A stretch of DNA of 57,907 nt from Macrostomum lignano (lineage: Eukaryota). This document shows, piece after piece, positions 1-57,907 of the stretch. The notes beneath the pieces were generated by a model, which was not told where the DNA came from, searched no databases, and saw only the letters and a program-made list of their open reading frames with translations. The stretch covers positions 1 through 57,907 of the forward strand of contig NIVC01002924.1 of NCBI GenBank assembly GCA_002269645.1. Reading direction: 5' to 3'. The position numbers and the translations under genes were made by a program. The stretch's first letter is position 1, and each line of letters begins with the position of its first letter.

Positions 1-14
1 TGTAGCCTGGTTAC

Positions 15-404
15 AATAATAACAATAATATTAATAATAGTAATAATAATAATAATAATAAATAATATGATAATTGCAAGAGTGTTCTAAAGACTTTTTA
101 GTCGAGCACATTACTCATACACACGCTCACACAGGTGTACAGCAGCCCTGACTTTCTAATCGTCAGGCATGTACACTCTCTCAGGCATGTACACTCTCTC
201 AGGCATGTACACTCTCTCAGGCATGTACACTCTCTCAGGCATGTACACATGCATGTGCCTTGGGGGGTTGGCCCTCGTGGGTGAAAATTTCATGACAACC
301 CCACGGTCAATTTTCGTGCACAAGGCCCAAATGAATGAGGCCGAATGTGGGATCGAACCTGGGCGCGAGAGTTAGACCCGTTCACTACTGAGCTGCTCTG
401 CCCC
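15..404 (-). mobile_element. tRNA-derived SINE (family B, variant head and tail) with (TTA)n tail
   Basis: On the minus strand it starts GGGGCAGAGCAGCTCAGTAG (A-box-like) and has GGTTCGATCCC (B box). The central block GGGCCAACCCCCCAAGGCAC...GTGTACATGCCTGACGAT...GGGCTGCTGTACAC is shared with copies at 11237-11598 and 45240-45555. It ends in a TTA-rich tail at about 15-70. Confidence 0.65.
165..250. repeat. 18-bp tandem repeat (AGGCATGTACACTCTCTC, about 4.5 copies) inside the SINE
   Basis: Seen directly; it explains ORF 169..375 (MYTLSG)n. Confidence 0.9.
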
Positions 405-601
405 TGAGGGAGCAGGAGTATAGTGTGTCTACACCCTCACAGACCATTGGTTACGAGGTCTCAGGTTGATGACCTAGCTGTCCTTACCCGAAAGAAGCAT
501 CCTGGGCATCGGTCTCTCACATCTCTGAAGGGTCGGGACCCGGTAGCAATAATACACATTGATGCAGTCTGTGTTAAAATAAACTTTCTCCCGTGCCTCA
601 C

Positions 602-1810
602 CCTGATGCTTGAGCAGTTCCGGACTCATAAAGTACGGCGTCCCCAGAAAAGTAGTGGCCATGTCCACCGAATTCATGAGCACCCGAGCGATGCCAAAGT
701 CGCCAATTTTAACCATGCCGCCCTTTAAAAATACGTTTTTCGTCTTCAGATCCCGGTGTAAAATCCGCTTCCCGTGCAGGTACTCGACGCCTAGGAGGAT
801 CTGGATCAGCCAGCGCTCAGTGGTGGCCACGGGCAGGTGCAGACCGGCCTTCTTCAGGCGCTGGATGGCCTGGTCCAGGTCGCCTTCGTCGCAGTACTCG
901 GTGACCATGCAGAACGAGGGCAGGTCTGTCGCGAAATTCGGGGTGCCGGCTGTTAGACTTGAAGACGGTTGTTAGACAGCGGTGTCAGCTGTTAGACAGG
1001 GATATCAGCTGTTAGACAGGTATATCAGCTGTTAGACAGGGATATCAGCTGTTAATCAGGGATATCAGCTGTTAGACTTGAAGACGGTTGTTAGACAACG
1101 GTGTCAGCTGTTAGACAGGGATATCAGCTGCTAGACAGGTATATCAGCTGTTAGACAGGGATATCAGCTGTTAGACAGGTATATCAGCTGTTAGACAGGG
1201 ATATCAGCTGTTAATCAGGATATCAGCTGTTAGACAGGGATATCAGCTGTTAGACAGGGATGTCAGCTGTTAGACAGGGATGTCAGCTGTTAGACAGGAA
1301 TGTCAGCTGTTAAACAGGAATATCAGCTGTTAGACAGGTGTCATGTGTTAGACAGAGATGTTAGCTGTTAACAGGAATGTCAGCTGTTAGACAGGGATGT
1401 CAGCTGTTAGAAAGGAATGTCAGCTGTTAAACAGGAATGTCAGCTGTTTGACAGGGATGCCGGATGTTAGATTTCATCTGTTAGATAGTGTCAAACAACC
1501 GTCTGTTAGACAAGAAGAGTGGTCAACGTGTCATTACGCTGTAAGAAAACTCACTGACAAAGCAGTTAAAGAATTTTAAAATAGCAGAGTGGCTGAGCTT
1601 TCCCAGCAGTTTTGCCTCGTGAATGGCTTCAACAGTTTCCTCGGGGTCCAGTTCGCCGATGTGCACCTCCTTTAACACTTTGAACTTCTCCGCGCTTCGT
1701 AAATCTTCCACTAAGTAGGCGGTGCCATAGGCGCCCTTTCCAATCTTTTTCAGTAATTTGTAGCGATTGCTGAGAATCCGAGGTTTTGAAAGCTGCCTCC
1801 CTGAGGCCAT
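602..1810 (-). CDS. NEK11: NIMA-related Ser/Thr kinase, NEK11-like; first two coding exons, gene continues past the left edge
   Basis: Exon 1 is 1810-1555 (GKGAYG loop, VLKE; donor GTGAGT, phase 1). Exon 2 is 925-602 (acceptor ACAG, phase 1; MVTEYC, HRDLKTKN, DFG, GTPYFMSPELLKHQG; donor GTGAGG). The joined FFNCFVNLPSFCMVTEY and SPELLKHQG resemble NEK11 as I recall it. Confidence 0.85.
950..1460. repeat. 20-bp minisatellite (CAGCTGTTAGACAGGGATAT) filling NEK11 intron 1
   Basis: Tandem units seen directly. Confidence 0.9.
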
Positions 1811-3834
1811 TCTTTAACCTGGAGATATGTTAGCGGCAATCTCTAATGCACGCACTTGAATATTTCTTTCTTTTTCTACATTTCTTTTATAAAGCTATAA
1901 ATATTTTTTTAATATCATAAAATTAATATCATTTTATTATTTTATCATTCTCGATAATTTTAGCGTAAAGAAAACCTTAAGTACCACCAGGAATGTATAT
2001 AAAATAAATATAATATGAAATATAGTATGCTACATATTTATTGCCCATCAATTGTTGAAATTTGTAAAATGCAAAAGCCTAAAATGCAACAGCAAACATC
2101 AAGTACATTTCTTGTCATAAATATTTAAGGCAAGTTCATATAATACGAGCGTAATACTATACAACATAATGTATGCACTAACAACCAATACTGCATTTCT
2201 TTTATTTTAGATGCAAAACCTAAATTCTGATATTCTCTTTTAATAGGCTGGGATAAATTATTTTTTTGTAATGAATCATGTTAGTTTAAAATAACATCAA
2301 CTAAAAATTAGCCACAAACATATTGAAAAATAGCTTTTTTCTTGTTAAATTAATGCTGAATATAAAACTTCTTAGCTGGCAAAGCCACAAAGTGGCAATT
2401 TTTTATGGTATGCATGCTTACACAGTGGACCTTCTCTATTTACCTAGTAGTCACTTGCCCAATTTTTTTGTAAGTAATTATTAGCTTGTTAGTTTCTGTA
2501 GAAAGGCAACTGATAAATTATATATTTATTAATATATATATATATATATATATGTATAATGTATGACATGAACGTGTAGTCGTGTATGGCTAGCCTATAG
2601 TTCAATAGCTGACATATCTGAAAATCTCATCAGTGGTAGTGGAAGCTTGTGGAAGCTTTGCTTCTTGAATATATAATTCTTCTAAGGACTAAATTCGGAT
2701 CGTTGGACTCTAAATCTTATTCGACTAAAAAGTTCCCCCGAATCTAATTCGAACTGCGATACGACGCTGTAAACTAGCTATAACAAAAAGTTTTTAATGA
2801 TTAAAAACAACAGCTTCTGACGCTTTCTTGTAGCTTTTTATAAAAAAATTGTTGAGTTTAGATTAGAACAAGATTTGACACTGCATAAATCGGGTAACTA
2901 TAATATGCAACTATTTTGCATGGCAGTACAGTACTGCTTTGATAAATTAAGACATTACAGAAACAAAAAAATACGGGGATATCCGCTGCCCTTTCCGAAT
3001 GCAGCGGATATGCAGTGTATAAAAATAGCTTACAGAGTTTCCAAGTAAAGCAATTTGTGAAATATAGGAATTGAATTTTGTCTAAACTGTCTTGAAATGG
3101 AATTCATGTTAAATCTAATATACTAAATCTAAATGTATTAAATCCATATACTAAATTTGCACTAAAAACCGTGAAGCAGGGAGCGCCGCAAGGCACGGCT
3201 TGCCCTCGAAGGTGAAGTTCTTCGTCTGAGCGAACGGGCACGGAGAGTCGCCGTCGCCCACAGGCGGTTCGGTCACGCTTGCTGGGCCGCCTCGCAGCTC
3301 GGCCGGTGGGGCCAGAGAGAAAATCTGCTGGCCCGATGCCAGCTTGTCCTACGACAGGCCCGGCACCGAGGCGCTGCACGACCTGAAGAGGTCGAGAGGT
3401 CGCCGGCTCCGAGGGGCGCTGCGAGAATGGGAGCGGGGTCCAGAGGGCCAGCAGAGGGGAGATTAAGCAGAAAAACTGCTTAAAATTAATTCTAAACCTT
3501 AAAAAACTAAATTTTGAGAAAAATTGATAACGACTCCCCAAACCTAAATAGAATTTATGCGATTCCAACCGAATGATCCGTGGAAAAACGCACTTATTCA
3601 TCTTTTTTCGTCAATGAAATAAGCCAAGTTCACGGATTCCATCCATATGATAGCGCACTGACTTGTATCGCCTGATAGCATGGGGATTCCCTTTGGCAGT
3701 TGTTACAGGGAGCTGGCTATTGCGCTAAAAACAGCTCTGCCAAGTCAACACATCAGCCATGAGTCATGCGATGCGACAGTAAGCGCGCGTCATGATACGG
3801 TAATCCTAAGTGCATGTACGTTTTTCCTCTGATC

Positions 3835-4960
3835 ATTTCTGCCCTCTCTTGTCTACCCAATTACTGCCCTCTCTTGTCCACCCAATCACTGCCCTCTCTT
3901 GTCTACCCAATTACTGCCCTCTCTTGTCCACCCAATCACTGCCCTCTCTTGTCTACCCAATCACTGCCCTCTCTTGTCCACCCAATCACTGCCCTCTCTT
4001 GTCTACCCAATCACTGCCCTCTCTTGTCTACCCAATCACTGCCCTCTCTTGTCTACCCAATCACTGCCCTCTCTTGTCTACCCAATCACTGCCCTCTCTT
4101 GTCTACCCAATCACTGCCCTCTCTTGTCTACCCAATCACTGCCCTCTCTTGTCTACCCAATCACTGCCCTCTCTTGTCTACCCAATCACTGCCCTCTCTT
4201 GTCTACCCAATCACTGCCCTCTCTTGTCTACCCAATCACTGCCCTCTCTTGTCTACCCAATCACTGCCCTCTCTTGTCTACCCAATCACTGCCCTCTCTT
4301 GTCTACCCAATCACTGCCCTCTCTTGTCTACCCAATCACTGCCCTCTCTTGTCTACCCAATCACTGCCCTCTCTTGTCTACCCAATCACTGCCCTCTCTT
4401 GTCTACCCAATCACTGCCCTCTCTTGTCTACCCAATCACTGCCCTCTCTTGTCTACCCAATCACTGCCCTCTCTTGTCTACCCAATGACTACTCTCTACT
4501 ATCTACCCAATGGCTACTCCAGCTCTCCGATCTACTCAATGACTACTCAAGCTCTCCGATCTACTCAATGACTACTCTAGCTCTCCGATCTACTCAATGA
4601 CTACTCTAGCTCTCCGATCTACTCAATGACTACTCTAGCTCTCCTATCCACTCAATGACTACTCTAGCTCTCCAATTTAGCCAACCGAATAACTACTCTC
4701 TCTTATTTACCCAATGGCTACTCTAGCTCTCCTATCTACCCAATGACTACCCTCTCCTATCTACCCAATAACTACCCTCTCCTATCTACCCAATGACTAC
4801 CCTCTCCTATCTACCCAATGACTACCCTCTCCTATCTACCCAATGACTACCCTCTCCTAGCTACCCAATGACTACCCTCTCCTAGCTACCCAATGACTAC
4901 CCTCTCCTAGCTACCCAATGACTACCCACTCCTATCTACCCAATGACTACCCTCTCTAAT
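3835..4960. repeat. 25-bp minisatellite (CCCAATCACTGCCCTCTCTTGTCTA) grading into related 29- and 25-bp units
   Basis: Near-perfect units to about 4490, then CTACTCAATGACTACTCTAGCTCTCCGAT and CTACCCAATGACTACCCTCTCCTAT variants. Confidence 0.92.
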
Positions 4961-5604
4961 CACCCCAAATAAGAGTCCTCTTGTCTTTTACGAGTGGACA
5001 ATTTCCATTGACAACTTAACGGGTAATTAAAAACAAAGCCCTGTAATACGCAGTGTGTACTTGTACAGACGCCATTCAAAGTATCAAATACAATGTCTCG
5101 AAAAAAATAATAATCACAAGCCAATAAAGTGATGAGTTCAGTGACTGCAGCAGCCTGACATGAAGTGAGACAGACCATGCGCCACGGGAATATCCAGCAA
5201 TTACGCAACAGTAGGAAAAATGATTGACAAAGGCACAGGTTAGCAATCAACAGAGCATAGACAAGATGTTGACCATTGTCGACCAGAAAAGCTCGAAAAT
5301 ATGACAACTAGTAGCTATTAATAATTATAATATTTCGATTCGAATGCTGCGACTTTCGTTCTCCGCAGGCGAGATGAGATCGGTTGAAACGAAGCCGCAA
5401 AAATGAAATGAAATTCAGACTAAAGCATGGAGCAAGGAGCGTCACTACACAGGTATCGAATGCACAGACTGTATAAGGCTCTGGCTCCGGTCGAAATTTT
5501 TGCAAATCTACGCGACTTCAGCAATTCAGCAATTTAGCTCGTAGTTATTTATTAGCCGAATTTTTGTCGAAAGTAGTGGAAGTCGTGTCCTCTCTCCTGT
5601 CCTC

Positions 5605-6210
5605 TACCGGTAATCTTGTCCGCTCACCTGTCCTCTAATCTTGTCCGCTCACCTGTCCTCTAATCTTGTCCGCTCACCTGTCCTCTAATCTTGTCCGCTT
5701 TCCTGTCCTCTAATCTTGTCCGCTCACCTGTCCTCTAATCTTGTCCGATTTCCTGTCCTCTAATCTTGTCCGCTCACCTGTCCTCTAATCTTGTCCGCTC
5801 ACCTGTCCTCTAATCTTGTCCGCTCACCTGTCCTCTAATCTTGTCCGCTCACCTGTCCTCTAATCTTGTCCGCTTTCCTGTCCTCTAATCTTGTCCGCTC
5901 ACCTGTCCTCTAATCTTGTCCGATTTCCTGTCCTCTAATCTTGTCCGCTCACCTGTCCTCTAATCTTGTCCGCTCACCTGTCCTCTAATCTTGTCCGCTT
6001 TCTTGTCCTCTAGTCTTGTGCGCTCTCAATCCTGTCCTCTAATCTTGTCCGCTTTCTTGTCCTCTAGTCTTGTGCGCTCTCAATCCTGTCCTCTAATCTT
6101 GTCCGATTTCCTGTCCTCTAATCTTGTCCGATTTCCTGTCCTCTAATCTTGTCCTCTCTCCTGTCCTCTAATCTTGTCCGCTCACCTGTCCTCTAATCTT
6201 GTCCCCCTAC
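5605..6210. repeat. 25-bp minisatellite (CCTGTCCTCTAATCTTGTCCGCTCA)
   Basis: Tandem units seen directly. Confidence 0.92.
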
Positions 6211-6400
6211 CTCCCTCTGTCATCTAATCCTGTCTACACCTCGACCACCTGAATTAACAGCACAGGCGAACGGATTAACCGATCCGATTATTAAACAGTC
6301 AGCAGATTAGGACACTGGAAAAGTGCACTGGTCGGAAGAAGCCGAATCAACGGAGTCGGTCTTAGAAAGCAATAAATCTGATCTCGCATTCCAACGCACA

Positions 6401-14287
<7,887 letters not shown>

Positions 14288-15584
14288 CTAGCCGAGCTAA
14301 ACTCGCAGCTCAGCTATTTTTGGTGGCGCGGGAGTGCAGAGTTTTGAGCAGCTCCAGTACGGTATGTCAGCTGCATTGACACGCATATATATACGAGCTA
14401 CAGTTAACTCGTGCCTTGTGCTCAGCTGTGCTCAGCCGGACTGCCGGCAACCCAAAAAACTTTTGGTGTATTCATACATACATAATCCTCAAATCTCGTC
14501 CCCCCGACTCACCCAGTTCAAACTGACTCGTCTCCCCAGTGCCCACCGCCCCAGCCACCACCAACTCAGCCAGGTAGGGAGGCGGCCTGCCTGGGGACGA
14601 GAGGTCCGGCCAAGCGCCATCTCTTCCCCTCGGCGTACCCCCGTACGGCAGCCTCACTACTCAGCAATATCTTGTCCCAACTGTCCCCACCCCTGCCGCC
14701 ACTCCGCGCACTCAGCGCGGGAGCCTGTGCTGGGAAAATCGATTCTCACCTCACCTCAAGTCTGATCCCCACTCCCCCTAGCGGCCCAGGTCTCCCCCCT
14801 CTGTCCAACAACCATTCTCCCTTCTCGATTTCTCCCAACTCTTCACCAGGTACCCGCTCCCCCCGTGAGTCGTTCAAAGACTGACTGACGACTGACCCGG
14901 AGCCGGCGATCTCAGGCGCGCGTGTGTGTTGCAGTTGCTACGGGCAACCAAAACAGCTGATCCGAGGGGCTTTCTAATAGGGCTGCCGCTATACAGAGGG
15001 GGGCGGAGCTTTCTAGCGCATCAAGAAAAAAAGCATGGCTTTCGGGACGGCCTATCAGGCGGGCAAGAGTTCCCCTCCTCTCTCTGTCTGTCTCTTCTCC
15101 CATCGCTGACAGCTGAGCATCCGAGGCCCCGCTTCGGCCTCCGCTGCAGGATTCGCTTCACTTAGCAGCAGCTCTGCAGTCATTCCTCCCCTTCATTGTC
15201 AGGCCTCAGAAGTAGACGGGTTGTCAAGCAAATATCTAGCTGCTAAACTACTCATGTGACTGAGTCTACTGACAGTGTGATAAAAAGTTGATGCGTACCT
15301 GCTCTGATATTGAAAGAGTATCTAAATTTAAATCAGCATTGTGTGAAGCGATCTGGGAAGCAGACATGCTGCAGACTTGCTAAGCCGCAGAAAGGGCAAA
15401 GAATGCATTTCTAGACACTAAATTTAGCGCTCGAGGGCCGTGTTTGACTGCAGTAATAAAACTAATGAGCAGTGCTATTTTTAGCTGCAACACAATTGTC
15501 TTGCATAGTACAACTGCTACCTGTCTGACTACAGAGCTTGACGCAATTCAAATCACTTTACAGGTATGTATATACTGTGCCATC

Positions 15585-17745
15585 CTCACTGCCATCTCTA
15601 GTCTGTGCCATCCTCACTGCCATCTCCGTTTTCTGTGCCATCCTCACTGCCATCTCTAGTCTGTGCCATCCTCACTGCCATCTCCGTTTTCTGTGCCATC
15701 CTCACTGCCATCTCTGCATTCTGTGCCATCCTCACTGCCATCTCCGTTTTCTGTGCCATCCTCACTGCCATCTCTAGTCTGTGCCATCCTCACTGCCATC
15801 TCTGTAGTCTGTGCCATCCTCACTGCCATCTCTAGTCTGTGCCATCCTCACTGCCATCTCTAGTCTGTGCCATCCTCACTGCCATCTCTAGTCTGTGCCA
15901 TCCTCACTGCCATCTCTAGTCTGTGCCATCCTCACTGCCATCTCCGTTTTCTGTGCCATCCTCACTGCCATCTCTGCATTCTGTGCCATCCTCACTGCCA
16001 TCTCCGTTTTCTGGGCCATCCTCACTGCCATCTCTAGTCTGTGCCATCCTCACTGCCATCTCCGTTTTCTGTGCCATCCTCACTGCCATCTCTGCATTCT
16101 GTGCCATTCTCACTGCCATCTCTGTATTCTGTGCCATCCTCACTGCCATCTCTAGTCTGTGCCATCCTCACTGCCATCTCTGTAGTCTGTGCCATCCTCA
16201 CTGCCATCTCTAGTCTGTGCCATCCTCACTGCCATCTCTAGTCTGTGCCATCCTCACTGCCATCTCTAGTCTGTGCCATCCTCACTGCCATCTCTGCATT
16301 CTGTGCCATCCTCACTGCCATCTCCGTTTTCTGTGCCATCCTCACTGCCATCTCTAGTCTGTGCCATCCTCACTGCCATCTCTGTAGTCTGTGCCATCCT
16401 CACTGCCATCTCCGTTTTCTGTGCCATCCTCACTGCCATCTCTAGTCTGTGCCATCCTCACTGCCATCTCTAGTCTGTGCCATCCTCACTGCCATCTCTA
16501 GTCTGTGCCATCCTCACTGCCATCTCTAGTCTGTGCCATCCTCACTGCCATCTCTAGTCTGTGCCATCCTCACTGCCATCTCTAGTCTGTGCCATCCTCA
16601 CTGCCATCTCTAGTCTGTGCCATCCTCACTGCCATCTCTGTTCTGTGCCATCCTCACTGCCATCTCCGTTTTCTGTGCCATCCTCACTGCCATCTCTAGT
16701 CTGTGCCATCCTCACTGCCATCTCTGTAGTCTGTGCCATCCTCACTGCCATCTCCGTTTTCTGTGCCATCCTCACTGCCATCTCTAGTCTGTGCCATCCT
16801 CACTGCCATCTCCGTTTTCTGTGCCATCCTCACTGCCATCTCTGCATTCTGTGCCATCCTCACTGCCATCTCCGTTTTCTGTGCCATCCTCACTGCCATC
16901 TCTAGTCTGTGCCATCCTCACTGCCATCTCTGTAGTCTGTGCCATCCTCACTGCCATCTCTAGTCTGTGCCATCCTCACTGCCATCTCTAGTCTGTGCCA
17001 TCCTCACTGCCATCTCTAGTCTGTGCCATCCTCACTGCCATCTCCGTTTTCTGTGCCATCCTCACTGCCATCTCCGTTTTCTGTGCCATCCTCACTGCCA
17101 TCTCTAGTCTGTGCCATCCTCACTGCCATCTCTGTAGTCTGTGCCATCCTCACTGCCATCTCCGTTTTCTGTGCCATCCTCACTGCCATCTCTAGTCTGT
17201 GCCATCCTCACTGCCATCTCTGTATTCTGTGCCACCCTCACTGCCATCTCTAGTCTGTGCCATCCTCACTGCCATCTCTGTATTCTGTGCCATCCTCACT
17301 GCAATCTCTGTAGTCTGTGCCATCCTCACTGCCATCTCTGTAGTCTGTGCCATCCTCACTGCCATCTCTGTATTCTGTGCCATCCTCACTGCCATCTCTA
17401 GTCTGTGCCACCCTCACTGCCATCTCTAGTCTGTGCCATCCTCACTGCCATCTCTGTATTCTGTGCCATCCTCACTGCCAATCTATAGTCTGTGCCATCC
17501 TCACTGCCATCTCTGTAGTCCCATCCTCACTGCCATCTCTGTATTCTGTGCCATCCTCACTGCCATCTCTAGTCTGTGCCACCCTCACTGCCATCTCTAG
17601 TCTGTGCCATCCTCACTGCCATCTCTGTATTCTGTGCCATCCTCACTGCAATCTCTGTAGTCTGTGCCATCCTCACTGCAATCTCTGTAGTCTGTGCCAT
17701 CCTCACTGCCATCTCTGCATTCGGTGCCATCCTCACTGCCATCTC
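15585..17745. repeat. 28/30-bp minisatellite (CTGTGCCATCCTCACTGCCATCTCTAGT and variants), about 2.1 kb
   Basis: Tandem units seen directly; source of all the LCHPHCH/MPSSLPS ORFs. Confidence 0.95.
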
Positions 17746-18109
17746 CTACAAGCCATCTACAAGCATATATGCATGCATTGCTACCTCACCGCCGCGTACA
17801 CTGAATACATGCAAGTCTGTCCATTGTTCCACTGCCTATTATTGAAGAAAGATTGATCTAAAAAGCTGAGCAATGCACAAAAGCGCAATGTTTCCTGGTT
17901 GATAAGGACAATAAACGGAGTTTGTGGCACAGAGAGACAAGAGGGTAAGAAATGACAACCTGTCAAAAGAAGTGGGACAAAGAATGCTTCAGTATAATTG
18001 AGTCAGTCTTTATATCAGAGACTGATGGAGGAGCAAACTATTGTGAATCATAGCACTGACTATTGTATCCAGCATTTGAAAGACTTGTAAACAAATGTGT
18101 GAATTGATC

Positions 18110-18650
18110 TTTATGCTCAAGTTAAGCATTCATGACCAAGTTATGCTCAAATTAAGCATTCATGACCAATTTATGCTCAAGTTAAGCATCTATGACCAAT
18201 TTATGCTCAAGTTAAGCATCTATGACCAATTTATGCTCAAGTTAAGCATCTATGACCAATTTATGCTCAAGTTAAGCATCTATGACCAATTTATGCTCAA
18301 GTTAAGCATTATGACCAATTTATGCTCAAATTAAGCATTCATGACCAAGCTATGCTCAAGTTAAGCATTCATGACCAAGTTATGCTCAAGTTAAGCATTC
18401 ATGACCAAGTTATGCTCAAATTAAGCATTAAGACCAATTTATGCTCAAGTTAAGCATTCATGACCAAGTTATGCTCAAATTAAGCATTCATGACCAAGTT
18501 ATGCTCAAATTAAGCATTCATGACCAAGCTATGCTCAAGTTAAGCATTCATGACCAAGTTATGCTCAAATTAAGCATTCATGACCAAGTTATGCTCAAAT
18601 TAAGCATTCGTGACCAAGTTATGCTCAAATTAAGCTTTATGACCAACTTC
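18110..18650. repeat. 30-bp minisatellite (TTATGCTCAAGTTAAGCATTCATGACCAAG)
   Basis: Tandem units seen directly, with a degenerate tail to about 18800. Confidence 0.92.
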
Positions 18651-19294
18651 TGATCAAGCTGAACATCAATAACCAATATATGTGCATGTTAAGCATCTAT
18701 GACCAATCTCTGATGAAAATGAACCTCTTTGACCAATTTCTGATCAATCATCAAACTGAACATATGACCAATTTCTGATCAAACTGAGAGTTTATGACTA
18801 ACTCGTGCAAGAACGAGCATCTAAGAGTCTAAGATCAAATAAACTGACAAATCGTTTTCTTATCATTAAGTACGATTATGATTGACAACTGTCACTTTGA
18901 GAAGAATTATAAAAAACGTTGCGTTTAAAAATGTACGCTTATATTCAAAATGTTTAGGAAAGCCAAAGGTATTTAAGGCTTCAAGTTATAAATCAATGAA
19001 TTTATTTCGACAAAAACACACAATGCTCAGCCGCATATGACGGGTGCAATGCTTTCAATAATGATCTTTGGCTACCCCATAAATCACAACATGCAACACG
19101 CTAAGCACCAAAACACAGCAATTCACATTTCCACTAATAATTAGGATTTCTAGACAGAGACAGCAGTGAGGTACACAAGTGTATTCAAATGGTAGCTAAA
19201 AAGTACATTGTTTTTCACTAGGATAAACAACTATGTAGGAATATTTTGGATAAACAATAAAGGTTAACTAGCCAAAGCATTGCTGAGTCAGTGC

Positions 19295-19591
19295 TCATCT
19301 CCGTTTCTTTTTCTGAGCAGCGGCCAGATGCTGCTTCCTGTTGTTGGACACGTGGCCGGCTGTTGCGGTTGCCGGCCGAGTTCCGGCTGTCGAGTTGCCG
19401 ACGCTGCCGCCGTACTCGGCTTCGTCGGCTTCGCCCATCGAGGCGGTGTCGCTGGAAGCGGCTGGCGGCAGGCAGAACAGAGCCAGCAGGCAGGCCAGCT
19501 GGAACAGGGCGCCTATGAGCAGCGCCCGGTCCGACAGCAGCTCGTACCAGGTGGCTGGCGGGATGAACAGCGAGCTGTCCTGGTCTGGCAT
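19295..19591 (-). CDS. MANBAL: MANBAL / UPF0239 small single-pass membrane protein (98 aa)
   Basis: IPPATWYELLSDRALLIGALFQLACLLALFCLP parallels the remembered MANBAL motif ([29 protein letters not shown]), with a basic KKKRR C-terminus; intronless CDS. Confidence 0.85.
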   Translation of the reverse strand: MPDQDSSLFIPPATWYELLSDRALLIGALFQLACLLALFCLPPAASSDTASMGEADEAEYGGSVGNSTAGTRPATATAGHVSNNRKQHLAAAQKKKRR

Positions 19592-19659
19592 GGCTGCAAC
19601 ATGCGGCGGCGGATAGGGCTGGACTATCGCTCAGTACTGGGATGGTGCGAGGGGTGTCT

Positions 19660-20000
19660 TGGATGCTACAGGCAGGGTAGAGGGACGGGGTGTCCTGGAT
19701 GCCACAGTCAGGGTAGCGGGACGGGGTGTCCTGGATGCCACAGTCAGGGTAGCGGAAAGGGTGTCCTGGGTGCTACAGGCAGGATAGCGGGAAGGGTGTG
19801 CTGGGTGCCACAGGCAGGGTAGCGGGAAGGATGTGCTGGGTGCTACAGGCAGGATAGCGGGAAGGATGTGCTGGGTGCCACAGGCAGGATAGCGGGAAGG
19901 GTGTGCTGGGTGCCACAGGCAGGGTAGCGGGAAGGATGTGCTGGGTGCTACAGGCAGGATAGCGGGAAGGATGTGCTGGGTGCCACAGGCAGGGTAGCAG
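19660..20000. repeat. 35-bp minisatellite (AGGATGTGCTGGGTGCTACAGGCAGGATAGCGGGA)
   Basis: Tandem units between the METTL25B and MANBAL coding regions. Confidence 0.9.
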
Positions 20001-20503
20001 GAACAGGAAGGGAGAGCCAAGGCTTCAATGCAAGAATCAATTGAAAATAAGACTGGGCCTAGCGGTGCTACCAGACTCATGCGAGCGCAGAGTCTACATG
20101 TTGAAGAGGAGATAAGAATGGGAAGAAAAATCAATGAAAGCCAGAGAGAAATTTTGCGCATTGAAACTACGAAAGGATTTTCACAGTCCAAAGCTTTGTT
20201 GATAAAAGAATTCTCCCTGTTTGAGGCGGGGGTTGGGTGGGTCAAAAACCCGGAAAATTCAATACTCTGCATTTCTCCGCGGCTCTCAATAGGGCCTGAT
20301 TGACAGCTAAGGGTGTATATATAAAGTACAAGCAAGTTTCAGGGCCCATACGCGGTAAGAGTAGTATATTCAAATAGTCAATAATTAATGAATATGACTT
20401 CATAAAAGCTTCAGATTACCGAAGAAATTCTGGACTATATTTATTACAAAATGCAATTTGAAATGATAAATTTTGCATGAATCAGGTAGTTCACTGCATA
20501 ATC

Positions 20504-21927
20504 CTAGGACTTCTTGGCTACAATAGCCAAGCATCTGGGCGACAGTTCGGGCGAGAACAGCTGCAACAGCTCCGCAGCTACTCCCCTCTCTCTAAGGTAC
20601 AACTGAAAGTCAACTAAAAGTACAAACTCCAAAACCGGCCTCAGCAGAGTCTGCAATCGATAAACCAGCTCAGCAAGGCGAAGGTCCCCAGTTCGAGTCT
20701 CGGTCTCCCAGACAGTCAGAAGGCGACCCCGAATTGTCGGCCAGTCGACGTCGCCGTTGTCATGACGACCGGCTGCCTCGTCCAGAGCGGCCAGGTAGGC
20801 GGCGAAATCTCCATCGGCTGCAGGCGGGCGGATGCGCCGCAGCAGGCGGTCGGCGTCAGGGCGGGCGGCCAGCTGCAGCGCGGCCCGGCGCAGGGTGGCG
20901 TCAATTCGAGCCTGCAGCCTCGTCCTGCCCGTTGCTCCTAGGGGCAGCAGCAGCAGAGTCTCCAGACGCTCCTGGCAGGCCAGCCGACGGGCCGGGACGC
21001 TGGCGAATAGGCGGGCCAAGCCGGGCAGGCGCGACAAAGCGGCGCTGACTGGCGCTGAGTGCGCGGACTTGTGATAGCAGCAGGGCAGGCAGATCAGGCT
21101 GCGCAGCCGCTGGCTGGAGGCGAACAAATCCACCAGAGTGTTGGACAGGGAGCCGCAGGCGTGCTGGCCCAGCGCCAACACCGGACTCGAATTGTCCATC
21201 CCGGCTGACAGGCGGTCCAACGCCGACTCAACTGCCAGGCGACAGTCGCGGCCGGGCCGCAGCTCCAGGCACAGCGTGGCGTCGGCATCGGACGAGGCCA
21301 ACAGGCGAGCGTCGCGATCGATCAGCAGTGTCCGAGTGTCCGGAAACTGGCTGGACAGCAGGCGGCCGAACCGGCCGACTCCGGCGCCAACGTCCAGCAG
21401 GATTAGGGATGATGATGATGATGAGGAATCGCCGGAGCCACCAGCCAGGCCGGACTCGCCGATGTAGGCCAGCAGCCTCTCGGCCTCGTGCCGCTTCTTT
21501 GGCCGCAGCCGGCGGTACTGGTTTGACGCTGAGCGGGATGGTGGCGGCGGATTAAAGACGGCCGTCTGCTCGGCGATGTCGGACAGGCAGGAGAACAGCT
21601 CGTCAAGGTGCAGCTGCGTCCCGATGCTCTCGGCTGGCAGGGGCCTACCGGACACAGCGGCATTCAGACAGGCGTCGATCGCTTCAATCAGGCAGTCGGC
21701 GTCCTCCGCGGCCACGCGACCTCGCCAGGGCCGCACCAGCAGCGCGTCTGTCCAAGCGAAATCAACCGACCACCACAGCTGGTCGAGCAGGCGGTCCAGC
21801 CGGTCCAGAAGGCCAGACAGGCGCGGACTGATGCCTGCGAGCGATGACTGGAATGTGTGCGCAGCGGCGGGATTCGGCTGTTTGTACCTTTTGCTTCTTT
21901 GGTATAGCGATGAGCAGCGACTACTAG
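20504..21927 (-). CDS. METTL25B: METTL25B/RRNAD1-like SAM-dependent methyltransferase (Methyltransf_32 family); one long exon, start codon not identified
   Basis: RLRPKKRHEAERL, LLDVGAGVG (motif I), GQHACGSLS, LPCCYHK, RRLACQ and FSPELSPRCLAIVAKK match remembered RRNAD1 motifs (VRPKKQHE, GLHACGDLS, LSPELSPRN). The only in-frame ATG lies downstream of motif I, so the 5' coordinate is provisional. Confidence 0.82.
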
Positions 21928-21954
21928 CTACAAGGCGGAGTGACAGATTCACTC

Positions 21955-22340
21955 CTGAGACAGGGGACTGAGTCTCACTCCTGAGACACGGGAGTGAGTC
22001 TCAATCCTGAGACAGGGGACTGAGTCTCAATCCTGAGACACGGGAGTGAGTCTCAATCCAGAGACAGGGGACTGAGTCTCAATCCTGAGACAGGGGACTG
22101 AGTCTCAATCCTGAGATAGGGGACTGAGTCTCAATCCTGAGACAGGGGAGTGAGCCTCAATCCAGAGACAGGGGAGTGAGTCTCAATCCAGAGACAGGGG
22201 AGTGAGTCTCAATCCTGAGACAGGGGAGTGAGTCTCAATCCTGAGACAGGGGAGTGAGTCTCAATCCTGAGACAGGGGAGTGACAGTCTCAATCCTGAGA
22301 CAGGGAGTGACAACTAAACCCGGGACAGGGGAGTGACAGC
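21955..22340. repeat. 26-bp minisatellite with an internal inverted repeat (GAGTCTCAATCCTGAGACAGGGGACT)
   Basis: Each unit contains GTCTCA-atcc-TGAGAC. Confidence 0.9.
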
Positions 22341-22664
22341 TAAACCGAACAAAACAAACAAGAAAACAAATCAGGACTCAGTAACGCAGCATCGGTAATA
22401 ACAGATGAAATGCACAATTGACTGTATATTTATAACTTACACAATAGAATTGAATTTCGCAAGAATGTACTTTAACGAACCAACTGAGCAAATGCCACAA
22501 TTATACGAGCAACAGACAGACTTGAAAATCGCATATTTGTACCAAGTTGAGTGCAATTTTTAAAAAATATGTAAATGAATTGATCAAACATCTGCACTCT
22601 TCAACATCACTAAACAAAATAGCAATAATCGTAAGTTCTTCAGAGTTCAGTCTCACCAATAATA

Positions 22665-22972
22665 TTGCGTAACTGATTTCAGTCTCACCAATAATATTGC
22701 TTCACTGATTTCAGTCTCACCAATAATATTGCGTCACTGATTTCAGTCTCACCAATAATATTGCGTCACTGATTTCAGTCTCACTAATAATATTGCGTCA
22801 CTGATTTCAGTCTCACCAATAATATTGCGTCACTGATTTCAGTCTCACCAATAATATTGCGTCACTGATTTCAGTCTCACCAATAATATTGCGTCACTGA
22901 TTTCAGTCTCACCAATAATATTGCGTCACTGATTTCAGTCTCACCAATAATATTGCGTCACTGATTTCAGGG
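22665..22972. repeat. 32-bp minisatellite (GATTTCAGTCTCACCAATAATATTGCGTCACT) just 3' of the NSUN4 stop
   Basis: About 9-10 tandem units. Confidence 0.92.
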
Positions 22973-23018
22973 TCACCCGACAACCCGACAACACAAGCCA
23001 CAGTCTCAATCTTCATCT

Positions 23019-26000
23019 TCAATCCACCCGTTTCAATTTGCACACAAAGCTCGGTCCATAATTAGCCAGCAGGTGCGGCAGCACCAGCAGCCCCACTTGG
23101 CGGCTCTGCACCCGGCAGCCGGCGCCAGCCAGCAGGCTGGCCAGCGGCCGCAGGTCCACCAGCTTGAATGCCGGCTGCAGTTTAGCCAGAGCAGACAGCA
23201 CAACAGCCTCATTCTGTGCTGGTGACATTGTGCAGGTTGAGTAGACCAAGCTGGCTCCCGGACGGCAGGCCGCGGCGCCGGCTAGAAGCAGCTGGAGCTG
23301 ACTGCAGGTGAATTTGTACATAAATAGATATTGATTGACAAAAATATCCCAATAACTCTACTCAAAGTAGTGCAAAACGCAAAATAATAATATTACGTAT
23401 TGGGCAGGCCGACTCTTTCTTTGCTGCGACGCCCGCTAAACAGGTCGGCCTCGGGATCGTTCAACGAGTGTCGATCTCCCGAGCAGGTGGGATCAACTAG
23501 AACGCGATCGAATGAGTTCAGGGGATAAGCGCCACTGTTTAGCGCGTTGGCGTACAGCTGCGAAACTGAGCAGCCGGCTAGCACTGACGGCGGCACGTGC
23601 GAGCTTAGCAGGCGGGCGAGGCGGCTGGATCTGGGGATGGCGGGCGCATCAGCTTGAGTAGTGAGATCGGCGTGTGAGCAGATAGCTACTCAGATCAGTG
23701 TGTGAGCAGATAGCTACTCAGATCAGTGTGTGAGCGAGCAGATGGCTACTCAGATCAGTGTGTGAGCAGATAGCTACTCAGATCAGTGTGTGAGCAGATA
23801 GCTACTCAGATCAGTGTGTGAGCAGATAGCTACTCAGATCAGTGTGTGAGCAGATAGCTACTCAGATCAGTGTGTGAGCAGATAGCTACTCAGATCAGTG
23901 TGTGAGCAGATAGCTACTCAGATCAGTGTGTGAGCTAGCAGATAGCTACTCAGATCAGTGTGTGAGCTAGCAGATAGCTACTCAGATCAGTGTGTGAGCT
24001 AGCAGATAGCTACTCAGATCAGTGTGTGAGCTAGCAGATAGCTACTCAGATCAGTGTGTGAGCAGATAGCTACTCAGATCAGTGTGTGAGCAGATAGCTA
24101 CTCAGATCAGTGTGTGAGCAGATAGCTACTCAGATCAGTGTGTGAGCAGATAGCTACTCAGATCAGTGTGTGAGCAGATAGCTACTCAGATCAGTGTGTG
24201 GGCTAGCAGATAGCTACTCAGATCAGTGTGTGAGCAGATAGCTACTCAGATCAGTGTGTGAGCAGATAGCTACTCAGATCAGTGTGTGAGCAGATAGCTA
24301 CTCAGATCAGTGTGTGAGCAGATAGCTACTCAGATCAGTGTGTGAGCAGATAGCTACTCAGATCAGTGTGTGAGCAGATAGCTACTCAGATCAGTGTGTG
24401 AGCTAGCAGATAGCTACTCAGATCAGTGTGTGAGCTAGCAGATAGCTACTCAGATCAGTGTGTGAGCTAGCAGATAGCTACTCAGATCAGTGTGTGAGCA
24501 GATAGCTACTCAGATCAGTGTGTGAGCAGATAGCTACTCAGATCAGTGTGTGAGCAGATAGCTACTCAGATCAGTGTGTGAGCAGATAGCTACTCAGATC
24601 AGTGTGTGAGCAGATAGCTACTCAGATCAGTGTGTGGGCTAGCAGATAGCTACTCAGATCAGTGTGTGAGCAGATAGCTACTCAGATCAGTGTGTGAGCA
24701 GATAGCTACTCAGATCAGTGTGTGAGCAGATAGCTACTCAGATCAGTGTGTGAGCAGATAGCTACTCAGATCAGTGTGTGAGCAGATAGCTACTCAGATC
24801 AGTGTGTGAGCAGATAGCTACTCAGATCAGTGTGTGAGCTAGCAGATAGCTACTCAGATCAGTGTGTGAGCTAGCAGATAGCTACTCAGATCAGTGTGTG
24901 AGCTAGCAGATAGCTACTCAGATCAGTGTGTGAGCAGATAGCTACTCAGATCAGTGTGTGAGCAGATAGCTACTCAGATCAGTGTGTGAGCAGATAGCTA
25001 CTCAGATCAGTGTGTGAGCAGATAGCTACTCAGATCAGTGTGTGAGCAGATAGCTACTCAGATCAGTGTGTGGGCTAGCAGATAGCTACTCAGATCAGTG
25101 TGTGAGCAGATAGCTACTCAGATCAGTGTGTGAGCAGATAGCTACTCAGATCAGTGTGTGAGCAGATAGCTACTCAGATCAGTGTGTGAGCAGATAGCTA
25201 CTCAGATCAGTGTGTGAGCAGATAGCTACTCAGATCAGTGTGTGAGCAGATAGCTACTCAGATCAGTGTGTGAGCAGATAGCTACTCAGATCAGTGTGTG
25301 AGCTAGCAGATAGCTACTCAGATCAGTGTGTGGGCTAGCAGATAGCTACTCAGATCGGTGTGAGCAGATAGCTACTCAGATCAGTGCGAGCATAGCACAC
25401 TCAATGAGGTTAAGAAAGCAAAACACACAAGGCAGCGCAGACCTAGCGGAGGACTTGTCCAAGCATAGCATTTGTCCTGGCAGTGCCTGCTGCAGCAGAC
25501 AATAGGCCTTTGACCCGGGAGCGGAGCACAGGTCTAGCACCGAGTCGCCATCGCCTGGGCAAAGGGCCAAGGCGGCGGCCACAGAGCCGAGATCCATTGG
25601 CAAATAGGGGCACAGGCCGGTGGTTTGATCTGGCTTTGGCCGGGGGAACCACCTGTGTGTGTGTAAGGTTCTTTAATCATTTGCCTGCCACTGGAATTCT
25701 AGCTTGACTAGCAGAGTTTTGTGTATAGCTAATGTACTTTTTCCTCCTAAATTTCTTCATTGTGCGTGTTAGAACCAACAGAACGGGTTGCTTCTACAGA
25801 ATGGGTTGCTTCTACAGAATGGGTTGCTTCTACAGAATGGGTTGCTTCTACAGAATGGGTTGCTTCTACAGAATGGGTTGCTTCTACAGAATGGGTTGCT
25901 TCTACAGAATGGGTTGCTTCTACAGAATGGGTTGCTTCTACAGAATGGGTTGCTTCTACAAAATGGGTTGCTTCTACAAAATGGGTTGCTTCTACAGAAT

Positions 26001-28867
26001 GGGTTGCTTCTACAGAATGGGTTGCTTCTACAGAATGGGTTGCTTCTACAGAATGGGTTGCTTCTACAGAATGGGTTGCTTCTACAGAATGGGTTGCTTC
26101 TACAGAATGGGTTGCTTCTACAGAATGGGTTGCTTCTACAACAACAACAAAATACGCTGTCATGATGGTAAAAGTCAGCGTCACAGGGCGCGCTTCATGG
26201 CTTGGGCGCGAACAAAGGCCGCGCCACCGGCAGTGTCCGGGGCGCCGGCGTCAGCCAGCAGACAGTCGACATAACGCCGAGTTCGCGCTTGACCTCGCCG
26301 GTAGGGTGCCTGCAGCGTGAGCAGCAGCACCTCCTGCACCGGCTGTGGGCAGTACGACTCGGCGCGGATGAGATGGCCTGCGAGCTGGAGTCGCCGACGG
26401 CGCAGTAGATCACTTGGACGTGGCAGGCCAGCGCGGCGATAGAGCTTCTACAGAATGGGTTGCTTCTACAGAATGGGTTGCTTCTACAGAATGGGTTGCT
26501 TCTACAGAATGGGTTGCTTCTACAAAATGGGTTGCTTCTACAAAATGGGTTGCTTCTACAAAATGGGTTGCTTCTACAGAATGGGTTGCTTCTACAGAAT
26601 GGGTTGCTTCTACAGAATGGGTTGCTTCTACAGAATGGGTTGCTTCTACAGAATGGGTTGCTTCTACAAAATGGGTTGCTTCTACAAAATGGGTTGCTTC
26701 TACAGAATGGGTTGCTTCTACAGAATGGGTTGCTTCTACAGAATGGGTTGCTTCTACAGAATGGGTTGCTTCTACAGAATGGGTTGCTTCTACAGAATGG
26801 GTTGCTTCTACAGAATGGGTTGCTTCTACAGAATGGGTTGCTTCTACAGAATGGGTTGCTTCTACAGAATGGGTTGCTTCTACAGAATGGGTTGCTTCTA
26901 AAGAATGGGCTGCATTTTTCAAGACAATTGCTTAATAATATACCTTATTAGATTATTTAAGAACCATTTAGGTTATTCTAAAGCTAAAATAAGCCTTATA
27001 CATTTCAAAATTTTTAACTTCACCTGTCACTGCCATCCGGCTTCATCAGCTGATGCTGCACGCTAGATGGGAAGGCGAACACCTGCAGAGTGGGCGAAAT
27101 GGTCTGGTCACTAGGCAGCCACAGCTCGGGATCAGCGGGATCAATCAGACTACACGAGTCATCGGTTGAGCCGTCGTGAACAGCGCTATCGGACAGGGCC
27201 AGAGAGGCCCGGCCGCGAGGGTCCATCTCGGTGATGAACTCGGTGGCAGGCAGAAATTCGTTCAAGTTCGATCGGGAATCCGCAGCTGCGGCTGAGGAGG
27301 CGGCGAATGTGGCCGCTTCGAGGCGATCGTAGCTGAGCACTTTTAACTCGGCTGAACGCTCGGAGAGCTGATGAGGCTGACCAGCTGCCGGTGATTCGAA
27401 CGATTCCTCGGCGCTCTCCGGCCAAGCCTGCAAACGGCGCCTCCAATCGGGCGCCAAATCTTCGGCGCCTAAGGTAAGAAGCCGCGTCTCTGCGGCAGCC
27501 TGCAATTAAAATTGGCTATCAATTGGTTTAGGGCTACTATAAGTAGCAACATGAGAAAATCGAATCAGCAATCAGATCAAACTGAATCAGCAATCAGATC
27601 AAACTGAATCAGCAATCAGATCAAACTGAATCAGCAATCAGATCAAACTGAATCAGCAATCAGATCAAACTGAATCAGCAATCAGATCAAACTGAATCAG
27701 CAATCAGATCAAACTGAATCAGCAATCAGATCAAACTGAATCAGCAATCAGATCAAACTGAATCAGCAATCAGATCAAACTGAATCAGCAATCAGATCAA
27801 ACTGGATCAGCAATCAGATCAAACTGAATCAGCAATCAGATCAAACTGAATCAGCAATCAGATCAAACTGAATCAGCAATCAGATCAAACTGAATCAGCA
27901 ATCAGATCAAACTGAATCAGCAATCAGATTAAACTGAATCAGCAATCAGATCAAACTGAATCAGCAATCAGATCAAACTGGATCAGCAATCAGATCAAAC
28001 TGAATCAGCAATCAGATCAAACTGAATCAGCAATCAGATCAAACTGAATCAGCAATCAGATCAAACTGAATCAGCAATCAGATCAAACTGAATCAGCAAT
28101 CAGATCAAACTGAATCAGCAATCAGATCAAACTGAATCAGCTATCAGATCCAATTGAATCAGCAATCACATCCAATTAAATCAGCAATCAGATCCAATTA
28201 AATCAGCAATCAGATCAAACTAAATCAGCAATCAGAACAAACTGAATCAGCAATCAGAACAAACTGAATCAGCAAATGAACAGATTAATTATCTGATTGA
28301 CACAGAATGCATTGCTTGATTCACATAGAATCGAGTACCTGATAACCTGATTCACATATAATCATATAATGCATTACCTGATTCACACAGAATGCATTAC
28401 CTGATTCACACAGAATGCATTACCTGATTCACACAGAATGCATTACCTGATTCACACAGAATGCATTACCTGATTCACACAGAATGCATTACCTGATTCA
28501 CACAGAATGCATTACCTGATTCACACAGAATGCATTACCTGATTCACACAGAATGCATTACCTGATTCACATAGAACCGGTTCAGCACAGCGACATGCCT
28601 AGGCTGGGACAGCAGAGCCAGACGGATTGATGGCCAGAGCTCAGGCCCAAACTCCGGCCCATAGATCTGGTCAAAGTGGGCCAGAGCTCTACGACCCCAC
28701 TGGGTCAGGAGGGCGCCAGTGGCTGTGGGTGGCTGGTCAAACATACGCTGGACAGCCCAACGTGGTTGCAACTCAGCATCCTGATGCTGCTGCTGTTTCT
28801 TTGCCTGCTTTCGATTGCTGGCAGAAGACATTGCAACAGTGGAGTGCACTGAGCGCCTGGCTGCCAT
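23019..28867 (-). CDS. NSUN4: NSUN4-like mitochondrial RNA m5C methyltransferase, 5 exons, 502 aa predicted
   Basis: Exons 28867-28562, 27499-27024, 25652-25443, 23630-23397 and 23301-23019 all have GT-AG boundaries and matching phases (0,2,2,2), totalling 1509 nt. Motifs LWPSIRLALLS, MDLGSVAAALAL, VLDLCSAPGSK, DRVLVDPTC, DRHSL, YSTC and ANYGPSFVCKLKR follow NSUN4. Confidence 0.92.
23680..25385. repeat. 28/32-bp minisatellite (GCAGATAGCTACTCAGATCAGTGTGTGA) with a 436-bp higher-order period, filling NSUN4 intron 3
   Basis: A rare GGGCTAG variant recurs at about 24200, 24636 and 25072. Confidence 0.95.
25785..26900. repeat. 18-bp minisatellite (AGAATGGGTTGCTTCTAC) split in two by a LINE fragment
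   Basis: Arrays at about 25785-26140 and 26444-26900 share the same unit. Confidence 0.93.
26141..26443 (-). mobile_element. 5'-truncated RTE-like non-LTR retrotransposon (ORF2 C-terminus, 3' UTR and (TTG)n tail)
   Basis: A minus frame missing from the ORF track (26444-26181) reads LYRRAGLPRPSDLLRRRRLQLAGHLIRAESYCPQPVQEVLLLTLQAPYRRGQARTRRYVDCLLADAG, the RRLxxAGHxxR...P...RGxxR..Y/WxD pattern of RTE ORF2 ends. A microsatellite tail follows, and GCTTCTACA is repeated on both flanks. Confidence 0.78.
27560..28275. repeat. 22-bp minisatellite (AATCAGCAATCAGATCAAACTG) in NSUN4 intron 1
   Basis: Tandem units seen directly. Confidence 0.94.
28370..28576. repeat. 23-bp minisatellite made of the NSUN4 exon 1/intron 1 junction
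   Basis: The minus-strand unit TTCTGTGTGAATCAG|GTAATGCA equals the last 15 nt of the exon (one mismatch) plus the first 8 nt of the intron; about 8-9 copies. Confidence 0.9.
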
Positions 28868-31083
28868 TATGCACAAGTAACTGCGATGGTGATAATGGCT
28901 TGCTAGGGCTGCAGTGCTTGGCATTTTCCTGATGATAATAGTGATTTAATAACATAAATAATGTAAAGTATATTATCTTTCTTAGAAATTCAGAAAAAAT
29001 AATTCAAGAACATTATCTCAAATTACTAACACTTATTTGTTTGAAGTCAATTCTAGAATATTGAATAATAGACAATGAAAAATAGGGGGTTTCTCAATCT
29101 AAAGTCAATTTGACACTAGGGCACTCAAGAGTAAGAAACTAGGAGCCCAGGAGAGATAAAGGAATAACCAATTAGAAAGTAGCAAGGCAGAAAAGATAAA
29201 CATTTTATGCTAAGTAAATAATTAAGAATTGGATTGAGTTCAATAAGGTAAATAGAAAGAAGAAATCATGAATAGGTAAACAAAATATTGGTTAAGAATA
29301 TAATATAAAAGTTGCAACACTTAGTAAAAATGGTCTTAGCCTAATAATACAGAGAGCTTTTGACTTATTTACTTAGACTTAGCAATAGGGCAATCCCAGA
29401 ATGGGAAAGTATGAAAACCTATTATACTAATCCTTTTATATAGATAGTTCAATAGACCTAGATTTTTAAAAAAGCCTATCTAATTAGATGCTATTATAAT
29501 TATTTATATATGTTATATATTACAATTCTACAATTCTATAGTTGTTCTAGATATAGTTATAGATTAGATACCTGTTATAGTTATATAACAATATATAGTT
29601 ATATTTAGTTATATATCTATTATATCTAGCTATATATCTAGAAACCTTTTAAAAAATCATTTCTCTTTTTATTTTCAAATTTTAAATGCACTTTCTTTCT
29701 TTTGATTTGTTAATTGCTACTTATTTATATAAATTATTATTTCTTTTCTTATGTTTTTAATGCTTTCTTTTCATTTTATTCATTTAATTTTTATGCTTTA
29801 TGCTATGTATCCCAATACACTTTTTGGTACTTAGTTGATTGATTTGCAATATATCCACAAAGGCTACCTTGTTACCTAATTCGACTGGCTTTTTTAGTCA
29901 GGTATTGCACATTTACGACTATGATTATAATTAAGTATATATTAGACTTAATCCTAAAACTATATTTAATTGGACTAATAAAACAACTTCTTTATATAAA
30001 AACATTTAATATTATTTTTAAAATATAGTATACTTGATCTTTTTAACACCTTAGAACAAAGCCTTTTGGATTTCTAATATTAGGCCTAATATTAGATTTT
30101 CTAATATAGTTTAGTTGATCCTTTTGACACTATAGACTAAAGACTATCAGATTTTTAATGCAATTTTTTTAAATTCCATTATACTAAAAATGGTTTGTTA
30201 GTATCTATCTATCTATGTGATCAATTAGAGAAAAATTACTATTAAAGTTGGTATATATTAATATTATAGGGCCTACTTTTATATAATATAGTATTTTCAT
30301 TTGTTTTTTATTCTTTGGCATTTGATCTACAAACAAATTTATTTCATAATGTCTTGGTACATATAGAACATGATCCTGACTAGGCTTATCTCAAGAGAAA
30401 GAAACATCACTATCTTATTGCAACTGATCAGTTGCAGCTGCAACCTGCAATGGAGTTTGAGTGACTGGACCATGCATGAGGACTAAGGGGGGGGGGTATT
30501 AGAAGTTGTATATTCATTGTTTTAGAAAATCAAAAATCAGTCGCTTAGTGCGTTTTTTATTCGTAAAACACAGATTTAATTCACCAGAATTAAATATCCC
30601 AGTGAGTAAATGTGAATGTCCAGGGTAGGCCAGGCCACAACCACCAGTACAGTAGTAGGTAGAGTCAAGGCTGTTAAAAAATTCAAGTAAACCTATCCAC
30701 AAAGAAAACAACAAGTCGTATAACAGGCTTTAAAATAATGATAATAACGAGAAAATGAATAAATTATTAATAATATTAATAATAACATCACTATCTTCAT
30801 ATATAGATGGCTCTTTAATAAATTTTTAGCAAGTAAATAATTTTCTTATAAAATGCCATGTTAAAAGGGGAATAAAGGTATTAGTTAGTTAAACAAAATT
30901 TACTCTCATCATTTCCTAGACCATTTCCATTATTTTTTTAGCTAAATCTACTTTAGATAAACTATTAAACTCATAATTTTTCTTTACTGTAATTATATTT
31001 TATTGTCCGAGATTCGTACTCTTAGGTTTTTACTAACAGTAACATAAAAGGAAATTTACGTACAAATCTTTATAGTTTATAGA

Positions 31084-31157
31084 TTTCCAGAAATTTCTTG
31101 AAAGTTTCTATTGATTCATCGAGTGGAAAGTTCTAGAAATTTTACCGTCTATATAAA
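31084..31157 (+). promoter_or_regulatory. Heat-shock promoter: two HSEs and a TATA box
   Basis: tTTCcaGAAatTTCttGAAa (31084-31103; four perfect alternating nGAAn units), gGAAagTTCtaGAAa (31125-31139; three units) and TATATAAA (31150-31157), about 120 nt upstream of the sHSP ATG. Confidence 0.88.
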
Positions 31158-31278
31158 CAAGAGACCAGAACCCCAGAAATTTCAAGTCTGTGGAAGCCAC
31201 AAAGAAACCCAATTGCAAGCAAAGCACTCTTTCTCAACCGACTACAAGCAAGCTTCTGATTACTCCATTGCCGACAGC

Positions 31279-32031
31279 ATGTCGCTCTGGATTGCACCAA
31301 GCACGTTTTCGCGAACGCTGCCATTGGTCTCCATGACCGGCCTAGACGACTGGCTGCTGCCACAATACGATCCTTTGGTGCAGCTCCTAAGGAATAGAGG
31401 CACGAGGCGGCCGCGAATGTGGAACTATTCGATTGACCTGCACGGGTTCTCGCCCGAAGAAGTTTCTGTCAAGCGGGAGAAGCAAAAGTTGCGCATTGTG
31501 GCTCGGCACGAGAGCGGAGAAGACGTCACCGAGGTGAAGCGCACGGTTGAGCTGCCGGATGAAGTTGATGCCGAGAAACTGAACAGCCGCTTCTCCAGCG
31601 ACGGCGTTCTGCTCTTGCATGCGCCGTACAAGGAGCAGAAGCCAAAGCAGAGGCAGGCGCAGAAGCGTCATCAAGAAACGTCGGTCTGGGACGAGCTGCG
31701 CGACCTTCTCCGAGGCCAGGATCTGAAATCGGAGGCCAACGGTCAAATCGTGGAATCGAAAGACGGCGCCAAGCGATTCAAAGCTGAGCTGTCTGTCCGC
31801 GAGTTCAAGCCGGACGAAATTCGCGTCCGCCAGCAGGACGACTGCATCGTGGTCGAGGCCGAGCACAAGGAGGAGAGCGGCGGCCAGAAGATGCACAGGC
31901 GACTGGAGAGGCTCTACCAGCTGCCCGGGGGCGCCAAGCTGGACCAGGTTGTCAGCAAGCTCAGCCACGACGGTCGTCTCTGCATCGAAGCCCCGATGGA
32001 GGCACCGCCGGCTAGGAAGCAGCCGCAGTGA
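31279..32031 (+). CDS. Small heat-shock protein with two alpha-crystallin domains (p40/major egg antigen type), 250 aa
   Basis: Domain 1 is IDLHGFSPEEVSVK...RTVELPDEVDAEKLNSRFSSDGVLLLHAP; domain 2 is LSVREFKPDEIRV...YQLPGGAKLDQVVSKLSHDGRLCIEAP. The first ATG is at 31279; the listed TTG start at 31111 lies upstream of the TATA box. Confidence 0.92.
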   Translation: MSLWIAPSTFSRTLPLVSMTGLDDWLLPQYDPLVQLLRNRGTRRPRMWNYSIDLHGFSPEEVSVKREKQKLRIVARHESGEDVTEVKRTVELPDEVDAEKLNSRFSSDGVLLLHAPYKEQKPKQRQAQKRHQETSVWDELRDLLRGQDLKSEANGQIVESKDGAKRFKAELSVREFKPDEIRVRQQDDCIVVEAEHKEESGGQKMHRRLERLYQLPGGAKLDQVVSKLSHDGRLCIEAPMEAPPARKQPQ

Positions 32032-32795
32032 AGGACGTCCCGATGGAGATTGAGCGGCCGCAGCAGCCGCAGGTGGCGAATGGCGACTGCGATAACGGCG
32101 CTGGAAAGACAGCGACAAGGAGAAGAAGTGAGGAACTGCAATGGAATTTACTCCTGACTCAAAGCTGAGTTGAACTTAATAATGCGACCTTTAAATCCAG
32201 TCTTGCACTTGTTACTTACGATATTGTACACCAATTCACGTTTATAGTGTAGGTATAGGAAGTTGTCTGCGTCATTGTTTAATTATCATTTCCTATTCAC
32301 ATGTACAATTAATCTACTACATATATGTATGTAACTGCATATTTCAAAACTTACGGTATTACTCACTGTGTCTGTAATTTTAGTGTTGCACCTACCATCT
32401 CTGCTGTGTACCCCGCTCACTAAATTCCAGTCTCAAATATACAGCAGCTTACAGATTGTTATAGTGTATATAATTTGTGTACAAAAACTTTTGTTTAACC
32501 CTGGTTGTTTTTTAATCTACGAGCGTAAAACAGTTAAGATAGCACTGCTGCTTCTCAGGAAGTGCTATCATTGCAATACCTCGTAGATATTGAGCTCATA
32601 TCACTTTAAAATCATGATGTTCAATTGCATGGCTAATGCAAAATGAGGCAAAGACAACTCAGGCAGCACGATGGTGCAAATGCGGTTCGCAGCTGCAGCA
32701 GCAGGCCTCGTGTATTTCTGCTAGTTAACCAGCCATACGCCGGTACTCAGCATTGCTGCAGTGGAAAATCCCCAGTCCAAGGTCAGTCCAGCAGT

Positions 32796-33464
32796 TTAGC
32801 TGTCGGGGGTCGGCAGGCCCTTGGTCTTCTCGCTGCACGGCTTTCTGCCCTCTCCGCGCTTCGGCTTGTAGAACTTGGCGCTGGCGCACAGCTCGGGCAG
32901 CTCGAAGTACTTGTCCTTGGGCTGGTGGAAGCCGAAGAAGAAGAGAATACCGCCGGAGCACTGGCCGTTCTTCCTGTACTTCTTCTTGATGAGGATCGGC
33001 ACGCAGCGGTCATCGATGACGCCGCCCAGCTTGATGGAGAGGTCGCCCTTGGTCATGCGGCCGCAGTGCACGCTGATGGGCACCTTGCGGCTGGTGACGG
33101 TGGAGCGGGCCACCACGCGGTTGTTCGGCCACATCTTGGGGCACAGGGTGAGGAAGTACTTGGCGTGGCTCACGGGGATCTTCACGCACCGGGCGTTGGC
33201 GGCGCTGGTGCCCCAGGCGTAGTAGCCGACGCCGGCCTCGAAGTCGAACATGGTGTAGTGGTGTCCGGAGTAGTTCTGGGACTTCACCTTGAAGTAGGCG
33301 GCCACCTTCTTCTTCTCCTTGGAGCCGGCGATGCCTCCCAGCAGCTTGAGGTAGGTGCCGTTGTGGTAGCCGAGACCGGCCACTCCGATGGCTCCCTCTC
33401 TGGGCGGGTTCTCGCAGGCCAGGGCGGTGGCCACCAGGGCGGTGAGCAGCAGCAGCAGCTTCAT
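32796..33464 (-). CDS. Secreted, basic, cysteine-rich ependymin-related protein (222 aa)
   Basis: Signal peptide MKLLLLLTALVATALA, then CxxP (CENP), DFxxGVxY...CxK, CxP (RCVPI) and a C-terminal FxxPxxC (YFELPELC): the ependymin cysteine skeleton as I recall it. Strongly biased third-position GC. Confidence 0.65.
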   Translation of the reverse strand: MKLLLLLTALVATALACENPPREGAIGVAGLGYHNGTYLKLLGGIAGSKEKKKVAAYFKVKSQNYSGHHYTMFDFEAGVGYYAWGTSAANARCVKIPVSHAKYFLTLCPKMWPNNRVVARSTVTSRKVPISVHCGRMTKGDLSIKLGGVIDDRCVPILIKKKYRKNGQCSGGILFFFGFHQPKDKYFELPELCASAKFYKPKRGEGRKPCSEKTKGLPTPDS

Positions 33465-34199
33465 CTTGAGTCAGAGAGTCTGGATGTCCGGCAGTGAGAA
33501 ATCGAGTGGACTTGATGGACTCTGGTCGCTGGCCAGGGGTGCTTTTTATGCACCTGGACTGCTTGACCACCTGGCAACTCGGCGTTCAAACATTTGGCAA
33601 CAGAATTTGTTGGCAACCAGCAGGTGCGCAAATTGATGCTCATGGCTGCTGCCGGTGTTTGCTCGGGGATCGATGGTCAGCTGACTTGAGCACCGCTTTT
33701 CTGCTTGCCGATTCCATAGCGCTCTGGACACGGCGCCAGAAAGTTTATGTTGGATTTTACATTGTGACAATCCGAGCCTTTGTTTGCTTGACTTTGCATG
33801 CAGAGTTTCAGCTGGCTCAACCGCGAATACTGCAGGTAAAATTGCTGAGATTGCAGGAATTGATTTTTTCAGGTGAATTGAGAATTTTCTGAATTTTTTG
33901 GCAACAGGGGTCGCCGACAGCGAAAGGACGGCGATGGGCAAAGGTTTTGAGTTTTCGATTGGCATTGTCTCGCTTGGCATTGTCTGGATAGCCAGACAAA
34001 TTGTTTGAAAATGAGACGTCAAGCTTATGCGAAAATCGTAATTATTTGTTAAATCCCATTATTGGACTGGCAAAAAGTGTAAAATCGTAGGAAATTTCCC
34101 ATTCTTTTGTCAAAAAAGGAAATTGTGGGAACTGGCCGCTGATACGCTGTTTCCATTCTGGAGGCTTCACTTTGCATAGACAGACTAGAGACAAATGAG

Positions 34200-34780
34200 T
34201 GACTGTGGCGCTCAAATGAGTGCCTGCAGTGCCAAAATGAGTGCCCGCAGTGCCAAAGTGAGTGACTGCAGTGTCAAAGTGAGTGCCAAAGTGCCAAAGT
34301 GAGTGACTGCAGTGTCAAAGTGAGTGCCAAAGTGCCAAAGTGAGTGACTGCAGTGTCAAAGTGAGTGCCAAAGTGCCAAAGTGAGTGACTGCAGTGTCAA
34401 AGTGAGTGACTGCAGTGTCAAAGTGAGTGCCCTGCAGTGCCAAAGTGAGTGACTGCAGTGCCAAAGTGAGTGACTGCAGTGTCAAAGTGAACGCCTGCAG
34501 TGTCAAAGTGAGTGACTGCAGTGTCAAAGTGAGTGCCTGCAGTGTCAAAGTGAACGCCTGCAGTGTCAAAGTGAGTGACTGCAGTGTCAAAGTGAGTGCC
34601 TGCAGTGTCAAAGTGAGTGCCTGCAGTGTCAAAGCGAGTGACTGCAGTGTCAAAGCGAGTGACTGCAGTGTCAAAGCGAGTGACTGCAGTGTCAAAGTGA
34701 GTGACTGCAGTGTCAAAGCGAGTGACTGCAGTGTCAAAGCGAGTGACTGCAGTGTCAAAGTGAGTGACTGCAGTGTCAAA
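34200..34780. repeat. 21-bp minisatellite (GTGACTGCAGTGTCAAAGTGA and variants)
   Basis: Tandem units seen directly; the left end resembles the 11690-12040 unit. Confidence 0.92.
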
Positions 34781-35229
34781 GTCGAGTTGCAGTGGCGCAG
34801 GAACGAGACCATCTGTGGGTAAAGACAAATTGAGGATAACATCGACCATGGGCTGGACTTGGTGTTCTGCCTGCCGCCTGGCAACAAGAAGCAGTGTTTC
34901 GACGCCATCAAGTGCCCAGTCAGCGCGTCTTCACCAAGAACATCGGCAACCCGGCCAAGGTTGATGTCGGTTGCTACGAAGGTGGCCCTGCAGATCTCCT
35001 GCAAGCTGGGCGACGTTGCCTGGGCTGTGAGCATCCCGATGAAGCGCACCATGATCGTCGGGATGGACAGTTACATGTATCATGACAAGCGGCAGAGCGT
35101 CTCTAAGCAGGGCGTGGTGTTCTCGCTGAACGAGACCTTCACGACCAGTCCTACTCGAACTCACCCATCGTGACGGGAGGCAAAGCTGAGCTGCACAACA
35201 GGCTGGAGGTCGGCTTCACTTCAAGACTC
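34781..35229 (+). pseudogene. Piwi-like Argonaute fragment (MID/PIWI junction), disrupted
   Basis: LDLVFCLPPGNKKQCFDAIK / PSQRVFTKNIGNPAK / MSVATKVALQISCKLGDVAWAVSIPMKRTMIVGMDSY..H / VVFSLNETFT / QSYS...KAELHNRLEVGF align to the PIWI consensus (YDAIK..PSQ..ATKIALQMNCKMGGELW.V.IPLK..MIVGID). In-frame TAA at 34820-22 and frame switches near 34912, 34958 and 35140. Confidence 0.85.
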
Positions 35230-36699
35230 CATATATAATTGACTGCTATAATTAAAGCTATACATATACTTTGAATGACAAGCTGATCCTGACGCTCTTG
35301 AGGGCTGGCAGGCATGCATGTATCATAAGCCAAATCATGGGGTTCATCTTCTTCGCTTGTCGTCAACGGTTTTCTAAAAATAACCGCGAAGCCTCTCTAC
35401 AGGTACCTTGGGACTTGGGTCCTTTGAAACTTCACAACAGCAATCCGGCCCGCTCCATGTTTGTGTCTCTTCTCGATTCTCAATTCTCTCATCTATTTCC
35501 TCTTATCTCTCCTCTCCCCAGCTCCTTTTCTCTCTCACCTGGCCTGCGGCCATAAGCTTGGATTCTCTTTAGGTTTGCCGACGCCTGGGACTCTAAATCA
35601 TCATCCTGAACGCTTACCATATTTGGCACTTCTGCATATGGGCCACTTAGGCATGGTGCAACAGTTTCTCTACTATCAGCTCAGTAGTAAGTAGGAATGA
35701 CTAAGCTATTTTATGAAAAGAAAGGTAGTTGGAGTGACTCGCAGACACAAACAGCTGGCTATTTGGTGCAGCCGTAATGTACATTAGGCCAGCCAGAGCC
35801 TCTGAGAATGTACATGCCGGCTTTATGCAGCACTAGGAAGGGCAATAAAAATGGGGGCAGAGATTTCGTGAGGAAAGGCGCGGTTGGAGGGGTTCACGGG
35901 AGGGGGTTCAGAGGGCCAATAAATGAGTCTTGTCCTTAAAATACGTTAAAATGCTTCTATTTAAACTCACTACTGAGCTGAAAGTAGCCTACACGCACAT
36001 GTGCTGAGTGGCCGAAAATGAAATGAATATTTAGCGCAACAACCAATGTCGATTGAATCAGTTTCATTTGAAATTCAACTTTCGGATTTTATTAATTTTG
36101 AATTCCGCATCAGTACAAAGCCAGCAGCTGATGCAGCAGACTAAGAAAACAGAGACTGTGAGGCAGGCGTTCTTCGTAAATTATTAGCCAAGCGTGGCGT
36201 CGGAGTTGAGACAAGAAGCATAGCGATAACAAAATAGAAAATTGCAAACTTGCTGCCATAAGTGATTTTCATTAATAGTCTTGAAGTAGCGTCGGAGAAG
36301 CTGCATTAAAAAGCATCAATTAGTCGGTCATTAGGAATGAACTGTAAACGAAGCTGTGCGCAGTAATGGAATTTAGTTGGCGCGGGGAGGGGGTCGTAAA
36401 TCACGCATGCTATGTACAATTGTACATACATGTACTGGAAAAGCCAATGAGGACTTGCACTGAATGCATCATACAGAAATAAAAATCTTCAATCCGGATT
36501 AGCAAATCAGCCAATATTGACATATACGGATCAATGAGAACTGTTTATGAAAATTTACAAGTAATGCAAATTGATCGGGCAACAGCGGCGCTGAACTTTG
36601 CATGAGGAGTTCATTCGCTTTACAAGAATTGGTTCGAGTGGAGTCGCACGAGGTGGGTGCGGGTTCTCTCACAGATTGACTCGTCACTTCACTTTTAAT

Positions 36700-37205
36700 T
36701 CGGCTTCCCCGCTTCACTTCTCCGCTTCTCCGCTCCTCCGCTCCCCCACTTCTCCACTCTCCCGCTTCTCCGCTCCCCCACTTCTCCGCTCCCCCACTTC
36801 TCCACTCTCCCGCTTCTCCGCTCCCCCACTTCTCCGCTCCCCCACTTCTCCGCTCCCCACTTCTCCACTCTCCCGCTTCTCCGCTCCCCCGCTTCTCCGC
36901 TCCCCACTTCTCCACTCTCCCACTTCTCCACTCCCCCACTTCTCCACTCTCCCGCTTCTCCGCTACCCCACTTCTCCGCTCCCCACTTCTCCACTCTCCC
37001 ACTTCTCCGCTCCCCCACTTCTCCGCTCCCCCACTTCTCCACTCCCCCACTTCTCCGCTCCCCCACTTCTCCGCTCCCCCACTTCTCCACTCTCCCACTT
37101 CTCCACTCCCCCACTTCTCCGCTCCCCCACTTCTCCGCTCCCCCACTTCTCCACTCCCCCGCTTCTCCGCTCCCCCACTTCTCCGCTCCCCCACTTCTCC
37201 GCTCC
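36700..37205. repeat. About 14-16 bp pyrimidine-rich minisatellite (CTTCTCCGCTCCCCCA)
   Basis: Tandem units just 3' of the plexin stop codon. Confidence 0.9.
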
Positions 37206-37311
37206 CGCCACTGTGCACCGATGAGCAGGTTAAACATGAATTGAAGCGAACAGAAATTAGCTAAGAAAAGAGAGTCATCTGTTAGATGAGCTGCCCAGAG
37301 CCGCAAGAATG

Positions 37312-51480
<14,169 letters not shown>

Positions 51481-51559
51481 CTGGCAGTTCAAATCGGGTT
51501 TGGGGACTTTTGGTTGGAACTACTCACATTTTCCCACTAAAGCAAATCCCTCAGCGGTT

Positions 51560-52810
51560 TAAATAATCCCTATTCCCATCTCTGTCGATCCCTATTCCCA
51601 TCTCTGTCGATCCCTATTCCCATTTTGTCAATCCATATTCCCATCTCTTTCAATCCCTATTCCCATTTATCAATCCCTATACCCATTTATCAATCCCTAT
51701 ACCCATTTATCAATCCTATACCCATTTATCAATCCCTATTCCCATTTATCAATCCCTATACCCATTTATCAATCCCTATTCCCATTTATCAATCCCTATT
51801 CCCATTTATCAATCCCTATTCCCATTTATTAATCCCTATTCCCATTTATCAATCCCTATTCCCATTTATCAATCCCTATACCCATTTATCAATCCCTATT
51901 CCCATTTATCAATCCCTATTCCCATTTATCAATCCCTATTCTCATTTATCAATCCCTATTCCCATTTATCAATCTTTATTCCCATTTATCAATCCCTATA
52001 CCCATTTATCAATCCCTATTCCCATTTATCAATCCCTATTCTCATTTATCAATCCCTATTCCCATTTATCAATCTTTATTCCCATTTATCAATCCCTATT
52101 CCCATGAATCAACCCTATTCCTATTTATCAATCCCTATTCCCATCTCTGTCAATCCCGATTCCCATCTCTATCAATCCCTATTCCCATTTATCAATCCCT
52201 ATTCCCATTTATCAATCCTTATTCCCATTTATCAATCCCTATTCCCATTTATCAATCCTTATTCCCATTTATCAACCCTATTCCCATTTATCAATCCCTA
52301 TTCCCATTTATCAACCCTATTCCCATTTATCAATCCCTATTCCCATTTATCAATCCCTATTCCCATTTATCAATCCCTATTCCCATTTATCAACCCTATT
52401 CCCATTTATCAATCCTTATTCCCATTTATCAATCCTTATTCCCATTTATCAACCCTTATTCCCATTTATCAATCCCTATTCCCATTTATCAATCCCTATT
52501 CCCATTTATCAACCTTTATTCCCATTTATCAATCCCTATTCCCATTTATCAATCCCTATTCCCATTTATCAATCCTTATTCCCATTTATCAACCCTTATT
52601 CCCATTTATCAATCCCTATTCCCATTTATCAATCCCTATTCCCATTTATCAACCCTATTCCCATCTCTGTGAATCCCTATTCCCATTTATCCATCCATAT
52701 TCCTATTTATCAATCTCTATTCCCATCTCTGTCAATCCCGATTCCCATCTCTATCAATCCCTATTCCCATCTCTGTGAATCCCTATTCCCATCTCTGTGA
52801 ATCCCTATTC
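51560..52810. repeat. 20-bp minisatellite (TCAATCCCTATTCCCATTTA)
   Basis: Tandem units seen directly. Confidence 0.93.
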
Positions 52811-53379
52811 CGGACAACCAATACACGAGCTAGTACCCTGATTCCTATGCCTTCAATTGTATAACATTAAAATATTTTTTTTCACCATAAAAACGAAAAA
52901 GATCACAGCTTTACGAGCTTGAATAAAAAGTTTTATACTGGTTTTTTTCTAAATAAAAACTTTCAGTTCCACCAGAGTTTTAAATAAAATTGCGAAGCTG
53001 GGGAAATAGATCCGGATGAGGCAGGGAAGCTGGGCTGGAACTAGAACCCTATTGTTACTGGTACGCGTAAATTAGTTAAACTATATATCAGGTGATAGTT
53101 TAATCGTTCTGGTACGATGATAAAAATGCAGCGCTGGTTCAGGTGCGCATTTTCACCCAACAGTGACTGACAGACTGTGGGAGGCACTGATCCCTTCCAA
53201 AACTGCGGGTTAATCGACCGGCACTCCTCGTTAGCTCGTATATGAAGGCTAAGGTGTAAAAAACCAGAAATTCGTCCTTGATGGCGCCCTTGATGGGGTG
53301 ACCTGAAGCTTCTAAATCGCTCCTGAAGCGGCAAAGTGGTCCTTGAAGTACCTAAAAGGTTCCTGAAGCATCTAAGTGG

Positions 53380-54265
53380 TATTAGTACCCCCTGAAGCCA
53401 TGAAGTGCCTAAGTGGTCTCAGTACCCCCTCCCCCTGAAGCCATGAAGTGCCTAAGTGGTCTCAGTACCCCCTGAAGCCATGAAGTGCCTAAGTGGTCTC
53501 AGTACCCCCTCCCCTGAAGCCATGAAGTGCCTAAGTGGTCTCAGTACCCCTCCCCTGAAGCCATGAAGTGCCTAAGTGGTCTCAGTACCCCCTGAAGCCA
53601 TGAAGTGCCTAAGTGGTCTCAGTACCCCCTGAAGCCATGAAGTGCCTAAGTGGTCTCAGTACCCCCTGAAGCCATGAAGTGCCTAAGTGGTCTCAGTACC
53701 CCCTGAAGCCATGAAGTGCCTAAGTGGTCTCAGTACCCCCTCCCCTGAAGCCATGAAGTACCTAAGTGGTCTCAGTACCCCCTGAAGCCATGAAGTGCCT
53801 AAGTGGTCTCAGTACCCCCTCCCCCTGAAGCCATGAAGTGCCTAAGTGGTCTCAGTACCCCCTGAAGCCATGAAGTGCCTAAGTGGTCTCAGTACCCCCT
53901 CCCCTGAAGCCATGAAGTGCCTAAGTGGTCTCAGTACCCCCTGAAGCCATGAAGTGCCTAAGTGGTCTCAGTACCCCCTGAAGCCATGAAGTGCCTAAGT
54001 GGTCTCAGTACCCCCTCCCCTGAAGCCATGAAGTACCTAAGTGGTCTCAGTACCCCCTGAAGCCATGAAGTGCCTAAGTGGTATCAGTACCCCCTCCCCC
54101 TGAAGCCATGAAGTGCCTAAGTGGTCTCAGTACCCCTCCCCTGAAGCCATGAAGTACCTAAGTGGTCTCAGTACCCCCTGAAGCCATGAAGTGCCTAAGT
54201 GGTCTCAGTACCCCCTCCCCCTGAAGCCATGAAGTGCCTAAGTGGTCTCAGTACCCCCTGAAGCC
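53380..54265. repeat. 37-43 bp minisatellite (CCCTGAAGCCATGAAGTGCCTAAGTGGTCTCAGTACC)
   Basis: Tandem units that differ in C-run length. Confidence 0.93.
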
Positions 54266-54879
54266 CGCAAGTGGCCCTCTCAAGCCTACGACCTCTTGGT
54301 AAGAATCTGGTTTAATAAAAGATTCAGTGGCTACTAATATAAAATAACATACTCAACTACTAAAAGTAGGCGTACGGCTTACTACTGTCGATAGAAACAC
54401 ATCACTCTCCTAGTTAGGCAGTCCAACTGCACCTGCCTTTGATTTCGTAATGTGATAAAGAGCTGAATGCTCAGTGCAGTGAGCTGTGCAAATTTCATAT
54501 GCAATCTAAGAAGCAAATGTCAGCTACGAGGTCGCAATTGTCGGGTGAGGGCAGCCAAACCCAGAGGAGGCTCGCAAACTCAAAACAGCCACCACCCCAA
54601 CACTTTCCTAATATGGCAGCCGGCAGGGGTTGCCCTCTCCGATTCATAGAAGCATTAATAAAGCATATACGGTCGTATCTATTTTTGTCTTGCTGTCCTC
54701 TGCTTTAAAATGGTAATAACTTTTTTAAAAGAATCGACTTGCTGGCCGGTGTAAGAAATTTGAGTGCAGACTGCAGAGTAGGTGGCCAGCCGCTTTAAAT
54801 CGGGGGCTAACAAAATTTTTTACATCAGGGGCCAGATAAATAATCCCATGGCTGCGGGCCAGATCAGAGAGAAAAAGAG

Positions 54880-55880
54880 AGGGAATAGAGGAGAGAGGAG
54901 AGAGGAGAGAGAAGAGGAGATGAGAGAAGAAGAGAGAGAAGAGAGAGGAAAAATGAGAGATGAGAGAGGAAAGAGGGGAAAGAGGAGAGAAGAGGGAGAG
55001 AGAGAAGTGAAGGAAGAAGGGAGAGAGGAGAGGAGAGAGAGGGGAGAGAAGAGGAGAGAGAGGGGAGAGAAGAGGAGAGGGGAGAAAGGAGAGAAGAAAG
55101 AGATGGGAGAGAGGAGAGGAGAGGGAGAGAGAGAAGTGAAGGAAGAAGGGAGAGAGGAGAGGAGAGAGAGGGGAGAGAAGAGGAGAGAGAGGGGAGAGAA
55201 GAGGAGAGGTGAGAAAGGAGAGAAGAAAGAGATGGGAGAGAGGAGAGGAAAGAGAAGGGAGAGAAGAGGAGAGGGGAGAAAGGAGAGAAGAAAGAGATGG
55301 GAGAGAGAAGAGGAAAGAGAAGGGAGAGAAGAGGAGAGGGGAGAAAGGAGAGAAGAAAGAGATGGGAGAGAGAAGAGGAGAGAGAGGGGAGAGAAGAGGA
55401 GAGGGGAGAAAGGAGAGAAGAAAGAGATGGGAGAGAGGAGAGGAGAGAGAGGGGAGAGAAGAGGGGAGAAAGGAGAGAAGAAAGAGATGGGAGAGAGGAG
55501 AGGAGAGAGAGGGGAGAGAAGAGGAGAGGGGAGAAAGGAGAGAAGAAAGAGATGGGAGAGAGGAGAGGAGAGAGAGGGGAGAGAAGAGGAGAGGGGAGAA
55601 AGGAGAGAAGAAAGAGATGGGAGAGAGGAGAGGAGAGAGAGGGGAGAGAAGAGGAGAGGGGAGAAAGGAGAGAAGAAAGAGATGGGAGAGAGGAGAGGAG
55701 AGAGGGGAGAGAAGAGGAGAGGGGAGAAAGGAGAGAAGAAAGAGATGGGAGAGAGGAGAGGAGAAAGAGGGGAGAAGAGGAGACGGGAGATAAGAGGAGA
55801 GGGGAGAAAGAGAGAAGAAAGAGATGGAGAGGAGAGTAGAGAGAGGGGAGAGAAGAGGAGAGGGGAGAAATGAGAGAAGA
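54880..55880. repeat. Polypurine (GA-rich) complex repeat
   Basis: Almost exclusively G/A on the plus strand, with recurring GAGAAGAAAGAGATGGGAGAG blocks. Confidence 0.92.
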
Positions 55881-57149
55881 GAGGATGCCGACCCATGCTT
55901 TAAACCTTGCCGGTTAAATTTCAGTTCAAGCCAAGCCCAGCTAAAGCCAAACAAATTCAAGCTATAAATAGATAAAAAATAAATAAATAGCTTTCCAGCT
56001 TGTGACATTTTAAGCTGGCGACAGCGACCCAAACCATCATATCAAGCTAGCATGTTTCTAGCAGATTCACAGTTTGCAGTGCAGCTTTGCAGGATACATA
56101 CAAAGTAATATGTGGATGCCTATATTAAGCCAATATATCTATAGTTGCATTCGATTCCACAATGAGAAAATGGTCGGTCCCACGCAGTCTCTTAGCCTCT
56201 TCTCGCCTATGCACCAGCTAATAGAAGCAGAGAGAGCAGTCAGCAGCAGCAGCTGTCGCATTATCTGGAAAACTATTTGCTGCTTGTTTAACACTTGACG
56301 AGAGACAAGAAGCAGATGCAGCGCTCTAGACTGTAAAGTCCCTCTGGAGCATAAAAAAAAATAAATAAATCACGTTTCCATGCAGACTAGGCGATCGTAG
56401 CATTTCTGTATATTTGCACTGTTCGACCTTTATTTTTATCAATACATTTAGTTCAGCAATGCAGACTAGAAAATGCAATTTGCCGAGCTTTGAGACTTTC
56501 TGCAGCTAAAAATAGATCTGAGTCAATGCCAGTTCGGCTTTATTGTAGCTACTCATTTTCTGCAGATGAAGAGAAATTATCGGATCAAGGACATTGTCGG
56601 ATGCGGATATGGGATATAAGCGCTAGACGCCCCAATATCCCCAATGCCAATCAATATGCTCTAGACTCAGACAGAAATGAGTCTGCCTGGACTGAGTCAT
56701 GCTGCATCGCTCACATGGGAAAAGCAGGAAAGGCCTCCATTACTACGCAGCATCGGGCGTGGGAATTGGGAAGGAAATTTCTTGTACAACTGACTGCCGG
56801 CCGCCGTCTTTGGCCTCGAATCCTTATCAGTCGGCTTGACTTTTCTGCCCTTCATGCACTTCCCGGGCTGAGAGGAAGTTCGCTTACATCAATTGAGCCA
56901 ACTGCACGTTAGTAATCATGCGTTATTAAGTCCTTTTTCTAAAAGAATAGATGCGTGGGCGTTTTTATTTGACCAATTTGGCCGCAACTTTAATCGATGC
57001 GCCGTGACGGTTGTTAAAAGGATTAATAGGCTCATAACGTTATGATGTCATGGATTGGCTCAGTCCCGCTCAATCAGGGATTCTGAGTACGTTGCTTTTT
57101 GCTGCCCAAAGTAACCGAGAAAATTAATATGGAAAAAGTCTATTCAAGA

Positions 57150-57400
57150 GATAGATAGAAAGAGCAGAGAGGTGAGAGAACAGAGAGGAAAGAGAGAAGA
57201 GGTGAGAGAGAGTAGAGGTGAGAAAAAGCAGAGGAGAGAGCAGGGAGGTAAAAAACAGTAGAGTAAAAGAGTAGATGTGAGAGAACAGGGGTGAGAGAGT
57301 AGAGGTGAGAAAAAGAATAGGAAAGAGGCAGATAGGTAAGGGAGAGTAGAGGTGAGAGTAGAGATAAGGAGTAGATGTGAGTGAGCAAGGTGAGAGCATA
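57150..57400. repeat. Degenerate GA-rich repeat
   Basis: GAGAGTAGAGGTGAGA-type units. Confidence 0.75.
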
Positions 57401-57754
57401 CAGAAAAGCGAAAATGAGAAATTGAGAATGAATCCACACCGTGAGAAGGAAACAGGAAACTGAAATGTGAAACCAATTATCTAGATGCCATTAAGAATGA
57501 GCTTATAGCGCCTAGAGACGCCAATTTCGGGCATGCAATATTTATGACAAGATAAGAGAAAGTTGCGATGCATTGAGCTTGAGCGATGCCAAGTGAAGCT
57601 GTGCGGCGATGACGCAATCAAATTATTACGTAACCATTCCCCAGATTTAGTGGCCACTTAAAAAATAGGTGGCGAGGCTACAGGCCTCATCGTTGTTGGA
57701 CAGCAGTTGGGCCTTGAACTATATTTGAGCTAGCTTTATTAAAGTATTATAAGC

Positions 57755-57907
57755 ACAGCTATTGCGCGGCGCATCAGAAGGCTGCGTACGGCTGTTCAGT
57801 CCAAGGACGGGGGGGGGGGTCGCCACACACAGCCTCAATTACCCCAGCTAATGCTGGCACCCATTTTACAGCTGGGTGAACTGAAGCAATGCAGAGTTAA
57901 GTGTCTT
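57755..57907 (-). mobile_element. CORE-like SINE (family A), 3' half, cut by the window edge
   Basis: The reverse complement matches 7736-7880 (AAGACACTTAACTCTGCATTGCTTCAGTTCACCCAGCTGTAAAATGGGTGCCAGC...CCGTACGCAGCC). Confidence 0.82.

What the first reader, a model, noticed from the sequence alone, without database searches (positions are those of the whole stretch)
19295..28867. Candidate trans-spliced operon: NSUN4 - METTL25B - MANBAL
Three conserved housekeeping genes lie head-to-tail on the minus strand. The gaps between coding regions are about 1.1 kb and 0.9 kb, and much of each is minisatellite. MANBAL has an acceptor 2 nt before its ATG, and METTL25B needs an upstream splice. SL trans-splicing and polycistronic transcription are established in flatworms. 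Two RNA-methyltransferase-fold genes are adjacent; NSUN4 is a known mitochondrial rRNA m5C enzyme and METTL25B is poorly characterised, so co-transcription would hint at a shared mitoribosome role.
Basis: inference. Interest (0 to 1): 0.7.

Follow-up and report, generated by a model that had tools for sequence, protein, structure and literature searches.

The report
Probable spliced-leader operon in Macrostomum
Three housekeeping genes (NSUN4, METTL25B, MANBAL) lie head-to-tail in an already annotated Macrostomum lignano scaffold and fit the published sequence rules for a trans-spliced operon, a gene layout reported for about 15% of this worm's genes, so it is a plausible but ordinary and still unproven example.

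Summary
The window is the whole public scaffold NIVC01002924.1 of Macrostomum lignano (Mlig_3_7). Its deposited gene calls are NSUN4 (28924-23019), METTL25B/RRNAD1-like (21847-20504) and MANBAL (ATG 19591 to 19295), all on the minus strand. The gaps are 1171 and 912 nt, of which 61% and 39% is minisatellite.

METTL25B has no in-frame ATG before codon 252. Its deposited 5'-partial CDS starts exactly after TTCCAG, the only match in that gap to the published trans-acceptor motif YTNCAG. The M. lignano spliced leader ends in ATG, and that ATG falls in frame there. The resulting N-terminus lines up with those of orthologues. Spliced-leader (SL) trans-splicing of METTL25B, with the start codon donated by the SL, is therefore strongly inferred.

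MANBAL has the only YTNCAG of its gap 2 nt before its ATG, but its deposited 5' ends are inconsistent. Repeat-adjusted gaps (about 450 and 560 nt) pass the published limit of under 1 kb.

Co-transcription is untested. The published annotation gives the three genes three different transcriptional-unit names. No reads could be reached. Two parasitic flatworms do not share the arrangement.

Verdict: an ordinary new member of a known kind. The idea of a shared mitoribosome role remains speculation.

The parts
28925..31110 (.). AT-rich (26% GC) gene-free spacer between NSUN4 (minus strand) and a divergent plus-strand HSP20 ORF. It is the candidate promoter region for the cluster.
   Evidence: No deposited gene lies between 28924 and 31847. 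That it holds a promoter is inference.
23019..28924 (-). NSUN4 orthologue (BOX15_Mlig012351g1 family), 521 aa, complete CDS. Five coding exons at about 28924-28562, 27502-23, 25654-25436, 23632-23396 and 23303-23019. Introns 1-3 are filled with minisatellites.
   Evidence: Exon ends are approximate, taken from tblastn.
22429..22434 (-). TATAAA, the only poly(A)-signal-like hexamer in gap 1. It is the probable NSUN4 3'-end signal and is followed by a T-rich stretch.
   Evidence: Its function is inferred.
22646..22977 (.). 32-bp minisatellite (10.4 copies) in the NSUN4 3' UTR / gap 1.
   Evidence: The array is 489 nt long in the homeologous scaffold.
21949..22336 (.). 26-bp minisatellite (14.9 copies) in gap 1, just upstream of the METTL25B acceptor.
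   Evidence: The array is 666 nt long in the homeologous scaffold.
21848..21853 (-). TTCCAG, the inferred SL trans-splice acceptor of METTL25B. It is the only YTNCAG in the 1171-nt gap. The exon starts at 21847, and the SL's terminal ATG is in frame with it.
20504..21847 (-). METTL25B/RRNAD1-like methyltransferase (BOX15_Mlig009456g1 family). Single exon, 447 codons plus stop, with no ATG of its own.
20440..20445 (-). AATAAA, the only canonical poly(A) signal in gap 2. It is the probable METTL25B 3'-end signal, 59 nt after the stop codon.
19652..20003 (.). 35-bp minisatellite (10 copies) in gap 2.
   Evidence: The array is 862 nt long in the homeologous scaffold.
19594..19599 (-). TTGCAG, the candidate SL acceptor of MANBAL. 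It is the only YTNCAG in gap 2. The exon would start at 19593, 2 nt before the ATG. The SL ATG would be out of frame with MANBAL.
   Evidence: Use of this site is not shown.
19295..19591 (-). MANBAL (UPF0239) ORF, 98 aa (BOX15_Mlig011651g1 family). It is deposited as a 91-aa 5'-partial CDS at 19570-19295.
19001..19006 (-). AATAAA, the probable MANBAL poly(A) signal.

Best explanation
This is a same-strand gene cluster of Macrostomum lignano that is processed by spliced-leader trans-splicing and is probably, at least in part, an operon.

Proposed mechanism:
- Transcription starts in the AT-rich spacer upstream of NSUN4 and runs through the minisatellite-laden gaps (inferred).
- NSUN4 mRNA is cleaved and polyadenylated after TATAAA at 22434-22429 (inferred).
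- The 35-nt SL is spliced onto TTCCAG|TCA at 21848/21847. Its terminal AUG becomes the METTL25B start codon, giving M-SSLAGISPRL... (strongly inferred).
- METTL25B mRNA ends after AATAAA at 20445-20440 (inferred).
- MANBAL is then capped by the SL at TTGCAG|CC, 2 nt before its own AUG (plausible, not shown).

The NSUN4-to-METTL25B link is the stronger one. After removing repeats, only about 190 nt separate the poly(A) signal from the acceptor. The METTL25B-to-MANBAL link is weaker, at about 490 nt.

My estimates: SL-donated start for METTL25B about 0.85; at least one pair co-transcribed about 0.55; all three co-transcribed about 0.3-0.35.
For: - The window is NIVC01002924.1 of M. lignano Mlig_3_7.
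- The SL is CGGTCTCTTACTGCGAAGACTCAATTTATTGCATG. The trans-acceptor motif is [T/C]TNCAG. The published operon rule requires the same orientation, an SL-spliced downstream gene and a repeat-adjusted distance under 1 kb. About 15% of genes fall in such operons (PMC8629364).
- METTL25B's frame is closed upstream at 22003 and has no in-frame ATG until codon 252.
- The deposited CDS is 5'-partial and starts exactly after the only YTNCAG of the gap.
- Gene 5' ends in that annotation were cut at peaks of SL-trimmed reads (PMC5730564).
- The same CDS start is deposited for three homeologous copies that carry TTCCTG instead of TTCCAG. This is what multi-mapping SL-trimmed reads would produce and what a sequence-based predictor would not.
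- With one added Met, the N-terminus is collinear with 13 METTL25B homologues, so no upstream coding exon is missing.
- Flatworm SLs all end in AUG, and this AUG can serve as the initiator (citing Cheng et al. 2006).
- Each gap has one poly(A)-type hexamer followed by one YTNCAG.
- Repeat-adjusted gaps are 451 and 560 nt in the window and 430 and 561 nt in the homeologue, while raw gaps differ by 1.35- to 1.56-fold.
- The upstream neighbour is divergent (HSP20 on the plus strand), so NSUN4 heads the run.
Against: - No SL-bearing reads, long reads or 5'-cap data could be reached.
- The three deposited names have different transcriptional-unit prefixes, and each is 'g1'. Published RNA-seq therefore did not assemble a joint precursor.
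- About 60% of SL-spliced genes in this species are not in operons.
- MANBAL's deposited 5' ends differ between homeologues (6 nt upstream of the ATG against 21 nt inside the ORF) although the sequence is identical. They therefore do not come from a shared SL peak.
- At TTGCAG| the SL AUG would open an out-of-frame 27-codon ORF that overlaps the MANBAL start (read from the sequence shown).
- Gap 2's adjusted length lies between the two published distance modes.
- The arrangement is absent around NSUN4 in Opisthorchis and Taenia.
Confidence: 0.55

Rival explanations
1. The three genes are independent transcription units. METTL25B, and perhaps MANBAL, have their own promoters inside the gaps. 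Each makes a short outron and is SL trans-spliced as a monocistronic gene.
For: - Different transcriptional-unit names apply to all three genes (naming rule).
- Most SL genes are not in operons.
- The gaps contain AT-rich unique DNA (33% GC over 309 nt and 40% GC over 500 nt) that could hold promoters.
- In the homeologous scaffold, METTL25B copies 2 and 3 sit behind kilobases of minisatellite with only about 110 nt of shared upstream sequence, yet they are still annotated.
Against: - After the NSUN4 poly(A) signal, only about 190 nt of non-repeat DNA precedes the METTL25B acceptor.
- Both gaps pass the published operon criterion.
- Transcriptional units are known to break in repeats.
Confidence: 0.35
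2. Only NSUN4 and METTL25B form a two-gene operon. MANBAL is a conventional capped gene whose transcript starts a few nucleotides upstream of its ATG.
For: - The MANBAL 5' ends in the deposited annotation are not at an AG and differ between identical homeologous sequences.
- The SL AUG would be out of frame with the MANBAL start.
- Gap 2 is the longer of the two after repeat removal.
Against: - The only YTNCAG in 912 nt lies 2 nt before the ATG.
- The odd 5' end 'GCAGCC' in the homeologue could come from the SL 3' end TTGCATG aligning onto genomic TTGCAG (my inference, untested).
Confidence: 0.2
3. METTL25B is not SL-dependent. An unannotated upstream cis exon supplies the ATG and is spliced to 21847.
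For: - The acceptor could in principle serve cis-splicing.
Against: - The deposited model, built from RNA-seq and SL peaks, has no such exon.
- The N-terminus is already full length relative to homologues.
- The upstream 1.1 kb is mostly minisatellite plus the NSUN4 3' UTR.
Confidence: 0.05

Closest known systems
SL trans-spliced operons of Macrostomum lignano (Wudarski et al. 2017, PMC5730564; Ustyantsev & Berezikov 2021, PMC8629364)
   Same: Same species and the same assembly. The genes share orientation. The acceptors match YTNCAG. The intergenic DNA is repeat-laden but falls under 1 kb once repeats are subtracted. The genes are conserved housekeeping genes. Operons of two or three genes make up the bulk of the catalogue (75% and 18%).
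   Different: This particular trio is not named in the main text of any paper in the searchable library, nor in the supplementary files I searched. The deposited names place the genes in three transcriptional units rather than one.
Caenorhabditis elegans SL2-type operons
   Same: The upstream mRNA's 3'-end formation is followed by trans-splicing of the downstream cistron. Housekeeping genes predominate.
   Different: M. lignano has a single SL and no specialised downstream SL. The raw spacers here are 0.9-1.2 kb with minisatellites, against about 100 nt in C. elegans. No Ur-type element was tested.
Flatworm SL 3'-terminal AUG used as the initiator methionine (Cheng et al. 2006, cited in PMC12582326)
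   Same: The SL ends in AUG. It is in frame with an ORF that lacks any start codon of its own.
   Different: That work was in Schistosoma. Here the case rests on frame, annotation and N-terminal collinearity, not on protein data.
Mitoribosomal L9-like gene followed by NSUN4 in Opisthorchis felineus and Taenia crassiceps (seen here)
   Same: NSUN4 lies in a tight same-strand pair (75 and 166 nt) in flatworms that have SL trans-splicing.
   Different: The partner is a mitoribosomal L9-like gene placed upstream, not METTL25B or MANBAL downstream. No L9-like sequence is present in the window.

Membership tests
M. lignano SL operon (criteria of PMC8629364) | Immediately adjacent genes in the same orientation, with no opposite-strand gene between them | tested here: met
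   The deposited calls on the scaffold list only NSUN4, METTL25B and MANBAL between 28924 and 19295, all on the minus strand.
M. lignano SL operon (criteria of PMC8629364) | Repeat-adjusted intergenic distance under 1 kb | tested here: met
   1171-720 = 451 nt and 912-352 = 560 nt, measured CDS to CDS. Measured from poly(A) signal to acceptor, the distances are about 190 and 490 nt. The homeologue gives 430 and 561 nt.
M. lignano SL operon (criteria of PMC8629364) | Downstream gene METTL25B carries the SL (SL-bearing reads at its 5' end) | tested here: inconclusive
   No reads were accessible. The indirect evidence is strong. The 5'-partial deposited CDS starts at TTCCAG|. The gene has no ATG of its own. 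The SL ATG is in frame. The same boundary is deposited in AG-less homeologues.
M. lignano SL operon (criteria of PMC8629364) | Downstream gene MANBAL carries the SL | tested here: inconclusive
   There is a unique YTNCAG 2 nt before the ATG. However, the deposited 5' ends do not coincide with it and disagree between identical homeologous sequences.
Operon in the strict sense | One primary transcript from one promoter spans the genes | not testable with these tools
   No RNA data could be reached. The deposited names give three different transcriptional-unit prefixes, which argues weakly against a single transcript.
NSUN4 (mitochondrial rRNA m5C methyltransferase) | RsmB/F-type SAM methyltransferase core with both catalytic Cys motifs, and NSUN4 proteins as the closest named relatives | tested here: met
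   Pfam PF01189 matches two exons. DPTCSGD and YSTCTMS are present in the exon translations. The best named hits are NSUN4 of flatworms, fish, crab and oyster, with E-values from 1e-42 to 1e-26.
METTL25B / RRNAD1 | Methyltransf_32 domain above Pfam's cut-off, and closest named relatives METTL25B rather than other METTLs | tested here: met
   PF13679 scores 40.2 bits against a cut-off of 27. The top named representatives are RRNAD1/METTL25B, of 411-463 aa. The alignment has 21 invariant columns. No formal tree against METTL25 was made.
MANBAL (UPF0239) | A short single-pass membrane protein that matches PF06783 above the cut-off | tested here: met
   28.0 bits against a cut-off of 25.4, covering residues 10-97.

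The most novel reading that the evidence does not exclude
The linkage is functional. METTL25B, an uncharacterised methyltransferase with predicted mitochondrial targeting in humans (PMC5518231), would be co-expressed with NSUN4 because both act on the mitoribosome. Flatworms would repeatedly place NSUN4 in operons with mitoribosome genes: a mitoribosomal L9-like gene in Neodermata and METTL25B in Macrostomum. In addition, METTL25B expression would depend entirely on trans-splicing, because the SL supplies its only start codon.
Probability: 0.1. Interest if true: 0.5.

Novelty: new member of a known kind. Interest (0 to 1): 0.2.

Why it matters
If confirmed, this would be one more of the roughly 10,000 M. 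lignano genes assigned to SL operons. It shows two points already made in the literature: minisatellites inflate intercistronic spacers, and the SL's AUG can serve as a start codon.

Its modest added value has two parts. First, it is a clean case of a conserved enzyme gene (METTL25B) that has no start codon of its own. Second, it gives a weak guilt-by-association hint that METTL25B might act in mitochondria alongside NSUN4. That hint is not backed by conserved synteny.

Tried and rejected
1. Direct transcript evidence was not obtainable. Exact-protein look-ups found nothing for MANBAL or for METTL25B with the SL-donated Met. The 90% clusters hold only the two genome-derived members each.

2. 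Gene-level SL or operon flags could not be found in the literature. The gene IDs appear in no searchable paper. Neither the IDs nor the human gene names appear in the held supplements of Wudarski 2017, Grudniewska 2016 or Grudniewska 2018.

3. Cross-species synteny could not be properly tested.
- The word-indexed protein search found no other Macrostomum or flatworm METTL25B, even with a profile.
- The two new hits are intronless genes from unidentified metagenome or sequencing-run contigs, with no NSUN4 or MANBAL nearby.
- NSUN4 neighbours in Opisthorchis and Taenia do not include METTL25B or MANBAL.

4. A brute-force GT-AG enumeration of the NSUN4 model gave nonsense chains. It was replaced by tblastn with the homeologous protein.

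5. There is no SL copy in cis: the SL has no match in the window with up to 3 mismatches.

6. A fourth operon member was rejected. The next minus-strand gene (CDS start 13968) is 5.3 kb away, about 2.4 kb after repeat removal, and has its own cis-spliced 5' UTR intron.

7. An upstream member was rejected. The next gene upstream is a plus-strand HSP20.
Full report
**What the window is**

A search with the METTL25B-like ORF returned one cluster. It is a 447-aa [quoted passage not shown] at 98% identity.

The exact window protein (P0004) is on record on a 57,907-bp contig, NIVC01002924.1 of assembly GCA_002269645.1 (Mlig_3_7). That contig is the window itself. The region has therefore already been annotated by Wudarski et al. 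2017 (PMC5730564).

The deposited gene calls between 10.5 and 31.8 kb are as follows:

| Gene | Length | Window coordinates (minus strand) |
|---|---|---|
| RsmB/F protein (NSUN4) | 521 aa | 28924..23019 |
| Methyltransf_32 protein (METTL25B) | 447 aa | 21847..20504 |
| UPF0239 protein (MANBAL) | 91 aa | 19570..19295 |
| Unnamed protein | 429 aa | starts at 13968 |

**Checking the observation**

- Pfam confirms RsmB/F on two NSUN4 exons, Methyltransf_32 on the 482-codon open frame, and UPF0239 on the 98-aa ORF.
- The best named relatives of the first gene are NSUN4 proteins from Opisthorchis, Poecilia, Chionoecetes, Saccostrea and Taenia.
- An exhaustive HMMER search with the second gene found 760 representatives with E-value up to 0.001. 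The best named ones are RRNAD1/METTL25B.
- tblastn with the homeologous NSUN4 gives five coding exons. Minisatellites fill introns 1 to 3.
- The gaps are 1171 nt (720 nt minisatellite) and 912 nt (352 nt minisatellite).
- TTGCAG|CC ATG is present before MANBAL.
- The METTL25B frame is closed by TGA at 22003 and has no in-frame ATG until codon 252.

The only correction is that the deposited NSUN4 start is 28924, not 28867.

**What the literature says about this species**

- M. lignano has one 35-nt SL, CGGTCTCTTACTGCGAAGACTCAATTTATTGCATG.
- The motif enriched at trans-acceptors is [T/C]TNCAG.
- About 30% of genes are SL-spliced.
- About 15% of genes are assigned to operons. The rule is same orientation, an SL-spliced downstream gene, and an intergenic distance under 1 kb after subtracting repeats. 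The authors found that repeats inflate operon spacers (PMC8629364).
- In the Mlig_3_7 annotation, transcriptional units were cut into genes at peaks of SL-trimmed reads and at poly(A) sites. Names are a unit prefix plus .g1.g2 and so on (PMC5730564).
- All flatworm SLs end in AUG, and this AUG can act as the initiator (citing Cheng et al. 2006).

**METTL25B**

Gap 1 holds exactly one YTNCAG, TTCCAG at 21853-21848. The background rate in the window is 3.2 per kb per strand. The deposited CDS begins at the very next base, is flagged partial, and starts SSLAG....

Joining the SL there gives ...TTGC ATG TCA TCG..., which is in frame. With that one Met, the N-terminus aligns column for column with the N-termini of 13 homologues, so no coding exon is missing.

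The homeologous scaffold NIVC01001894.1 carries three METTL25B copies in which this site reads TTCCTG. Their deposited CDSs nevertheless start at the same base. A predictor working from sequence would not do that. SL-trimmed reads that multi-map would, and the pipeline allowed up to 1000 mapping locations per read.

I therefore regard SL trans-splicing at 21847, with an SL-donated start codon, as strongly inferred (about 0.85). The window copy is the one that carries a working AG.

**MANBAL**

Gap 2 also holds exactly one YTNCAG, TTGCAG at 19599-19594, 2 nt before the ATG. The other evidence is mixed:

- The SL AUG would be 5 nt upstream of the MANBAL AUG and out of frame. It would open a 27-codon overlapping ORF, so translation would need leaky scanning.
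- The deposited 5'-partial CDSs start at GCAGCCATG in the homeologue and at 19570 in the window. The two sequences are identical across this stretch.
- These ends therefore did not come from a common SL peak.

MANBAL's SL status stays open.

**Is it an operon?**

Evidence in favour:

- NSUN4 heads the run. Upstream lie 2.2 kb of 26% GC DNA and then a plus-strand HSP20 ORF.
- Each gap has a single poly(A)-type hexamer (TATAAA 22434-22429; AATAAA 20445-20440) followed by a single acceptor motif.
- Repeat-adjusted gaps are 451 and 560 nt. From poly(A) signal to acceptor they are about 190 and 490 nt.
- In the homeologue the raw gaps are 1585 and 1423 nt, but the adjusted gaps are 430 and 561 nt. 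Only the minisatellites vary. This is the pattern described for operon spacers in PMC8629364.

Evidence against:

- The deposited names are Mlig012351.g1, Mlig009456.g1 and Mlig011651.g1.
- Most SL genes are not in operons.
- No RNA data could be reached.
- Literature supplements hold no entry for these genes.

My estimates: at least one pair co-transcribed about 0.55; all three about 0.3-0.35; independent promoters about 0.35.

**Extent of the cluster**

The next minus-strand gene starts at 13968. It lies 5.3 kb downstream, about 2.4 kb without repeats. It has its own 5' UTR intron (GTGAGT...TTCCAG) around a 16-bp minisatellite. It falls outside the published criterion.

**The functional inference**

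METTL25B remains uncharacterised. Human RRNAD1 has four concordant predictions of a mitochondrial targeting sequence but no known target (PMC5518231). Its rRNA-methylase label comes from GO annotation only (PMC8662637).

Synteny gives no support for a link:

- In Opisthorchis felineus and Taenia crassiceps, NSUN4 lies 75 and 166 nt behind a Ribosomal_L9_N gene on the same strand.
- Taenia has an opposite-strand kinase gene downstream of NSUN4.
- Neither locus contains METTL25B or MANBAL sequence.
- The window contains no L9-like sequence.

The M. lignano trio therefore looks lineage-specific. Operon membership in SL organisms is often functionally arbitrary (established knowledge from C. elegans). 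The mitoribosome link stays speculative, at about 0.1.

**Verdict**

However, this is an ordinary instance of a genome-wide, published phenomenon in an already annotated scaffold, and the key claim of co-transcription is untested. The most solid new point is that METTL25B depends on the SL for its start codon.

Noticed in passing
L004:3312-28049 (Opisthorchis felineus SJOL01005732.1) and L005:3495-23685 (Taenia crassiceps JAKROA010000006.1): In both parasitic flatworms the NSUN4 orthologue sits 75 nt and 166 nt downstream of a gene with a Ribosomal_L9_N domain (mitoribosomal L9-like), on the same strand. This is within the 300-bp or shorter operon criterion of PMC12582326. It may be a conserved pair of two mitoribosome-related genes. 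It is not mentioned in that paper's main text.
   Followed up: partly
L001/L002 (NIVC01001894.1, about 175-202 kb); the unit corresponds to window 21957-17574: In the homeologous scaffold, the unit of METTL25B, 35-bp minisatellite, MANBAL and 30-bp minisatellite is tandemly triplicated, with periods of 5286 and 5280 bp. Units 1 and 2 are about 99% identical. All three MANBAL ORFs are intact, but only one is annotated. This is either a recent duplication or an assembly expansion.
   Followed up: partly
window 21849 compared with L002:4713, 9999 and 15279: The A of the METTL25B acceptor AG is a T in all three homeologous copies (TTCCTG). Those copies would lose the in-frame SL splice site. An upstream CAG| (AAGCAG|CCG), also in frame with the SL ATG, might substitute for it.
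   Followed up: no
window 19619-19620: A second AG (GTCCAG|CCCTAT) lies 27 nt upstream of the MANBAL ATG. Splicing there would put the SL ATG in frame and add 10 residues. There is an in-frame TGA 15 nt further upstream.
   Followed up: no
window 23664-25386, 25778-26913, 27562-28275, 28368-28576 (NSUN4 introns), plus 15575-17746, 18111-18706 and others: Minisatellites with 16- to 35-bp units occupy most of the non-coding DNA, in introns as well as between genes. The first NSUN4 donor site (CAG|GTAATG) lies in the first copy of a 23-bp array, and every unit of that array repeats the donor-like sequence.
   Followed up: partly
window 31111-32031 (+): This ORF has two HSP20/alpha-crystallin matches (E = 8e-28). 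It is divergent from NSUN4 across a 2.2-kb spacer of 26% GC.
   Followed up: no
window 39975-40577 (-): This exon-sized ORF matches the C-terminal part of the plexin cytoplasmic RasGAP domain (E = 2e-31).
   Followed up: no
window 14086-14250 (-): The next downstream gene (CDS start 13968, no Pfam match) has a 5' UTR intron, CAG|GTGAGT ... TTCCAG|GAC. The body of the intron is a 16-bp minisatellite (14105-14233).
   Followed up: no

What the first reader, a model, noticed from the sequence alone, without database searches (positions are those of the whole stretch)
21840..21952. METTL25B has no usable ATG: the initiator may come from the spliced leader's terminal AUG
The 482-codon frame contains one ATG, located after the SAM-binding motif. 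Two phase-0 acceptors sit just where family homology begins: AAACAG|CCG (exon start 21877) and TTCCAG|TCA (21847). Flatworm spliced leaders end in AUG, which is known to act as the initiator Met for some schistosome mRNAs; joined at either site it would be in frame. The alternative is a micro-exon ATGCTGC|GTTACT near 22390 spliced to the phase-1 acceptor at 21927, but that donor is weak.
Basis: partly seen in the sequence, partly recalled or inferred. Interest (0 to 1): 0.72.

Follow-up and report, generated by a model that had tools for sequence, protein, structure and literature searches.

The report
Flatworm methyltransferase gene borrowing spliced-leader AUG
A Macrostomum lignano methyltransferase gene (METTL25B/RRNAD1-like) has no start codon of its own and most likely gets it from the AUG at the end of the trans-spliced leader, a mechanism already known from schistosomes, so this is a clean new example and not a new kind of thing.

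Summary
The window is a whole contig (NIVC01002924.1) of the Macrostomum lignano Mlig_3_7 assembly. The minus-strand frame 21952..20504 has a single in-frame ATG, at codon 252 (21199), which lies after the SAM motif. Phase-0 AG acceptors sit at 21847 and 21877.

- The published M. lignano SL is 35 nt and ends in ATG.
- TTCCAG|TCA at 21847 is the only match to the published trans-acceptor motif [T/C]TNCAG in the 1171 nt after the upstream gene.
- The deposited CDS of this gene, and of three tandem paralogs, is 5'-partial and starts exactly at that base. Given how the annotation pipeline works, this places the transcript 5' end at the acceptor.
- The N-terminal Met of METTL25B/RRNAD1 homologues aligns within a few residues of where the SL Met would fall.

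I could reach no transcript reads, so the SL junction itself was not seen. The paralogs carry TG instead of AG at this site, which is unexplained.

SL-AUG initiation has been known since Cheng et al. 2006, and Macrostomum annotators have noted it. I judge this a new member of a known kind, of modest interest.

The parts
20504..21847 (-). Single coding exon of the METTL25B/RRNAD1-like gene as deposited: 447 codons plus the TAG stop, 5'-partial, first codon TCA (Ser). With the SL AUG added, the product is 448 aa and begins MSSLAGISPR...
   Evidence: This exact translation is in the protein collection as an NCBI protein on a 57907-bp contig. Pfam Methyltransf_32 match. SL-to-exon junction translated.
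21848..21853 (-). TTCCAG, the proposed SL trans-splice acceptor (AG at 21849-21848). The exon starts at 21847 in phase 0.
   Evidence: It fits the motif [T/C]TNCAG from PMC8629364. It is the only motif match between 23018 and 21848. It coincides with the deposited CDS start.
21878..21883 (-). AAACAG, a second phase-0 acceptor (exon start 21877). A possible minor or alternative SL site that would add PNPAAAHTFQ after the Met.
   Evidence: It does not fit the motif at positions -6 and -5. The 10 codons 21877-21848 have a coding-like GC3 of 0.70. The paralogs read AAGCAG here.
21848..21952 (-). 35 open codons upstream of the acceptor, with no ATG. Most likely outron (removed by trans-splicing), not coding sequence.
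   Evidence: GC3 of 21952-21878 is 0.48, equal to the lowest 25-codon window anywhere in the CDS, whose median is 0.76. Homologues have no counterpart to these residues.
21197..21199 (-). The only in-frame ATG (codon 252 of the 482-codon frame). It lies after the SAM-binding motif, so it cannot start a functional enzyme.
21374..21400 (-). SAM-binding motif I, LLDVGAGVG (codons 185-193).
   Evidence: D187, G189 and G191 are invariant and G193 nearly invariant in the 12-sequence family alignment.
22386..22392 (-). Judged unlikely.
   Evidence: The donor matches 4 of 6 consensus positions. The sequence is present upstream of paralog L003 but absent within 5 kb upstream of L001 and L002. It is not in the deposited gene model.
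21949..22336 (.). 26-bp tandem repeat (14.9 copies) filling most of the proximal upstream region (outron or intergenic).
22646..22977 (.). 32-bp tandem repeat (10.4 copies) just downstream of the upstream gene's stop. On the minus strand each unit carries a donor-like GGTGAGA.
23019..28924 (-). Upstream same-strand gene: NSUN-type RNA m5C methyltransferase (Methyltr_RsmB-F), 521 aa, with its own ATG at 28924. Probable operon partner.
   Evidence: The CDS-to-acceptor gap is 1171 nt, or about 451 nt after subtracting the two tandem repeats. That is under the 1-kb operon criterion of PMC8629364.
20440..20445 (-). AATAAA poly(A) signal 59 nt after the stop codon.

Best explanation
The gene is a single-exon METTL25B/RRNAD1-like SAM-dependent methyltransferase of Macrostomum lignano, and its mature mRNA is made by spliced-leader trans-splicing. 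The pre-mRNA comes either from a polycistronic transcript with the upstream NSUN gene or from the gene's own promoter. It carries an outron that ends at TTCCAG (21853-21848). The spliceosome joins the 35-nt SL (...AATTTATTGCATG) to base 21847. The SL's 3'-terminal AUG then sits directly in front of TCA TCG CTC, in frame, as the first and only AUG upstream of the catalytic domain. The 5' UTR is 32 nt long. Ribosomes start at that AUG and make a 448-aa protein beginning MSSLAGISPR....

Without trans-splicing no full-length protein can start at an AUG. The next AUGs on the RNA are out of frame (21663, 21288) or lie beyond the SAM motif (21199).

Shown here: the sequence features, the frame, the motif match, the start of the deposited CDS, and the alignment of homologue N-termini.

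Inferred: that SL reads define the transcript end, that the SL AUG is actually used, and that the gene belongs to an operon.
For: - Organism and SL: the best hit is M. lignano at 98% identity, and the window is contig NIVC01002924.1. The SL is CGGTCTCTTACTGCGAAGACTCAATTTATTGCATG, and the trans-acceptor motif is [T/C]TNCAG (PMC8629364).
- Frame: SL joined to 21847 reads ATG TCA TCG ... = MSSLAG.... The SL contains no other ATG.
- Acceptor: 21847 is the only motif match in the 1171 nt after the NSUN stop.
- Annotation: the deposited CDS in the window and in three paralog copies is 5'-partial and starts at this exact base. The pipeline cuts transcripts at peaks of SL-trimmed reads and then runs TransDecoder (PMC5730564). 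Because the frame stays open up to 22000, a 5'-partial ORF that starts at 21847 requires the transcript to start at 21847-21849.
- A further point from the paralogs: L001 and L002 have in-frame ATGs about 100 codons upstream in an open frame. These were still not annotated, which shows that those transcript models are also cut at this base.
- Homologues: the N-terminal Met of METTL25B/RRNAD1 relatives aligns to residues 32-36 of the 482-codon frame, and the SL Met would be residue 35. Periplaneta METTL25B residues 23-439 align to residues 19-446 of the 447-aa product.
- Composition: GC3 falls from 0.76 in the CDS to 0.48 upstream of 21878.
- Precedent: flatworm SLs end in AUG, and in S. mansoni more than 40 cDNAs need it as initiator (Cheng et al. 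2006, as cited in PMC9851317 and PMC12582326). The Macrostomum SL ATG is called a likely start codon in PMC10468722.
Against: - I could examine no SL-containing read, cDNA or ribosome footprint. The M-prefixed proteins are not in the protein collection.
- Not every 5'-partial CDS in this annotation marks an SL site. The downstream 91-aa gene starts at 19570 with no AG in front of it.
- The three tandem paralogs read TTCCTG, with no AG, at the same base, yet are annotated identically. Their boundary was therefore projected from multi-mapping reads or transcripts, and it is not proven which genomic copy supplies the SL reads.
- The AUG context is poor by vertebrate standards (U at -3, U at +4).
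- The 10 codons between 21877 and 21848 look coding-like (GC3 0.70), so 21877 cannot be excluded as an alternative site.
- dN/dS between the window copy and the paralog is not clearly low (8 non-synonymous and 5 synonymous codon differences).
Confidence: 0.75

Rival explanations
1. A cis-spliced upstream exon with its own ATG is spliced to 21847, 21877 or 21927. It could be the reader's micro-exon at 22392-22386 or an exon hidden among the tandem repeats. On this reading the deposited model is simply truncated at an exon boundary, because reads do not map through the repeats.
For: Candidate ATG-plus-donor combinations exist in silico. The best donor is TTG|GTGAGA, repeated in every unit of the 32-bp repeat. 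ATGs lie at 23016, 22591, 22534 and 22392. Tandem repeats cover about 60% of the upstream 1.2 kb, which can break transcript assembly (PMC8629364).
Against: The micro-exon donor GTTACT is weak. The micro-exon is absent upstream of paralogs L001 and L002, where similarity to the window ends at 21957. None of the candidate exons encodes anything that matches the homologues, whose N-termini already align at 21847. The deposited models in all four copies start at the acceptor. The ATG at 23016 lies 3 nt after the stop codon of the upstream gene.
Confidence: 0.1
2. SL trans-splicing does supply the AUG, but mainly at the other phase-0 acceptor, 21877 (AAACAG|CCG). This gives MPNPAAAHTFQSSLAG.... 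In the TG-bearing paralogs it would be the only usable site.
For: It is in frame. The 10 codons 21877-21848 have GC3 0.70. The paralogs lack the AG at 21847 but keep an AG here, as AAGCAG.
Against: It does not fit [T/C]TNCAG, having A at -6 and -5, and it has no pyrimidine tract. The deposited CDS does not start here. A transcript starting at 21877 would have given a longer 5'-partial ORF.
Confidence: 0.08
3. The locus is not translated into a full-length enzyme. It may be a decaying duplicate that lost its start codon, or it may use a non-AUG start (for example GTG 21952) or the internal Met252.
For: The gene family is recently amplified: there are three identical tandem copies on another contig. 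The window copy and the paralog differ by 8 non-synonymous and 5 synonymous codons. The nearly invariant Asp of the HACGD motif is Ser here.
Against: A 447-codon frame is intact in all four copies. It keeps the family's invariant K/E, DxGxG, HxCG, CCxH and SPR residues end to end. Starting at Met252 would delete the SAM site. The residues encoded by 21952-21848 have no counterpart in homologues and show a non-coding-like GC3.
Confidence: 0.05

Closest known systems
SL 3'-terminal AUG as initiator methionine in Schistosoma mansoni mRNAs (Cheng, Cohen, Ndegwa & Davis 2006, J Biol Chem 281:733). Such ORFs are called 'slORFs' in PMC9851317.
   Same: A flatworm SL ends in AUG. The acceptor lies directly in front of the first sense codon, in frame. 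The genomic ORF has no ATG of its own ahead of the conserved domain.
   Different: The organism is a free-living macrostomorph, not a parasitic neodermatan. Here the use of the AUG is inferred from sequence and annotation, whereas in S. mansoni it was shown by cDNA analysis and translation assays (as reported). The original paper was not available to me.
[quoted passage not shown] 2017, PMC5730564; Ustyantsev & Berezikov 2021, PMC8629364).
   Same: The acceptor motif is [T/C]TNCAG. The same-strand upstream gene lies less than 1 kb away after repeat adjustment. The gene is conserved, with a human homologue family, and that class is enriched among trans-spliced genes.
   Different: Those studies did not analyse whether the SL ATG is needed as a start codon. 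This gene is a case where it appears obligatory.
METTL25B / RRNAD1 (Pfam PF13679, Methyltransf_32).
   Same: End-to-end similarity of 28-30% (E about 1e-25) to insect METTL25B. SAM motif I and the HACG, CCYHK and SPRC motifs are conserved.
   Different: The Asp of HACGD is replaced by Ser. There is a Ser-rich insert before motif I. The gene has no ATG of its own. Orthology to METTL25B as opposed to METTL25 was not resolved.

Membership tests
SL-AUG-initiated flatworm mRNA (slORF, Cheng et al. 2006) | The species' spliced leader ends in AUG. | tested here: met
   The organism was identified as M. lignano. The published 35-nt SL ends ...TTGCATG (PMC8629364; PMC5173321).
SL-AUG-initiated flatworm mRNA (slORF, Cheng et al. 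2006) | The mRNA is SL trans-spliced at a defined acceptor. | tested here: inconclusive
   The evidence is indirect. The deposited 5'-partial CDS starts exactly after TTCCAG. The pipeline cuts transcripts at SL-read peaks. This is the only motif match in 1171 nt. No reads could be inspected, and the paralogs have TG at the site.
SL-AUG-initiated flatworm mRNA (slORF, Cheng et al. 2006) | The SL AUG is in frame with the conserved ORF. | tested here: met
   The acceptor is phase 0. The junction translates to MSSLAGISPR....
SL-AUG-initiated flatworm mRNA (slORF, Cheng et al. 2006) | No genomic in-frame AUG is available upstream of the conserved domain in the mature mRNA. | tested here: met
   The only in-frame ATG is codon 252, after the SAM motif. 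The first AUGs downstream of the junction (21663, 21288) are out of frame.
SL-AUG-initiated flatworm mRNA (slORF, Cheng et al. 2006) | Translation demonstrably starts at the SL AUG. | not testable with these tools
   This needs ribosome profiling, N-terminal proteomics or a reporter assay.
METTL25B/RRNAD1 (Methyltransf_32) | Match to Pfam PF13679 above the gathering score. | tested here: met
   40.2 bits against a cut-off of 27, E=4.2e-10, residues 152-295.
METTL25B/RRNAD1 (Methyltransf_32) | SAM-binding motif I and the family's conserved Cys/His motifs. | tested here: met
   D187, G189, G191, H264, C266, G267, C291, C292 and H294 are invariant in the alignment. S471, P472 and R473 are nearly invariant. 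D268 is Ser in this protein.
METTL25B/RRNAD1 (Methyltransf_32) | Full-length similarity to proteins named METTL25B or RRNAD1. | tested here: met
   741 library hits at E<=1e-3. Named hits are METTL25B (Periplaneta, Bacillus rossius) and RRNAD1 (Amphibalanus). BLASTP gives E=8e-26 over residues 19-446.
METTL25B/RRNAD1 (Methyltransf_32) | Orthology to METTL25B and not to the paralog METTL25. | not tested
   No phylogeny or reciprocal search against vertebrate METTL25 and METTL25B was run.
M. lignano operon (criteria of PMC8629364) | Adjacent same-strand genes, repeat-adjusted gap under 1 kb, downstream gene SL trans-spliced. | tested here: inconclusive
   The NSUN CDS ends at 23019 and the acceptor is at 21847, a gap of 1171 nt. 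Subtracting repeats of 388 and 332 nt leaves about 451 nt. The NSUN 3' end is unknown. There is no AATAAA or ATTAAA in the gap, and TATAAATA at 22434 could instead be a promoter.

The most novel reading that the evidence does not exclude
This gene depends entirely on trans-splicing for its start codon. That would make it the first documented SL-AUG-dependent gene in a free-living, early-branching flatworm, and would imply that donating the initiator is an ancestral function of the platyhelminth SL AUG. In addition, the natural AG/TG difference at the acceptor between the window copy and three tandem paralogs would act as a switch. TG copies would either be untranslatable or shift to the in-frame acceptor 30 nt upstream, giving a 10-residue longer N-terminus.
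Probability: 0.3. Interest if true: 0.45.

Novelty: new member of a known kind. Interest (0 to 1): 0.3.

Why it matters
It explains why this gene, and probably many others in the M. lignano annotation, is deposited as '5'-partial'. The protein is complete once the SL's AUG is added, so annotation pipelines that trim the whole SL systematically lose the start codon.

It also gives a simple test case in a transgenic-capable flatworm for whether the conserved AUG at the end of platyhelminth spliced leaders is used as an initiator outside the parasitic lineages. The naturally occurring AG-to-TG variant serves as a built-in control.

It does not reveal a new mechanism.

Tried and rejected
- I looked for transcript-derived versions of the protein. 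Exact look-ups of M+P0001, M+P0002 and the 21877- and 21952-started products found none in the collection. The homology search returned only the NCBI paralog and no Logan fragments. I ran no further search on the N-terminal fragment, because identical fragments would already have ranked at the top.
- I searched supplementary files of PMC5816591 and PMC5730564 for Mlig009456, RRNAD1 and METTL25. There were no occurrences.
- Cheng et al. 2006 and Wasik et al. 2015 are not held, so they are cited only through papers that quote them.
- The SL sequence does not occur in the window, even with up to 3 mismatches, so there is no SL RNA gene or assembled cDNA here.
- I inspected the 5' flanks of two distant Logan homologues (L005, L006) for SL-like sequence in front of their ATG. 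Nothing was found, and the organisms are unknown.
- Rejected: Met252 as the start, because it would remove the SAM site.
- Rejected: the 35 upstream codons as coding, because of low GC3 and no homologue counterpart.
- Rejected: the micro-exon at 22392, because of its weak donor and its absence upstream of two of the three paralog copies.
- The dN/dS comparison between copies was uninformative (13 differing codons).

Full report
**What the window is.** The 482-codon frame has one close relative in 5.8 billion proteins: a 447-aa "hypothetical protein BOX15_Mlig009456g1, partial" of Macrostomum lignano, 98% identical. An exact look-up showed that the translation of window 21847..20507 is itself an NCBI protein on a 57,907-bp contig. 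The window is therefore the whole contig NIVC01002924.1 of assembly GCA_002269645.1, Mlig_3_7.

**Checking the observation.** On the minus strand the frame 21952..20504 is open for 482 codons. It is opened by GTG, and the frame stays open up to the TGA at 22003-22001.
- The only in-frame ATG is codon 252 (21199). It lies after the SAM motif LLDVGAGVG at codons 185-193.
Two more lie inside the 26-bp tandem repeat, at 21967 and 21973.
- The micro-exon ATGCTGC|GTTACT is at 22392-22386, and the phase-1 acceptor TTGTAG| is at 21927.
- Pfam Methyltransf_32 matches above its cut-off.
- A full HMMER scan gave 741 relatives. Those that carry names are METTL25B (cockroach, stick insect) or RRNAD1 (barnacle). 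BLASTP to Periplaneta METTL25B covers residues 19-446 of the 447-aa product at 28% identity, E=8e-26.

**Is the spliced leader able to do this?** The M. lignano SL is a single 35-nt sequence, CGGTCTCTTACTGCGAAGACTCAATTTATTGCATG. About 30% of genes receive it, and the motif enriched at trans-splice acceptors is [T/C]TNCAG (PMC8629364; the sequence is also in PMC5173321). The SL has no other ATG. Joined at 21847 it reads ...TTGC ATG TCA TCG CTC = MSSLAGISPR.... Joined at 21877 it reads MPNPAAAHTFQSSLAG....

All reported flatworm SLs end in AUG. In S. mansoni this AUG is in frame in 28% of trans-spliced mRNAs and is required by more than 40 cDNAs (Cheng et al. 2006, as reported in PMC9851317 and PMC12582326; also PMC5832876). 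[quoted passage not shown]

**Which acceptor?** Only 21847 fits the motif: TTCCAG against AAACAG at 21877. On this strand the motif occurs once per about 305 nt. In the 1171 nt between the stop of the upstream gene (23019) and the gene there is exactly one match, the one at 21847. An in-frame motif match within about 30 nt of the place where homologues begin is expected by chance roughly 3% of the time.

**Evidence from the deposited annotation.** The Mlig_3_7 annotation was built in three steps: SL-containing reads were trimmed and mapped, transcripts were cut at the resulting peaks (TBONE), and ORFs were called with TransDecoder (PMC5730564).

The deposited CDS starts with Ser at 21847, so it is 5'-partial. 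The frame is open from 22000. A transcript beginning anywhere between 22000 and 21850 would therefore have given a longer partial ORF. One beginning upstream of 22003 would have given an ORF starting at Met252. So the annotated transcript begins at 21847-21849, exactly at the acceptor.

The three tandem paralogs on NIVC01001894.1 (L001-L003, 5.28 kb apart, CDS identical to one another) are annotated with the same first codon. In L001 and L002 the frame runs open for another about 120 codons upstream, through a different tandem repeat, and contains two in-frame ATGs. These were still not used. That again shows the transcript models are cut at this base.

This is good indirect evidence that SL-bearing reads end here, but it is not a direct sighting. 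One neighbouring gene (91 aa, 19570..19295) is also 5'-partial without any AG in front of it, so a partial CDS is not always an SL site.

**Evidence from homologues.** In a 12-sequence alignment the N-terminal Met of the relatives falls at residues 32-36 of the 482-codon frame, and the SL Met would be residue 35. Recognisable similarity starts about 10-15 residues later, at LLDQLWWSVDFAWTD. The 35 residues encoded by 21952-21848 have no counterpart. GC3 is 0.48 for 21952-21878, equal to the lowest 25-codon window anywhere in the CDS. It is 0.70 for the 10 codons 21877-21848 and 0.76 for the CDS. Composition therefore puts the start of coding at or shortly before 21847 and cannot separate the two acceptors.

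**The rival cis-exon.** An in-silico scan finds ATG-plus-donor combinations upstream that would join in frame. The only good donors (GGTGAGA) are copies within the 32-bp tandem repeat, and the ATG that would feed them lies 3 nt after the upstream gene's stop. It is present upstream of L003, but there is no copy within 5 kb upstream of L001 or L002, where similarity to the window stops at 21957. None of these exons is in the deposited models. I rate this rival at about 0.1.

**An unexplained point.** All three paralog copies read TTCCTG|TCA, with no AG, at the proposed site. They read AAGCAG|CCG at the 21877 site. Their identical annotation must then come from multi-mapping of SL-trimmed reads or of the de novo transcript; the pipeline allowed up to 1000 multi-maps. 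Either the window-type allele is the expressed, trans-spliced one, or the TG copies use the upstream in-frame acceptor, or the base is an assembly error. I could not decide between these.

**Context.** The upstream same-strand gene is an NSUN-type RNA methyltransferase with its own ATG. The gap to the acceptor is 1171 nt, of which 720 nt is tandem repeat. That leaves about 451 nt, below the 1-kb repeat-adjusted operon criterion (PMC8629364). No AATAAA or ATTAAA lies in the gap, while an AATAAA follows the methyltransferase stop by 59 nt. A TATAAATA sits at 22434. The gene is thus plausibly the downstream member of an operon, which would make trans-splicing obligatory anyway, but an own promoter is not excluded.

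**Mechanism and verdict.** The most likely mechanism (0.75): the outron ends at TTCCAG, the SL is joined at 21847, and the SL's terminal AUG is the initiator of a 448-aa METTL25B/RRNAD1-like enzyme. If scanning ribosomes skip that AUG, they next meet out-of-frame AUGs at 21663 and 21288, so trans-splicing is needed for any full-length product.

This is the mechanism described for schistosomes in 2006, and Macrostomum annotators have anticipated it. The finding is a well-supported new example, with one interesting wrinkle (the AG/TG acceptor difference among paralogs), and not a new kind of system. Interest 0.3.

Noticed in passing
L001:4995-5000, L002:4995-5000, L003:4995-5000 compared with window 21853-21848: The three tandem paralog copies on NIVC01001894.1 have TTCCTG where the window has the acceptor TTCCAG, yet their CDS is annotated from the same base. 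At the upstream site they have AAGCAG where the window has AAACAG.
   Followed up: partly
L001:4635-5000 and L002:4635-5000: In two paralog copies the reading frame stays open about 120 codons upstream, through a 27/30-nt tandem repeat encoding DGSEDGT(E/D/Q)(C/Y)R units. It contains in-frame ATGs at 4701 and 4713. This is a potential conventional start that the annotation does not use.
   Followed up: partly
NIVC01001894.1, 180331-202240 (L001-L003): The methyltransferase gene plus a small UPF0239-like gene form a 5.28-kb unit repeated three times in tandem, with 100% identical CDS. The window contig carries a single unit. This could be recent duplication, a haplotype difference or an assembly artefact in this partly polyploid genome.
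   Followed up: no
window 19295-19591 (-): The downstream 91-aa UPF0239-like CDS is deposited as starting at CTG 19570, although an in-frame ATG lies 7 codons upstream (19591). A motif-type acceptor TTGCAG| lies just before that ATG (exon start 19593). The paralog copies are annotated at 100 aa.
   Followed up: partly
window 21949-22336, 22646-22977, 19652-20003, 23664-23999: Four separate tandem-repeat arrays (periods 26, 32, 35 and 28 bp, 10-15 copies each) flank the gene and its neighbours. On the minus strand each 32-bp unit contains a consensus-like splice donor GGTGAGA.
   Followed up: no
window 22427-22434 (-) and 21848-23018: A perfect TATAAATA lies 587 nt upstream of the acceptor, in the only non-repetitive AT-rich stretch. 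There is no AATAAA or ATTAAA between the NSUN stop and the acceptor. Whether the gene has its own promoter or is read through from the NSUN gene is unresolved.
   Followed up: no
window 23019-28924 (-) and 20504-21847 (-): Two unrelated methyltransferases, an NSUN-type RNA m5C enzyme and a METTL25B/RRNAD1-like enzyme, are adjacent on the same strand. They may be co-transcribed.
   Followed up: no
window 21149-21151 (codon 268 of the 482-codon frame): The nearly invariant Asp of the family's HACGD motif is Ser in this protein (HACGS). A run of seven Ser residues precedes SAM motif I.
   Followed up: no
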